Below are positions 1 to 62,022 of a stretch of 62,022 bases of DNA, piece after piece (within the stretch, counting starts at the first letter, position 1; each line of letters opens with the position of its first letter). A program made the translations under genes and the position numbers. The stretch spans positions 7,945 to 69,966 of the forward strand of contig CAZEDO010000002.1 of the NCBI GenBank assembly GCA_964511085.1, written 5' to 3'. The stretch is from an uncultured Lentimicrobiaceae bacterium (GTDB lineage Bacteria; Bacteroidota; Bacteroidia; Bacteroidales; DASVHX01). The notes beneath the pieces were generated by a model, which saw only the letters and a list, made by a program, of their open reading frames with translations, was not told where the DNA came from and did no database searches.

Positions 1-24
1 CTGGGGGTGGGTAAAAATTGGATT

Positions 25-426
25 ATGAAACGAAAAATCCTTCCATACAAACCCTATCTAAAACCCATCGCAAATAAATTGCGCAAACAGATGACATTGT
101 CTGAAGTATTGCTTTGGAATACATTGAAACAAAAGAAGATGCTCGGAATGGATTTTGACCGTCAAAGGCCCATTCTTAATTATATTGTCGATTTTTATTG
201 CAAAGATTTGATGCTTGCAATTGAGGTAGATGGGAGTAGCCATGACAACAAATGGGAAAAAGATCAATTCAGACAGCAGGAATTGGAACAAGCGGGAGTC
301 CGTTTTCTTCGTTTTACCGATTATGAAGTCAAGAAAGATATTCAGGGAGTTTTGCGTGTGATTGAGGATTGGGTTGAGGACGCAATTAAGAAAGAGGGGT
401 ATGCAGGGAGGGTTACCCACCCCTAA
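25..426 (+). CDS. DUF559 domain (Vsr-like PD-(D/E)XK) endonuclease
   Basis: Motifs LRKQMTLSEVLLW, FDRQRPI..YIVDFYC, AIEVDGSSH, D..RQ..LE..G..FLRF. ATG at 25 preferred over the GTG at 7. Confidence 0.9.
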   Translation: MKRKILPYKPYLKPIANKLRKQMTLSEVLLWNTLKQKKMLGMDFDRQRPILNYIVDFYCKDLMLAIEVDGSSHDNKWEKDQFRQQELEQAGVRFLRFTDYEVKKDIQGVLRVIEDWVEDAIKKEGYAGRVTHP

Positions 427-597
427 CCCCTCCAGGGAGGGGAATTTGATATTGCTTCGTGGCAGGGGAATTCTAAATAATTAAGCCTGATTTCTTCTTT
501 TAAAAGCACCACTCACACTAAACTGCAAAGAAAGCATCGCCTCCCCCAAAAACGAACACCGGACCAATTCCCCTCCTCGGAGGGGTTAGGGGTGGGT
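415..597. repeat. REP-like inverted repeat doublet (32-bp arms, each with a CCCCTCC-nn-GGAGGGG hairpin)
   Basis: 415-446 acccacccctaacccctccagggaggggaatt is the reverse complement of 566-597 aattcccctcctcggaggggttaggggtgggt except at the 2 loop bases. A partial third copy lies at 1-12. Confidence 0.85.
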
Positions 598-613
598 CCC
601 AATTCCGACCAAC

Positions 614-647
614 AAAAATAGCGCCCCACCTCCCGGCAAGACGCTAT
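614..647 (-). terminator. Rho-independent terminator after the 669-1013 gene
   Basis: Minus strand: atagcgtcttgcc / ggtggggcgctat stem followed by a T-run. Confidence 0.6.
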
Positions 648-668
648 CTATAAAGAATAACTCTAAAA

Positions 669-1013
669 TTACTCTTCTTTCGCCTGGCTACCGCACCGGC
701 CTCTCCACTCCTCTTTCATTTTTTCCCTTTCTTCCGGGCTAAGGTGCATCCATTTGCCATGCCATTCGTGCCCTTTATGGCTGTGGCCATGGCCTCCCCT
801 GAATCCTCCGAAAAGAATTTTCGATAATACCAGGATTCCCAGTGCCTGCCAGAAAGTAATTATACTGACTCCAAGAACTGCCGGAAGTATGCTGTTCCAA
901 AGGAACATTACAAGGCTACCAAAAATAAACACGCCGGCTACTATGGCTATGGGAATGAAAATGGCCCGTTTAATCCAGAATTTCTTTCCCCTGTTTTCAC
1001 TGCAACACATCAT
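669..1013 (-). CDS. Small membrane protein downstream of the ECF sigma factor
   Basis: Two to three hydrophobic segments (LWN..LP, ITFWQALGILVLSKILFGG) and a His/Trp-rich tail (KWMHLSPEEREKMKEEW). Confidence 0.75.
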   Translation of the reverse strand: MMCCSENRGKKFWIKRAIFIPIAIVAGVFIFGSLVMFLWNSILPAVLGVSIITFWQALGILVLSKILFGGFRGGHGHSHKGHEWHGKWMHLSPEEREKMKEEWRGRCGSQAKEE

Positions 1014-1033
1014 GATTTCTAAGTTTTAAATTG

Positions 1034-1597
1034 TTAATATTCGTTGTACATATTTTGAAGCCGCTCCCGCAAGTATGCAACGGCGTAGCGCTTCCGCGAT
1101 ATGATTGTTTTAATGTTATCACCGGTTTTGTCAGCAATTTCCTGCAGGGTCATTTCCTCCAGTTCATTCCATACATAAACCTCCCGCTGTTTCTGAGGCA
1201 AGGCATCCAATGCCGTAAAAAATTCCTCCCTGAAATACGCGCGTTCAAGTTCAATTTCAGGATTCATCTCATCAGCCAGCAACGCTTCCGGATAAATCAG
1301 GTCGCCGTTTTCATCTTCATACGCGAGGTCTTCCAGCGATTGTGGCTTCAGTTTACGTTGTTTATCAACAATCCTGTTTCGGCTTACGCGATAAAGCCAT
1401 GAACCTAATTGCTCAATAGGTTCAATATCCACAACTGAACTTAGCTGGTACCACACATCCTGCAGGATATCCTCGGCGTCTTCGTCGCTCTTCACACGGC
1501 CGCGTATAAAGCTGAACAAACGCTTCCCGTAATCCTGCACAGCATCCACTATTCTTTGCTGTTTCGCCATCGGTGATATCGTGATTAAATCTACCAT
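1034..1597 (-). CDS. ECF-type RNA polymerase sigma-70 factor
   Basis: Region 2 DAEDILQDVW..WLYRVSRNRIVD; region 4 LDALPQKQREVYV..MTLQEIA. Confidence 0.92.
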   Translation of the reverse strand: MVDLITISPMAKQQRIVDAVQDYGKRLFSFIRGRVKSDEDAEDILQDVWYQLSSVVDIEPIEQLGSWLYRVSRNRIVDKQRKLKPQSLEDLAYEDENGDLIYPEALLADEMNPEIELERAYFREEFFTALDALPQKQREVYVWNELEEMTLQEIADKTGDNIKTIISRKRYAVAYLRERLQNMYNEY

Positions 1598-1768
1598 ATA
1601 TACTGGTAGACGATTGAAAGATGAAATTACTTTAAAAGTTGAATATTAAATTTAGACAGATAAAATCTATAATCCGTGAAAATTAAAAAAATCCACGTTA
1701 GAACCAATAAATTTTAAAATGGGTACAATAATCTACAGGCCTACTATTAAATTACCCGAAGGCCAAAA

Positions 1769-4318
1769 TTAAGGTGCTAAAATCCTAAACGTCACTCCAG
1801 GTGATACTGTTAGAAGCGCATCTGATTCAATTACAACGCTTTTAACGGTAAGATTATATGTAAGCACCGGAAGAGGCCTTGTATGTCCATACACAATTAC
1901 AGTTGATGATGGTCCCGGCACGGAACCTTCTTCCCAGTTGCCACAATCGCTCATTGTACTGGTATTTTTATTCCCTGTCCAAACAGAAACTGTATGCGTC
2001 ATCTTGCCTGGCCCGCTACGGGTATTCACTACAGCAGGGGCTGTATATGCTACACGCACCCAACAACGTTGACCGGCATATGTATTTGCAGTGTTCCTTA
2101 CTTTTGCAGTAACCCACCCTTCTGAGATTGCAGTATAATTCACGACTAATGGAGCTGCAGCCGTTGTTATTCCGGAAGTACTTGCTACTAATTCTCCATT
2201 GGAATTATAAAGGCCAACAGTGAGGTCTCTTCCATCAATCTCAGGATACACTGTACAAGTAACAAGTTCATTGATGCCTGAATAAATTTTTCCTGCGATG
2301 CGTTCATTCATCGAATTATCCGGCAGTTTGCCTCCCTGCCCCAGCGAACTGCAATGGCAGTCGCCCAGATCGTCAGCCATTTCCCATTCCTGCTCTGTAA
2401 CTGTATTTCGTGCCGGAGTGTATGTTACCAGATAGTTATAGATATCCGAAACGCTTGCAAACGTAACTCCTGCAGGCAAAGGCGCCCATATTGAATATCC
2501 ATGACCGTTTGCTCCCTGAATTGAATGCCCGTTTGGCGCAGTCTTTATCAGCACCCTTCCGTCAGCATATACTGTGGTTGAGGTTATGCCATGCGCTCCT
2601 GAATAATCATATAATTCCTTATTTCTCCAGGAAGGGTCACCCACGGATACCCACACCTGCTGATCCTGAGAGTTATCTGCTACCCCAAAATAAGCATCCG
2701 TAATACCAATGATAGCTTTACCAGTTCTTTCAATAACCAGATGATCTCCGCTTGAGCCTGTTGAGTAATATGGAGCTGATGAGCCACTAAGTGCAGTTAG
2801 TACTGAATATGCTCCTTGCTTGAACGCCAGTTTTTGATGCGCCTGCATAATGTTTTTTAAGTCGGGCCGCACTGGCAGATCCGTTTCTGATGTAGGGAGA
2901 TGACTCCATCTTTTTCCTGTAGTACCTATATCGAACAAGTCTTCAAAGTACAGGTCAGGATTTCCATCAATCGAAAACACAACAGCATAGGCTGCCGCAA
3001 GCCGTGGTTCCCTTGGGTCAATATGATTACCATTACCTCCAAGCTCATTACCTGTATTCCACCCGGTTGCATCACCTAAAACACTGAGGTAGTTTCCATT
3101 AGAAGCTAATTTAGGACGAAATGTGTCATGGCTGTTCACAAAAGGTACTGTACGATATACGCGTTTTGTTCCATAGTCGTAATAGCGTTTGCCTTGCTGG
3201 CACGATGGTATATTTTGCATATCATAATAGCCACCACCAGTAACAAGACCGTAAATACCACTTCCATTTGTACTGTAGCCCCTCAAACTCAAATCGAAAG
3301 TACCTGTATGCTCTTCACCTCCGCTTGCAACATTGGTCACATAATTATCAATGTCAAATTGGTTACCTATCCATTCGCCCACGCTGAACATATTTTGTCC
3401 TCCGTTGGCAAAAGACGGGAGGTTATACTTCACCTGCGTGATGAAATCATTCTGAGCATAAATCGAAAAGTGTTTCACAGCATCAAACCGGAACCCATCA
3501 ATATCAGTTTGTTTTTTGAACCACGACATATATTCCCGCCCACCCGTTAACATATAATTGCCCGATTGGGCAGGATTATAATATGGCCGGCTAATACCGC
3601 CAATTGTAACAGAGCCGGAAGTTGGAATATTTGAACTCTGACCAAAAGCACCCGGAGTTTCAAAATCAATATCGGGTCCCCAGAAAGTGCCGCATATATC
3701 ACCACTATTACAGTTATTAGCAAAGTTTGGATGAAAATTCGGATAATTTTTTGCCCAGCGACCTGACCGGGTCCAATAGTCATTTTGCGATTCATCAACA
3801 CGCGGGGTTTTGTAACTTACATAGCGAAAGTTTTTAAAACCACCTGCTGACAGCATCGAGTAGGCTGTTTCCGGATCCAATCCCCCGGTAGAATTAGGGT
3901 CAGCATTATGGTTGAGTACCATATCTTCTATAACTTCTATTCCATTGGCATGTAAAACAGCAATCATCCGAAGCAGCTCATCTTTAGTTCCGGAACGGGT
4001 AGTATCGCCTTGCTGCTTTTGATATTTATCTCCAAGATCGTAGAGGTCAAAAGGTACATATCCAACTGAGGAAGCTGATTGATTTTTAGCTGATGGTGGT
4101 ATCCAAACAGCATCAATTCCAAGTGCTTTAAGACGGGGTGCTAATTCAGTGAGATAATTAGCCCAGCCATTACGGAAATTATTATTATAATAATCCCACC
4201 AGAAACCCTGCAATACAACTTTTGAAACAGTTTCGGATGGCTGTGCATTAGAATAATAGCTCGAGCGGAGTAATAGAAAAAGTACTAAAACAAGTGTTTT
4301 AAAAATAGGTTTCTTCAT
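1769..4318 (-). CDS. Secreted GH13 alpha-amylase
   Basis: Signal peptide; LQGFWWD, WIPP, GYVPFDLYDLG, VLNH; catalytic motifs FRFDAVKH, VGEW, FVNSHD. Confidence 0.9.
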   Translation of the reverse strand: MKKPIFKTLVLVLFLLLRSSYYSNAQPSETVSKVVLQGFWWDYYNNNFRNGWANYLTELAPRLKALGIDAVWIPPSAKNQSASSVGYVPFDLYDLGDKYQKQQGDTTRSGTKDELLRMIAVLHANGIEVIEDMVLNHNADPNSTGGLDPETAYSMLSAGGFKNFRYVSYKTPRVDESQNDYWTRSGRWAKNYPNFHPNFANNCNSGDICGTFWGPDIDFETPGAFGQSSNIPTSGSVTIGGISRPYYNPAQSGNYMLTGGREYMSWFKKQTDIDGFRFDAVKHFSIYAQNDFITQVKYNLPSFANGGQNMFSVGEWIGNQFDIDNYVTNVASGGEEHTGTFDLSLRGYSTNGSGIYGLVTGGGYYDMQNIPSCQQGKRYYDYGTKRVYRTVPFVNSHDTFRPKLASNGNYLSVLGDATGWNTGNELGGNGNHIDPREPRLAAAYAVVFSIDGNPDLYFEDLFDIGTTGKRWSHLPTSETDLPVRPDLKNIMQAHQKLAFKQGAYSVLTALSGSSAPYYSTGSSGDHLVIERTGKAIIGITDAYFGVADNSQDQQVWVSVGDPSWRNKELYDYSGAHGITSTTVYADGRVLIKTAPNGHSIQGANGHGYSIWAPLPAGVTFASVSDIYNYLVTYTPARNTVTEQEWEMADDLGDCHCSSLGQGGKLPDNSMNERIAGKIYSGINELVTCTVYPEIDGRDLTVGLYNSNGELVASTSGITTAAAPLVVNYTAISEGWVTAKVRNTANTYAGQRCWVRVAYTAPAVVNTRSGPGKMTHTVSVWTGNKNTSTMSDCGNWEEGSVPGPSSTVIVYGHTRPLPVLTYNLTVKSVVIESDALLTVSPGVTFRILAP

Positions 4319-4372
4319 AGTATTTTTCGACTTAAAGTCTGTTTAAAATTTATCAATTTCGATTGTTATGAT

Positions 4373-4558
4373 GTTCAGCCCTTTCAGGGCTGTATTCGTA
4401 TTTGTTTCATTTTCCGTGTGTTACACCCACGGTTATTAAAATTAGACCCTTTCAGGGTTTTTGAGACAGAAAAGTCCGAAGGACTTTAATTTCAATAACC
4501 TCCGGTGCATCCTGATGTAAAAAATAATAATCATCCAAGAACCCCGAAAGGGTTCAAC
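4373..4558. repeat. REPIN-like imperfect inverted repeat with four short hairpins
   Basis: Hairpins gccctttcagggc, accctttcagggt, agtccgaaggact and aaccccgaaagggtt. The left half is roughly the reverse complement of the right half. Confidence 0.75.
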
Positions 4559-4630
4559 TGTCTTTTGAAAGAAATTTAAACAATCTCTTCATATATTTTC
4601 ATTTTAAAACCAGCTTCATAGCCGGAATTA

Positions 4631-6676
4631 TTATTTCCGGATACAAATCCTTGCATCAACTGCTACAACCTTCTCTGGTGTTCCCAGCAGCGGATTCAGG
4701 TCAAGTTCTGATATCTCGGGAGCAACTCCCAGCAGAGCAGAAAGCCTTACGACCACATCGGCAAAATGATCTTCACTCACACCTTTCTGCCCGCGGGCAC
4801 CTTTTAGTATTCCATAGCCTTTTAATCCGCGTATCATCAGGAAGGCTTCGTCGATGCTAAGAGGCGCCAATCCGGCACTAACATCTTTCAACACTTCGAT
4901 AAAAATTCCACCAAGCCCACACAACACCATGTGTCCGAAACCTGGTTCAAATTTGGCCCCTGCGAAAAGTTCGGTACCAGTGAGCATTGGTTGAATGAGG
5001 ATGGCATGCGTGTCCGGAATTTTTATCATCCTTTCAAATTCAGCGACAACGGTATCAAAATCTTTTACATTAAGAACCACGCCGCCCACGTCCGATTTAT
5101 GGATCGGCCCTACAACCTTCATAACCACAGGTAATCCCAGCTTGCTGGCAGCTTTGATGGCTTCCTCCTTTGTGGTTACCTGGGCTTCGCCAGCCCGCGG
5201 AATACCTGCTGCATCAAGCAATTCACTAACTAACACAGGCGAGAGATATCCATCAGGAACAGCGTCAATAATTTTACGGATTCTCACCTTATCAACAGCT
5301 GGCATTATAGCAGCTACAGCCGGTTTTGGAGTATTGTAAACCTTGCAAAGCGCATTTCCAAACGCCACTTCATCAGGGAAATTGATCCGTCCCATCGAAA
5401 GAAAATATTCGATCTCCTTATTCACGTTGATTATAGAAGGAAGTATAGGAAATATGGGTTTGCTGCAGGTACGCATTTTCCCGTCAAGAACTTTATAAAC
5501 ATCATATACTTCGAACAAGCCAGGGCTTCCGAAAATGACGGCCATTCCATCAATGTTATCAAATTTTTTATCGCAATACTCAATTATTTCACCTAATTGA
5601 TCTGCAGTACCTGTTGCCAGGAAATCGATAGGATTCGCCACCGACGATCCGGGGAAAAGTTTGGCAAGCAATTCAGGACTCTGGAGTTTAGGAATTTCAA
5701 GTCCACCGGAAGATAATGCATCCGTGAGCATAACGGCAGGGCCTCCTGCGTGGGTGATGATAGCAATATTGCGTCCCCGGAGTTCTTTATGCATAAATAC
5801 GGAAGCAACGGTTGCCAGTTCGTCGCGGCTATAGCAGCGGACTATACCGGCTTTGCGAAAGAGAGCATCCACGGCCACATCAGAGCTTGCCAAAGCGCCT
5901 GTATGCGACGATGCGGCACGGCTTCCGGCAGATGAACTTCCTGCCTTAACAGCGGCTATGTGGCAACCTTTATTAATGAGAGAAGAGGCGTGCTTCAGCA
6001 ACATTGCCGGATTGTTTATACTTTCTATGTACAGCATTTTCACCCGCGAACTGCTGATAGGATCGAAGGATTCATCCAGGTACCTGAGAAGATCCTCCAC
6101 TCCTAACTGTGCGCTGTTTCCCACGGAATAAACACTTGAAAATGTTAATCCTTTCGGGATGCTGGCTTCCATAATAAACACAGCGGTAGCTCCTGAACCA
6201 GAGATAAAATCAACACCCTTTGGATCAAGTTTAGGAATTGGGGTGGTAAACACTGAAGTATGGTGCTGATTCATCAGGCCAATACAATTTGGGCCGATAA
6301 GGCTGCCATTAACACTATTGATTGTAGCAACAATCTGGTCTTCCAGCAAGCCACCGGCTTCACTTTCCTCATGAAAGCCCGCTGAGAGAATCACGAAAGC
6401 ACGTGTATTTTTCTCCCTGGCAAGAATTTCAACAGTTTCTGGGCAATATTTTGCAGCAATGGCAAGGACAGCAAAATCAACTTGCGGCAGATCGCCGGCA
6501 CTTGCAAAGCATTTAATACCCTGTACCATTGTTTCTTTTGGATTGGTGACATAAAGCTTCCCTGCAAACTTCTGGTCAATCAGGTTTTTTAACACTTTCC
6601 CCCCTGGCTTGGTGGTATCATTGGATCCACCGATTATTACTATGCTTTTAGGATTTATAAGCTGGTCGGCGATCAT
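4631..6676 (-). CDS. Acyl-CoA synthetase (ADP-forming), fused alpha/beta (acetate--CoA ligase family)
   Basis: CoA-binding N-terminus (NPKSIVIIGGS, IGPNCIG), phospho-His motif SSHTGALA, C-terminal ATP-grasp (HKSDVGGV, ELDLNPL, AVDAR). Confidence 0.92.
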   Translation of the reverse strand: MIADQLINPKSIVIIGGSNDTTKPGGKVLKNLIDQKFAGKLYVTNPKETMVQGIKCFASAGDLPQVDFAVLAIAAKYCPETVEILAREKNTRAFVILSAGFHEESEAGGLLEDQIVATINSVNGSLIGPNCIGLMNQHHTSVFTTPIPKLDPKGVDFISGSGATAVFIMEASIPKGLTFSSVYSVGNSAQLGVEDLLRYLDESFDPISSSRVKMLYIESINNPAMLLKHASSLINKGCHIAAVKAGSSSAGSRAASSHTGALASSDVAVDALFRKAGIVRCYSRDELATVASVFMHKELRGRNIAIITHAGGPAVMLTDALSSGGLEIPKLQSPELLAKLFPGSSVANPIDFLATGTADQLGEIIEYCDKKFDNIDGMAVIFGSPGLFEVYDVYKVLDGKMRTCSKPIFPILPSIINVNKEIEYFLSMGRINFPDEVAFGNALCKVYNTPKPAVAAIMPAVDKVRIRKIIDAVPDGYLSPVLVSELLDAAGIPRAGEAQVTTKEEAIKAASKLGLPVVMKVVGPIHKSDVGGVVLNVKDFDTVVAEFERMIKIPDTHAILIQPMLTGTELFAGAKFEPGFGHMVLCGLGGIFIEVLKDVSAGLAPLSIDEAFLMIRGLKGYGILKGARGQKGVSEDHFADVVVRLSALLGVAPEISELDLNPLLGTPEKVVAVDARICIRK

Positions 6677-6928
6677 TTTTGTTGATATTTAGATAATGCT
6701 TACAAGTATATTGAAATTGGCAACCTCTGATTTTATTCTAAAACCTCTGTAACCTGCTTTATTTGTGGCTTAATGTCATTTTTATCTGATTACTCTTGCA
6801 TTTGAATTCCCTGAAACAAATAAGAACTCCCATGCAACTAAAACATAAAATCAATCCTCCTGAATTGTGGAAGCTAAATTATGAAAAGGAAAGAGATTTT
6901 TGCCAATGAGTGAGAACATAGAAGGAGA

Positions 6929-7687
6929 TTATTTCATAAAAGGAATAAAAACAGGAGTTTCTGACTTGTAGGCTTCCCAATCAGCACGACCTTCATATTT
7001 AGCTTCGAGCATAGGAACGCCTGAAATGTAACGAATTAACAAAGTAATAGTAAGTGGCCCTATTACTGTAAATAGACCATTGATTTCAGGTATGGCAAAT
7101 AACCATATTCCCCACCACAGTATGGCTTCGCCAAAATAATTCGGGTGACGGGTATATTTCCAAACACCGGTAGTAATCAGTTTTCCTGCATTTTCAGGAA
7201 GTTGTTTAAATTGATTCAATTGCCGGTCGCCAATAACTTCCATACCAAAACCACATAGGAAAATGATCAGGCCAATCACATCAATGAAACCAATACTTCT
7301 GGGAGCCGCAGCATTTACCCTGATTACAGGTAAAGCAACGACAAGCATGATGAATCCCTGTAGCATAAATATCTGAAAAAAGCTACGGAGCACAAAATGT
7401 TTCCATGAATTACGCCAGTTTTTATAGCGAAAATCTTCGCCACGGCCACTATTGCGGAATAAAATATATAGAGAAAGCCTCATCCCCCAGGCAAGAATGA
7501 GTAAATTGAAAATGATCTTCCTCAGATTGATTTCTCTTACGAAAAGGGTGAAAATGGCAATAAAAACAAACCCTATCCCCCAACCCATATCAACAATAGA
7601 ATTGTCCTCCAACACCTGCGCGAGAAGGAAAATAATTGTCATGTAAAAAAAGATGATAAGGGCCGACCAGGCCACTAACTGAAGCAT
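6929..7687 (-). CDS. DUF1295 (steroid 5-alpha-reductase-like) membrane protein
   Basis: DNSIVDMGWG, GEDFRY, TRHPNYFGE..LWWG. Confidence 0.9.
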   Translation of the reverse strand: MLQLVAWSALIIFFYMTIIFLLAQVLEDNSIVDMGWGIGFVFIAIFTLFVREINLRKIIFNLLILAWGMRLSLYILFRNSGRGEDFRYKNWRNSWKHFVLRSFFQIFMLQGFIMLVVALPVIRVNAAAPRSIGFIDVIGLIIFLCGFGMEVIGDRQLNQFKQLPENAGKLITTGVWKYTRHPNYFGEAILWWGIWLFAIPEINGLFTVIGPLTITLLIRYISGVPMLEAKYEGRADWEAYKSETPVFIPFMK

Positions 7688-7703
7688 TGTACTATTAAAT
7701 GGT

Positions 7704-9512
7704 TTACTCGAACATCACAGAAACCACAACTATTCCGGGACCAGCATTAACGCCAAGAACCGGAGAAGCATGGTTTATAAACTCAGCTGGTTTCCCTGTA
7801 AGTTCTTCCATTTTAAGGGCAAATACATCGGCTGTTTCCTGGTTCCGGATGTGAGAAATAGCGTATCCCCAAACCTTTTGGGTTTGCATGTGATTCTCAA
7901 TATCCTTCATGATACGTGCCATGCTTGCTTTTTCGGTGAATGGCTTTGCCAGCACATCGGCACGGCCATCATCATTAACAATAATTATGGGTTTAACATT
8001 CAGCAGTTTGCCAATTATACCTTTAGTCTGGCTGAGCCTGCCACTCTTCACCATATACTTGGTAGAACGCGCACTCACATATATTTTGTTCTTTGCAGTA
8101 TAGGTATCCATCAGTTGAAGTACTTCGTCATGCGAAGCGCCACCTTCGATAAGCCTTGCAGCACGAAGGACTGATAATCCCAAAGATGCCGAAATACGGT
8201 TTGAATTTACTACTGATATACGCTTATGCGATTGCTCGCTAACAGCCAGGGCGGCTCGTTGGCTGTTGGAAAATGTACCACTCATATTTTTAGTAAGGTG
8301 CAGCGCTATCAGCGATTCGTAGTGTGTGCCAAGGAATCCGTATTTATTTATAAAATCCTTGTAAGTTGGTTGCGACGTGCTGGGGTAAACGGATGAGTTG
8401 TCCAGAAGGTCATAAAATTTCTCGGAAGTGATAGTTGTGCGGTCAAGAAAATAGTTCTTACCAACATGCACGCTTAGTGGAACTACCTGAATCTGGTATT
8501 TCTCAAGAAGATGATCAGGCAGATCGCAAGTTGAATCGGTTAATAAACCAATATTCCATTTGCGGTTAGAAGCTATTTCGTTCTGCATCACCATGTCATC
8601 CACTTTCTGGTATATTATAGTTCCCCTTTTCCCCAGAAAATGAAAAAGTTCAACTGGATTGTCAGTATGAATATGTATGCGGAGTTTCTTTGGTGATCCT
8701 GCAATTACAAGGGAATCACCCATAGCAGAAATTCCTTCACGTATTATTTCTTTATTGTTCTCTCTTTCATCGTCGAAGGAAATAAGAGCTTCGCTGCAAT
8801 ACCGGAATGTAATCACTTCATGCGAAATAGCCTCCATATCGATGATCGATACTTCATTGCCTACAGCAACTTCCCTGTTTTCGGTGCGATTTTCGAAAAA
8901 GTCGAGCATCCCACCAAGAAACACTACAAACCCTTTGGCGCCAGCATCTACCACATTTGCTTTACGAAGAACCTCCAATTGCGAAGTAGTGCGTTGCAAT
9001 GACTCTTTTGCCTTATTATAGGATTTGAGAAGTAATTCCACAAAATCGTCGATCAGTTCCTTCATCGCGTAGATGAACTCAGCCCAATCCTTAATAACGG
9101 TAATCATGGTTCCTTCTACAGGGTTGGCAATGGATTCGTAAGCATAACGGACGGCGTTACGCATGTTACGGGCAAAAGATTCCACGGTGAGTGCAACTTC
9201 GCTTTCTATCTCACTGCTGAACCCATAAAGGAACTGGGCAAAAATAATTCCGGAATTCCCCCTTGCGCCTACCAATGCAGCATCCGCCAATGCAATGGCT
9301 GTTACTTTGATGTTATCGGTAGGAATGGGGCTGTCAATGATGGAACGCATAGTTGAAGCCAGGTTTGTACCTGTGTCTGCATCAGCAACCGGAAAAACGT
9401 TTATTTTATTAATCAGGTTTTGATTTTCAAAAATTCGTTCGGCACCAGCCAGGAAACTATAATAGAGGCTTTTGCCATCGAGTTCGCGCATGAACTTGGG
9501 GTTTTCGTTCAA
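7704..9512 (-). CDS. DAK2 (FakA-like)-DegV (FakB-like) fusion protein
   Basis: N-terminal INVFPVADADTGTN, GARGNSG, VDAGAKG, HIHT; C-terminal DegV TDSTCDL, TSQP, SGT, SGRL, LLNVKPII. Alternative ATG start at 9491. Confidence 0.9.
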   Translation of the reverse strand: MNENPKFMRELDGKSLYYSFLAGAERIFENQNLINKINVFPVADADTGTNLASTMRSIIDSPIPTDNIKVTAIALADAALVGARGNSGIIFAQFLYGFSSEIESEVALTVESFARNMRNAVRYAYESIANPVEGTMITVIKDWAEFIYAMKELIDDFVELLLKSYNKAKESLQRTTSQLEVLRKANVVDAGAKGFVVFLGGMLDFFENRTENREVAVGNEVSIIDMEAISHEVITFRYCSEALISFDDERENNKEIIREGISAMGDSLVIAGSPKKLRIHIHTDNPVELFHFLGKRGTIIYQKVDDMVMQNEIASNRKWNIGLLTDSTCDLPDHLLEKYQIQVVPLSVHVGKNYFLDRTTITSEKFYDLLDNSSVYPSTSQPTYKDFINKYGFLGTHYESLIALHLTKNMSGTFSNSQRAALAVSEQSHKRISVVNSNRISASLGLSVLRAARLIEGGASHDEVLQLMDTYTAKNKIYVSARSTKYMVKSGRLSQTKGIIGKLLNVKPIIIVNDDGRADVLAKPFTEKASMARIMKDIENHMQTQKVWGYAISHIRNQETADVFALKMEELTGKPAEFINHASPVLGVNAGPGIVVVSVMFE

Positions 9513-9655
9513 ATTTACCAGATTAAAAGATTAAAATAGTTATTAATAGTTATCTCTATAGAACAAATGTAAGCACAAAGATATAAAACTTTCTATATAT
9601 GCAACACAAAACGTCTGCACAATAAAGAATATATTATTGATTTATAGTGTATTAA

Positions 9656-10162
9656 CTACTTCAACTTTTTGAATTTTGAAAAGTCTTTCTTCAAAATCAA
9701 ATTGTTAATATCTCCAACAATGTCTTGAAATGAGTTCCTGCTACCACAATCATACATTATAGTAAGAGGGTCTGCATCAATTATTAGTTCCTGCAATTCA
9801 ATAACGGCAGGAGTTGATTTTAATGCAGCATACTGCTCGTAGGATAGATTTATAAAGGCTACTTCTGCTGAAATACCACGATTATCCAAAAGGAACCCAC
9901 CTTCGAGCTTAGTTGGTATTGCCAATTTTCCACCAGTGTAAACATCAGTAATTGCCGGATATGAGGTAATTGTTTTCCTGTCGGCCGACAAACCAACCGG
10001 TACATTTAGAAAATAATCTGCTTTTGTTTTATATATTATGATCCTGGGGCCGGTCACTTTTTGAGTTTTTGTTGCCATCTGCTGGCTTTTTTTCGCCAGA
10101 TGGCATCCTCCAAACACTACCACACATGCCGCTATCAGCATGAAAAATAACTTTTTGAACAT
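9656..10162 (-). CDS. Hypothetical lipoprotein
   Basis: Signal peptide ending in FGGC; ordered globular ORF. Confidence 0.7.
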   Translation of the reverse strand: MFKKLFFMLIAACVVVFGGCHLAKKSQQMATKTQKVTGPRIIIYKTKADYFLNVPVGLSADRKTITSYPAITDVYTGGKLAIPTKLEGGFLLDNRGISAEVAFINLSYEQYAALKSTPAVIELQELIIDADPLTIMYDCGSRNSFQDIVGDINNLILKKDFSKFKKLK

Positions 10163-10356
10163 ACATTAATAGATTATTACCAGACTTTTGTGCATACTTT
10201 AACTTTGCCATATGCCAAGTAAAAGTAGTCAATCATTACTAAGAATAGCTGAAAAAAATATCAACACATGATTTGTTAACAAGATATTCACTTATGGTAC
10301 GACTTTTGCTAAGTTAAAAAATGTTAATGCATTTATGAGCAGCTAAATAAAAATCG

Positions 10357-10364
10357 TAATTTTG
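10357..10364 (+). promoter_or_regulatory. Bacteroidetes -7 promoter element
   Basis: TAATTTTG (TAnnTTTG consensus) ~50 bp upstream of the DUF1573 gene. Confidence 0.55.
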
Positions 10365-10414
10365 CGCCATGCATTTACAGCTAACCTAAAATTTAACTTA
10401 AAAGAAAACTAAAA

Positions 10415-10915
10415 ATGAAAAGAGTAATCCTGACGTTGAGTGTTGTTTTGTTTGCCATGGTGGCAATGAAGGCTCAAACTACAGCTCAACCAGCTGCAAG
10501 TCAACCGGCTGTAGCTCAACCTGCAGTAGTTGTAAACCCGAATGCCCCTGTGATTACTTTCAGTAAGATTGTACACGATTACGGTACAATCTACAAAGGT
10601 GGTGATGGAAACTGCGAATTTGAATTTAAAAACACTGGAATTGAACCTTTGATCCTTGCAAATTGCCAGGCTTCATGTGGTTGTACAATTCCTGATTGGC
10701 CTAAAGAACCAATTCTGAAAGGGAAAAGTGCTGTAGTAAAAGTTAAATATGCTACTGAACGTCTTGGCCCTATTAACAAAACTATTACTGTTACTTCGAA
10801 TGCGAGTAACTCACCTATTGTCCTCAAGATAATTGGTACAGTTATTGAAAAAACGGAAGGTACAGTGGTTCCTGAAAAGAACCTCAACGCTGCTCAATCT
10901 CCTGTTTCAAAGTAG
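10415..10915 (+). CDS. DUF1573 domain periplasmic protein
   Basis: Signal peptide; HDYGTI, FEFKNTG..PL.L....ASCGCT.P.W.KEPI. Confidence 0.9.
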   Translation: MKRVILTLSVVLFAMVAMKAQTTAQPAASQPAVAQPAVVVNPNAPVITFSKIVHDYGTIYKGGDGNCEFEFKNTGIEPLILANCQASCGCTIPDWPKEPILKGKSAVVKVKYATERLGPINKTITVTSNASNSPIVLKIIGTVIEKTEGTVVPEKNLNAAQSPVSK

Positions 10916-10933
10916 AATTAAAAAATTTACCTG

Positions 10934-10974
10934 AAAATCCCGGTCGAATTATCGTCCGGGATTTTTTATTTTTA
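10934..10974 (+). terminator. Rho-independent terminator
   Basis: aaaatcccgg...ccgggatttttt. Confidence 0.8.
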
Positions 10975-11140
10975 TTCTGAATACTGGTGTGTTTAACTTT
11001 GGTGAGCTCCTCGGTATTGCTAAACCGTTTAGATTCAGTAATACTGAGCGGTGGGATTGCATTTTTCGCAAACCGAAGCAGCCGGAGTATAAATGAAAAT
11101 TATCAATATATATAATCAGGCCTCAGTATCTATTTTTCAC

Positions 11141-11148
11141 TAATTTTG
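11141..11148 (+). promoter_or_regulatory. Bacteroidetes -7 promoter element
   Basis: TAATTTTG ~40 bp upstream of the aminotransferase ATG. Confidence 0.55.
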
Positions 11149-11189
11149 CCACGTTAATCAGCAAATTTCATTATTCAAATTCAACTTTT

Positions 11190-12434
11190 ATGCCAACGAT
11201 TTCCGAAAGAGGAACCCTCATGCCAGCCTCCCCTATCCGCAAACTTGTACCTTATGCTGAAGCAGCTAAAAAGCGCGGAATAAAAGTATATCACCTCAAC
11301 ATCGGTCAGCCGGATATTAAAACTCCGGAAGTAGCATTGCAAGCCATCCGGAATTTCAGTGATAAAACGGTTGCCTACAGCCATTCAGCTGGCAACGAGT
11401 CTTACCGAAAAGGACTCGCTAAATATTACAACGGAATAGGTATCAATGTTGATCACGAAGAAATCATTATTACAACCGGTGGTTCCGAAGCTATTTCATT
11501 TGCCCTGCTTTGCTGCATGAATCCTGGCGACGAAGTTATTATCCCCGAACCGTTTTACACCAATTACAATGGTTTTGCCCAGGCCGCAGGTGTTGTGGTG
11601 AAACCCATAACTTCATACATTCAGGATGGCTTCTCTCTTCCTGCAATGTCGGAATTTAAAAAAGCTATTACGCCGCGTACCAAAGCAATCATGATCTGCA
11701 ATCCAAACAATCCAACCGGCTGTCTTTATTCACGCGAGGAGTTGGAACAGCTGCGCGCAATTGTTTTAGAACATGATCTCTATCTTTTTGCCGACGAAGT
11801 TTATCGGGAGTTTTGTTACGATGGCATCAAACATTCTTCAGTGATGCACCTCCCAGGGCTTGAAAACAATGTTATCCTTATTGATTCGGTTTCAAAACGT
11901 TACAGCGAATGCGGTGTGCGCATCGGTGCAATGGTCACAAAAAACAAAAGCGTGATTGCTACGGCACTCAAATATGCCCAGGCCCGTCTCAGTCCACCTT
12001 CTCTCGGGCAGGTAGCCGGGGAAGCCTCGCTTGACACTCCTGCCAGCTATTTTAAGGAAGTTTATGATGAATATATTGCACGGCGTAATTACGTTATTGA
12101 AGCGCTAAATAAAATTGAAGGCGTATATGCTCCAATGCCAAAGGGTGCTTTTTATTCTATGATAAGCCTGCCGGTGGAAGATGCTGATGATTTCTGCCAG
12201 TGGCTGCTCGAGTCTTTCAATTACAATGGTGAAACAGTAATGTTAGCACCAGCTTCAGGCTTCTATGCTACGCCAGGGCTTGGGCGCAATGAAGCACGCA
12301 TAGCCTATGTTCTCAAAATTGACGATCTGAAAGGTGCTGTAAAATGCCTTGAGGAAGCACTAAAAGTATATCCTGGCAGGATCAAACCTACTGAATCAGA
12401 AGCGGAAACCTTAGAAAATCTTAGGGTACATTGA
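11190..12434 (+). CDS. PLP-dependent class I/II aminotransferase (aspartate aminotransferase-like)
   Basis: LNIGQPD, CNPNNPTG, ADEVY, DSVSKRYSECGVRIG (PLP lysine). Confidence 0.93.
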   Translation: MPTISERGTLMPASPIRKLVPYAEAAKKRGIKVYHLNIGQPDIKTPEVALQAIRNFSDKTVAYSHSAGNESYRKGLAKYYNGIGINVDHEEIIITTGGSEAISFALLCCMNPGDEVIIPEPFYTNYNGFAQAAGVVVKPITSYIQDGFSLPAMSEFKKAITPRTKAIMICNPNNPTGCLYSREELEQLRAIVLEHDLYLFADEVYREFCYDGIKHSSVMHLPGLENNVILIDSVSKRYSECGVRIGAMVTKNKSVIATALKYAQARLSPPSLGQVAGEASLDTPASYFKEVYDEYIARRNYVIEALNKIEGVYAPMPKGAFYSMISLPVEDADDFCQWLLESFNYNGETVMLAPASGFYATPGLGRNEARIAYVLKIDDLKGAVKCLEEALKVYPGRIKPTESEAETLENLRVH

Positions 12435-14864
12435 TGGGTTAACATCGTGCATAAGTTTATAAACGGCTTCAAAAACATCTTCAGCATTCGGATTTGAAAA
12501 ATAATCACCGTCAGTGCCATAAGCTGCACGATGCGCCTGAGCGGTAACAGTCCTTGGTTCGCAATCAAGGTAATAATATCCTTTCTGCTCCTCTAAAACT
12601 TTCTGCATCATATAGGCCGTTGCTCCGCCAGGAACATCTTCATCAAAGAAGACAATTTTATTGGTCTTTTTCAACGATTCAAGGATTTGATGATTCACAT
12701 CGAAGGGCTCCAGCGATTGCACATCAATGAGTTCGGCTGAAATGGCAAAATCGCGTAATTGTAAAACAGCATCCTGGGCTATCCTCACACACGAGCCATA
12801 GGTGACGATTGTAATATCGCTTCCTTTTTCAATTATTTCAGGAATGCCAACGGGAACAAGGAATTCACCAATGTTATCAGGCATTTTTTCTTTAAGCCGG
12901 TAAGCGTTTAGTGGCTCAATTATCAGAGCGGGCTCATCTGAGAGCAACATTGTATTGTAGAATCCAGCTGCGCGTGTCATATCACGAGGCACAAGCACAT
13001 GCACACCTCTCACCGAATTAATGACCATACTCAGCGGCGACCCCGAATGCCAGATACCTTCAAGCCGATGGCCTCGCGTTGTGATTATAAGCGGAGCTTT
13101 TTGTCCGCCCCTTGTGCGGTATTGCAATGTAGCAAGATCGTCGCTCATTACCTGCAATCCATAAAGCAGGTAATCGAAATACTGGATTTCTGCAACCGGA
13201 CGCAGGCCACGCATTGCCAATCCTACACCCTGCCCAATTATTGTTGCTTCACGAATGCCCGTATCAAAAATCCGGTTCTCACCGTATTTAGCCTGCAACC
13301 CTTCATAAGTCTGGTTTACTCCACCAATCTTGCCGACATCTTCTCCAAATATTACAACTTTACTATTTCGGGCAAGGATATGATCCCAGTTTTCGCGAAG
13401 AACTTCCCTGCCAGGCACCTCAGGCGAATCGGGTGAATAAACCGGTTTAATACCTCTTATGAGCGCTGCCGCTTCACCTGAAGCACTGTATAAGTGAGAA
13501 CTGTAGATCCGGCGACTCTCTGCCATCTCCTTATCCAGCCATGCAGTCACATTGATCTTAAGCGAATTTGCCGGGTTTGAGCATGAGTTACAGATAAGTC
13601 TGAGAATCTTTTTCGCTGATGACATGATATCCTTGCGGTTTGGCTCAGCAATTATCCTCAGGTCATGTTTAATATGATCTATTTTGGCTGTTTTTGCGCA
13701 ATTGCAGGTTGTTACATCGGCTAGTTTTAAGAAATCATCACGCTTTTGCAACAATGGTTTTATATAGTTTTCCCAGGCGGTACGTTTTGCCTTTTTCACA
13801 CGGTCAGCAGCATCGCCTTCAATTTTATCAAGTTCAGCCGCTCCGGCAATACCCGTTTTAATTATCCAATCGCGCATCCGGCTGATACAATCGAAGGATT
13901 TTTCCCATTCCAATCTTTCTGCAGATTTATAGCGTTCATGTGAACCCGATGTTGAATGACCGGAAGGTTGTGTCATCTCACTAACATGGAAAAGCACGGG
14001 AACATGTTGCTCACGGCAAAGAGCAATACCTTGCTTATAAATACGGCAAAGGTCTTCATAATCCCAGCCTTTTGCCTGAAAAATATGAAAACCGTCACCA
14101 TTTTCATCTTTCTCAAATCCTGCCATTATCGCTGATATGCTTTGCTTGGTAGTCTGAAGTTTATTTGGCACTGAAATCCCCCAGCCATCATCCCATACAG
14201 AAATAGCCATGGGGATCTGCAGAACGCCGGCAGCATTCATAGTTTCGAAGAAATGGCCCTCTGAAGTGCTTGCGTCGCCTATAGTTCCGAACGCAACTTC
14301 GTTTCCTTTACCCGATAAACTTGTGAGTGAATGTAACTCAGTATTCTCTTTAAAAAGTTTTGATGCCAGTGCCAGGCCTAATAATCGTGGCATCTGACCA
14401 GCAGTGGGCGAAATATCTGCAGAAGAGTTCTTCTGGCAGGCAATATTTTTCCATTCACCATCTTCATTGAGACTCCTTGTCGAAAAATGGTTATTCATCA
14501 AACGCCCGCCATTGCCCGGATTAAACTCAATATCGGTATCTCCGTAAATCTGGGCAAAAAATTCTTCGAGCGTGAACATTCCGGCTGCCAACATAAAAGT
14601 CTGATCACGGTAGTAACCCGAGCGCCAGTCTCCTTCGCGGAATACTTTGGCCATTGCGATCTGGGCAATTTCTTTTCCATCACCAAAGATGCCGAACTTC
14701 CCTTTTCCGGTTAGTACTTCCCGTCGTCCCAACTGGCTTGCATAACGGCTTTCGTTTGCTAACCGGTAATCATCAAGGATCTCCGCACGGTTATGATTGC
14801 TCTCGTAAACGCGTTTGTTTGTTTTAATTCCTTCATTGGCTACTTTAACTTGTCCTGACATCAC
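12411..14864 (-). CDS. 2-oxoacid (branched-chain-type) dehydrogenase E1, fused alpha/beta
   Basis: TPP motif GDASTSEG..WDD, GHSTSG; beta part GEDVG..GGV, DTGIRE, AEIQY.DY. Confidence 0.92.
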   Translation of the reverse strand: MMSGQVKVANEGIKTNKRVYESNHNRAEILDDYRLANESRYASQLGRREVLTGKGKFGIFGDGKEIAQIAMAKVFREGDWRSGYYRDQTFMLAAGMFTLEEFFAQIYGDTDIEFNPGNGGRLMNNHFSTRSLNEDGEWKNIACQKNSSADISPTAGQMPRLLGLALASKLFKENTELHSLTSLSGKGNEVAFGTIGDASTSEGHFFETMNAAGVLQIPMAISVWDDGWGISVPNKLQTTKQSISAIMAGFEKDENGDGFHIFQAKGWDYEDLCRIYKQGIALCREQHVPVLFHVSEMTQPSGHSTSGSHERYKSAERLEWEKSFDCISRMRDWIIKTGIAGAAELDKIEGDAADRVKKAKRTAWENYIKPLLQKRDDFLKLADVTTCNCAKTAKIDHIKHDLRIIAEPNRKDIMSSAKKILRLICNSCSNPANSLKINVTAWLDKEMAESRRIYSSHLYSASGEAAALIRGIKPVYSPDSPEVPGREVLRENWDHILARNSKVVIFGEDVGKIGGVNQTYEGLQAKYGENRIFDTGIREATIIGQGVGLAMRGLRPVAEIQYFDYLLYGLQVMSDDLATLQYRTRGGQKAPLIITTRGHRLEGIWHSGSPLSMVINSVRGVHVLVPRDMTRAAGFYNTMLLSDEPALIIEPLNAYRLKEKMPDNIGEFLVPVGIPEIIEKGSDITIVTYGSCVRIAQDAVLQLRDFAISAELIDVQSLEPFDVNHQILESLKKTNKIVFFDEDVPGGATAYMMQKVLEEQKGYYYLDCEPRTVTAQAHRAAYGTDGDYFSNPNAEDVFEAVYKLMHDVNPSMYPKIF

Positions 14865-14962
14865 TCTTTCATTTAATTCCTCACCTAAACAAATACTGAG
14901 AAATATGGTTCATATTCCATTTGTAGTTCACATTTCATATCACCCTATACGCTTTTGATTTC

Positions 14963-15535
14963 TCAATAATTTTCAGCCAGAATCTCGAAGTATGCCTGTG
15001 GATGCTCACAGCCCGGACAATTTTTTAGTGCACGTTCACTTTCGTAAATCAGACCGCACTTGCGACAAATCCATTTTACTTTTTTATCCCTACGGAACAC
15101 TATGCCGTTAATGATATTCTCAGCAAAAATGTTAAACCGGGTCGCGTAGAATAATTTTATCTGCCGGAAGAGTTTGAATTTGGTGGCAATTTGCTTGAAG
15201 CCTTCGTCCCAGGCTGTTTTCTCGAACTTCAAATACATCTCAGAAGCTTCATTATTCTCAAATGCAACTGATGCCTGCAGGTTATCAAGTGTTGTGCTTA
15301 TTGGCGGAATGGAAAACGGGGCGCTAACATCCCCTGAAATTCCCTCCAAAAAGCGGAATAATGTTTTGCAATGCGATTTCTTCTGTTCAGCAACTTCAAG
15401 AAAAATAGCAGCCATCTGCTCATAACCATCTTTCTTTGCTTGTTTCGCAAACCATGAATACTTTTGAATAGCTAGTGTTTCTGTTGCAAGGGCATGAATA
15501 AGGTTGCGCGCTGTAAACGATTCATTTAGATTCAT
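14963..15535 (-). CDS. Rubrerythrin-family protein with degenerate diiron site
   Basis: Rubrerythrin-like N-terminal domain (T..NL..A...E...KY..FA..A.KDGYEQ.A.IF) and rubredoxin tail CRKC..CPGCEHPQAYFE. Confidence 0.85.
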   Translation of the reverse strand: MNLNESFTARNLIHALATETLAIQKYSWFAKQAKKDGYEQMAAIFLEVAEQKKSHCKTLFRFLEGISGDVSAPFSIPPISTTLDNLQASVAFENNEASEMYLKFEKTAWDEGFKQIATKFKLFRQIKLFYATRFNIFAENIINGIVFRRDKKVKWICRKCGLIYESERALKNCPGCEHPQAYFEILAENY

Positions 15536-15645
15536 ACTATAATGCTTACTTATAAATAAATATGATTAAGCCCAAACAAGATGATGAAATGCTAAGGTAA
15601 TTCATTTTCTTCAAAACTTTGAATTAGCCGCAGAAACTCAAAGAA

Positions 15646-15765
15646 AACCACGGAGACACAGAGAACACGGAGAAGCACGGAGAAGCATATAAAAGCTCAT
15701 GATTGGGAAAAACTCATGGAAAATAAGCCTCCGTGAATCTCAGTGCTCTCCGTGTCTCCGTGGTT
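15646..15765. repeat. Inverted pair of CAC(G/A)GAG tandem micro-arrays
   Basis: aaccacggagacacagagaacacggag...ctccgtgaatctcagtgctctccgtgtctccgtggtt. Confidence 0.75.
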
Positions 15766-15800
15766 AGTTTTTATTATTTTTGAATGCAAATTCCTACCGA

Positions 15801-16334
15801 ATGAATGTATCGGAATTACTTCGCGAAATGCATTCCCGCCAGAACACCGATTTTATTGCCAAAATTATCCTGGAGCATCCTCCATTATTTAAAGAATTAT
15901 GGAAAATTTTTCTTGCTAACGAAGAACCCATTTCCAGGCGAGCCGCCTGGGTAGTGGATGTGATTACAGAGAAACGTCCGGAATGGATGACTGATTTGAT
16001 TGAAGAGCTAGTGGATACTATTCCTTCCTTCGTCCATGATGGCATGAAGCGTCATTCACTGCATATACTTTCCCGCTCTACACTCCCTGAAGACAAACTA
16101 GGCGAAATAGCCGGTTTTTGTTTTGATTGGCTCATGAAACCTGGCGAAGCTGTTGCAACCAAAATGTACAGTATGGAAATTCTTTACCGGATATCAGAAA
16201 TTGAGCCAGATCTGAAACATGAACTTGCTGATACCATTAGATTACAAATGATTGAAGGTACCCCTGGAATAAGGAGTTGTGGAAAAAGGGTGCTAGGAAA
16301 ACTCATGAAGGACGCAAGCAGCATCAGGCTTTGA
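15801..16334 (+). CDS. Hypothetical HEAT/ARM-repeat-like protein
   Basis: Helical ORF with RAAWV, CFDWL, VATKMYSM..L, EPDL..EL; ATG at 15801 (TTG at 15780 possible). Confidence 0.7.
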   Translation: MNVSELLREMHSRQNTDFIAKIILEHPPLFKELWKIFLANEEPISRRAAWVVDVITEKRPEWMTDLIEELVDTIPSFVHDGMKRHSLHILSRSTLPEDKLGEIAGFCFDWLMKPGEAVATKMYSMEILYRISEIEPDLKHELADTIRLQMIEGTPGIRSCGKRVLGKLMKDASSIRL

Positions 16335-16362
16335 AATCCTTTTTCAGTTCAATTAATAACCC

Positions 16363-18282
16363 CTACTTCCGTTTGGTTTGTTTCTGAGCCATCTCTTCGA
16401 GTCGCTTCTGGAACCCGGATTTAACGACTACTTTCTTTTTGTTTTCCTGTATTTGCCTGTGTAGTTTGTCCTCGTCAACAAAACGGCGGATAAAAAACAT
16501 CTGGGCAAAAGTGAGTAGGTTGGCAAGAAGGTAGTAATAACTGAGTCCGGAAGAATAACTGTTGAAGAACCCAAGGAACATGATGGGCATGAGGTACATC
16601 ATCGTTTTCATGCCGGGCATCTGGTTGCTGGAAGCCATCATATCGTTGTTCATCTTGGTATAGAGAATAGTTGAAATGGTCATAAGCAGGCAGAAAAGGC
16701 TTACGTGATCACCATAGAAAGGAATGGTGAATCCCAGGTTTAAAACCGAGTCATAACTTGAAAGGTCGTGTGCCCAGAGGAAAGGCTGCTGACGAAGCTC
16801 AATGGACGCCGGGAAAAACCTGAACATTGCAATAAGAATAGGGAATTGCAGCAACATCGGTACACAGCCTGACATTGGATTAGCTCCGGCTTTCTTATAA
16901 AGTGCCATAGTTGCTTGCTGCTTTTTCATGGCGTCATCCTTTTTAGGGAATTTTAGACCTATTTCGTCAACTTCAGGCTTTAAAAGGCGCATTTTGGCTG
17001 AAGAGAGGTAAGTTTTGTAAGCAATCGGCAATAAAACAATCTTTAGTAAAACCGTAAGAATAAGGATAATAATTCCATAATTAAGGTTGAACCCTTCCAA
17101 AAAGTTAAAGACAGGAAGAACAGCAAACCTGTTTATCCATGCCAGCAGGAAGAAACTCCAGCCCAAAGGGATCTGACGCTCCAGATTCATTCCATATTTC
17201 CTGAGTACTTTATATTTCAGGGGACCAGCAAACATTGACATGCTAATTGTCTGATCTTTTGATGGATCGAACGGAACAATGATTGAAGAATGCATTGTCT
17301 TGACTGCACGGCCAGTGTCAATTTTATTGTAAGTAATAGTCTCCATATCAGCACTACTGAAATTGGTGTTGGAAAACAATGTTACTCCAAAAAACTGTTG
17401 CTTATAGGAAATCCATTTTACAGGTGTCTTCATCGATTCCTTCAAATCCTTGGTCTCTGTAATGTTATTTACTTCGCCGGTATTATCCATGTAAAAAATG
17501 GTTGCCTGACTCTGCTCATTTTTCAGGTTCTTCTCCTGCCTGAGCAAGTTTAATTTCCAATCCAGGTTGAGGTCGCGGGTATTTTGTGCTATAATATTCT
17601 GCATTCCTACAAAATTGGCGGCAATACCCACCTTGAAGTTGTTTCCTGCTACTGTATATACAAATTCGATGTACTTATTGGGATCAGCTACAGAGTCACC
17701 GGAAGGGCAAAGGCGCATCCCAAATTGAAGTGAATCTTTACCTGTAACTGAATAACTTTCAGCTGTAGCGGGTTTCCCGTTAATAAAAGGCTGGAAATAG
17801 AGATCATTAGTGCTAATGAATTTGAGATCTTCCGTATTAAATTCCAGACCGAAACGTGAGGAATCACCATCAAATAATTTAAGAGGGAGCGAATCGAAAG
17901 TCTGGTAGCCATTTAGAATAATGGAATAAATTTTTCCACCTTTTGCCGTAAGCTTTATTGTCAACAAATCGCTTGATATAGTATAGAAAGCATCTTTCCC
18001 GGAAGCGGAAGATGAGAAATATCCGAGATTATTTTTATTGGCAATTTCCGACCTGACAGAGGTTGTGTCTTTGAGAGCCACTTTCTGAACAGTATCAGCA
18101 ATCTGCTTTGTTTGTGCAATTGAATTGGCTATAGCCAAAGAGTCAGCCTTCCTGACAACCATCAGGGAGTCAGCAGTCTTTTGCCGTTGTTTGAGTTCTT
18201 CTTTGGATGGAGCCATCCAGTAACTATAACCAATAAGCAGAACAAATATCAGCGCCATGCCGAAAATCGTATTTTTATTCAT
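16363..18282 (-). CDS. yidC: Membrane protein insertase YidC
   Basis: NYGIIILILTVLLK, QQATMALYKKAGANPMSGCVPMLLQFPI, FLWAHDLS. Confidence 0.97.
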   Translation of the reverse strand: MNKNTIFGMALIFVLLIGYSYWMAPSKEELKQRQKTADSLMVVRKADSLAIANSIAQTKQIADTVQKVALKDTTSVRSEIANKNNLGYFSSSASGKDAFYTISSDLLTIKLTAKGGKIYSIILNGYQTFDSLPLKLFDGDSSRFGLEFNTEDLKFISTNDLYFQPFINGKPATAESYSVTGKDSLQFGMRLCPSGDSVADPNKYIEFVYTVAGNNFKVGIAANFVGMQNIIAQNTRDLNLDWKLNLLRQEKNLKNEQSQATIFYMDNTGEVNNITETKDLKESMKTPVKWISYKQQFFGVTLFSNTNFSSADMETITYNKIDTGRAVKTMHSSIIVPFDPSKDQTISMSMFAGPLKYKVLRKYGMNLERQIPLGWSFFLLAWINRFAVLPVFNFLEGFNLNYGIIILILTVLLKIVLLPIAYKTYLSSAKMRLLKPEVDEIGLKFPKKDDAMKKQQATMALYKKAGANPMSGCVPMLLQFPILIAMFRFFPASIELRQQPFLWAHDLSSYDSVLNLGFTIPFYGDHVSLFCLLMTISTILYTKMNNDMMASSNQMPGMKTMMYLMPIMFLGFFNSYSSGLSYYYLLANLLTFAQMFFIRRFVDEDKLHRQIQENKKKVVVKSGFQKRLEEMAQKQTKRK

Positions 18283-18353
18283 TGATAGAATGCGGTTTAA
18301 TTTGCAAAAAAGTTAGCAAAGATACATTAATTGATGGAATTCGCAGGATCAGG

Positions 18354-19997
<1,644 letters not shown>

Positions 19998-20166
19998 TCA
20001 AGGTTCCTAAATCACCATGCAAAATAAAAGGTTTTCATTGGAATGGATTATTAGGCCGATAAGCCTCTATAAGGAAAGCAAAGGTACAATTCCAGCATTA
20101 CTTATAGCAGAAGCACTGAAAATAAATAGCCGGCGACGAAGAAATAAAATGGAGGTAGCAGGAATG

Positions 20167-20311
20167 AAATGAACTACCACGCCGCAGAGCAGCGGGGTGT
20201 CAGAATCCAAAATCCAGAAGAATTTTCAAATTCTGACTCCTGTATTCTGTATTCTACTTAGAAATAAAGTAAAAAAACGCAAAAAACTGCGGGATATTTA
20301 ACCCAAAGAAG
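20167..20311. mobile_element. Dispersed ~145-bp non-coding MITE-like element, copy 1
   Basis: Collinear similarity to 47826-47994: gccgcagagcagc, aaattctgact.ctgtattctg.attct, ctgcggg...acccaaagaa. Confidence 0.65.
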
Positions 20312-20330
20312 GATTGAAGGACAGAAGACC

Positions 20331-20702
20331 TCAGGCTACATTAACTCTTCTAAGGCTATTGAGTATTGTAGTATAAATTAACTCTTTATTATAAGGTTTT
20401 GGCAGAAAATTATTCATTCCGGCTTTATAACTCTGATCCTGAAAAATGTCTTCGCAGTATGCCGTCAGGGCTATTATAGGAATATCAATCTGATGGCTTC
20501 TAATAACTCGCGTAGCTTCATAACCATCCATTCTTGGCATGTCGATGTCCATTAAAATAACATCGTATCCTCCTTTGAGGCATTCCTCAACAGCTTTTAT
20601 CCCATCACCTACAATGCTGCAGGCCCAACCCATACGTTTAATGAGTATTTCGATCAACTTTTGATTCATGAGGTTATCCTCAGCAATAAGAACGTTTACC
20701 AT
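20331..20702 (-). CDS. Stand-alone response regulator receiver (CheY-like)
   Basis: LIAEDN, ILMDIDMPRMDG, IIALTA, LPKP. Confidence 0.92.
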   Translation of the reverse strand: MVNVLIAEDNLMNQKLIEILIKRMGWACSIVGDGIKAVEECLKGGYDVILMDIDMPRMDGYEATRVIRSHQIDIPIIALTAYCEDIFQDQSYKAGMNNFLPKPYNKELIYTTILNSLRRVNVA

Positions 20703-20927
20703 ACGACGATTAATATAGATACCTGAAAGACTTTAATTTTATTATTCCCAAGAGGCAATTTTGCTCATTGGGTAAATGTTTATCCAAAAATGTTGAAATG
20801 GTTATACAATTTTGAAAAAATATTTTTTAGCCTGGTTTAGCAAGCATCCAATTCTTATCCCAAATAACCGGAAAACGCGGATAAAGAAGAAGTGAAATAA
20901 AGGAAGGAAAATCCCGATAATGAGGAT

Positions 20928-22400
20928 TTAATAGTAGCGGTAGCTCTTCACCTGCCCGATATGTTTTGCAAGCCTCATTACCTGACTGGTATAACCAAAT
21001 TCATTGTCGTACCAAAGGTAAAGGACAATATTCCGATGATCGTCGGATACAAGCGTGGCTGCACTATCAAAAATACAGGCACAAGAGTCGCCAATACAGT
21101 CGGTCGAAACCAGTTCACTTGAGGCAGAATACCTGATTTGTTCAATCAGAGTTCCTTTTAGCGACGCTTTTTTAAGTATTTCGTTCACTTCATCCCGGGT
21201 AACTTCCCGATTTACATTGAGCGATAAAATAGCCAGAGAAACATCAGGAGTAGGAACCCGCACAGAGTTTGCGGTGAGTTTATTTTTAAGGCTTGGCACA
21301 GCTTTAACTGCTGCCGTAGCAGCACCAGTTTCGGTAATCACCATGTTAAGCGCTGCAGCTCTACCCCTACGCGTTTTTTTATGGTAATTATCAAGTAGAT
21401 TCTGGTCATTCGTGTATGAATGAATAGTTTCAATATGCCCCCGGACGATACCAATTTCATTCTCAATAACACTAAGCACAGGAACTACTGCATTGGTAGT
21501 ACATGAAGCTGCCGAAAATACTTTCTCATTTTCCAGGTCGAGTGTATCCTGGTTCACACCATATACCACATTAGGAATATCACCTTTCCCTGGTGCTGTT
21601 AAAAGAATTTTACTGATTCCCTTGGCTTTCAGGTGCCTGCTAAGGTTTTCCCTGTCGCGAAAAGCACCTGTGTTATCAATTAATAAGGCATCATGTATGC
21701 CGTAAGCTGTGTAATCAATATCTTCAGGATTTTTTGCACTAAGCATATTAATCACATGACCATTTACATGGATTGTTTCTTCTTCAACATTCTCTATTGC
21801 GATGCCATTAAAACGTCCATGAACAGAATCTTTACGCAAAAGGGAGGCTCTCTTGCGTATGTCTTCAGCGGAGGAAGATCGCGTAACGATAGCACGTAAA
21901 CGAAGCTGAGACCCATTTCCCGAACTATTTATCAGTTGTCGTGCAGCAAGCCTTCCAATCCTTCCGAATCCGTATAATACAACATCCTGAACCTTATTAC
22001 TCCGTGGGACTGCTCCAACAATGTAATGCAATTTCGACTTCAGGAAGTCGTTTACATCCTTGTAAGTATCTTTTTCTTCGATCCATTCTTTATTAAGTCT
22101 GCCGATATCTATTCGTGATGGGGCAAGATCGGTATGCAGCATTGCTTCTGCAAGCATCAGTGAATCCTGTATCGTCAAAGGTTTTTTAATAATAGTCTCA
22201 GCATAGGAATGCTTACTCAGGATAGAACTTGCACTACGCTCAAGCAATTGCCTTCTGAACAGGATTAATTCAACTGATTTATCGAACCAAAGTTTGGCTA
22301 TTACATTGATAAACTCAGTAGCGGCTTTTTCATCAGTAATCCAGTTTTTGAGTGTTTTCTCAAAATGGTGGTTTGAATTCGAATTATTCTGGTTTTCCAT
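20928..22400 (-). CDS. gap: Glyceraldehyde-3-phosphate dehydrogenase, long form with N-terminal extension
   Basis: YGFGRIGR, AASCTTN, RVPTPDVS, WYDNEFGY; ~135-aa N-terminal extension. Confidence 0.93.
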   Translation of the reverse strand: MENQNNSNSNHHFEKTLKNWITDEKAATEFINVIAKLWFDKSVELILFRRQLLERSASSILSKHSYAETIIKKPLTIQDSLMLAEAMLHTDLAPSRIDIGRLNKEWIEEKDTYKDVNDFLKSKLHYIVGAVPRSNKVQDVVLYGFGRIGRLAARQLINSSGNGSQLRLRAIVTRSSSAEDIRKRASLLRKDSVHGRFNGIAIENVEEETIHVNGHVINMLSAKNPEDIDYTAYGIHDALLIDNTGAFRDRENLSRHLKAKGISKILLTAPGKGDIPNVVYGVNQDTLDLENEKVFSAASCTTNAVVPVLSVIENEIGIVRGHIETIHSYTNDQNLLDNYHKKTRRGRAAALNMVITETGAATAAVKAVPSLKNKLTANSVRVPTPDVSLAILSLNVNREVTRDEVNEILKKASLKGTLIEQIRYSASSELVSTDCIGDSCACIFDSAATLVSDDHRNIVLYLWYDNEFGYTSQVMRLAKHIGQVKSYRYY

Positions 22401-22471
22401 ATTCTAAATATTTTCTGTAAATTGTAAGAATCTGCTGTCAATAAGTACAATCACTTCTGAAATTCAAAGAT

Positions 22472-22513
22472 AAAAAAAAGGGACTATTTTGGTGATACAA
22501 AATTAATCCCTTT
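22472..22513 (-). terminator. Terminator downstream of rpoD
   Basis: aaagggactattttg...caaaattaatcccttt stem with an A-run (T-run on the minus strand). Confidence 0.6.
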
Positions 22514-22532
22514 CAGTATTTATTATTTTCTG

Positions 22533-23399
22533 CTATTGGCAGAGGTATGCTTTGAGTAGTTTACTACGCGAATTATGCTTTAGCCGGCGGATTGCTTTTT
22601 CTTTTATCTGCCTGACACGTTCACGAGTGAGATCAAATCTGGCTCCTATCTCTTCCAATGTTAACCCATGGTTCATTCCGAGTCCGTAATAGAGGTTAAC
22701 AACATCGCGTTCCTTTTCAGATAATGTAGAAAGAGAGCGTTGAATTTCCTGGGCCAGGGATTCGCGCATCAGACCAGCATCAGTAACAGGTGAATCTTCA
22801 TCTATGAATAGATCGATGAATTTTGTATCCTCGTCATCCGTTAACGGGGCGTCCATTGATACATATTTTGTTGAAATCTTTAATGCCGCATCAATTTTAT
22901 ACCCTGGGATCTCAAGAGCTTCAGCAATTTCTTCAGCCGAAGGCGGTCTTTCATACTTTTGCTCTAATCTGGAAGATTCTTTCTTAATCTTGTTCAACGA
23001 CCCTACCTGGTTTAGCGGAAGCCTTACAATACGCGATTGTTCGGCAAGAGCCTGAAGAATTGACTGCCGGATCCACCAAACAGCATAGGAAATAAACTTG
23101 AATCCTCTTGTTTCATCGAATCGCTGACCTGCCTTTATTAATCCCAGGTTACCTTCATTAATAAGATCTGGAAGGCTTAATCCTTGGTTTTGATATTGCT
23201 TGGCAACCGACACAACAAATCTCAGGTTAGCTTTGGTGAGTTTCTCCAAAGCTAACTGATCGCCCATTTTTATTCGTTGAGCAAGCAATACTTCTTCGTC
23301 GGCCGAGATCAATTCCTCTTTGCCGATGTCCTGAAGATACTTGTCCAGCGAAGCGGTTTCACGATTAGTGATTGACTTAGATATTTTGAGTTGTCTCAT
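22533..23399 (-). CDS. rpoD: Primary RNA polymerase sigma factor, Bacteroidetes-type (short RpoD/SigA)
   Basis: [53 protein letters not shown]. Confidence 0.93.
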
Positions 23400-23465
23400 T
23401 ATTTTTCAGTGTTAGTCTTAATTACCTGTATATCATTCGCATACAAGCATACTACGGGAATATTG

Positions 23466-23473
23466 CAAAGGTA
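23466..23473 (-). promoter_or_regulatory. -7 promoter element for rpoD
   Basis: Reverse complement reads TACCTTTG. Confidence 0.55.
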
Positions 23474-23544
23474 GTGAAAAAATGATGATTATGCTATATT
23501 TATTTTGACTAATTTTCAATAATGCCTAAAATCAGGCTAATCCG

Positions 23545-25002
23545 TTATAAACCAAAACCATAATAGGCTCTTGTACGGTTAGGATAAACACCTTCAATCA
23601 ACACACCTCCTGATTTATTTTGAAGTGCTTTTTTGATATCTGTTGATGCAAAAACAGGTTTCTTATCAATCTCGGTTATCACAAAACCCTGGCGAATACC
23701 AGCTTCCAGAAGTATGCCATTACTCAAAGATGCAACCTGCACGCCATGGTCAATTCCAAGTTTCTGCATTAAATCGGCAGGTGCTGTCGAAAATGTTGCA
23801 CCAAGCAAGTCATCAACACCCTGTACCTCCTTTTTAACAACCTGGGTTGTGCCTTCTTTGTTAAGTAGCTTTACATTATAAACCATTTCCTTTCCATCAC
23901 GCGAAACAGACAGATTTACTTTGTCGCCAGGACTATGTTGTCCGATAATCTCAAGAAGCTCAGAACTACTGTTAACTGGCATTCCGTCGATAGAAACAAT
24001 AATATCTCCCGAACGAATTCCTGCTTCTTTTGCCGAACCATTATCACTTACCTCTGCAACATAAACGCCACGCAGTTCATTCAATCCTTCATCTTTAGCC
24101 AGTTTCGAATCTACTTCGCGAATAGAAACGCCAATGAAAGCCCTTTGCACTTCTCCAAACTCCATCATATCAGCAACAACTTTCTTTACGATATTAACCG
24201 GTATTGCAAATGAATATCCGGCATAAAAACCATTCCCGGAAGCTATTGCGGCATTTATTCCAATTAGTTCACCACGCGTGTTAACCAATGCTCCTCCACT
24301 GTTGCCTCGGTTTACTGCAGCATCCGTCTGAATAAACGATTCAATTGCTGATCCGTCAGGAGTCCCCAGAATATTGATATTACGCGCTTTTGCGCTTACT
24401 ATCCCTGCTGTTACAGTGGATGTGAGATTAAATGGATTACCAACAGCCAGCACCCATTCTCCAATTTTAACATCATCGGAATTCCCATAAGCTATAAAAG
24501 GAAGAGCCGATTCATCAATTTTAATCAATGCCAGATCAGTTGAAGGGTCTGTGCCAATAACTGTTGCTGAATAAGTCCTTTTATCATTCAATGTCACGCT
24601 AATGTTGGTAGCATCTTGCACCACGTGGTTATTGGTAACAATATATCCGTCCTGTGAAATAATAACTCCTGAACCGGATGCCATGATCGGTTCTTGCTGA
24701 TTATTAGGGGTTTGTCCTCCGAAGAAATCCCTTAAATCAAAAAAGTTATCATACATGCTATTCTTACGTGCATATTCCGTTTTAATATGCACTACAGCAT
24801 GTATTGTCATATTGGCAGCAACAGTGAAATCGGGTAATAGCTGGCCGTCCGAAACACTGGAATAGCTGGCCAATTGGGCAGGAATCTGCGCTGCAGGGAC
24901 TCCTGCCACATTAACTGTTCGTTTAGTAATAAGGCAATACGCACTTACAGAGATAAGTCCGCCAAGAAAGGCTACTATCAGCAAACTTCCAAATCTTTTC
25001 AT
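23545..25002 (-). CDS. Do/HtrA (DegP/DegQ) serine protease with PDZ domains
   Basis: GSGVII, TNNHVV, DLALIKI, QTDAAVNRGNSGG; PDZ domains; ATG at 25002. Confidence 0.95.
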   Translation of the reverse strand: MKRFGSLLIVAFLGGLISVSAYCLITKRTVNVAGVPAAQIPAQLASYSSVSDGQLLPDFTVAANMTIHAVVHIKTEYARKNSMYDNFFDLRDFFGGQTPNNQQEPIMASGSGVIISQDGYIVTNNHVVQDATNISVTLNDKRTYSATVIGTDPSTDLALIKIDESALPFIAYGNSDDVKIGEWVLAVGNPFNLTSTVTAGIVSAKARNINILGTPDGSAIESFIQTDAAVNRGNSGGALVNTRGELIGINAAIASGNGFYAGYSFAIPVNIVKKVVADMMEFGEVQRAFIGVSIREVDSKLAKDEGLNELRGVYVAEVSDNGSAKEAGIRSGDIIVSIDGMPVNSSSELLEIIGQHSPGDKVNLSVSRDGKEMVYNVKLLNKEGTTQVVKKEVQGVDDLLGATFSTAPADLMQKLGIDHGVQVASLSNGILLEAGIRQGFVITEIDKKPVFASTDIKKALQNKSGGVLIEGVYPNRTRAYYGFGL

Positions 25003-25314
25003 CGCTTTACTTAATTTTAAATTAAACAATTTAATTACTAATTTGTTTGACGTTTAATTGAACAAAAGGTCATTTACAAGAAAATAAATAATCCAAATTA
25101 TTTATCAGTGAAGCGAACGCAATCATAATACCAATATTGCCACTATTGCTGTTAAAGAATGTTAATTAATATCCGCTTACTGTTTGTAGCGATTCACGCT
25201 ATTTGTTACCTTTGTCAATAAGTCCTGACAAATACAAGAAATAATGAAGCTGCATGCTTAAAAACGGTTAGTCAGCATTAAATATTTATAATTTTACTGT
25301 CTGAATTGAAAATC

Positions 25315-26097
25315 ATGCAATTAGCATTCTATAAATATCAGGGAACCGGAAACGATTTTATCCTTATCGATAACCAGGCAGGACTCTTTACTTATAACAA
25401 AGAATTGGTCGCACGCCTATGCGATCGCAATTTCGGAATTGGTGCCGATGGATTAATATTAATCGAAAATGCTGAAGGTTTTGATTTTAGAATGGTGTAT
25501 TACAACTCCGATGGCAGTCCGGCAACCATGTGTGGTAATGGTGGAAGGTGTATCACAGCTTTTGCAAACCGGCTTGGCGTGATTGATAAAAATGCTGTGT
25601 TTATTTCTGCTGATGGGACTCATTCTGCTGCTATTAAAACGGTTGAAGGACAGACAGCAGAAGTTGAACTTACTATGAAAGATGTGACATTTTTACAAAA
25701 AAACGAACATTTTGTCATACTAAATACCGGAACACCACATTATGTCAGTTTTGTGGACGATCCTGACCTGATTAACATTGTGGCAGAAGGCCGAAAAATA
25801 AGATACTCTCCCGAATTTGCTCCGGTTGGCATTAATGTTAATTTCGCAAAACTCTACGGCAACCAAATTTATGTGAGGACATATGAAAAAGGTGTTGAAG
25901 ATGAAACCCTTTCGTGTGGGACAGGTGTAACAGCTTCAGCTATTGCTGCATCTGAATTTACTCAGGGGGGAAATTTCATTGTGACCACGCTAGGCGGAAA
26001 GCTATCAGTGGATTTTGAGAAGGACGGAAATAAATATACAAACATCAGGCTCAGCGGGCCGGCAACATTTGTTTACAGTGGCGAAATCAGTATTTGA
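25315..26097 (+). CDS. dapF: Diaminopimelate epimerase
   Basis: KYQGTGNDF, MCGNGGRC, GTPH, TYEKGVEDETLSCGTG. Confidence 0.97.
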   Translation: MQLAFYKYQGTGNDFILIDNQAGLFTYNKELVARLCDRNFGIGADGLILIENAEGFDFRMVYYNSDGSPATMCGNGGRCITAFANRLGVIDKNAVFISADGTHSAAIKTVEGQTAEVELTMKDVTFLQKNEHFVILNTGTPHYVSFVDDPDLINIVAEGRKIRYSPEFAPVGINVNFAKLYGNQIYVRTYEKGVEDETLSCGTGVTASAIAASEFTQGGNFIVTTLGGKLSVDFEKDGNKYTNIRLSGPATFVYSGEISI

Positions 26098-26650
26098 AGA
26101 TATTCTCATAAGTGGCAGACTCCATTTACGTGCAATAGAGCTACACGATCTGGATTGGCTTTATAAATGGGAAAATAACACAGAACTGTGGAATTTAGGA
26201 AATACCTTCGCCCCTTTTTCGCGATTTGTGCTGGAACAGTATCTGCTCACTGCCCAGAACGACATTTTTACCAACAAGCAGCTACGCCTGATGATCGATC
26301 TGAACAACCCGGATAATGAGGTTCAAACTATTGGGAGTATCGATCTATTTGATTTCGATCCCTTTCACCGGCGTGCAGGTATCGGCATTCTGATAATAAC
26401 ACCAGAAAGAAACAAAGGCTATGCTTACGAAGCACTTGATCTGATGAAAAACTATGCGTTTTCATTGCTTGAACTTCACCAGCTATATTGCAATATTAGC
26501 TCTGAAAACCAGAGCAGTATTGAATTATTTATGAAACATGACTTTGTTGAATGTGGAAGAAAAAAGGATTGGATCTGGGGCAATGGTAGTTGGCACGACG
26601 AATTGATATTTCAATGTATCCGGCCTTCTGATTCCGGAATTAAACATTAA
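26078..26650 (+). CDS. GNAT (RimJ/RimL-type) N-acetyltransferase
   Basis: LRAIE..D...LYKWEN, GSIDLFDFDP.HRRAGIGI, KGYA.EAL. Probable GTG start overlaps the dapF end. Confidence 0.88.
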   Translation: MAKSVFEDILISGRLHLRAIELHDLDWLYKWENNTELWNLGNTFAPFSRFVLEQYLLTAQNDIFTNKQLRLMIDLNNPDNEVQTIGSIDLFDFDPFHRRAGIGILIITPERNKGYAYEALDLMKNYAFSLLELHQLYCNISSENQSSIELFMKHDFVECGRKKDWIWGNGSWHDELIFQCIRPSDSGIKH

Positions 26651-26662
26651 AAAAGAAATGCG

Positions 26663-27745
26663 ATGATTGACTATTATGCAGCCATCAGGAGCAGGAATCA
26701 AAAACGTTCGCGGCTAAGCCGCATTTTCCGCAATTTTTTGTTCATCCTCTTGCTTTTAGCAATTTACATTGGTTATCAGGCTTACAAATCGTTTTATTCC
26801 TCTAACATTTGGCTTAACGGGAAAAAAATGGCTTTCATCTATATCCCGACAAAAGCCAGCTATGATGATGTAAAGGCTATTTTATACCTAAATGGACTTA
26901 TTGTAAACCGGAATTCTTTTGAATGGATGGCACGGATTAAACAATACGCAAGCCATATCAAACCAGGCCGTTATAAAATTTCAGAAGGAATGAATAATTC
27001 CGCCCTCATCAATAAACTGCGTTCAGGAAACCAGGATGCAGTAAATCTCGTTTTCAATAATATCAGGAATAAAGAACAACTGGCGGGTAGGATCAGCAAG
27101 GAAATTGAGGCCGATTCCGCTTCCATCATCAATCTGCTAAATGATTCGCTGTTTGTCGCTAATTTTGGGATGACTCCCCGAAATGTAATTACACTATTCA
27201 TCCCAAATACTTATCAGGTATATTGGAATATTACTGCGAACGATTTTGTTGAAAGAATGGCTAAAGAATACAAGAAATTCTGGAATGAAAGCAGAAAAGG
27301 CAAACTTGGTGAAATCAGGCTTTCCCGCACCGAAGTAATGACTTTGGCTTCTATTGTAGAAAAAGAAACAAACCGTAACGATGAAAAACCCGATGTGGCA
27401 GGAGTTTACATTAACCGGCTCCATAATGGATGGCTTCTTCAGGCCGATCCTACGTTGGTATTTGCGTTAGGCGATTTCTCCATAAAACGGGTTCTAAACG
27501 AATATAAGCGCATCAATTCGCCCTACAATACTTATATGTATATTGGGCTGCCACCTGGCCCCATCTGCCTTCCGTCAATTTCATCAATTGATGCTGTATT
27601 AAACTACCGCAAACATAATTACATGTACTTCTGTGCCCGCGAAGACTTTTCGGGATATCACAATTTTGCAGTGAATGCGGAACAACACCAGCTAAATGCC
27701 AACCGTTACCAGCAAGCCCTGAACAAGCGAAATATCATGAAATAA
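26663..27745 (+). CDS. mltG: Endolytic transglycosylase MltG
   Basis: N-terminal TM; LASIVEKET, LQADPT, SPYNTY..GLPPGPI. Confidence 0.95.
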   Translation: MIDYYAAIRSRNQKRSRLSRIFRNFLFILLLLAIYIGYQAYKSFYSSNIWLNGKKMAFIYIPTKASYDDVKAILYLNGLIVNRNSFEWMARIKQYASHIKPGRYKISEGMNNSALINKLRSGNQDAVNLVFNNIRNKEQLAGRISKEIEADSASIINLLNDSLFVANFGMTPRNVITLFIPNTYQVYWNITANDFVERMAKEYKKFWNESRKGKLGEIRLSRTEVMTLASIVEKETNRNDEKPDVAGVYINRLHNGWLLQADPTLVFALGDFSIKRVLNEYKRINSPYNTYMYIGLPPGPICLPSISSIDAVLNYRKHNYMYFCAREDFSGYHNFAVNAEQHQLNANRYQQALNKRNIMK

Positions 27746-27870
27746 TTTTTTATCCTGTTCTTTTAGCTGATATCTTTGCCAATCGTTTAAATCATTTTTC
27801 TTAGAACTAATGCAGTTTCGGCTGTTCTTTTATTTAAATATATAATTATCAACTTACTAAAATTTCTAGC

Positions 27871-29217
27871 ATGTCTGCATTTAAAGCCTACGATATCAGA
27901 GGGATTTATCTCAAGGATTTTAACCAGGATGATGTTTACAAGATTGGATTTTTCCTTCCACGACTTCTCAATGCTACTAAAATACTTGTAGGCAGGGATG
28001 TACGTTTATCCTCGGACGAAATATTTTCATACCTGGCAAAGGGAATAACCGATGCAGGTGCTGATGTACTTGATGCAGGGCTAGCAACAACTCCTTTAAT
28101 TTATTGGGGAACAGCTTTTTACAAACTTGATGCATCGGTGCAGATTACAGCATCTCATAATCCGGCAGAATACAATGGGTTCAAGGTTTCTATGCACGAC
28201 GCACTTCCTGTGGGTTACGACAATGGACTTTGCCAGATCGAAACATGGATTAAGACAGAACCAGTCGTTATTTCTGAAGTAAAAGGCAAAATCCTTCCTT
28301 TCGATGTTAAAACTGAATATCTCAGCTTCCTGAGCAAATATATTCCTGATCTTACAGGAATGAAGATAGCCGTAGATTGCTCCAATGGCATGGCTGCATT
28401 GTTTGTAAAAGATTTACTCGGAAAAGATCCTGTTTATATCTATGATGATCTGGATGGAAGTTTTCCGAACCATGAGCCTAACCCGCTGGAACAGGGAAAC
28501 CTTCATGGTTTAATATCAACAGTACTTTCCTGGAAATGCGACATCGGAGTTATCTACGATGGCGATGCCGACCGCGTAATGTTTGTTGATGAAAATGGCA
28601 AGTTTATTTCGCCAGATCTCATGATTGGTGTTCTGGCCCACTATTATGCCGGGAAAGAAAAAGGCAATGTCCTTCAGGATATCCGTACTTCAAAAGCAGT
28701 TGGCACCTACGTTGCAAAACTGGGATATAAAATGCATACCTGGCGAGTTGGCAGGGCTTATGCAGCAATAAAGCTAAGGGAGATCAACGGCATATTCGGG
28801 GGCGAACTTGCCGGACATTATTATTTCAGGGATTTTTACTATTCCGACTCCGGTCTCCTGGCAAGTATGCTTCTGCTAAAGGTATTATGCGATTTTAAGC
28901 GCAAAGGCAAAACAGTTTCAGAAGTAATAAAAGGAATATCAGCTTATGCAAATTCCGGGGAAATCAACTTTAGAATTCAGGATAAAATAGGAGCCATGGA
29001 TGCCCTGAAATCTTTTTTCTGTTTAGAAGAAAAACCAATGGCAGATTACGACTTCGACGGCTACAGACTGGAATTTGCTGAATGGTGGTTCAACGTCCGC
29101 CCTTCCAATACAGAGCCATACCTTCGTTTCCTGGCCGAAGCGCTTACAGATGATCTGCTTCAACAAAAATTAAAAGAAGTTCGCCGCATTGTTGAGCCTT
29201 TCCTGGATAAAGTTTAA
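27871..29217 (+). CDS. Phosphomannomutase/phosphoglucomutase
   Basis: FKAYDIRG, TASHNP, DGDADR, GELAGH, RPSNTEP. Confidence 0.95.
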   Translation: MSAFKAYDIRGIYLKDFNQDDVYKIGFFLPRLLNATKILVGRDVRLSSDEIFSYLAKGITDAGADVLDAGLATTPLIYWGTAFYKLDASVQITASHNPAEYNGFKVSMHDALPVGYDNGLCQIETWIKTEPVVISEVKGKILPFDVKTEYLSFLSKYIPDLTGMKIAVDCSNGMAALFVKDLLGKDPVYIYDDLDGSFPNHEPNPLEQGNLHGLISTVLSWKCDIGVIYDGDADRVMFVDENGKFISPDLMIGVLAHYYAGKEKGNVLQDIRTSKAVGTYVAKLGYKMHTWRVGRAYAAIKLREINGIFGGELAGHYYFRDFYYSDSGLLASMLLLKVLCDFKRKGKTVSEVIKGISAYANSGEINFRIQDKIGAMDALKSFFCLEEKPMADYDFDGYRLEFAEWWFNVRPSNTEPYLRFLAEALTDDLLQQKLKEVRRIVEPFLDKV

Positions 29218-29283
29218 ATGCCGCTTTCTATTCTTAGCTTCATGTCATTCCCTATGAGTTAAAACCATGTTTAATATATTTTA

Positions 29284-29321
29284 GATATACTCCATTGATA
29301 TACCAAAATGATATACCTTTG
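29284..29321 (+). promoter_or_regulatory. TA promoter with three GATATAC direct repeats overlapping the -7 box
   Basis: GATATAC at 29284, 29297 and 29310 (13-bp period); TACCTTTG at 29314-29321. Confidence 0.65.
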
Positions 29322-29341
29322 TAGCATAAGAAAAAGAAAAT

Positions 29342-29572
29342 ATGAAAACAGTATCATTAAAAATAGACGACTCAATCTTTGGAGAAACAGAAAAGATACT
29401 TTCCCGCATTAAGAAACCCAGAAACAGATACATTAACGAGGCTATTCAATACTACAACCTTCTTCAGCGACGTATTATTCTGGAAAAAAAACTTAAGAAT
29501 GAGTCTGATTTAGTTAAAGGTGATTCTCTGGATGTACTAAAAGATTTCGAAAGGATTGATTATGCTGATTAA
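29342..29572 (+). CDS. Putative RHH-type antitoxin
   Basis: MKTVSLKIDD..RNRYINEAI; overlaps the toxin start. Confidence 0.8.
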   Translation: MKTVSLKIDDSIFGETEKILSRIKKPRNRYINEAIQYYNLLQRRIILEKKLKNESDLVKGDSLDVLKDFERIDYAD

Positions 29573-29909
29573 TCAATTCGAGATTTGGATTGCAGATTTG
29601 AATCCACAAATAGGGACAGAACCTGGTAAAACAAAGCCAGTTCTTGTGATTCAGACAAATTTATTAAATAAGATTCCTCATCCTTCAACAATAGTTTGTC
29701 CGATCACCACAAATATCGAGAAAGGTTCGGATATTCTGAGGGTGCATCTTAAAAAAGGAATGGCAAATCTATTTCAGAATTGCGATATAATGATTGATCA
29801 ACTCAGGGCTATTGATAATACCCGGTTGATAAAAAAAACAGGAGAATTGCCAAAGGATTTAATTGATAAAGTCAAAGAAAACATCCTGATAACATTGGAT
29901 TTGGAATAA
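29562..29909 (+). CDS. PemK/MazF family toxin
   Basis: IWIADLNPQIGTEPGKTKPVLVIQ, VCPITT, MIDQLRAID. Confidence 0.93.
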   Translation: MLINQFEIWIADLNPQIGTEPGKTKPVLVIQTNLLNKIPHPSTIVCPITTNIEKGSDILRVHLKKGMANLFQNCDIMIDQLRAIDNTRLIKKTGELPKDLIDKVKENILITLDLE

Positions 29910-30098
29910 TACTGGACAAGCCAAACAAACACAAAAAACAGTTTCCACATTGTAAGTAAATCAAATCTTACTGCCAATAAATAGTTGCATTGCAAACAAT
30001 TGACAACAAAATAAAAAAATAAGACAGGCGCAGATCATCAAAATACCCGACCACAGAAGCACCTATTATTTTCTTTGGATTCTTTTAAATCCTTAACC

Positions 30099-31424
30099 AT
30101 GCCTCTAAGCAGCCTGAAATTAAACCTGACAGATTGCGAGAAGCGTGTATATCGGATTCATACAGCATATTCTATTCTGGAAGGTGTGATTGCCGGTGTT
30201 TTGGCACTTAATGAATTTGTATTTATCAAGAGCTTGCATGGTTCAAGTTACCAGCTGAGTGTTCTGTTTCAGTTTTCGGTACTGGTATTCCTGGTTCTTC
30301 TGGTCTTTAACGAAATGCTGAAGCGCGTAAAGAGCAAAGTGAAATTACTTCGGATTACTGGTGCGCTTACAAGGCTTCCGCTTTTTGTTCTGGTATTTTT
30401 TCCAGGTACACATGCTGCCATGTCAGGCAATTCGGTGTTTCATTATATTTTTCTGGCGGTATTTCTGGTATATTATTTGGGTAACCCAGCAATTTTTCCT
30501 GTTATTAACCTCTTACTGAAACACAATTACAGGCATGAGGTGTTTGGCAAACTTTACAGTTTTGCCACATTTTGGAATAAAGTAGTGATGTTGCTTACCA
30601 CTTTTGTTTATGGATTACTCCTTGATGCTGATAATTTCGCATTTCGTTGGGTATTCCCGGTTATCGCGGTTATGGGGTTTGTTTCGCTGGTATTGCTTTC
30701 CCGCATTCATTACGAAGAAAAAGAATCTTTTGTACCGGTGAAGAAATTCTTTGCCTCCATCCTGGAATCAGGCACCAATATGTACAAAACATGGAGCGGG
30801 AATAAGGCTTTCAAACATTTTGAGGTTGGATTTTTGTTCTATGGTTTTGCCTTTATGAGCACTATAACTGTTATCACGTTGTTTTTCGAACGATCACTCC
30901 ACCTCAATTATTCGGGAGTGGCTTTTTATAAAAACGCTTACAACGTATTGGCGCTCTTATGGATACCCTTTTTCGGGCGATTGCTCGGACGTATTGATCC
31001 CCGGAAATTTGCAGCTATTACCTTTGCAACAATATTGTTATACCTTCTTTCACTTGCACTCACTTCCTGGTTTCCAGATTATGTTGAAGTACTGGGAATT
31101 AAAATATATTATTTCCTCTTGCTCTACATATTAGGGCAAAGCCTTTTTGCCGCCACAATGTCTCTGCTATGGAGCATTGGTTCAGCATACTTTTGCAAGC
31201 CTGACGAGGCAGCAGATTACCAGAGTGTGCATCTATTCCTTACCGGAACACGGGCTGTTTTTGCCCCGATTCTTGGTGTACTTTTCTACGAAATGTACGG
31301 TTTTGAATTCACATTTATGGTTGGAGCCACATTTGCTCTCATAGCTGTGCTAGTAATGATCTGGTCATACCGGCGGGACATAGGTACCACCCGTGAATTT
31401 CAGTTACTAAAAACCAATGAATAA
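30099..31424 (+). CDS. MFS transporter
   Basis: ~12 hydrophobic segments; G.L..RI motif in the C-terminal half. Confidence 0.8.
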   Translation: MPLSSLKLNLTDCEKRVYRIHTAYSILEGVIAGVLALNEFVFIKSLHGSSYQLSVLFQFSVLVFLVLLVFNEMLKRVKSKVKLLRITGALTRLPLFVLVFFPGTHAAMSGNSVFHYIFLAVFLVYYLGNPAIFPVINLLLKHNYRHEVFGKLYSFATFWNKVVMLLTTFVYGLLLDADNFAFRWVFPVIAVMGFVSLVLLSRIHYEEKESFVPVKKFFASILESGTNMYKTWSGNKAFKHFEVGFLFYGFAFMSTITVITLFFERSLHLNYSGVAFYKNAYNVLALLWIPFFGRLLGRIDPRKFAAITFATILLYLLSLALTSWFPDYVEVLGIKIYYFLLLYILGQSLFAATMSLLWSIGSAYFCKPDEAADYQSVHLFLTGTRAVFAPILGVLFYEMYGFEFTFMVGATFALIAVLVMIWSYRRDIGTTREFQLLKTNE

Positions 31425-31735
31425 GAACGTTCTATCTTCTCCTGGAAGGCTTCAATAGAAACATATTTGCCTTCGCGGATGACTTCTTTTCCTTCAAAGA
31501 AAACGATTAGCGAGGGACTTGTATATATTTCGAATTCAGCCGGCAATTCAGGATACAAAATCGCATTGATGAAAACCAGTTTCATTTGAGGAAATGATGA
31601 ATCCATCAATGATTCCACTTTTGGCCTCAGGCTCAGGCAGGGAGCACACATTGAATTATAGAAGTAAACCAGCACTCCTTTGTTAGTGCTTATCAATTCC
31701 TGTAATTGCTCTGTGTTTCTAATAGTTTGGTTCAT
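31400..31735 (-). CDS. Thioredoxin-family protein
   Basis: CAPC motif, P.LIVFFEGKE. Confidence 0.88.
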   Translation of the reverse strand: MNQTIRNTEQLQELISTNKGVLVYFYNSMCAPCLSLRPKVESLMDSSFPQMKLVFINAILYPELPAEFEIYTSPSLIVFFEGKEVIREGKYVSIEAFQEKIERSYSLVFSN

Positions 31736-31739
31736 ATTT

Positions 31740-32519
31740 TCAGAATTTTTCGAATACCCCTAATCCGAAAAGGGCAAAATCATATTTAACCGGATCTAAC
31801 GGGTCAAATATACGTAAAGCTTTTGTTAATTCGTTAACAGACTTCCAATCATTTTGCGAACGGGTGAGCAGCCCTAATTTTCGTGCCACCTGGCCGGAAT
31901 GTACATCCAGCGGGCAATAGAGCAGATGCGTGCCAATTCCTTTCCATATTCCAAAATCAACACCTCTTTTATCATTTCTTACCATCCAGCGCAAAAACAT
32001 GTTCAATCGTTTTGCAGCCGAGCCCGCACTTACATCGGCTAAATGCCTTCCCACATGCTGCGGATAAGGAATACTCAGGAAAACCTGCCTGAATTCTTTT
32101 AAGCCGTCCTTTGCATCACCTCCGGATAGCCCGATAGCCTGCGTGAAAATATTTTCCAGCCCTCCATGATTTCTATAAATATTTTGAAGAGATTTGATAA
32201 AGAAAACAACATCTTCACTACTAAAAGTACGATGAACAAAGGAAGAAAAACTTTTAAGATCAGATGGTGCAGCATCAGTAATAAAATTATAAGGACAATT
32301 ATCCATCAACAGCATTAACCTGCGTGCATTGCTGATTATTGTTTTACGCTGCCCCCAGGCTATTGTTGTTGTGAGAAAAGCAGAAATCTCAATATCCTCT
32401 TTCAGTTGAAACAAATGAGGGATAGAAATCGGATCACTTTCAATAAAATTGGTATTATTGTATTGGTCAGCCTTTGCCTCCAGGAAATCGAAGAGAAATT
32501 TATGGAATTGTACAGGCAT
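31740..32519 (-). CDS. TIGR02757 / DUF2400 family protein
   Basis: DPISIPH, AWGQRK, SAAKRLNMFLRWMVR, PLDVH, DPVKYDFALFG. Confidence 0.92.
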   Translation of the reverse strand: MPVQFHKFLFDFLEAKADQYNNTNFIESDPISIPHLFQLKEDIEISAFLTTTIAWGQRKTIISNARRLMLLMDNCPYNFITDAAPSDLKSFSSFVHRTFSSEDVVFFIKSLQNIYRNHGGLENIFTQAIGLSGGDAKDGLKEFRQVFLSIPYPQHVGRHLADVSAGSAAKRLNMFLRWMVRNDKRGVDFGIWKGIGTHLLYCPLDVHSGQVARKLGLLTRSQNDWKSVNELTKALRIFDPLDPVKYDFALFGLGVFEKF

Positions 32520-32628
32520 TCAGGGTTGGAAATACAGCCTTAACTGGATAGTAAGAGAGAATAATAAAAGAGGGTCAATTCAAGACCATTCACTACGTGA
32601 AATTTCCTGAAATACATATATGCCAATA

Positions 32629-33183
32629 CTAAGCAACCAGATGCACTGCCTGGATAAGATCCTTGCCACTCTCGATGGCTTTTTCATTTTCGGGGATCAT
32701 CATATGGTGCCTGGCCGGGAGTGATTTCTGGAGACCTTTATGAATATACTCGGGATCAACCAATGGTTTTAGCTTCAGAAAACCACCTAACACAATCATG
32801 TTAAATACCTTTGACAACCCAAGTTTCCCTGCAGCATCAGCAGCAGCAATGGAATAGATATTAATATCCTTACGTTCCGGATGGCGGGTAATTCCGTTAG
32901 GATCATAAATAAGTAACCCTCCCGGTTTCACTGAATTCTCGAACTTATCCATGCTCTGCTGATTCAGAATAATGGCCGTATCAAATACGTTTAATATTGG
33001 CGAATTGATGCGCTCGTCGCTGATGATTACAGTAACATTAGCAGTACCACCACGCATTTCGGGCCCATAGGATGGCATCCAACTAACTTCTTTATTTTGC
33101 ATTACGCCTGAATAAGCAAGTATTTTTCCCATGGAAAGTACTCCTTGTCCACCAAACCCGGCAATAATGATTTCTTCGGTCAT
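32629..33183 (-). CDS. 2-oxoacid:ferredoxin oxidoreductase gamma subunit
   Basis: AGFGGQGVL, PSYGPEMRGGTA. Confidence 0.95.
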   Translation of the reverse strand: MTEEIIIAGFGGQGVLSMGKILAYSGVMQNKEVSWMPSYGPEMRGGTANVTVIISDERINSPILNVFDTAIILNQQSMDKFENSVKPGGLLIYDPNGITRHPERKDINIYSIAAADAAGKLGLSKVFNMIVLGGFLKLKPLVDPEYIHKGLQKSLPARHHMMIPENEKAIESGKDLIQAVHLVA

Positions 33184-33257
33184 AACTCTGCAATTTGTAA
33201 TGTTAATATTTTTTTGACAAGTGAACCCGGAAACTTAATCGGTTCCTGTTCCTGTAG

Positions 33258-34034
33258 TTAATCAGCATTTACCTTTATGTCACCCAATGGGTAGAAAGGA
33301 AACATGTTATCAACCATCCATTCGTTGGATTTAAGTGGGGTCATTTTCCAGCCAGAATTGCAATTAGATACAATCTCGACAAATGAGAGGCCTTTGTTTA
33401 GTTTTTGATTTTCGAATGCCTTACGAATAGCTTTTTTTGCTTTGCGCACCGCAGATGGCGTATGCACTGCCTGCCTTGTAACAAACAGTGTTCCAGGCAA
33501 GGTAGCTACAAGTTCGGTAATTCTCAGTGGATTTCCCATGGTTGCAACATCTCGTCCGTACGGCGAAGTGGACGATTTCATACCAGGAAGTGTAGTTGGG
33601 GCCATTTGCCCGCCTGTCATTCCATAGATACCGTTATTGATAAATATTATAACTATATTTTCGCCACGGTTGCATGCATGGATGGTTTCAGCAGTACCTA
33701 TAGCGGCAAGGTCGCCATCACCCTGGTAGGTGAATACAAACTTATCCGGCATCAGCCTTTTAACTGCTGTTGCCAGAGCCGGTGCCCGCCCGTGCGCTGC
33801 CTGCTGCATATCTATATTCATGAATTCGTAAGCAAGTACTGAGCAACCAACAGGGGCAATACCAATGGTTTGAGACTGGATATCCATTTCTTCGAGCACT
33901 TCCATCAGAATACGGTGTGCTGTTCCATGCCCGCATCCCGGGCAATAACTCAACGCTTTATCTGTGAGCAGGCTGGTACGCTTATAAACCAGGTTTTCGG
34001 GCTGGCGAATTTCTTCTTTTGTTATTTCTGCCAT
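33258..34034 (-). CDS. 2-oxoacid:ferredoxin oxidoreductase beta (TPP-binding) subunit
   Basis: YCPGCGHG, HGRA, QGDGD, NNGIYGMTGGQ. Confidence 0.95.
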   Translation of the reverse strand: MAEITKEEIRQPENLVYKRTSLLTDKALSYCPGCGHGTAHRILMEVLEEMDIQSQTIGIAPVGCSVLAYEFMNIDMQQAAHGRAPALATAVKRLMPDKFVFTYQGDGDLAAIGTAETIHACNRGENIVIIFINNGIYGMTGGQMAPTTLPGMKSSTSPYGRDVATMGNPLRITELVATLPGTLFVTRQAVHTPSAVRKAKKAIRKAFENQKLNKGLSFVEIVSNCNSGWKMTPLKSNEWMVDNMFPFYPLGDIKVNAD

Positions 34035-34036
34035 AA

Positions 34037-35122
34037 TTATTTTCCTCCGATAATAAGTTTTTCCAATGCTGATACAACTTCACCTGGCGTATGAATAATC
34101 CCGCCCATACGGCCATAGTGTTCTATTTTAACACACCCTTCAACTGCCAGGCGAACATCCTCCACCATCTGCCCGGCACTCAATTCAACCACCAGGATAC
34201 CTTTAATTTTTGACGCAATGGCAGCTATAGGTTTTTTTGGAAAAGGAAACAAGGTGATTGGCCTGAGTAACCCAACTTTAATTCCTTTGGCCCTTGCCAG
34301 TTGAATTGACTTGAGGCAAATACGAGCACTGGTGCCGTAGGCTATAAAAATGTAATCTGCATCATCGCAATTGACTTCTTCGTAACGCACCTCATTTTCT
34401 TCCATGAGGCGGTATTTTTTCTGAAGCTCAACATTGTGCTGCTCCATTTTATATGAGTCAAGATCGAGGGATGTGATGATATTACGCTCACGGTCTGGTG
34501 TTTTACCTGTTGTAGCCCATGGGGTATTCTTTTTAATTTCTTCGTCGGTAAAACGCGGCTTTTGTTCATTGAGCTCAACTTTTTCCATCATCTGACCAAT
34601 GGCTCCATCAGAAAGCATAAGCACCGGGTTACGGTATTTAAAAGCCAGGTCGAATCCTAATGTCACAAAGTCCGACATTTCCTGCACTGAAGAAGGAGCA
34701 AGAACCAGCATGCGGTAATCGCCATGTCCACCTCCTTTGGTTGACTGGAAATAATCTGCCTGAGCAGGTTGTATAGTTCCCAATCCTGGTCCACCTCGGG
34801 ATACATTCACAATAAGGCAGGGCAATTCTGAACCGGCAAGGTATGAAATTCCTTCTTGCTTAAGGCTAAAACCCGGGCTGGATGAGGAAGTCATAACACG
34901 CTTTCCGCAGGAAGCACCACCATAAACCATATTGATAGCTGCTATTTCACTTTCGGCCTGAAGCACAATCATACCAGTGCGATCCTGTGGTTTCTCGGCC
35001 ATCAGGTATTCCATAATTTCCGATTGAGGGGTAATCGGATACCCGAAATAACCATCGGCACCTGCGCGGATAGCCGCTTCGGCAATGGCCTCATTTCCTT
35101 TCATTAATCGTAATTCCTTCAT
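34037..35122 (-). CDS. 2-oxoacid:ferredoxin oxidoreductase alpha subunit (VorB-like, 3-methyl-2-oxobutanoate type)
   Basis: KGNEAIAEAA, GYPITPQSE, TSSSSPG, RGGPGLG, GGGHGDY. Confidence 0.93.
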   Translation of the reverse strand: MKELRLMKGNEAIAEAAIRAGADGYFGYPITPQSEIMEYLMAEKPQDRTGMIVLQAESEIAAINMVYGGASCGKRVMTSSSSPGFSLKQEGISYLAGSELPCLIVNVSRGGPGLGTIQPAQADYFQSTKGGGHGDYRMLVLAPSSVQEMSDFVTLGFDLAFKYRNPVLMLSDGAIGQMMEKVELNEQKPRFTDEEIKKNTPWATTGKTPDRERNIITSLDLDSYKMEQHNVELQKKYRLMEENEVRYEEVNCDDADYIFIAYGTSARICLKSIQLARAKGIKVGLLRPITLFPFPKKPIAAIASKIKGILVVELSAGQMVEDVRLAVEGCVKIEHYGRMGGIIHTPGEVVSALEKLIIGGK

Positions 35123-35133
35123 TATTGAAATTT

Positions 35134-35367
35134 TTACGCGGTTACTTCTACTTTTTTACGATATACTGTTATCACACCGTCAGGGCATACAATGGCGCAG
35201 TTGGTGCAACCAGTGCAGTTTTCATTCACGGTTTCGAGGTAACGGTAACCTTTCCTGTTCACGTTTTTCGACAGCGCGATCACTTCCTCGGGACATGTAG
35301 GTATGCATACTTCGCATCCTTTGCACTTCTCGGTATCAATCACTATGCTGCCCTTCATTTTAGCCAT
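35134..35367 (-). CDS. 2[4Fe-4S] ferredoxin (oxidoreductase delta subunit)
   Basis: CKGCEVCIPTCP and CTGCTNCAIVCP. Confidence 0.95.
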   Translation of the reverse strand: MAKMKGSIVIDTEKCKGCEVCIPTCPEEVIALSKNVNRKGYRYLETVNENCTGCTNCAIVCPDGVITVYRKKVEVTA

Positions 35368-35534
35368 ATCTTCTGGTATTTTGCGGATTGTTAATGAGGG
35401 CGAAATTAGATAATATTAATGGATATAAACGGTAATGTTCTAATTGAAATATTGAGCTTAAACACAATTTATATTTAGTTTAAATTGGCTTAATTTTGAA
35501 CTATAGCAGGCTAGCAGCATCACAAAACCAAATA

Positions 35535-36869
35535 CTATGCAACCGGATGATGCTCACGAAATTTCTTCAGCCTGAATTCCAGATCAGGAAACTGAGAACG
35601 CTTTACCAGCGAAACACATGCCCGCAGACCTTCTAAGCGTTTACTTCCTGTTATAGCAAGCGAAATGGCACTTATTCCATAGTAAATAAATTCCTCAATC
35701 AATTTTTCGCCTGTAAATCCCGGATACGATATCGTGAAATAAAAACCATCAGCAACAGGCTTGTCAATATCCTTGTCATACACAATCAGGAAGCCATTGT
35801 CAGTGAAAAGTTTTTTCATGATATGAGCCTTTTCGCCGTATTCCTTTACTTCTTCCACAAAGTTAAACCGGCCTTCGTTGGCAGCTTTCAGCATGGCTGC
35901 AAGTCCGTATTGAGCAGAATGTGATGTGCCAGAACTAAGTGAATATACGGTTCCAAAAATCATGGCACGACCAAAAATATCACTGTTGTAGTAGCGCAAA
36001 AGATCAGGTGCTTTTACAGCAAACAATTTGTCGGATATTACCATCATCCCGATTCGCTGCCCGGCATAACTGAATACCTTGGAGCTGGAAATGAACAAGA
36101 TATAGTTGTCGGTATATTTAGCCACGGTAGGCTGGTAAGGAGGCTCTCCTGGTTTGGAATAATCCTTCCGGAAGTCCATGCCAAAATATGCCAGGTCTTC
36201 GAGGATAATAATGTTGTACTTATTTGCCAGATCACCTATTATCTGCAGCTCTTCATCCGTAAAACAAATCCATGATGGGTTGTTAGGATTGGAATACAAT
36301 ACGGAGTGAATATTTCCTTTTTCGAAATATGATTCAAGCTTTTCGCGAAGCTTTTCGCCACGAAACTCATACACATCAAAGCTTTCATACTTTTGACCAA
36401 GCACATTATGCTGCAGTTTATGAACAGGGAAACCGGGATCGATAAACAATGTGGTGTCGCGCTCCTTGTACATCCTAGCCAACGTCACAAAAGCAGCAAA
36501 ACCACCCTGCATAGAACCTACAGTAGGGATGCAGCATTCTGGATTCACATCGATATTGAGAAAGTTTTTAACGAAGAGCGAAATCTCGCTTTTAAGAATT
36601 GGAACACCATCGATATCAGGATAAATTGCTGCAACACCCTTGCGGAGTGCTTCTATTTCGCCTTCAACGCCAATACTGGAAGGAGGAAGGCCGGGAACTC
36701 CCATTTCCATACGGATAAATTTCTTTTCGGTTGCACGCTCGATGGTGTCAATCAATTTTTTTATTTCACGGATAGAAGCCTTTCCAACACTTGGCAGCTT
36801 CATTTCTGCGATCTTTTGATTGACAATCTCAAAATCGATTGGTAAGTCTTTGATAATTTCGGGGCTCAT
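35535..36869 (-). CDS. PLP-dependent class I/II aminotransferase
   Basis: YSNPNNP, LEDLAY, SSSKVFSYAGQRIG. Confidence 0.92.
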   Translation of the reverse strand: MSPEIIKDLPIDFEIVNQKIAEMKLPSVGKASIREIKKLIDTIERATEKKFIRMEMGVPGLPPSSIGVEGEIEALRKGVAAIYPDIDGVPILKSEISLFVKNFLNIDVNPECCIPTVGSMQGGFAAFVTLARMYKERDTTLFIDPGFPVHKLQHNVLGQKYESFDVYEFRGEKLREKLESYFEKGNIHSVLYSNPNNPSWICFTDEELQIIGDLANKYNIIILEDLAYFGMDFRKDYSKPGEPPYQPTVAKYTDNYILFISSSKVFSYAGQRIGMMVISDKLFAVKAPDLLRYYNSDIFGRAMIFGTVYSLSSGTSHSAQYGLAAMLKAANEGRFNFVEEVKEYGEKAHIMKKLFTDNGFLIVYDKDIDKPVADGFYFTISYPGFTGEKLIEEFIYYGISAISLAITGSKRLEGLRACVSLVKRSQFPDLEFRLKKFREHHPVA

Positions 36870-36993
36870 ATAACTATAATAGATTGGTTTTCAGACAACT
36901 ATCGTATTGTTTAAAATGTGCAAATCATACGGCAATTTAGAAATTTACCAAACGAAAATAATAGTTCAGAAAAAAAATATTTCTGTTTTATTT

Positions 36994-37701
36994 TCAGGAA
37001 GACAGAGTAGCTTTTCTCCCCATCTGACTGGCTACGGAAAGTACAACCCCAAGCATCAGCCCAAGTAATGCGGCAAAGAGCACATGGTATTCCGGGGGCA
37101 GCAGGAACGTGATAGTATGCACAGGAATCCAGAAATAAGGTATCGTTTTCCGAAAGACAAAGTTCCATTGTACATCCCAGTTCATATCGATTATTATTTT
37201 ATGGATTGGGATAGGAGAAAAGAGTCCTCCTAAAGTGCCACCAGTTTGAAGGATATGTGTATCTGTTATTTTATGAAATGTCATCATCATCGGGCCGAAT
37301 GTGAGATTCATAGCAACGCTGATACAAAATGCAACCATGACTTTTGCCCAGCTTAAATCACTTTTTATTATAGCGGTTGCCCCATCCATGCTAAGATATT
37401 CAAGGAATACTGGCGTTCCGCTCGCAAAAATGGTAAAAGCTCCCTTAATGACAAGGCCAAGAAAACCCCATACGATTGCCCTTGGAAGAATACCAAATCC
37501 TTGAAAAGAGTAAACCCCTGTCTTTATTCGTAATCCCAGCATCTCTCCTAAAGTAGCCAAAACAGCGAATTTAACAAAACTCATCACCATGCCATGGCTG
37601 CGGTTGAATTGCTCGTAAATTGCAAAAGCATCAGCTGAAAATATGAATGGCACGAAAAGCGCTGCAAGGAACAGGAGAAAAAACAGATCATACTTCTTCA
37701 T
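36994..37701 (-). CDS. Mpv17/PMP22-like membrane protein
   Basis: Multi-TM; KFAVLATLGE, FWIPVHTITFLLP.EY.VL; ATG at 37701. Confidence 0.75.
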   Translation of the reverse strand: MKKYDLFFLLFLAALFVPFIFSADAFAIYEQFNRSHGMVMSFVKFAVLATLGEMLGLRIKTGVYSFQGFGILPRAIVWGFLGLVIKGAFTIFASGTPVFLEYLSMDGATAIIKSDLSWAKVMVAFCISVAMNLTFGPMMMTFHKITDTHILQTGGTLGGLFSPIPIHKIIIDMNWDVQWNFVFRKTIPYFWIPVHTITFLLPPEYHVLFAALLGLMLGVVLSVASQMGRKATLSS

Positions 37702-37871
37702 AAAAAAACGCAACGGATTAGCAGCCAAAAGTAGAATAATTATAGATATTTTAAAATATCCGGAGGGAATCCTTAAGCAACTGCCAACTGTTGGTAATTA
37801 ATAATCCCCCGAAAGAGTTACGGATACTAACAGGGCAAGGAAAACATTCATAAAATCACTCGCAAAAAAGA

Positions 37872-38813
37872 CTACTTTTTAAGTAAAAATGTTGCCGGCA
37901 TATAAAATCTTTTTCTCCAGGCTTTTTCAGAATGCTCGTCTCCTGGAAATTCCCTTGTAATCCAGTTTTTGGTTGAATAACCTTTGGCTACCATAATTTT
38001 ATCAACCTCTATCTGATAGGGTTTATACAAGGAATCCAGCGTTTCTGACCCATAATCAAAATAGAATTTATGCGTTTTGGGTGATGGTAATTTATTTTTA
38101 AGGTAATTGAAGAATGCAGCAGGAACAGGATTGTTTTCAACCCTGAATATACCAGGCCAATGCGTGGATAAACAAGCGGCCCCTCCAAATACTCCCGGAT
38201 ATTCGCAAATGGCATACATTGAGATTAGGCCACCCATGCTCGAACCGGAAATAAATGTATTAGCCCGATCAGTCAACGTGGAAAAACTACTGTCGATAAA
38301 GGGCTTCACTTCCTGAACCAAAAATTTCAGGTAATTGTCTGATTGGATTATTTTTTTTGAAAAAACGGGTTGCTTATCAGTACTGCCCAATTTATTTCTG
38401 GCAGCATTAAAAATGGTGTCCTGTTCAGCCCTGGAAAGAGATTCAAACGGTTTTTGAGGAAAATAATCACTATGCCTGACTCTGCTGTTCCAAATACCAA
38501 CCACAATGCAGTTGCGGATTTTGCCTTCGGATATAAGTTTCTCCATGGTTTCATCAACTGCCCATTCCTGGTGATTCCAGTTTATAGTAGAATCAAACAG
38601 CATCTGTCCGTCCTGCATATACAAGACAGCGTATTTCTTTTTCACATTATAACCATCTGGCAACCAAACATCCAAAGTTCGGGCATCAACAAATTTGGAA
38701 GGAAATTTCTCGAAACTTTTGATTGAACCTGAAGTTACATGAGTCATTTGAGCGATTGCTGGTAAGGCGAATAGTGTTAATAAAGCAGCTTTCAATAGCT
38801 TTAAATGATTCAT
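37872..38813 (-). CDS. Secreted alpha/beta-hydrolase esterase (IroE/Fes-like)
   Basis: VWLP..Y, VLYMQDGQMLFD, GSSMGG, H.E.AW. Confidence 0.9.
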   Translation of the reverse strand: MNHLKLLKAALLTLFALPAIAQMTHVTSGSIKSFEKFPSKFVDARTLDVWLPDGYNVKKKYAVLYMQDGQMLFDSTINWNHQEWAVDETMEKLISEGKIRNCIVVGIWNSRVRHSDYFPQKPFESLSRAEQDTIFNAARNKLGSTDKQPVFSKKIIQSDNYLKFLVQEVKPFIDSSFSTLTDRANTFISGSSMGGLISMYAICEYPGVFGGAACLSTHWPGIFRVENNPVPAAFFNYLKNKLPSPKTHKFYFDYGSETLDSLYKPYQIEVDKIMVAKGYSTKNWITREFPGDEHSEKAWRKRFYMPATFLLKK

Positions 38814-38940
38814 TGTTAATGATTTCTTTTAAAAAACAAGGATGTCAGCAAAATCTGACAGTAAATATACAAGTTAATCCGGAATAGGAAATCGGAAGGA
38901 ACGATTTGATTATGTACCAGCAAAAGTGTGAATAGTTAAA

Positions 38941-38978
38941 AAAATACCCTGGCAGTGTGTTAAAAACTGTCAGGGTTA
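38941..38978 (-). terminator. Terminator downstream of sucC
   Basis: accctggcag / ctgtcagggt stem with an adjacent A-run. Confidence 0.7.
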
Positions 38979-39017
38979 TAAATATACAAACCAAAAAGCG
39001 CTAAAAGAATTGCTGTT

Positions 39018-40211
39018 TTATTTGGACAGAACTGTTGTCACCAGAGCGGCTGCTTCATGAAGCATGGTTGCTGAATATACCTGCAGGCCAGAGTTGCTTA
39101 TCAGTTCTTTGGCTTCGGCAGCATTTGTTCCTTGTAGCCGAACAATTATCGGCACAGGAATATCACCGATGTTGCGGTAAGCGTCTACAATACCCTGGGC
39201 TACACGGTCGCAGCGGACAATACCTCCAAAAATATTTACGAGAATAACCTTAACATTCGGATCCTTCAGGATGATACGGAATCCTTGTTCAACACGTTCG
39301 GCATTTGCAGTACCACCCACATCAAGGAAGTTGGCAGGTTCGCCACCCGAAAGTTTTATGATGTCCATAGTAGCCATTGCCAGGCCGGCGCCATTCACCA
39401 TACAACCAACATTACCATCTAATTTGACATAATTCAGGTGAAATTCCCCGGCTTCCACTTCGGCAGGATCTTCCTCATTGGTGTCGCGCATGGCGGCATA
39501 ATCAGGATGCCGGAATAAGGCATTGTCATCTAAATTCATTTTACAATCGGCAGCAAGTATCTGGTTGTCGCTGGTTTTAACAACCGGGTTTATTTCAAGC
39601 AAAGTCGCATCAATTCCCATGTAAACCTCATAAAGGGCCTTCACGAATTTCTGCATTTCTATATGGGCTTTACCGGAAAGCTTCAGGTTATATGCAATTT
39701 TCCGGCATTGGAAAGGACGAAGGCCGACCGATGGTTCAATAACTTCTGTAAATATCAGTTCTGGTGTATGTTCAGCAACATGTTCAATATCCATGCCTCC
39801 TTCTGTGGAATACATGAACATCACTTTGCTTAATTTTCTGTTTAGCAGCAGGCTGATGTAAAATTCCTTTACTTCGCTTTCGCCGGAATAATAAATATTC
39901 TGCTCCACAAGTACCTTACGGACGAGCTTTCCTTTAGCGCTAGTTTGAGGCGTAACAAGCATCATACCAAGTATTTGTCCCGCCTTTTCTTTCACTTCAT
40001 CCAAAGATTTAACAATCTTAACTCCACCGCCTTTTCCGCGGCCACCAGCATGGATCTGAGCCTTTACGGCCCATTTTTCGGATTGCGTATGCAATTGAAC
40101 TTCTTCAGCGGCAGCAACGGCATTCTCTGACGTATCAGCTATAACACCCATTGGCACAGGCACGCCATAGCTTTTTAATATCTGCTTTGCCTGGTATTCA
40201 TGTAAATTCAT
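39018..40211 (-). CDS. sucC: Succinate--CoA ligase beta subunit
   Basis: MNLHEYQAK, KAQIHAGGRGKGGG, NGAGLAMATMD, NIFGGIVRCD. Confidence 0.97.
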   Translation of the reverse strand: MNLHEYQAKQILKSYGVPVPMGVIADTSENAVAAAEEVQLHTQSEKWAVKAQIHAGGRGKGGGVKIVKSLDEVKEKAGQILGMMLVTPQTSAKGKLVRKVLVEQNIYYSGESEVKEFYISLLLNRKLSKVMFMYSTEGGMDIEHVAEHTPELIFTEVIEPSVGLRPFQCRKIAYNLKLSGKAHIEMQKFVKALYEVYMGIDATLLEINPVVKTSDNQILAADCKMNLDDNALFRHPDYAAMRDTNEEDPAEVEAGEFHLNYVKLDGNVGCMVNGAGLAMATMDIIKLSGGEPANFLDVGGTANAERVEQGFRIILKDPNVKVILVNIFGGIVRCDRVAQGIVDAYRNIGDIPVPIIVRLQGTNAAEAKELISNSGLQVYSATMLHEAAALVTTVLSK

Positions 40212-40408
40212 AAAACGAATATTTTTTACGGCTCAAAAGTAGATGATTTCACCAGATGACAAAGCATAAACAGAACATAATCACAAAATTAAATGTTAGT
40301 TGTCATTCCCACTGGTTTCATAACCTGTTGCTCATTTTGAATTTTATAATGGTAACTGATTGATAATTTGTAATTTTGGCCTTGAGTTCGATGCCTGATG
40401 ACAGAAGG

Positions 40409-40492
40409 CTTCAACTCCGTTCAGCCTGACAGAGTTGTTAAAGCAGTTTAGATTAACCAATACAACTTGTCACATTGATCGTAGTCGAAATG
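40409..40492. repeat. REP-like doublet (CTTCGACnnnGCTCAG family)
   Basis: cttcaactccgttcagcctgaca ... tgtcacattgatcgtagtcgaaatg; related copies at 47167-47190 and 54361-54381. Confidence 0.65.
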
Positions 40493-40562
40493 CTGCTCAA
40501 TCTCATCTGATTTTGAGCGCTGTTATTTTATATTAAATAGCAAGTAACCAATGAATTACTAA

Positions 40563-41216
40563 ATGATTAAAGCTCAAAACATCCATAAATCTTATGGCAA
40601 CCTTGAAGTACTCAAAGGAATTGATCTTCAGATTAGCGAAGGTGAAATCATTTCCCTCGTTGGTGCTTCGGGGGCTGGCAAATCAACATTGCTGCATATC
40701 CTTGGAACATTGGATAAGCCTTCCTCTGGTACTATGCAGATTGACATGACCGATACACTTGCGCTGAACGACCGCGCTTTATCCGATTTTCGCAACCGGA
40801 AGATAGGTTTTGTTTTTCAGTTTCATCACCTTCTTCCTGAATTTACGGCTCTCGAGAATGTTTGTATCCCTGCGTATATTGCTAAGAAGTCCCGTAAAGA
40901 AGCCGAAGCCCGGGCACGTGAACTCCTGAATTTCCTGCAAATGGGGCATCGGCTTGAGCATAAGCCATCGCAGCTTTCTGGTGGCGAACAACAAAGGCTG
41001 GCTGTTGCAAGGGCATTGATGAATTATCCACTTGTTGTGCTGGCTGACGAACCTTCGGGCAATCTCGATTCGGCAAACGCGAAAGAACTTCATCAGCTTT
41101 TCTTCGATCTGCGCGATAAATTCAACCAGACATTTGTAATAGCAACGCACAACGAAGAACTTGCAACTATGGCCGATCGCCGGCTTATTATGCGCGACGG
41201 AATAATAATTCAATAA
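40563..41216 (+). CDS. lolD: LolD-like ABC transporter ATP-binding protein
   Basis: [44 protein letters not shown]. Confidence 0.85.
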
Positions 41217-41331
41217 CAAACAGGCCAACTCTCTTTTCAAATAAAACACAACATCGTCCGTTATCCTTTAATAAACATTGATAAATCAATGCTGTTATAG
41301 AATTCCATTAACTAAGACTCTTGAAAAAATT

Positions 41332-44300
41332 ATGTCCTTCTCTCTCCCCCCGTTAAAACACAGCTTAAAAGTTTTTATAAAACCTGCCCTGATTCTACTC
41401 CTCTTTGCATTATTATTATCAGGCTACGCTCAGAAACCTGCAAATGACAAACCAGGTGAAGCATACAATCAGGCAATTAAAAACGCAGATAAACTTTTGC
41501 TATCTGCCGACTATCTTGCTGCAATTAAGGAATATGAAAAAGCTCAGAGCCTTGCCCCTACCCAAAAGTATCCCCAGGAGAAGATTGCTGAAATTGGAAA
41601 AATATTATCGGATACCAAACTGAACAATCAACTCTTTGATGCTGCCATCACCAACGGAGCAAAGTACTTTAATGCTAAGAACTATAAGAGTGCCAAAACG
41701 GAATATATGAACGCCATGCGGCTCGATCCGGAGGCCCAATTTCCAAAAGATAAGATTTTGGAAATTTCGAAACTCTACACCGATCCCGAAGATGAAGCCC
41801 TCTATAAAAGTGCAATTACCAGTGCTGATAACTCTTTCGGCAAAGCAAGCTATGACGAGGCCATCAATTACTATAAACAATCACTTACAATAAAGCCTTT
41901 CGAAAAGTATCCCAAAAACCAGATTACTGAAGCTACACGTCTTAAAGCTGAACTTGAAGCCAAAAGAGATCAATATACAAAAGTCGTTTCCGGAGCCGAC
42001 AAACTATATGATGCTAAAAAATATCCTGAAGCCCGCGTAGAATATGTTAAAGCTATCGGCATATTGCCCAGAGAAACTTATCCTTCGGGGAAAATAGCTG
42101 CTATTGATCAGATGGCTGCAGCCGAAAAAGCCGGTAATGATGCTTACACAGCCCTTATCACTGAAGCCGACAAATTATATATTGCCCGCGATTTCGAGAA
42201 TGCACGTATCCGCTACGAACAAGCTCTTAAAATGAGGCCCGGCGAGCGCTATCCTAAAAGCATGCTCGAAAAAGCCGACATGGGTGAAACAACTGTTCGC
42301 ACCACCCGCCAGCGCTACGATGCTGCAATTACAAATGCCGACAACCTTTATAAAACTGCTGACATTGATGCCGCACTTATAGGCTACCAGTCTGCTTCCG
42401 GCATAATGCCCGATGAAATATATCCGAAAACAAAAATCGCAGAGATCAGCAAGATCGTAAGCGAACGTAACAGCCGCAAGGATGCTTACCGCATAGCTAT
42501 TGCAAATGGAGACCAGGCCTTTGATGCTACTCAATATAATAAAGCTTTGGGCGATTACAAAAATGCTCTTTCGCTTCAGCCAAACGAGGATTACCCAAAG
42601 TTGCGCATTGCGAAAATTGAGGCTATCCTTCTTAAAGAAAAGGAGTTGCAGGATAATTATAATAAAGCTATCATTGCTGCCGATAAAGATTTTTCTGCCA
42701 AAAAGTATCCTGAAGCCATCACCGGTTATCAGTTGGCAATAACATTGAAACCAGTCGAAAAATATCCACAGGATAAGATTACCGAAATCAATGGCATCCT
42801 CGACAATCAGCGCTCTGTGCAGGAGAATTATGATAAAGCTGTAACTGAAGCCGATAAAGCCTTTGGCGAAAAGAATTATACCGATGCATTGGCAGGTTAC
42901 AAAGCAGCACAAGGATTTAAAGCTACCGAAAAATATCCGCAGACAAAAATCACTGAAATAAACGGCATCCTCGGTCAGCAGAAAGCGATGGAGGAAAGCT
43001 ACACCAAAGCAATTGCAGCTGCTGATAAAGCCTTTGCAGAGAAAAACTATACGCTTGCACTAACTAGTTTCCGGTCGGCTCTTGGAATCAAGCCTTCCGA
43101 GACATATCCACAGGAAAAGGTCACCGAAATCAATGGCATACTTGATCAGCTAAAAACGTTACAGGTAAGCTACGACAAAGCTATCGCTTCTGCAAATATG
43201 GACTTTGGGGAAAAGAAATACACAGAAGCTTTGGCAGGATATAAGTCGGCACTCGAACTGATGCCAGTCGAAAAATACCCGCAAATAAAGATCACTGAGA
43301 TCAACACACTCCTTGGCCAGCAAAAATCGAAACAGGAGAATTACGATAAAGCAATTGCTTCATCTGATAAGGCCTTTGAAGATAAGAAATACACCGAAGC
43401 CCTTAACGGCTATCAGTCAGCGCTTACACTCATTCCCGGTAAAACATATCCACAGGGAAAAGTAACCGAAATAAATGGCATTCTTGCTACTCAAAAAGCA
43501 GTTGAAGACAATTACAACAAAGCTATCGCTGCCGCAGATAAAGATTTTGCTGCAAAGAAATACACCGAAGCAATAACCGGATACAAGTCAGCATTGACTA
43601 TCAAATCTGGCGAATTATATCCTCAGCAAAAGATCACAGAAATCAATGCAATTCTGGATCAGCAAAGAAGTTTACAGGAGAATTATGACAAAGCCATTGC
43701 CGGAGCCGATAAAGCATATGGTGAAAAGAGTTATTCACTTGCACTCATGGATTACCAGTCAGCAAGTGGATTAAAACCTTCTGAAACTTACCCCAAAATA
43801 AAAATCACTGAAATCAACAGCATTTTAGGACAGCAGAAAGCATTGCAGGAAAGCTATGATAAAGAAATAGCATTAGCAGACAGGGACTTTGCAGCTAAGA
43901 AATACGCCGATGCAATCACAGGATACCAATCGGCGCTCATGATAAAGTCAGAGGAAAAATATCCCCAGGAAAAGATCACGGAGATAAGCGGAATCATGGC
44001 TCAGCAAAAAACGCTGCAGGAAAGCTATGAAAAGAACATCGCTGCTGCCGACAAAGATTTTGGTGATAAGAACTATTCCCAGGCACTCACCGGTTATCAG
44101 TCAGCAATTGGACTGAAACCAGACGAAAAATATCCGCAGGGTAAGATTACGGAGATCAATGCTATACTCGGCCAGCAAAAAGATGTGAAGGATAAATACA
44201 ATAAAGCCATAGCAAATGCAGATCAGGCGCTTGGCGCTAAGAAATACGGCGCAGCCCTTGATGCTTATCGGTTGGCACTTTCACTGATCCCTGGAGAGAG

Positions 44301-46992
44301 CTATCCACAGGGAAAAATCACCGAAATTGATGGTATTCTTGCTGCTGAAAAGGCAACACAGGATAATTACGATAAAGTAATAAACTCTGCCAATAAAGAC
44401 TTTTCTGAAAAGAAATACGATGAAGCAATGGCTGGTTACAAATCAGCACTTACGATTAAAACCGGAGAAACATATCCGCAGCAAAAGATATCAGAAATCA
44501 CTACAATCCTTAATCAGCAAAAGGAACTCCAGGAGAACTACAACAAAGCCGTCGCTGATGCTGATAAAAGTTTTTCTGAAAAAAAATATTCAGCTGCACT
44601 CACCAGCTACCAGTCAGCAAGTGGATTGAAACCTGATGAAACCTATCCAAAGTCAAAGATCGCGGAAATTAACACCATCCTCGGACAGCAGAAAGCAATG
44701 CAGGAAAGTTACGACAAGGCGATAGCATCCGCTGATAAAGAACTTGCTGAAAGAAAATACCCCGAAGCAATTACCGGCTATCAATCTGCTCTTTCCATCA
44801 AACCGGGTGAAACTTATCCACAGGAAAAGATCACCGAAATAAATGGTATAATCGCCCGGCAGAAAGCACTTCAGGAAAGCTACGATAAAGCGATAGCTTC
44901 TGCTGACATATATTTTGAAAAGAAGAACTATACCGATGCCCTCACTGGATTTCAATCGGCACTCAGCCTGAAATCTGACGAAAAATATCCGCAGGATAAA
45001 ATCACCGCGATAAATGGAATTCTGGGTCAACAAAAAGCTCTGCAGGAAAGCTTTGACAAAGCAATTGCGGCAGCCGAGAAATCCTTCACTGATAAGGATT
45101 ATCCACAGGCAATCAACGGATATCAGGCGGCTCTCGGCATAAAGTCCGGCGAAAAATACCCACAGGATAGGATTACAGAAATCAATACGATAATCGCGCA
45201 GCTGAAAGCCATACAGGACGGCTATGAAAAGGAAGTTGCTTCAGCTGACAAAGCTTTCAGCGAAAAGAGTTACCAGGCTGCGCTCACTTCCTACCAGCAG
45301 GCATTGACCATCAAACCTGACGAAAAACTCCCGCAGCAAAAGATTGATGAGATCAACGGTATCTTTGAACAGCAAAAAACGCTGAATGCCAACTATGACA
45401 AGGCTATTGCTTCCGCTGATAAGGCTTTTAAGGAAAAGAATTACTCCAATGCCTTAAGCACTTACCAGTCAGCACTTACGTTAAAACCTGACGAAACATA
45501 TCCGCAACAAAAGGTTACAGAAGTTAACGGAATCCTCGGCAAACTGAAAGCTATTGACGAAAGCTATGATAAGGCTTTGGCTGCCGCCGATAAATCCTTC
45601 ACCGATAAGGAATATACACAGGCAATGGCGGGTTACAAAGCCGCACTTGTTATTAAACCTTCCGAGAAATATCCACAGGATAAAATTGCTGACATCAACG
45701 TGTATTTTGCCGACCAAAAATCCAAACAGGCAGATTACGACAAAGCGATCACCGCCGCCGATAAAGCATTGGCTGAAAGCGATTACTCCACTGCGCTGAC
45801 CGGTTACGAATCAGCATTGGTGCTGAAGCCCGGCGAGAAGTATCCACAGGAAAAGATTACCGCGATCAAAGAAGTGCTGACCCAGCAAAAGGCTATTGAG
45901 GACCAGTACAACAAGGCCATTGCTAATGGCGACAAAGCATTTGGTGAGAAGAATTATGGTGCAGCTATTATAAGCTACCAGCTTGCGCTGGGTATTAAAT
46001 TAACGCCTGGCACATATATCTTCGCCAATGCTGCAAATGGAGAACAAAAAAAGCTCGATGGTAAAGGCGCCACCGCATATCCACAGGAACGCATAACGGC
46101 AATCAACAAAATAATGGATGAGCAAAAAGCCCTTGATAGCAGATACAACAAAGCAATTACTGCTGGAGATAAAGCGTTGGCTGACAAGGACTATTCTCTG
46201 GCGCTTACCAGTTACCAAAATGCACAAGGCCTTAAACCCGGCGAAAGTTATCCGCAGGAAAAGATTATTGCTATTAACGCCATTTTTGCAGCCGATAAGG
46301 AAGCAACTGACCAGCGATATGCCCGGCTGATAAGCCAGGCCGATGCAGAATATGCCGGAAAGAACTATGCCGATGCTCGTTCAGCCTATCAGCAGGCTTC
46401 ATCAATGAAACCCGGCGAAACTTATCCAAAGGACAAACTTACCGAGATCACCAACGTGCTGCAGGCCCGCAACAAGGAGATGAAAGATGCATACGATGCT
46501 ATAATTATGAATGCCGACAAAGCCTATGCGACCCGCATATTCGACCAGGCGATTGACTTTTATGAGAATGCCCGCAATGCCAAGCCCGATGAAACCTACC
46601 CCGAAGAAATGATTGCCAAAATACGCAAATACATGGCAGACCATTCCATCGTTAACATCACCAACGAGACATTCCTGGTTCGTAACAACACTGAGAAGCG
46701 TTATCAATTTAAATCTGTTGATGCCCGTGTACGTAAAAACAATTACGTTGTGATAAAAGCCCGCAACCCCGGAGCCTCCAAGCCTAAAGTATATCTTAAC
46801 TATGGAAAGGATAACGCCAAGAACGGTGGCATCGTTATGCGGAGTATCACCAGCGACGTAAATAAAGAATTCATCATCCGAATCAGCGTACAGGATAAAT
46901 GGTACCGGGAGGATAATAACTGGATCGGGATCACTGCCGAAGGAGGAGATATTGAACTGTCGTCAATACAGATTGCTCAAGGGGACGAGTAG
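41332..46992 (+). CDS. Giant exported TPR-like repeat protein (30 x ~57 aa) with a C-terminal beta-rich domain
   Basis: Signal peptide; consensus YDKAIA.ADK.F.EK.Y..AL..YQ.AL.IKP.E.YPQ.KI.EIN.IL..QK; 171-bp DNA period. Confidence 0.9.
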   Translation: MSFSLPPLKHSLKVFIKPALILLLFALLLSGYAQKPANDKPGEAYNQAIKNADKLLLSADYLAAIKEYEKAQSLAPTQKYPQEKIAEIGKILSDTKLNNQLFDAAITNGAKYFNAKNYKSAKTEYMNAMRLDPEAQFPKDKILEISKLYTDPEDEALYKSAITSADNSFGKASYDEAINYYKQSLTIKPFEKYPKNQITEATRLKAELEAKRDQYTKVVSGADKLYDAKKYPEARVEYVKAIGILPRETYPSGKIAAIDQMAAAEKAGNDAYTALITEADKLYIARDFENARIRYEQALKMRPGERYPKSMLEKADMGETTVRTTRQRYDAAITNADNLYKTADIDAALIGYQSASGIMPDEIYPKTKIAEISKIVSERNSRKDAYRIAIANGDQAFDATQYNKALGDYKNALSLQPNEDYPKLRIAKIEAILLKEKELQDNYNKAIIAADKDFSAKKYPEAITGYQLAITLKPVEKYPQDKITEINGILDNQRSVQENYDKAVTEADKAFGEKNYTDALAGYKAAQGFKATEKYPQTKITEINGILGQQKAMEESYTKAIAAADKAFAEKNYTLALTSFRSALGIKPSETYPQEKVTEINGILDQLKTLQVSYDKAIASANMDFGEKKYTEALAGYKSALELMPVEKYPQIKITEINTLLGQQKSKQENYDKAIASSDKAFEDKKYTEALNGYQSALTLIPGKTYPQGKVTEINGILATQKAVEDNYNKAIAAADKDFAAKKYTEAITGYKSALTIKSGELYPQQKITEINAILDQQRSLQENYDKAIAGADKAYGEKSYSLALMDYQSASGLKPSETYPKIKITEINSILGQQKALQESYDKEIALADRDFAAKKYADAITGYQSALMIKSEEKYPQEKITEISGIMAQQKTLQESYEKNIAAADKDFGDKNYSQALTGYQSAIGLKPDEKYPQGKITEINAILGQQKDVKDKYNKAIANADQALGAKKYGAALDAYRLALSLIPGESYPQGKITEIDGILAAEKATQDNYDKVINSANKDFSEKKYDEAMAGYKSALTIKTGETYPQQKISEITTILNQQKELQENYNKAVADADKSFSEKKYSAALTSYQSASGLKPDETYPKSKIAEINTILGQQKAMQESYDKAIASADKELAERKYPEAITGYQSALSIKPGETYPQEKITEINGIIARQKALQESYDKAIASADIYFEKKNYTDALTGFQSALSLKSDEKYPQDKITAINGILGQQKALQESFDKAIAAAEKSFTDKDYPQAINGYQAALGIKSGEKYPQDRITEINTIIAQLKAIQDGYEKEVASADKAFSEKSYQAALTSYQQALTIKPDEKLPQQKIDEINGIFEQQKTLNANYDKAIASADKAFKEKNYSNALSTYQSALTLKPDETYPQQKVTEVNGILGKLKAIDESYDKALAAADKSFTDKEYTQAMAGYKAALVIKPSEKYPQDKIADINVYFADQKSKQADYDKAITAADKALAESDYSTALTGYESALVLKPGEKYPQEKITAIKEVLTQQKAIEDQYNKAIANGDKAFGEKNYGAAIISYQLALGIKLTPGTYIFANAANGEQKKLDGKGATAYPQERITAINKIMDEQKALDSRYNKAITAGDKALADKDYSLALTSYQNAQGLKPGESYPQEKIIAINAIFAADKEATDQRYARLISQADAEYAGKNYADARSAYQQASSMKPGETYPKDKLTEITNVLQARNKEMKDAYDAIIMNADKAYATRIFDQAIDFYENARNAKPDETYPEEMIAKIRKYMADHSIVNITNETFLVRNNTEKRYQFKSVDARVRKNNYVVIKARNPGASKPKVYLNYGKDNAKNGGIVMRSITSDVNKEFIIRISVQDKWYREDNNWIGITAEGGDIELSSIQIAQGDE

Positions 46993-47123
46993 GAAGAAGT
47001 CAGGAGTGCGCTAAAGTTCCTGGAGTACTTAGAGTTTGAATGAAGAGTGCAAAATGCAGAATGCAAAACATCAGCTGACTGCTGACCTCTGTTCGCTTAT
47101 TCTAGCAATGTTACTCTTAGCGA

Positions 47124-47190
47124 CTCTCTCTGCGGATTGGCACCCTGAACGCCTCTCTCTGCGTATTGTCAGCCTGAACGGAGTCGAAGG
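47124..47190. repeat. 29-bp tandem duplication ending in a REP-like unit
   Basis: ctctctctgcggattggcaccctgaacg / ctctctctgcgtattgtcagcctgaacg(gagtcgaagg). Confidence 0.6.
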
Positions 47191-47447
47191 CAATAGCGTA
47201 GAATTTAGAACAAACTGACTGTTAATAAATTATTTCCTACTATCCATTGTTTTTTTAATATAACCTCCCTAAATTAGCATACTGTTAACCGCTCGTCTGC
47301 TGCAAAGTACTTCCGGAAGGGAGTGGGTGTGGATATGCTCGCCTTATTTGGATACGCATTTTGTTCTTATCAGTTCGTTATGCGAAAATTAGGTTTATAC
47401 AAATCAGCATTACATTGTATTATAACAAACTTAAACAAGAAGGTCTT

Positions 47448-47813
47448 ATGAAAACAAAAAGATTAGTTATCAGCACTTTATTGGGAGTAGTATTCGGTTT
47501 TGTTTGCTTCGGTTTTGCCTCAAGCGGGTCGAACGAAGTATCAATTTACCTGGCACTTAACATAATTCTCAGCCGCACGCTTATCGGCGTGGCCATAGGA
47601 ATAAACCGTTTTTCTTGTAAACACTGGGCTTTGCATGGTATCCTAATGGGTTTTATCTTTAGCCTGCCCATGGCTTTTGGAGCCATGCTGGCGCCTGAAA
47701 ACCCTGAATTTAACCACAACATGATCTTTATTTCTTCCCTTGTAATGGGCGTGATTTATGGCTTTTTAATTGAATTAATTACGTCCGTTCTCTTTAAAGC
47801 AAAACAGGAGTAG
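47448..47813 (+). CDS. Hypothetical 4-TM membrane protein
   Basis: Four hydrophobic segments; ATG at 47448 after an AT-rich leader. Confidence 0.75.
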   Translation: MKTKRLVISTLLGVVFGFVCFGFASSGSNEVSIYLALNIILSRTLIGVAIGINRFSCKHWALHGILMGFIFSLPMAFGAMLAPENPEFNHNMIFISSLVMGVIYGFLIELITSVLFKAKQE

Positions 47814-47825
47814 TTATTTTTTTAA

Positions 47826-47994
47826 AAATGAATTACTCTGCCGCAGAGCAGCAGAGTATAAGAACCCCGAAGCCAGAATCCGGAATTTTTAAATTCTGAC
47901 TTCTGTATTCTGCATTCTCTTAAAAAATAAAATAATAAACGCAACAAGCCTGCCTGAAGGCAGTTAGGCTGCGGGGAATTATACCCAAAGAAAG
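47826..47994. mobile_element. Dispersed MITE-like element, copy 2, with a nested 20-bp palindromic insert
   Basis: Aligns to 20167-20311; extra cctgcctgaaggcagttagg at 47949-47968. Confidence 0.65.
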
Positions 47995-48004
47995 AATAAA
48001 AATT

Positions 48005-49240
48005 ATGAATACAAGAGATATTGCTGTAAAGAATCCTTTCAACATAGTAGTTATTGTTGCTGCATTGGGATATTTTGTTGACATCTATGATCTTATACTT
48101 TTTGGAATAGTGAGAGTGCCGAGTTTGAAAGGGATTGGCGTACCTGTTGATCAATTGCTCGAAAAAGGAATCTACCTGCTGAATATGCAAATGATCGGAA
48201 TGCTTCTCGGGGGCATTTTGTGGGGGGTGATGGGAGATAAAAAAGGACGGCTTCCTGTATTGTTCTTTACTATAGCTCTGTATTCCGTTGCCAATATTGC
48301 AAATGGGTTTGTCACTACTCTTGAGCAATATGCAGCACTTCGTTTCATTGCAGGTCTTGGATTAGCCGGTGAATTAGGCATCTGAATAACGCTTGTTGCC
48401 GAAGTAATGAGCAAGGAAACCAGAGGTTACGGAACCACCCTTGTTTCGGGAGTCGGAATTGTGGGAGCTGTACTGGGTTTCCTTGTTGCTGATTTATTTA
48501 ACTGGCGCGTAGCCTATTTCGTTGGCGGTGGATTGGGGCTATTGCTCTTGCTTCTGAGGGCTTCCGTTTTCGAATCCGGCATGTTTGAAAAAACAAAGAA
48601 AGAATATATGCATGTTAAACGCGGAAATTTCCTGAGTTTGTTTACAAACCACGCACGTTTACTGAAATATTTTCTTTGTATCATGATAGGGATTCCAACC
48701 TGGTACGTTGTGGCAATACTGGTAATACAGTCGCCTGAGTTTGGAAAAGTCCTTCATATAAAAGGAAACATTGATGGAGGCGCAGCAGTGATGTGGCATT
48801 ATGTCGGGCTTTCGATAGGCAGTTTTGTTACCGGGCTGCTCAGCCAATGGCTTAGATCCAGGAAGAAAGCTTTATTTATTGCCTTTATATTGCTACTGAT
48901 TTTTACAATACTTTATTTCTCTTCGTATGGTTTTTCAGTAGTTGCATTTTACTTTATCTTAGTCTTGCTTGGAATTGCAGTAGGCTATTGGGCCGTATTT
49001 GTCACAACAGCATCCGAACAGTTTGGCACAAACCTAAGAGCAACAGTTACCACCACTGTACCCAATTTTGTCAGGGGAGCTACAGTTCCTATAACGTTTG
49101 CTGTTCTTTACCTTAAGACAAAATTTGACTTACTTACTGCAGGTATTATTGTCGGGGCAGTTTGCATCGGGCTCGCGCTCATCTCTCTATACCTCCTGGA
49201 AGAAACCTATCATAAAGACCTTGATTATAATGAAGAATAA
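48005..49240 (+). pseudogene. MFS transporter interrupted by an in-frame TGA at 48383-48385
   Basis: ORFs 48005-48385 and 48407-49240 are in the same frame and read ...GLAGELGI*ITLVAEVMSKETRG...; MFS motif G..GDKKGR. Confidence 0.85.
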
Positions 49241-49795
49241 GGATTTTTAGTTCAGGTGAGAAGGAGTTTTGATGGTAGCAGATATTCGCTTACCGCATTT
49301 GTTCTAATGGTATGTAGTCTGATTCCTGCTCATATTCCGCTGATAAGCCATTCAGGCATGGCTCCGGAATGCGATTAACTGCAAGCTGACTACTGATTGT
49401 TAATAAAATAATTCACATATCTATTGCTTTTTAATATTACATGATTACCTTTGAACATGTAAGCCGTATGCCATTGAGCTATTTTCCTTCTGAAAAGACG
49501 GCCTTGAATGAACTCCCCCTGTCTTGGATGCTACTAATACCTGATTCATGTATTGCCTGATGAACTGTTAATAAGCGGGTAATTTATTAAATGAATAGCA
49601 GCAAATAATTTCCAAAAAAAGAATTCAGCATAAAACAAAACATTCAATAATTCGAAAATTAACTACCATATGCTTTTTCAGATTATTGGTAGAATGTCGG
49701 CACGAATAACCCTTTTCCTGAATATTTGATCTGAATGTTATCAGACAAAAAAATAATTTTAACTAAACCGAAAATTAACTCAAAATCAAAAACTT

Positions 49796-50710
49796 ATGAA
49801 AAACGTACTATTTTTTGTAATCGGTCTGGTCTTTTGTTTTAAAATCCAGGCTCAAACAGTAGAGGATATTGATAACAATGTCTATAATACTGTTACTATT
49901 GGAAATCAAATCTGGATGAAAGAGAATTTAAAGACCTCCCGGTTTAACGATAACTCAAATATTACTTTAGTTACGGATAATACGACCTGGTCTGGCTTAT
50001 CAACACCTGGATACTGCTTTTATAATAACGATCCGGGTACTTATAAAGATACATATGGGGCATTGTATAATTGGTATGCTGCAAGTGCTGGTAATATATG
50101 CCCGTCGGGCTGGTTTATCCCAACAGATTCTGATTGGACTGTATTAAGTACTTTCCTTGGAACTGAATCAGTAGCAGGAGGAAAAATGAAAGAAGCTGGC
50201 CTGGATCACTGGATTAGTCCTAACAGCGGGGCCACCAATGAATCCGGCTTCACAGCACTTCCAGGTGGTTATCGTGATGTAAACAGCAGTTTCAGCAGCA
50301 ATACAAGTAATGGACGTTTCTGGTCTTCTACTGGAATTGACAATACAATTGCCTGGGGAAGAACAGTTTTTTATGATTCCTATAATCTTAGTAAATCGGT
50401 ACGTGATAAAAAATTTGGATTATCTGTGAGGTGTTTGACCAATGTTACTGACATAGATAAGATCAATTTTAACGAGAAAATAAAGATATATCCTAATCCT
50501 GCAACCGACAATCTGTTCATAAATTGCAGCAGCTTTAACTCAAATTCTGTAGTATTATCAATTTACAATTTACTCGGGGATCGGATTTTTGTCAATGAAT
50601 TGAACAGTGCCGAAAATTCAATTGATTTATCTTCTTACCCGAAAGGAATGTATCTTATAAAATTAACTTTAGAACAGGCAAATTATTCCGAAAAGATAAT
50701 TAAAGAATAG
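49796..50710 (+). CDS. FISUMP (Fibrobacter succinogenes major paralogous) domain protein with T9SS type A CTD
   Basis: DIDNNVYNTVTIGNQIWMKENL, YGALYNW, GFTALPGG.R, SVRC; CTD IYPNP...KGMYLIK...KIIKE. Confidence 0.92.
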   Translation: MKNVLFFVIGLVFCFKIQAQTVEDIDNNVYNTVTIGNQIWMKENLKTSRFNDNSNITLVTDNTTWSGLSTPGYCFYNNDPGTYKDTYGALYNWYAASAGNICPSGWFIPTDSDWTVLSTFLGTESVAGGKMKEAGLDHWISPNSGATNESGFTALPGGYRDVNSSFSSNTSNGRFWSSTGIDNTIAWGRTVFYDSYNLSKSVRDKKFGLSVRCLTNVTDIDKINFNEKIKIYPNPATDNLFINCSSFNSNSVVLSIYNLLGDRIFVNELNSAENSIDLSSYPKGMYLIKLTLEQANYSEKIIKE

Positions 50711-50817
50711 ATTACCTGATAGTTATTCAATTTTTATTAACACTCCTGGCTGTTTAATTTATTAAACACATTTCTATTTCCCGAAATACTGATAAAACAA
50801 TCAGAATCCTTTTATAT

Positions 50818-51219
50818 ATGAATGAAAGCCTCTGCAACGAAAATGGTTCCCCTACTGAAGCCGGGCTAAAACTTCTGGCTGAATGGAATGTTGTAATCGA
50901 AGACGTTTCCGTCATGCTCAGAGTGATTGAACAAATGTGGCATGGAAATAAGAAAGGTTATAAACTCAGTGGAAAGCGTGTTCAGCATCTCGAGCTTCAT
51001 ACTGCTGGCTTACCTGGAAATGAAGAAATAATAGTTGCTTTGCAACAGAATACAATCTTTTGGGGCCGGTATTGGAAAACGCATAAAAAAGGCGGGCATT
51101 ACTTCTTTACTATCAGGCCTATGAGATTAATATTTGTAGGTGAAGTAATTTCGAGAACCAGGAGGAAATGGAACTACACCGCCCCCGGTTTGCCCGAGGG
51201 TTTCCTAAACAAAGTATAG
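50818..51219 (+). CDS. Hypothetical protein, phage-like family
   Basis: ATG-started 133-aa ORF with LELHTAG..GNEEII.AL..N..FW...W....GGHY.F. Confidence 0.65.
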   Translation: MNESLCNENGSPTEAGLKLLAEWNVVIEDVSVMLRVIEQMWHGNKKGYKLSGKRVQHLELHTAGLPGNEEIIVALQQNTIFWGRYWKTHKKGGHYFFTIRPMRLIFVGEVISRTRRKWNYTAPGLPEGFLNKV

Positions 51220-51387
51220 TATATCGCAGTTCGGCTCAGATAGCGGTTCTCCAGTATATAAACGGAGAAAAGTCAAAACCGCTAAAATCCAGAAAACATC
51301 CTGCTATTATTATATGGCAGACAGAATACCAAATCTTTATAGACTAACCCGGGACGCCAATGCAGTTTATCCGGCAACTGATTAGAA

Positions 51388-52437
51388 TTAATCATTATCT
51401 TCCGTATAAATTCGGTTTTCCTGTTCGGAAACCCGTATAAAGGTTGTCCTCTTGCTGAGTTCTTTCAGCTGCGATGCACCTACATAGGTGCAGGTGCTAC
51501 GTATGCCACCCAATATGTCCGACAGGGTATTCTCTACCGGGCCACGGTAAGGCACTTCTACTGTTTTTCCTTCACTGGCACGGTATTCGGCAACTCCACC
51601 CATATGTTTATCCATTGCCGTTGTTGAACTCATCCCATAAAACTGCTTCACCTTTTTGCCCTGTTTTTCGATGAGTTCGCCACCGCTTTCGTCGTGTCCG
51701 GCTAACATGCCACCTAACATTACAAAATCGGCACCGGCACCAAAAGCCTTTGCAACATCTCCGGGCGTGGTGCATCCACCATCGCTGATAATCTGGCCTC
51801 CGAGTCCGTGAGCAGCATCGGCGCATTCAATAATGGCAGAAAGTTGCGGATAGCCGACACCGGTTTTAACACGCGTTGTACAAACCGATCCGGGACCTAT
51901 TCCCACTTTTATGATGTCGGCACCAGCCAGCAATAGTTCTTCAACCATTTCACCTGTTACAACATTGCCGGCGATGATCACTTTATCATGAAATTTTTTA
52001 CGTGTTTGCTTCACAAACGCAACAAAATGCTCGGAATAACCATTGGCAACGTCAATGCAGATAAACCGAAGCTGAGGATTGGCATTTAAAATTTTGGTTA
52101 TTGTATCAAAATCATACAACCCTGTGCCGGTACTGAGGGCAATATGATTTTCAATTCCTCTGGGTGCCTTTGTCATAAATTTATTCCATTCATCCACAGT
52201 ATAGTGTTTATGAACAGCCGTGAATAACTTCCTTTCATAGAGTGCCAGTGCCATTTCAAATGTGCCTACAGTATCCATGTTGGCTGCCATCACCGGTATT
52301 CCTGCCCATTCGGCATCGGTATGCTTCAACCTGAATGTGCGCTCCAGTTTTACCTGCGACCTGCTGCTCAAAGTAGAGCGCTTGGGCCTGAACATCACAT
52401 CTTTAAATCCTAACTTTATATCGTATTCTATTCTCAT
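51388..52437 (-). CDS. guaC: GMP reductase
   Basis: [52 protein letters not shown]. Confidence 0.96.
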
Positions 52438-52503
52438 TTGTTTTTTGGTTTAATCCGGTAAAGTTAAGGGTTTTGGCGTTTTTATTTTATTTTATTTCCT
52501 CCC

Positions 52504-52533
52504 TTGAAATTTGAAATTTGAGATTTGGAATTT
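52504..52533. repeat. Heptamer tandem array (TTGAAAT)x4
   Basis: ttgaaat ttgaaat ttgagat ttggaat. Confidence 0.6.
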
Positions 52534-52632
52534 CTCTTTTTAATAAATCACGAACCTATCCCACTCCCCGGATAACATGTTAGTTATAAACATGTAAAGA
52601 GTAATTTCTATCCTATATTCTCCATAAAAATT

Positions 52633-52776
52633 TCTCGCAAAGCCGCAAAGCCGCAAAGCCGCTAAGTACAAGTAATTGATTGAAAATATTTGATAAATTA
52701 AAAAGTATTTACAGAATGCATCCCTTATATTAAACTGTTCCAATTCAAAACTTTGCGTCTTTGCGTCTTTGCGAGA
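52633..52776. repeat. Inverted pair of 8-bp tandem arrays (CGCAAAGC / CTTTGCGT)
   Basis: tctcgcaaagccgcaaagccgcaaagccgctaag ... ctttgcgtctttgcgtctttgcgaga. Confidence 0.8.
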
Positions 52777-52827
52777 TGAATTATTCAGGCTATATTTGTC
52801 AGACAATTGCATCAAAATAACAAAATC

Positions 52828-54324
52828 ATGAAACAGAGGCTTTACTTCCTGCTTACAGTAAGCTACTTATCCGCCTTTTCCGGATTTTCAGCCATAGCGC
52901 GCCTGGTGGATTACCAACAAGCTAAAACGGCGGCATCCAATAAATTAATCTCCCTTCAGAAATCTGAATGGTTCAATATTAATGACCATGAAAACCGGTT
53001 TATCGATTCTGGCGGAAATTCTTTGTTTTATATTTTTGAACTGAATCCCGCCGGCTATATGGCTGTAAGCGCTGATAACGATTTACCACCAGTGATTGCC
53101 TATTCCTTTACAAATGGCGCAGGTGTTCTGGATAATGAAGCCAATACACTTATCCGTATGCTCAAAGCAGATCTGACTTTGCGCTTACATAATATTCACA
53201 ACCTGCCTCCGAATATAATTGAAGATCGGAGGAATGATTGGGAAGCTTTGCTGGCAAGTAATTCCTATAAAAAACCTTTGCAGCAATGGCCACCCGAAGG
53301 CTCCACGGCTACCGGCGGCTGGATAGAAACCAACTGGACGCAGGATGGAATTTACGATGATATGTGCCCTATGGATCCAATAACAAACCAAAGAAGTTTT
53401 GCAGGTTGCCCGGCAACTGCCATGGCGCAAATCCTGAATTATTACAAAACCACCAATGGCACTCAGTTTACTGATGAGGATGACTATTATCACCAGTATG
53501 CAGGAAGAAATTACTGGATCGACAATGATTATGCAGCAAGGGATTTTCCCTCCTTTCCTGAATTAAATGCCCATCTCGATACTGTTAATTCATGTTATGC
53601 CGGTAACGGCGTACTAAAAAACCCGGGCAAGGCAGCACTTACTTTTGCCTGTGGGGTAGCCGCCCACCAGGTTTATTCCTCCCAGGGTTCAGGCACATTT
53701 GGGGTTAGCCAGGCAGTTGACTCTTATCTGCGCTTCGGGTTTTCGGAGATTACTTTTCTTGGAAACACGAATCTCACGCTTTACGATGCCCTATCGCTGA
53801 ACATGAAGGATGCGAGGCCTGCCCATCTCGCTATTGTTGATCCGGGATGGACTACGGGCCACAACGTTGTGGTGGACGGATACAACACTGATGATTACTT
53901 TCACCTCAATTTTGGCTGGGGTGGGGCTTACAACGGTTGGTATCTCCTGCCCGACGAAATACCTTACGGACTCACCGTTATTGAAGGCCTTATCGCGGAT
54001 ATTGCATTTCCACCAACGCATACCGGCATCAGTAATTCCCTACCCGAAAACCAGGATTTGCAGTTCAGCATTTATCCCAATCCAACTACTGACAGGTTGA
54101 CTGTTGCTTTTACCGCAAACAAGGCAACAACCTTTAAGATTGATATTTATGATTTAATGGGCACGCTGCTCATTTCAATCCCCGGTAAGCAGGTTGGGGC
54201 AGGTTCAAATACTGAAACTATTGGTATTCCTGAGAAAGAAATACCAAAATTGGAAAAAGGATTGTATTTGTGCAAACTCCGTACTGATGAAAAAGTGATT
54301 ACAAGGAGTTTTATTGTTCAATAA
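52828..54324 (+). CDS. C10 family (SpeB/streptopain-like) cysteine peptidase with pro-domain and T9SS CTD
   Basis: VSAD...PVIAYS pro-domain; W.Q, AGCPATAMAQ (Cys), GHNVVVDGY (His), HLNFGWGG; IYPNP CTD. Confidence 0.92.
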   Translation: MKQRLYFLLTVSYLSAFSGFSAIARLVDYQQAKTAASNKLISLQKSEWFNINDHENRFIDSGGNSLFYIFELNPAGYMAVSADNDLPPVIAYSFTNGAGVLDNEANTLIRMLKADLTLRLHNIHNLPPNIIEDRRNDWEALLASNSYKKPLQQWPPEGSTATGGWIETNWTQDGIYDDMCPMDPITNQRSFAGCPATAMAQILNYYKTTNGTQFTDEDDYYHQYAGRNYWIDNDYAARDFPSFPELNAHLDTVNSCYAGNGVLKNPGKAALTFACGVAAHQVYSSQGSGTFGVSQAVDSYLRFGFSEITFLGNTNLTLYDALSLNMKDARPAHLAIVDPGWTTGHNVVVDGYNTDDYFHLNFGWGGAYNGWYLLPDEIPYGLTVIEGLIADIAFPPTHTGISNSLPENQDLQFSIYPNPTTDRLTVAFTANKATTFKIDIYDLMGTLLISIPGKQVGAGSNTETIGIPEKEIPKLEKGLYLCKLRTDEKVITRSFIVQ

Positions 54325-54397
54325 TAGCTTGTTATTAGTCTGTTTATAATTCACATTTCGGCACTTCGACAAACTCAGTACTTAGGGTAAAAATAGC

Positions 54398-55381
54398 CTA
54401 AATATCCTTAACGCAGCGAACAGAAAAGCCAGCCACCTCACTGATGATGTTGTAACCAAAATCACCGTCATTGTAGTCCAGGTGCCGGTACCAGGCGATA
54501 CTCGTATAGTGCTCAGAAGAACTCCACCAGAAGCCGTAGTTGCCAATGTAGTGGAATGTACCATCGTAGTAACGATAGCCACCTGGAAGGGCAGTAAAAC
54601 CGCTCACATTCGTAGCGGCTTCATTTGGGCTATACCAATGCGTTGTTCCTGTTTCTTTCAATTTGCCACCGGCTATCTCATAACCCCCTAAATTATCAGT
54701 TAAAGTATTCCATTCAACAACGGTGGCTACATGCCAGCCGGAAGGAGCTAACTTGCGGCTATCGTTTAATGCGTACCAATTGTACAACCTGCCGTAAGTA
54801 GCAATCGCATCGCTGTTGCTTGTGTTATTGTAATTGCAGTATGCACCGGTGGTCAAATTGCCCCATATCATGCCGTCTGTTACTTCGGGTATTGCAGAGC
54901 CATCGCAGTATTTGGTAGTGCGCAGGTTTTCGGCCATCCATGTTTGCAGGCCAATGGTAATAGTTTTATATACATTTCCATCAATATCAGTTACTGTTCC
55001 ATAGCTTAAGTTGGGATTAAAAATAATGACATTCCAGGATGAAACATTTACATTAATCTTCACCGTTTTACTTATGGAATTGTAGGCTGCGGCATCCGTG
55101 GGAGTAAAGACCACTTTTAAATCCTGGTTTGTACCTACATTAAGTATTGTTCCTGATGCAGGTGTGTAAATAAAGCTCCCAGGCACATTGGCAGTAGCAT
55201 TTAATTGGGTGGCGCTTAACAATGTTCCATAACCGATGTCAGCAGGATTTGCCCAGGTTATTACTGGGTCTGTTTTTGATAAGGATGGTGTTGTGTCGTC
55301 TTTCTTGCAACTGCTTGCAAGCATTAATAAAACTAACATTAGCATTAACGTGTAAATGAAAATTCTGGTTTTGTTTTTCAT
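54398..55381 (-). CDS. FISUMP-domain surface lipoprotein with Ig-like stalk; candidate DGR target
   Basis: Lipobox LASSC-KKDD; PVITWANPADI.YGT.LSATQLNA domain; WMAENL, YGRLYNW, FWWSSSE, GFSVRC at the C-terminus. Confidence 0.9.
   Translation of the reverse strand: MKNKTRIFIYTLMLMLVLLMLASSCKKDDTTPSLSKTDPVITWANPADIGYGTLLSATQLNATANVPGSFIYTPASGTILNVGTNQDLKVVFTPTDAAAYNSISKTVKINVNVSSWNVIIFNPNLSYGTVTDIDGNVYKTITIGLQTWMAENLRTTKYCDGSAIPEVTDGMIWGNLTTGAYCNYNNTSNSDAIATYGRLYNWYALNDSRKLAPSGWHVATVVEWNTLTDNLGGYEIAGGKLKETGTTHWYSPNEAATNVSGFTALPGGYRYYDGTFHYIGNYGFWWSSSEHYTSIAWYRHLDYNDGDFGYNIISEVAGFSVRCVKDI
54401..54577 (-). other. Putative DGR variable repeat (VR)
   Basis: Only 1 of 59 codons ends in A; conserved residues use A-free codons and variable positions are NNC/NNT. 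Confidence 0.65.
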
Positions 55382-55707
55382 GATAAATTGATTTGAAGGA
55401 TGATACACATTTATTTGTTCGTTGCAATTTTCGGCTGCAATTGAATGTAAACTCGTCTCCAAATGGAACAATCACACAAAATAGAATCAAATATATGAAA
55501 TAAATTCACATACCAAAAAGAGCCTAGGCATAGTCCCTGTTGCGCGAATACTGTGTCGGAGTTTTTTTTGAAATAGAGGCCACAATACTTATATAATTCA
55601 AAATATAAATTCAGCTGGCTAATAACCGACATATGTCATATGCTAAATATTACGTATTTTTGTTTATGGTATAAATATTAATCTAACTAATTTAAAAACA
55701 CACTCCT

Positions 55708-56973
55708 ATGAAAAAACTGACACTTCTTTCAAGCTTGCTATTTATCGCTATGCTGGCTTCTGCCCAATGGACAGAGGTACAGATAGGCAACAGCAATTCG
55801 CCAATTAGTTGTTTGTTTGCGGATAATACAAGCCTCGTTGTTGGCACAGCCGGCGACGGCCTGTTCAGAACATTGGATAATGGATCCAATTTTACTGACA
55901 TCAGCGGAAATATTGGAAATAAAATCATTAACTGCCTTGCTGGAACCACACCTATTCTGCTTGTCGGCACACAAAACGGGGCGTTTTTAACAGTGGATCT
56001 TGCAAACTACATGGATTGTACTTCTACCGGTCTTTCAAGTACTGATGTCACTTTTTATGGCCTTGGGAGCAAACAAGCCGGTGGTAACTTTTATATCATT
56101 GGTACCAATGGCGGAGGAATTTTTACTTCTGCAAACCCAAGTGGGCCCTGGAGCGATGGAAATTCAGGCATCACCGGTAATGGTCTTTTTATCAACAGTC
56201 TGAATGGGTATCACGACCCTGCAAATGTTTCCTATGCTATACTGGCAACCAATGGAGGCGTGTATTTCTCCTATGATGATTGTGCAACCTGGACGCAGAA
56301 GAATAATGGGCTTACCGGTGATGCACTGGTTGTTACTGAAGCTTATGCACTAGGCGCTATCGCTCTTATTGCCACACATGCAGGTATGTACTATTCCCAG
56401 GATTTTGGTGATACATGGACTACATTAATTCCTGATCTGAAAATTAATAAAATGCTTGTGACCACGGGGGTGTCAAACCCGGTGTTTTTCATTTTTGGTG
56501 AAAGTAATTTATATTCAATGGATCTTCAAAACTGGCAAACTATCGCTCTGGATGGATATGCAGGCGGAGAAATAACAGAAGCTGCAGTTAATGCAGACTT
56601 TGTTTTTGTTGCAGGGGCAAATCAGGGCCGCGATGCAAATGCAGGTGGCGTTCTGTATAAAGCTCCGTATAACACAATTGTTGGTATTGACGAACATAAA
56701 GGTATGTTACATGCAGAACTTAGCCAAAATGAACCAAACCCTTTCAGCAAGGAAACAATAATTCATTATAATCTGAAAGCTGACGGCATGGTTGCGATCG
56801 GCGTGTTTGACTTGCAGGGCCGAAAAGTAAAAAATCTGATCAACAGGTTTCAATTAAAAGGGGAACACAATACGACATTTGATGCCGGCAATTTGCCGGA
56901 AGGTATTTATTATTACAAATTATCGGTTGGTAACGAAGTGGTTGCTACAAAAAAAATGGTTGTTGTAAAATAG
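55708..56973 (+). CDS. Beta-propeller (BNR/WD40-like) protein with T9SS CTD
   Basis: Repeated GT..G.F.S.D.G.TW motifs; LSQNEPNPF...GIYYYKL...TKKMVVVK. Confidence 0.85.
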   Translation: MKKLTLLSSLLFIAMLASAQWTEVQIGNSNSPISCLFADNTSLVVGTAGDGLFRTLDNGSNFTDISGNIGNKIINCLAGTTPILLVGTQNGAFLTVDLANYMDCTSTGLSSTDVTFYGLGSKQAGGNFYIIGTNGGGIFTSANPSGPWSDGNSGITGNGLFINSLNGYHDPANVSYAILATNGGVYFSYDDCATWTQKNNGLTGDALVVTEAYALGAIALIATHAGMYYSQDFGDTWTTLIPDLKINKMLVTTGVSNPVFFIFGESNLYSMDLQNWQTIALDGYAGGEITEAAVNADFVFVAGANQGRDANAGGVLYKAPYNTIVGIDEHKGMLHAELSQNEPNPFSKETIIHYNLKADGMVAIGVFDLQGRKVKNLINRFQLKGEHNTTFDAGNLPEGIYYYKLSVGNEVVATKKMVVVK

Positions 56974-57054
56974 AGAACAGACTATTTTAAAATCAGGTGA
57001 AATATATTTTTAAGTTCAGAATATAGCACCGAAGATTAAAATGCAGAAATTACA

Positions 57055-57161
57055 AACAGGGCAAGGCAACTAAACAATTTTGAAGTGGCATACAATATTG
57101 AGCTTGTAAAAGAGTTATTAACACATATCACAAAACTTCAGTGTAATTGCCTTGCCCTGTT
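57055..57161. repeat. 15-bp perfect inverted repeat bounding a ~107-bp element
   Basis: aacagggcaaggcaa (57055-57069) / ttgccttgccctgtt (57147-57161). Confidence 0.7.
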
Positions 57162-57373
57162 AATTCAGGAATGAAATATATTTGATTATATTGAACAGGA
57201 TAAATGCCTCATTACGTTCTTGCTAAAATCACTTAACCTTTATAAAACCAGATCATATTTGATAAATTGTACGCGAAATAACACTCTCAAAAAGTTATTT
57301 TATTGTTCTTAGAACAAAGACTGAACACCTGCTTTGTACTAAGAGATTTCATTCACAATTTAAACAAAACAGT

Positions 57374-57463
57374 ATGAAAACGGACAAAATTCTAATAGGC
57401 CTGGCAGTATTCTCAGTTTTATTGATACTATCAATAATTTCATTTTCTGTAATTGCCGGATAA
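57374..57463 (+). CDS. Putative 29-aa single-TM small protein
   Basis: MKTDKILIGLAVFSVLLILSIISFSVIAG* after an A-rich leader. Confidence 0.45.
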   Translation: MKTDKILIGLAVFSVLLILSIISFSVIAG

Positions 57464-57694
57464 GAAAAGATATCCAGAATCTTTAAGATGTTACATTCCG
57501 TAAACCATGGAATTCAATTCTACATTCCTGGTCATTACCGAAACGTATCACACCTGCCAACTCTAAAACCTATAATCAATTTAGCGTAACCAATAGGATA
57601 GCATGCGGGAGTATTGCTGGCGGTTACTTAATCTGAAAGGTTTTAACACATACAATGGGTTGAAATCCAAACCTCTATTATAAATTATTTATTC

Positions 57695-57742
57695 TACAAC
57701 TATAATATTAGTTGATTAACTAATATTATAGTTGTATATTTG
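57695..57742 (+). promoter_or_regulatory. 42-bp palindromic operator overlapping the -7 promoter box
   Basis: tacaactataatattagtt-gatt-aactaatattatagttgta, then TATATTTG at 57735-57742. Confidence 0.8.
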
Positions 57743-57790
57743 CAATACAATTGAATGCTAAACGTACATTAAAGAACTGGGAAGACTATA

Positions 57791-58699
57791 ATGAAGTCGA
57801 AATTCATTCCTATTTGTCTGATAGTTTTGTTCATGGCAGGCATGTTCTCATTACCGGCATGGAATAACCTGAGAGCCCAAACCAACGCTTTTTGTAAAAA
57901 AACCGGCAACTACATTGAAGTAGTAAAGCTCAAAGAGAATGTAATCATAGTAAAACTGGGATCTGATGTAATAACGGCCATAGCCACGCGCAAAGGTATT
58001 GTTGTAATTGATGCCGGAATTTCAAATTCGTTAACTTCAAATTATCGCAGTATAATTGAGAAGGAATTTAAAAGAAATGATTTCGCTTACCTCATAAATA
58101 CACATTCGCATCCTGATCATACAGGTGGCAACCAAATGTTTTCTGATGCTATAATTATCGGTCACGAAAATTGCGCGATAGAAATGTCAGAATATTGGAA
58201 AGATCGTGAAAAGGTAAAGTCAGATTGGATAAAAACCATCAATCAATATACTCAAAACCTTGATACGCTAAATACTTACTCAAGAGACTATAAAGAATTA
58301 ATGTGCCAGAAAATACGTTATGAGAGTGCTTATAATGATTTAGCTAACGGTTTCTGCATTACACCACCAACTTTAACCTTCAATGATAGCCTCACTATTG
58401 ATATGGGTGATGCAAAACTGAATTTATATTTTTTCGGGAGAGCGCATTCGGGGAGTGACATTATTATTCATATTCCGGAATTGAAAATCCTGATGACCGG
58501 GGACCTATTCTCCCGCTACGGAAGGTTGAGTATGGCTGATAGCGAAAAAAGAGATACTGAAAGATGGTTAAAAGTTGTGAAATGGATTGAGAACCGCTGG
58601 ACAAATATTGATCTGATTATCGGAGGACATGGACAAATAATGCATAAGGAAGATATTCAGGCATTCAATAAAAATATCAGGAAATATGCAGATAAGTAA
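57791..58699 (+). CDS. Exported MBL-fold metallo-hydrolase
   Basis: VVIDAG, THSHPDHTGGN, AHSGSD, MTGD, GGHG. Confidence 0.9.
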   Translation: MKSKFIPICLIVLFMAGMFSLPAWNNLRAQTNAFCKKTGNYIEVVKLKENVIIVKLGSDVITAIATRKGIVVIDAGISNSLTSNYRSIIEKEFKRNDFAYLINTHSHPDHTGGNQMFSDAIIIGHENCAIEMSEYWKDREKVKSDWIKTINQYTQNLDTLNTYSRDYKELMCQKIRYESAYNDLANGFCITPPTLTFNDSLTIDMGDAKLNLYFFGRAHSGSDIIIHIPELKILMTGDLFSRYGRLSMADSEKRDTERWLKVVKWIENRWTNIDLIIGGHGQIMHKEDIQAFNKNIRKYADK

Positions 58700-58732
58700 T
58701 GCGTTCCACTATATCAAAAGTGAGTTAATCCT

Positions 58733-60076
58733 ATGAACAGACTTCTGGTAATAATCGTTTCATTGATTCTATTTATCCCGGACATAATCAATGCGCAGGA
58801 CAAGGAACCGGAAAAAAAACTGAGTTCCTTTATGGAATCCTGCCAGTACAGCCAGGCGATTGCTCTTGCTGACCGTTATCTCGCTCAGGACAGTACCAAT
58901 GTCAATCTGTACGTGCTTAAAGGAAGAGCTTTGGCAGCCTGTTTCCAATTTAAAGAGGCTATCGCAGCCCTGCTTAAAGCACAAAAATCAGACAGCACAA
59001 ATATCAAAGTGCTCAATGAACTGGTTAATGTTTATAAACAAGCTGGTGATGACGGAAATGCCATTGCCACCAGCTTTAAAATTACACAGTTGGTTCCCGA
59101 CAACCGGTATTTCAGCCTGCAACTTGCTAATCTGTTCTTTTCGGAAAACGAGTACAGGCAAGCTATACAAGTACTCTTGCCACTTTTTAAAGCTGATTCT
59201 GCGTATTATTATGTAGTAAAACAACTGGCACTGTCCTTTGATGAACTGAAGCGTTCCGATTCGGCGGAACTATTTTACAAACGGGCATTGGGAATCAATC
59301 CCTTCGACCCAATTGTGACCGGCAAACTCGCCAACCTGTACATCCGCCAGAAAAAAACAGACAAAGCCCTTGCCCTCACAGGAAATTACATTAAACAGGA
59401 CTCAACTAACATCCCGATCCTCAAACAAAACGCGTACTGCAGCTATTTTATCTCTGATTTCCGTGCATCTGTAAAGCAATTCCGCAAATGCCAGGCGTTG
59501 GGCGACGCGTCGAAATTCACTTATAAGTTCCTGGGCCTGTCCTACTACCGCCAGGAAAAATATGATACAGCAGCACCTTTTTTCAGGGCAGCTTTTAGCA
59601 AAGATACCACCGATGCCGAAGTATGTTTCTATTATGGAGTATGTGAATCCCGCTCGTTTGGTATCGACACAAGCCTGGTTTATCTAAACAGGACGCTGCG
59701 TTTACTTATGCCTTCTGCCCCCTTCCTTTCAACCCTGTACACTGAGATCGCCAATGCTTATACCAGCTTTTCGCATCCTGATACGGCTATCGTTTTATTT
59801 CAAAAAGCTCTGGAAGCGAATCCCCGGAATAACACCCTCAGGTTCAAAATTGCCTACCAGTTCGACTTTTACCTTCATAAGCCAAATGAAGCCTTGCCGT
59901 ATTACAGGGAATACCTGAAAATCGCCGAATTGCTTAAGGAATCAGGGGCTATCATGCCAACACCCGTTGCAGGTGTTGCACAAAATGAGAACGGTGATTT
60001 CGCCTACTCATACGGTGACTATGCCAAAAACAGGATTGAGAAAATCTCCGGGGCAAAAAAGAAGGTGGACAATTAA
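58733..60076 (+). CDS. Exported tetratricopeptide repeat protein
   Basis: Signal peptide; multiple 34-aa TPR-like units. Confidence 0.88.
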   Translation: MNRLLVIIVSLILFIPDIINAQDKEPEKKLSSFMESCQYSQAIALADRYLAQDSTNVNLYVLKGRALAACFQFKEAIAALLKAQKSDSTNIKVLNELVNVYKQAGDDGNAIATSFKITQLVPDNRYFSLQLANLFFSENEYRQAIQVLLPLFKADSAYYYVVKQLALSFDELKRSDSAELFYKRALGINPFDPIVTGKLANLYIRQKKTDKALALTGNYIKQDSTNIPILKQNAYCSYFISDFRASVKQFRKCQALGDASKFTYKFLGLSYYRQEKYDTAAPFFRAAFSKDTTDAEVCFYYGVCESRSFGIDTSLVYLNRTLRLLMPSAPFLSTLYTEIANAYTSFSHPDTAIVLFQKALEANPRNNTLRFKIAYQFDFYLHKPNEALPYYREYLKIAELLKESGAIMPTPVAGVAQNENGDFAYSYGDYAKNRIEKISGAKKKVDN

Positions 60077-60265
60077 CAGTATTTGCTTTTCTAAACAGGT
60101 GGGAAATACTTGCTGATCAATACATTTAGTTGTATTGTAATTCATACCTGAGTTTCGCTTTTCTTTGCCAATTAAGCTAATTGGTTAACTTTGCTGAAAC
60201 GGTGAAATAGCTAATTTCGCTTTTGCAATCCATTATTCCTTCGCTGTTAACACCATATTATCCGG

Positions 60266-61183
60266 ATGAAAAAGCTTATTTTAACTTTATCCTTTATAGC
60301 CATTTTGTCAACTGTTTTTGGCCAGAATGAAACCATTGTGCTTTATGCTGATGGCGTGCCCGGTTCAAAAGGCATTCAGATTGACGAAGAATCAAAAACC
60401 ACAGATGGAATTACACGGGTAAAAAATGTTATGCAACCGGCTTTGTATGTATTTCAGCCCCGCAGCAAAACTTCTGATGCTGCTGTTGTTATATGCCCTG
60501 GCGGAGGATACAGCATTCTGGCAATTGATCATGAAGGATATGAAATTGCAAAGTGGTTTAATGAACGTGGTGTAACAGCCTTTGTACTAAAATACCGGCT
60601 GCCGCAGGAAAATCTGTTCTCTGATAAAGAGATCAGGCCTTTGCAGGATGCACAACAGGCAATCAGAATTGTGCGTAAAAATGCGGAGAAATATGGTGTC
60701 TCACCAGATAAAATCGGGATAATGGGTTTTTCTGCCGGAGGACACCTTGCAGCAACAGCCTCAACACATTTTGAAAAGCAAATTGGCGAAATAACAGACC
60801 CTGCAATAAGTGTAAGACCTGACTTTTCAATTTTGATTTATCCGGTAATTACTTTTAATGATTCAATAGTGCATTCAGGTTCAAGAGATAATCTGATTGG
60901 CAAGAATCCTCCGGCTGACAAAATTGAGTTTTTTTCAAACGAAAAGCACGTTTCAAAGGAAACCCCGCCTACATTCCTGATCAGTACTTCTGACGATTTC
61001 GTGGAACCTGAAAACAGCATCTTATACTTCCAGGCTTGCAGAAAAAACAATGTACCTGTCGAAATGCACATTTATGAAAAAGGCGGGCATGGTTATGCTC
61101 TTAAGAAAAAAGGGTTGGGACCGGTGGAAACATGGCCAGACCGGCTGCAAGACTGGATGAAAGAAAGAAAACTGATGAATTAA
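60266..61183 (+). CDS. Alpha/beta hydrolase (BD-FAE / acetyl esterase-like)
   Basis: CPGGGY, GFSAGGHLA, RPDF..L.YPVI, GGHGY. Confidence 0.92.
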   Translation: MKKLILTLSFIAILSTVFGQNETIVLYADGVPGSKGIQIDEESKTTDGITRVKNVMQPALYVFQPRSKTSDAAVVICPGGGYSILAIDHEGYEIAKWFNERGVTAFVLKYRLPQENLFSDKEIRPLQDAQQAIRIVRKNAEKYGVSPDKIGIMGFSAGGHLAATASTHFEKQIGEITDPAISVRPDFSILIYPVITFNDSIVHSGSRDNLIGKNPPADKIEFFSNEKHVSKETPPTFLISTSDDFVEPENSILYFQACRKNNVPVEMHIYEKGGHGYALKKKGLGPVETWPDRLQDWMKERKLMN

Positions 61184-61409
61184 TATCTGAAGAAGCCGTT
61201 GGTCAGGAAATTATTTCAACAACAGGCACAACAAGACAACCTATGATTTTAGCTATGTGTTTTTCTATTGTGACTATGTGCCTATTGTGGTTAGTAATAA
61301 TACGTACTTATCGTTTCAATTATACTCACTTCATTCTTGAGATCGCTTCACTATGTTCAAATTATCTAATTTTGACTCATATTCTCAGGCTAATCCTAAC
61401 GCATCGATT

Positions 61410-62022
61410 ATGAAAAAATCAACATTTATTATCTTCATCCTTTTTTATACTTCATCCCTTATAGCACAAACTTTTCCCGACAGCCATACCGACGGGAAAT
61501 ACTATACCGTGAATGGTGCAAAAATATGGACAGTAAGTTTCGGAAAAGGTGATCCCCTCTTCCTGATCCCTGGTGGCCCCGGAAATTCACACTACTACAT
61601 GCGGCAATTTGATTCACTGTCTACTGCAAATACATTGGTCTTTTTCGATGGTTTTGGCAGGGGGAAATCAGACACTGCAACCAATATAAAAGAATATTCG
61701 CTTGAGCGCGATATTGAGGATTTGGAAGGATTACGGAAAGCAATGGGATTCCCTTCAATCAGTATTCTTGGTCATTCCTATGGCGGACTTGTGGCGCAAG
61801 GCTATGCCATAAAATATCCTGAAAGAGTAAAGCACCTTATCCTTTCAAACACATTTCACAGCTACATAATGTGGCAGGAAAACGATGATAACAGCAACCA
61901 CGAGATAAAAACAAATTATCCGGAAGTATGGGATAAACTCATGAAAATACGTGAGCAGGGCGCCGTGTCAAGTGATGCAGTTCATCAGGAAATATATGGT
62001 GAAGTGCCTTATGGATTTTTGT
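61410..62022 (+). CDS. Proline iminopeptidase-like alpha/beta hydrolase (truncated by the window end)
   Basis: Read manually: MKKSTFIIFILF..., IPGGPG, FDGFGRGKS, LGHSYGG, KYPERV; not in the ORF track because there is no stop in the window. Confidence 0.85.
   Translation, partial: MKKSTFIIFILFYTSSLIAQTFPDSHTDGKYYTVNGAKIWTVSFGKGDPLFLIPGGPGNSHYYMRQFDSLSTANTLVFFDGFGRGKSDTATNIKEYSLERDIEDLEGLRKAMGFPSISILGHSYGGLVAQGYAIKYPERVKHLILSNTFHSYIMWQENDDNSNHEIKTNYPEVWDKLMKIREQGAVSSDAVHQEIYGEVPYGFL

What the first reader, a model, noticed from the sequence alone, without database searches (positions are those of the whole stretch)
54401..54577. Orphan DGR-type variable repeat at the 3' end of a FISUMP lipoprotein, with no TR or RT in 62 kb
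Seen: the last 59 codons read TAT CGT TAC TAC GAT GGT ACA TTC CAC TAC ATT GGC AAC TAC GGC TTC TGG TGG AGT TCT TCT GAG CAC TAT ... GGC TTT TCT GTT CGC TGC GTT AAG GAT ATT. Only one (ACA) ends in A in an AT-rich genome. Structural residues use adenine-free codons (CGT, GGT, GGC, TGG, TCT, GCC, CGG, CTG, GTT CGC TGC). Intervening codons are NNC/NNT, as expected if derived from AAC/AAT. The equivalent region of the paralog at 49796-50710 has many A-ending codons, which serves as an internal control. Established: DGRs mutate TR adenines and write them into C-terminal VRs of C-type-lectin-fold domains. Inference: this surface lipoprotein is, or recently was, diversified in trans by a DGR elsewhere in the genome, implying a dispersed multi-target system.
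Basis: partly seen in the sequence, partly recalled or inferred. Interest (0 to 1): 0.8.

Follow-up and report, generated by a model that had tools for sequence, protein, structure and literature searches.

The report
Orphan hypermutation target in lipoprotein gene
The tail of this surface-lipoprotein gene carries the sequence footprint of a retroelement that rewrites genes to diversify them, but the rewriting machinery is not found and the tail does not vary between lakes, so it is most likely a stranded leftover.

Summary
The codon anomaly is real. Only 1 of the last 59 codons ends in A, against 10.1 expected, and the last 52 codons are the longest A3-free run in any real gene of the 3.9-Mb assembly. 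The 183 nt at 54404-54586 (- strand) belong to the VR/TR sequence family of one DGR type. I found that type elsewhere as a cassette of FISUMP target, avd, TR and RT in Bacteroidota MAGs. Our segment aligns without gaps to 7 of 8 such TRs (2 gap columns to the eighth), with 14-30 mismatches at non-adenine sites. True VRs show 14-29 such mismatches to non-cognate TRs. Own-genome paralogs show 26-63 plus gaps.

No cognate TR, avd or family RT is in the assembly. The two DGRs that are present have unrelated TRs, each with one adjacent VR. The conserved hairpin flank is absent. Contigs from three other lake studies carry the same VR, with one synonymous change. A same-genus genome holds a decayed VR fragment.

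Verdict: a DGR-written variable repeat, now orphaned and static. An active remote target is not excluded, because the assembly is 86% complete and a close paralog is cut at its VR. This is a new member of a known kind, of moderate interest.

The parts
54398..55381 (-). FISUMP lipoprotein gene (327 aa from the ATG at 55381; the ORF tool lists a TTG start at 55471)
   Evidence: ORF. Pfam Fib_succ_major E 2.3e-44, above cut-off. 48 full-length homologs align from the ATG-start signal peptide onward.
55307..55381 (-). Signal peptide ending in a lipobox Cys (residue 25), followed by Lys-Lys-Asp-Asp
   Evidence: Read from the translation. Cys25 and Lys27 are nearly invariant in 48 homologs. Reading this as a Bacteroidota surface-export signal rests on recalled literature, not on a call.
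55040..55279 (-). Ig/PKD-like beta-sandwich domain (residues about 35-114)
   Evidence: AlphaFold model with mean pLDDT 91.5. VIA-align matches to PKD/Ig-like domains at Z 6-7 over model residues 35-114. Weak Pfam HYDIN/VesB Ig-like hit, below cut-off.
54407..54961 (-). Fib_succ_major (FISUMP) domain with a C-type-lectin-like fold
   Evidence: Pfam residues 171-355 of the 357-aa ORF. Best structural match is 2y3c_A, Treponema denticola variable protein: Z 9.4, rmsd 3.9, 158 residues aligned. Also Lcl C-terminal domain Z 7.6, Mtd Z 6.8, TaqVP Z 6.8.
54404..54586 (-). VR-class segment: 183 nt homologous to the TR/VR pair of FISUMP-type DGR cassettes
   Evidence: Aligns to 8 family TRs, gapless to 7 (2 gap columns to L093). 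Mismatches: 14-30 at 114-122 non-A TR sites and 30-35 at 61-69 A sites. It is the only G000 match to the L089 TR at E<=1e-8 (72% over 187 nt).
54401..54556 (-). Run of 52 codons with no third-position A
54410..54437 (-). 28-nt adenine-free scaffold stretch at the VR 3' end (coding strand)
   Evidence: Read. Exact-match scans gave 0 hits in metagenome contigs and viral contigs.
54325..54397 (-). 3' flank: 73-nt spacer to the convergent C10 peptidase gene. It lacks the family's direct repeats, hairpin and avd
   Evidence: The DNA fold is weaker than 197 of 200 shuffles (z +1.87). The flank alignment shows no homology to the conserved flank of cassette VRs. 4 of 4 adjacent cassette VRs have the hairpin.

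Best explanation
The last 183 nt of this surface-lipoprotein gene are a variable repeat that was written by mutagenic retrohoming from the template repeat of a FISUMP-type diversity-generating retroelement. That event happened either in an ancestor of this gene or in a donor gene from which the segment was imported. In the intact element, a FISUMP target gene is followed by avd, a TR rich in Asn codons, and an RT. The RT copies the TR RNA and misreads adenines, and the cDNA replaces the VR, randomising the residues of the lectin-fold binding face. Here the cassette and the target-site flank (repeats plus hairpin) are gone and homology ends at the stop codon. The VR is therefore frozen and now evolves as an ordinary gene that encodes one fixed binding specificity. 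Shown: membership of the VR/TR sequence family, the adenine pattern, the absence of cassette parts from the assembly, and constancy between samples. Inferred: that retrohoming, rather than shared descent alone, produced the pattern, and that the cassette was lost rather than left unassembled.
For: (1) Family membership. Alignment to 8 family TRs is gapless for 7, with 14-30 non-A mismatches. Bona fide VRs give 0-6 to their own TR and 14-29 to non-cognate TRs. 12 own-genome paralog ends give 26-63, mostly with gaps (3 align to most TRs without gaps).
(2) Adenine content. This segment has 38 A of 183 and 2 of 61 A-ending codons. True VRs have 31-45 A and 3-5 A-ending codons. TRs have 57-69 A.
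(3) Its single ACA codon, and the GGT before it, sit where 3 of the 8 TRs (L089, L092, L093) read GGA ACA.
(4) The A3-free run statistic also ranks a proven VR (C237) third in the genome.
(5) The canonical cassette is target, avd (Pfam bAvd 1.3e-16), TR and RT (RVT_1 3.5e-20), seen with adjacent A-only VR/TR pairs in L089, L094, L096 and L090.
(6) avd lies beside other relatives, including the closest metagenomic homolog (L015, 64% identity).
(7) No cassette is found in the assembly. blastn and an A-tolerant FFT scan find only paralogs or A-rich junk, and the same scan recovers both known TRs as controls. tblastn finds no avd and no family RT.
(8) The hairpin flank is absent.
(9) Contigs of runs X3, X4 and X6, from three other studies, span the VR with 3, 2 and 1 differences in total. 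The only difference listed inside the VR is a synonymous GGC to GGT change at 54428.
(10) Decay occurs in the genus. G002 holds a VR-only fragment preceded by stops, followed by the family flank, then unrelated genes.
(11) 20 of the 47 other VR-class ends have at least 1.4 kb of downstream sequence without avd or RT. Five genomes of the order that are 97-99% complete gave 12 matches to a family TR. None has TR-level adenine content: the 9 matches of 183 nt or more carry 32-47 A against 57-69 in TRs, and 3 shorter matches (68-173 nt) carry 15-35.
Against: The assembly is 86% complete, with 265 contigs and 59 scaffold gaps, so a TR could be missing. Both DGRs that are present sit on contigs of 2.4-4.3 kb, which shows that such loci assemble poorly. 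The closest paralog on C63 (73.5% aa identity) is cut by its contig end about 20 nt into the TR-homologous region, as a hypervariable or repeated VR would cause. Logan contigs drop rare variants, so low-frequency diversification would not show. A3 depletion alone is not unique: five genes rank above this one and four of them are not DGR-linked. VR-class membership could in principle reflect descent from the gene lineage that DGRs recruited, without retrohoming into this copy.
Confidence: 0.6

Rival explanations
1. The gene is an active or occasionally active remote target. A third, FISUMP-type DGR exists in this organism but was not assembled or binned. Its adjacent target may be the C63 paralog, and it rewrites this VR in trans.
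For: The assembly is incomplete (86%). The C63 paralog is truncated exactly at VR onset. The two known DGRs lie on tiny contigs. Remote targets are documented for some DGRs: 45 of 372 DGRs have non-adjacent targets (PMC5758913 passages). Large metagenome surveys cannot see remote targets (PMC8144416 passage). The very low A3 count (2 of 61) looks as fresh as in true VRs.
Against: No TR, avd or family RT is in 3.93 Mb. The conserved flank and hairpin, present in 4 of 4 adjacent VRs, are absent here. The same VR appears in four runs of four studies dated 2019-2025, while neutral changes accrued nearby. The same-genus genomes G001 and G002 show no family TR.
Confidence: 0.17
2. The segment was never DGR-written. 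The gene is an ordinary FISUMP paralog of the subfamily from which DGR targets were recruited, and the A3-free run is codon-usage heterogeneity or chance.
For: Four non-DGR genes have equal or stronger A3-free signals, and 25 genes rank higher by z-score. The polar residues of a binding face need A-containing codons in any case, so part of the 'scaffold is A-free, loops carry A' pattern follows from the genetic code. No TR was found.
Against: 11 of 14 own paralog ends show normal A3. Depletion is strand-specific, with T3 kept. It starts where TR homology starts and ends at the stop codon. Alignment is gapless or nearly so, with non-A identity equal to that of true VRs against non-cognate TRs. 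4 of the 20 strongest A3-free runs are C-termini of lectin-fold proteins, one of them a proven VR.
Confidence: 0.15
3. The gene is a target of one of the two DGRs actually present in the assembly (C179 or C237).
For: Both are bona fide DGRs in the same bin. TR/VR agreement at non-A sites is 70 of 70 for C179 and 84 of 85 for C237.
Against: With each TR used as a mask, the best non-cognate site in the genome matches only 37 of 70 and 43 of 85 non-A positions, which is noise. blastn of the VR against C179 finds nothing.
Confidence: 0.01

Closest known systems
FISUMP-type DGR cassettes in Bacteroidota MAGs (loci L089, L094, L096, L090; TRs also in L091-L093, L095, L099, L104-L106)
   Same: The 183-nt VR/TR sequence family, VR placement at the 3' end of a Fib_succ_major domain, a lipoprotein-type N-terminus in some targets, and the adenine pattern.
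   Different: The cassettes have avd, TR and RT directly downstream and a conserved repeat-plus-hairpin flank. Their VRs match their own TR at all but 0-6 non-A sites. The window gene has none of these and carries an extra Ig-like domain.
Category 'd' / CLec2 DGR targets (DUF1566, DUF823, Fib_succ_major), exemplified by Legionella LdtA (Wu et al. 2018, PMC5758913, passages read)
   Same: A surface lipoprotein with the diversified sequence at the C-terminus of a DUF1566/FISUMP-type lectin fold. The Lcl C-terminal domain is a structural match (Z 7.6, rmsd 2.5, 101 residues).
   Different: LdtA has its DGR and is reported as diversified. Here no cognate element is found and the VR is static.
Treponema denticola TvpA and its DGR with seven non-adjacent targets (PDB 2Y3C; PMC5758913 passages)
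   Same: Best structural match of the FISUMP domain (Z 9.4), and the precedent for remote targets of one TR.
   Different: All Treponema targets match a TR present in the genome. TvpA is of the FGE-sulfatase-like CLec type. Sequence identity in the structural alignment is 15%.
Fib_succ_major DGR targets in human microbiomes (Ye 2014, PMC4159848, passages read)
   Same: Predicted lipoproteins with a C-terminal Fib_succ_major domain taken to be the diversified part. 9 such proteins are listed there.
   Different: Those were found through a TR/VR pair next to an RT. They come from gut organisms and have other N-terminal domains (Mfa2).
Ordinary FISUMP paralogs (TIGR02145 family), e.g. window 49796-50710
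   Same: The same Pfam domain and the same conserved end motif.
   Different: Normal A3 usage (14 of 55 against 11.6 expected). 48-61 non-A mismatches, and gaps in 7 of 8 alignments, against family TRs. A T9SS sorting domain instead of a lipoprotein-only architecture.

Membership tests
Fib_succ_major / FISUMP (PF09603, TIGR02145) | Match to the family HMM above the curated cut-off | tested here: met
   E 2.3e-44, 152.3 bits against a cut-off of 33.9, covering profile positions 1-187 of 187.
DGR variable-protein C-type-lectin fold | Fold likeness to solved DGR variable proteins | tested here: met
   The top hit of 48,161 chains is TvpA 2y3c_A (Z 9.4, rmsd 3.9, 158 aligned). Mtd 1yu0 scores Z 6.8 and TaqVP 5vf4 Z 6.8. 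The margin is modest: the tool notes that a typical best Z is 7-8. Foldseek alone gave nothing at E<=0.001.
VR/TR sequence family of FISUMP-type DGRs | Near-gapless alignment to family TRs, with non-adenine identity in the range of true VRs against non-cognate TRs | tested here: met
   14-30 non-A mismatches of 114-122 sites, with 0 gaps to 7 TRs and 2 gap columns to L093. True VRs give 14-29. Paralogs give 26-63.
Functional DGR target (active VR) | A cognate TR in the genome that differs from the VR almost only at TR adenines | tested here: not met
   None is present in the 3.93-Mb assembly. Controls recovered both known TRs. The assembly is 86% complete, so absence from the organism is not shown.
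Functional DGR target (active VR) | DGR reverse transcriptase, and Avd, of the matching element | tested here: not met
   Two DGR RT loci exist (C179 complete, C237 cut at its start) but have unrelated TRs. tblastn with family RT and avd queries found no avd, and for RT only the 24-29%-identical C179 and the group II intron RT on C233.
Functional DGR target (active VR) | Target-site flank (IMH region plus downstream hairpin) as in the element's own VRs | tested here: not met
   4 of 4 adjacent VRs have a G+C stem with a 3-nt loop and a T-run about 30 nt after the stop. Here the flank folds worse than shuffles and does not align. The requirement for the hairpin is recalled from work on the Bordetella phage element, not read here.
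Functional DGR target (active VR) | VR hypervariable within or between populations | tested here: not met
   Contigs from X1, X3, X4 and X6 span the VR. The only difference listed inside the VR is one synonymous change, seen in X3 and X4. These are contigs, not reads, so rare variants are untested.
Functional DGR target (active VR) | VR at the 3' end of the target ORF, with adenine-poor scaffold codons | tested here: met

The most novel reading that the evidence does not exclude
This freshwater Bacteroidales organism carries a third, unassembled FISUMP-type DGR whose adjacent target is the contig-truncated C63 paralog. That element also rewrites this lipoprotein in trans without the canonical hairpin flank. 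More broadly, the many cassette-less VR-class FISUMP genes seen in the order, including in genomes that are 97-99% complete, would then be a hidden layer of remote DGR targets that cassette-based surveys miss.
Probability: 0.12. Interest if true: 0.7.

Novelty: new member of a known kind. Interest (0 to 1): 0.45.

Why it matters
This case shows that a DGR footprint can be read from a single gene with no TR at hand, from synonymous adenine avoidance at the 3' end of a lectin-fold domain. A proven VR in the same genome scores equally high on that measure. It also points to a population of cassette-less VR-class FISUMP genes in Bacteroidota. 20 of 47 relatives examined have no avd or RT within 1.4 kb. 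Five near-complete genomes gave 12 matches to a family TR, and none of them looks like a TR. These genes are either fossils of lost DGRs or remote targets. Large surveys state that they cannot detect remote targets (PMC8144416, passage read). For the organism, the gene most likely encodes a surface adhesin or receptor whose binding face was once tuned by hypermutation and then fixed.

Tried and rejected
(1) I first inferred that the Gly-Asn-Tyr-Gly-Phe-Trp-Trp stretch is an invariant scaffold and so argues against a VR. I retracted this. The search for related loci had used that very peptide as a search pattern, so the loci were selected for it. Homologs found by DNA search vary at those positions.

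(2) Exact scans with the 28-nt adenine-free VR end found nothing: 0 hits in metagenome contigs and 0 in viral contigs. The 54428 variant seen in X3 and X4 would break that pattern, so this negative is weak.

(3) A protein scan of metagenome contigs returned no ortholog. The best hit is 64% identical.

(4) blastn of the 243-nt 3' end against 401 genomes of the order returned only paralog-level matches (66-89%), mostly over the conserved 5' part. It did surface the first family TR.

(5) The family TR 30-mer has 0 hits in viral contigs, so there is no sign that the family is phage-borne in that collection.

(6) A possible vestige of the hairpin in our flank did not survive alignment.

(7) No synteny with the same-genus genomes was found. 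Only a 105-nt match turned up in G001.

(8) A PDB search by sequence gave 0 hits. Foldseek gave nothing at E<=0.001.

(9) The listing of cluster members for the 7-member cluster of the identical protein could not be made.

Only the by-eye agreement remains between the variable consensus positions and the TR Asn positions.

(11) A literature search for orphan or remnant VRs gave 1 paper, which I saw only in the listing and which is not on point. 'Remnant' and 'inactive' in PMC5758913 refer to prophages only. I found no description of stranded VRs in those searches. Supplements were not read.

Full report
THE OBJECT. The finding lies at the 3' end of a - strand ORF, 54398..55471. The likely start is the ATG at 55381. 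That gives a 327-aa protein with a signal peptide ending in a lipobox cysteine followed by Lys-Lys-Asp-Asp. 48 full-length homologs align from that start, and the Cys is nearly invariant among them. Pfam places a Fib_succ_major (FISUMP) domain on the C-terminal 185 residues (E 2.3e-44). An AlphaFold model (mean pLDDT 91.5) shows an Ig/PKD-like sandwich (about residues 35-114) followed by a lectin-like domain (125-327). Among 48,161 PDB representatives, the best match to that second domain is the Treponema denticola DGR variable protein TvpA (Z 9.4, rmsd 3.9, 158 residues). Further matches are FGE-like folds, the Legionella Lcl C-terminal domain (Z 7.6), Mtd (Z 6.8) and TaqVP (Z 6.8). The margin over background is modest, and Foldseek alone found nothing at E<=0.001. 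The neighbours are a convergent C10 peptidase with a T9SS sorting domain, whose stop lies 73 nt away, and a divergent T9SS-sorted protein.

CHECKING THE OBSERVATION. The rest of the gene has 86 against 72.9 expected. The naive P of about 2.5e-5 overstates the case. Among 2947 crude genes this one ranks 26th for its most A3-depleted 59-codon window. Two sharper measures do better. The run of 52 codons without third-position A is the longest in any real gene of the assembly; the only longer runs are scaffold-gap Ns. On a run probability corrected for amino-acid content the gene ranks 6th, and third place goes to a sequence that turned out to be a bona fide DGR VR on contig C237. T-ending codons stay common, so the effect is strand-specific avoidance of A, not a GC shift. 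The paralog at 49796-50710 has 15 of 59 A-ending codons. Of 14 own-genome FISUMP ends, 11 show normal usage (6-14 against 9.2-12.7 expected). Only this gene (1 vs 9.7), C57 (2 vs 10.3) and partly C133 (5 vs 11.7) are depleted.

IS THERE A TR OR RT IN THE GENOME? The window is C2:7945-69966 of a 3.93-Mb assembly with 265 contigs, 86% complete. blastn at word sizes 11 and 7 finds only paralogs. An FFT scan that lets any base pair with a template A finds only the gene itself and A-rich low-complexity DNA. The same scan recovers the TRs of two real DGRs, so the method works.

The first DGR is on C179 (4348 bp). It has a 5'-cut target, a VR, a TR and a 317-aa RT with the DGR-type motif, and 70 of 70 non-A TR positions match its VR. 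The second is on C237 (2440 bp). It has a 498-aa target, a VR, a TR and the first codons of an RT at the contig end, with 84 of 85 non-A positions matching. With each TR used as a mask, the next-best site in the genome matches 37 of 70 and 43 of 85 positions, which is noise. The organism therefore has DGRs, but these two each serve one adjacent VR of a different kind and do not touch the FISUMP gene. C233 carries a group II intron RT.

THE DECISIVE LEAD. A blastn of the gene's 3' end against 401 genomes of the same order gave paralog-level hits. Screening the fetched loci with the C179 RT turned up L083 (G256:C87). There a DGR RT (414 aa) lies just downstream of a non-coding, Asn-codon-rich copy of a FISUMP 3' end, which is a TR.

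An exact 30-mer from that TR occurs in 8 species genomes of the GTDB set. All are Bacteroidota MAGs by their record titles. In these loci the canonical cassette is a FISUMP target with the VR at its 3' end, then avd (113-114 aa, Pfam bAvd E 1.3e-16), then the TR, then an RT (about 410 aa, RVT_1 E 3.5e-20). L089, L094, L096 and L090 contain adjacent VR/TR pairs with 0, 6, 1 and 0 non-adenine mismatches and 24-37 adenine mismatches. Fib_succ_major/DUF1566-type targets ('category d', CLec2, 14% of DGRs) and remote targets are already in print (PMC5758913 and PMC4159848, passages read).

WHERE THE WINDOW GENE STANDS. Its last 183 nt before the final codon (54404-54586) align to all 8 TRs, without gaps to 7 of them and with 2 gap columns to L093. 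There are 14-30 mismatches at 114-122 non-adenine sites and 30-35 at 61-69 adenine sites. True VRs against non-cognate TRs of the family give 14-29 and 23-44. Twelve own-genome paralog ends give 26-63 non-adenine mismatches, mostly with gaps. TR-to-TR identity in the family is 143-179 of 183, so the distance to an unsampled cognate TR would be ordinary. Its adenine content (38 of 183; 2 of 61 A-ending codons) lies with true VRs (31-45; 3-5) and not with TRs (57-69). It is the only sequence of its own genome that matches a family TR at E<=1e-8 (72% over 187 nt; 12 of 22 first-look candidates were scored). Its one ACA codon and the preceding GGT sit where 3 of the 8 TRs (L089, L092, L093) read GGA ACA. 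avd lies beside other relatives, including the closest metagenomic homolog (L015, 64% identity). By eye, the variable positions in the consensus of 48 full-length homologs coincide with the TR Asn positions. I conclude that the segment is a VR-class sequence of this DGR family.

IS IT BEING DIVERSIFIED NOW? Four lines say no.
- No family TR, avd or RT is in the assembly.
- In 4 of 4 adjacent cassette VRs, the stop codon is followed by short direct repeats, a G+C stem with a 3-nt loop, a T-run and the avd start. Here homology ends at the stop codon. The 73-nt flank folds worse than 197 of 200 shuffles and does not align to the family flank. No such hairpin occurs in a relevant place anywhere in the genome.
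- Contigs from four lake or freshwater metagenome runs of four studies (2019-2025; X1 may be the source) run through the VR. X3, X4 and X6 differ from the window at 3, 2 and 1 positions over 1378, 934 and 606 nt. The only difference listed inside the VR is a synonymous GGC to GGT change at 54428. The VR is therefore not evolving faster than its flanks.
- The lineage shows decay of such loci. The same-genus genome G002 holds a VR-only fragment (about 75 codons, 28 A of 183). It is preceded by stops directly after an unrelated ORF, followed by the family flank, and then by unrelated genes. G001 (95% complete) has no match.

Cassette-less VR-class ends are common. Of 60 VR/TR-class rows in my loci, 12 are TRs and 48 are VR-class including ours. 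Of the other 47, 13 have avd and/or RT in the locus, and 20 have at least 1.4 kb of downstream sequence without either. Five genomes of the order that are 97-99% complete gave 12 matches to a family TR. None has TR-level adenine content: the 9 matches of 183 nt or more carry 32-47 A against 57-69 in TRs, and 3 shorter matches (68-173 nt) carry 15-35. Two of those loci have a partial avd or RT nearby.

WHAT KEEPS THE ACTIVE READING ALIVE. The bin is incomplete, and both known DGRs sit on very short contigs. The closest paralog, on C63 (73.5% aa identity), is cut by its contig end about 20 nt into the TR-homologous region. That is what a hypervariable or repeated VR does to an assembler. Logan contigs hide rare variants. 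Some contigs in those runs carry Asn codons where this VR has His or Tyr (54553, 54568). They show that TR-like or related sequences exist in the communities, but they cannot be assigned to this organism.

VERDICT. This is a DGR-type variable repeat of a definable FISUMP-type family, but it is an orphan: no cassette, no flank and no variation. Most likely the VR was written by retrohoming and then stranded by loss of the cassette, or was moved away from it by recombination. It now encodes a fixed binding face on a surface lipoprotein (confidence 0.6). An active remote target of an unassembled element (0.17) and a never-written paralog (0.15) remain. In kind it is a new member of a known class. 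The wider point, that cassette-less VR-class genes are frequent and can be recognised from codon usage alone, gives it moderate interest.

Noticed in passing
L002 (G000:C179:1-2710), VR about 95-190, TR about 293-388, RT ORF 491-1444: A complete small DGR outside the window. It has a 5'-cut target with an adenine-poor VR, a TR matching it at 70 of 70 non-A positions, and a 317-aa RT. No second target is present in the assembly.
   Followed up: yes
G000:C237 (2440 bp), target ORF 570-2064, VR about 1948-2063, TR about 2143-2258: A second DGR. It has a 498-aa target, a VR/TR pair (84 of 85 non-A positions agree), a short hairpin just after the stop, and an RT start cut by the contig end. Its VR ranks 3rd in the genome for A3-free runs.
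   Followed up: yes
G000:C63:1-464 (- strand gene): The closest paralog (73.5% aa identity over 151 residues) is truncated by the contig end about 20 nt into the region homologous to family TRs. It may be the adjacent target of an unassembled FISUMP-type DGR.
   Followed up: partly
G000:C57:1122-1980 (-) and G000:C153:4570-6421 (-): Two further lectin-fold C-termini have long A3-free runs: a DUF1566/FISUMP-like end (41 codons; A3 2 vs 10.3 expected) and an FGE-sulfatase-like end (42 codons). The A-tolerant scan found no TR for either.
   Followed up: partly
L111 (G002:C70:567-3646), - strand: The same-genus genome holds a VR-only fragment of a FISUMP gene (about 75 codons, strongly adenine-depleted). 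It is preceded by stops and followed by the family flank up to what resembles the start of avd (compare L133), then by unrelated genes. This is a decayed DGR locus.
   Followed up: yes
L129 (G112:C8:21540-24723): A VR-class FISUMP end with an intact family-type hairpin and a partial RT about 1.3 kb downstream, yet no TR was detected between them by the A-tolerant scan or by blast with a family TR. Unexplained.
   Followed up: no
L127 (G350:C4:1-1821): A VR-class FISUMP end with an in-frame stop inside the Trp-Trp-Ser-Ser motif, in a 99%-complete genome. It is a likely pseudogenised orphan VR.
   Followed up: no
L099/L103 (G256:C237) and L088 (G256:C87): One Bacteroidales MAG carries at least two FISUMP-type TRs with RT (avd was detected only at the C237 locus), plus several VR-class genes on other contigs. 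Only one of those (C201) is close to cognate, with 6 non-A mismatches.
   Followed up: partly
window 49796-50710 (+) and 52807-54324 (+): A T9SS-sorted FISUMP paralog with ordinary codon usage, and a C10 (streptopain-like) peptidase with an I69 inhibitor-like prodomain and a T9SS sorting domain. This is a cluster of secreted or surface proteins.
   Followed up: partly
L001 (G000:C233:662-2131): A group II intron-type RT/maturase ORF (489 aa) on a 2.6-kb contig.
   Followed up: no
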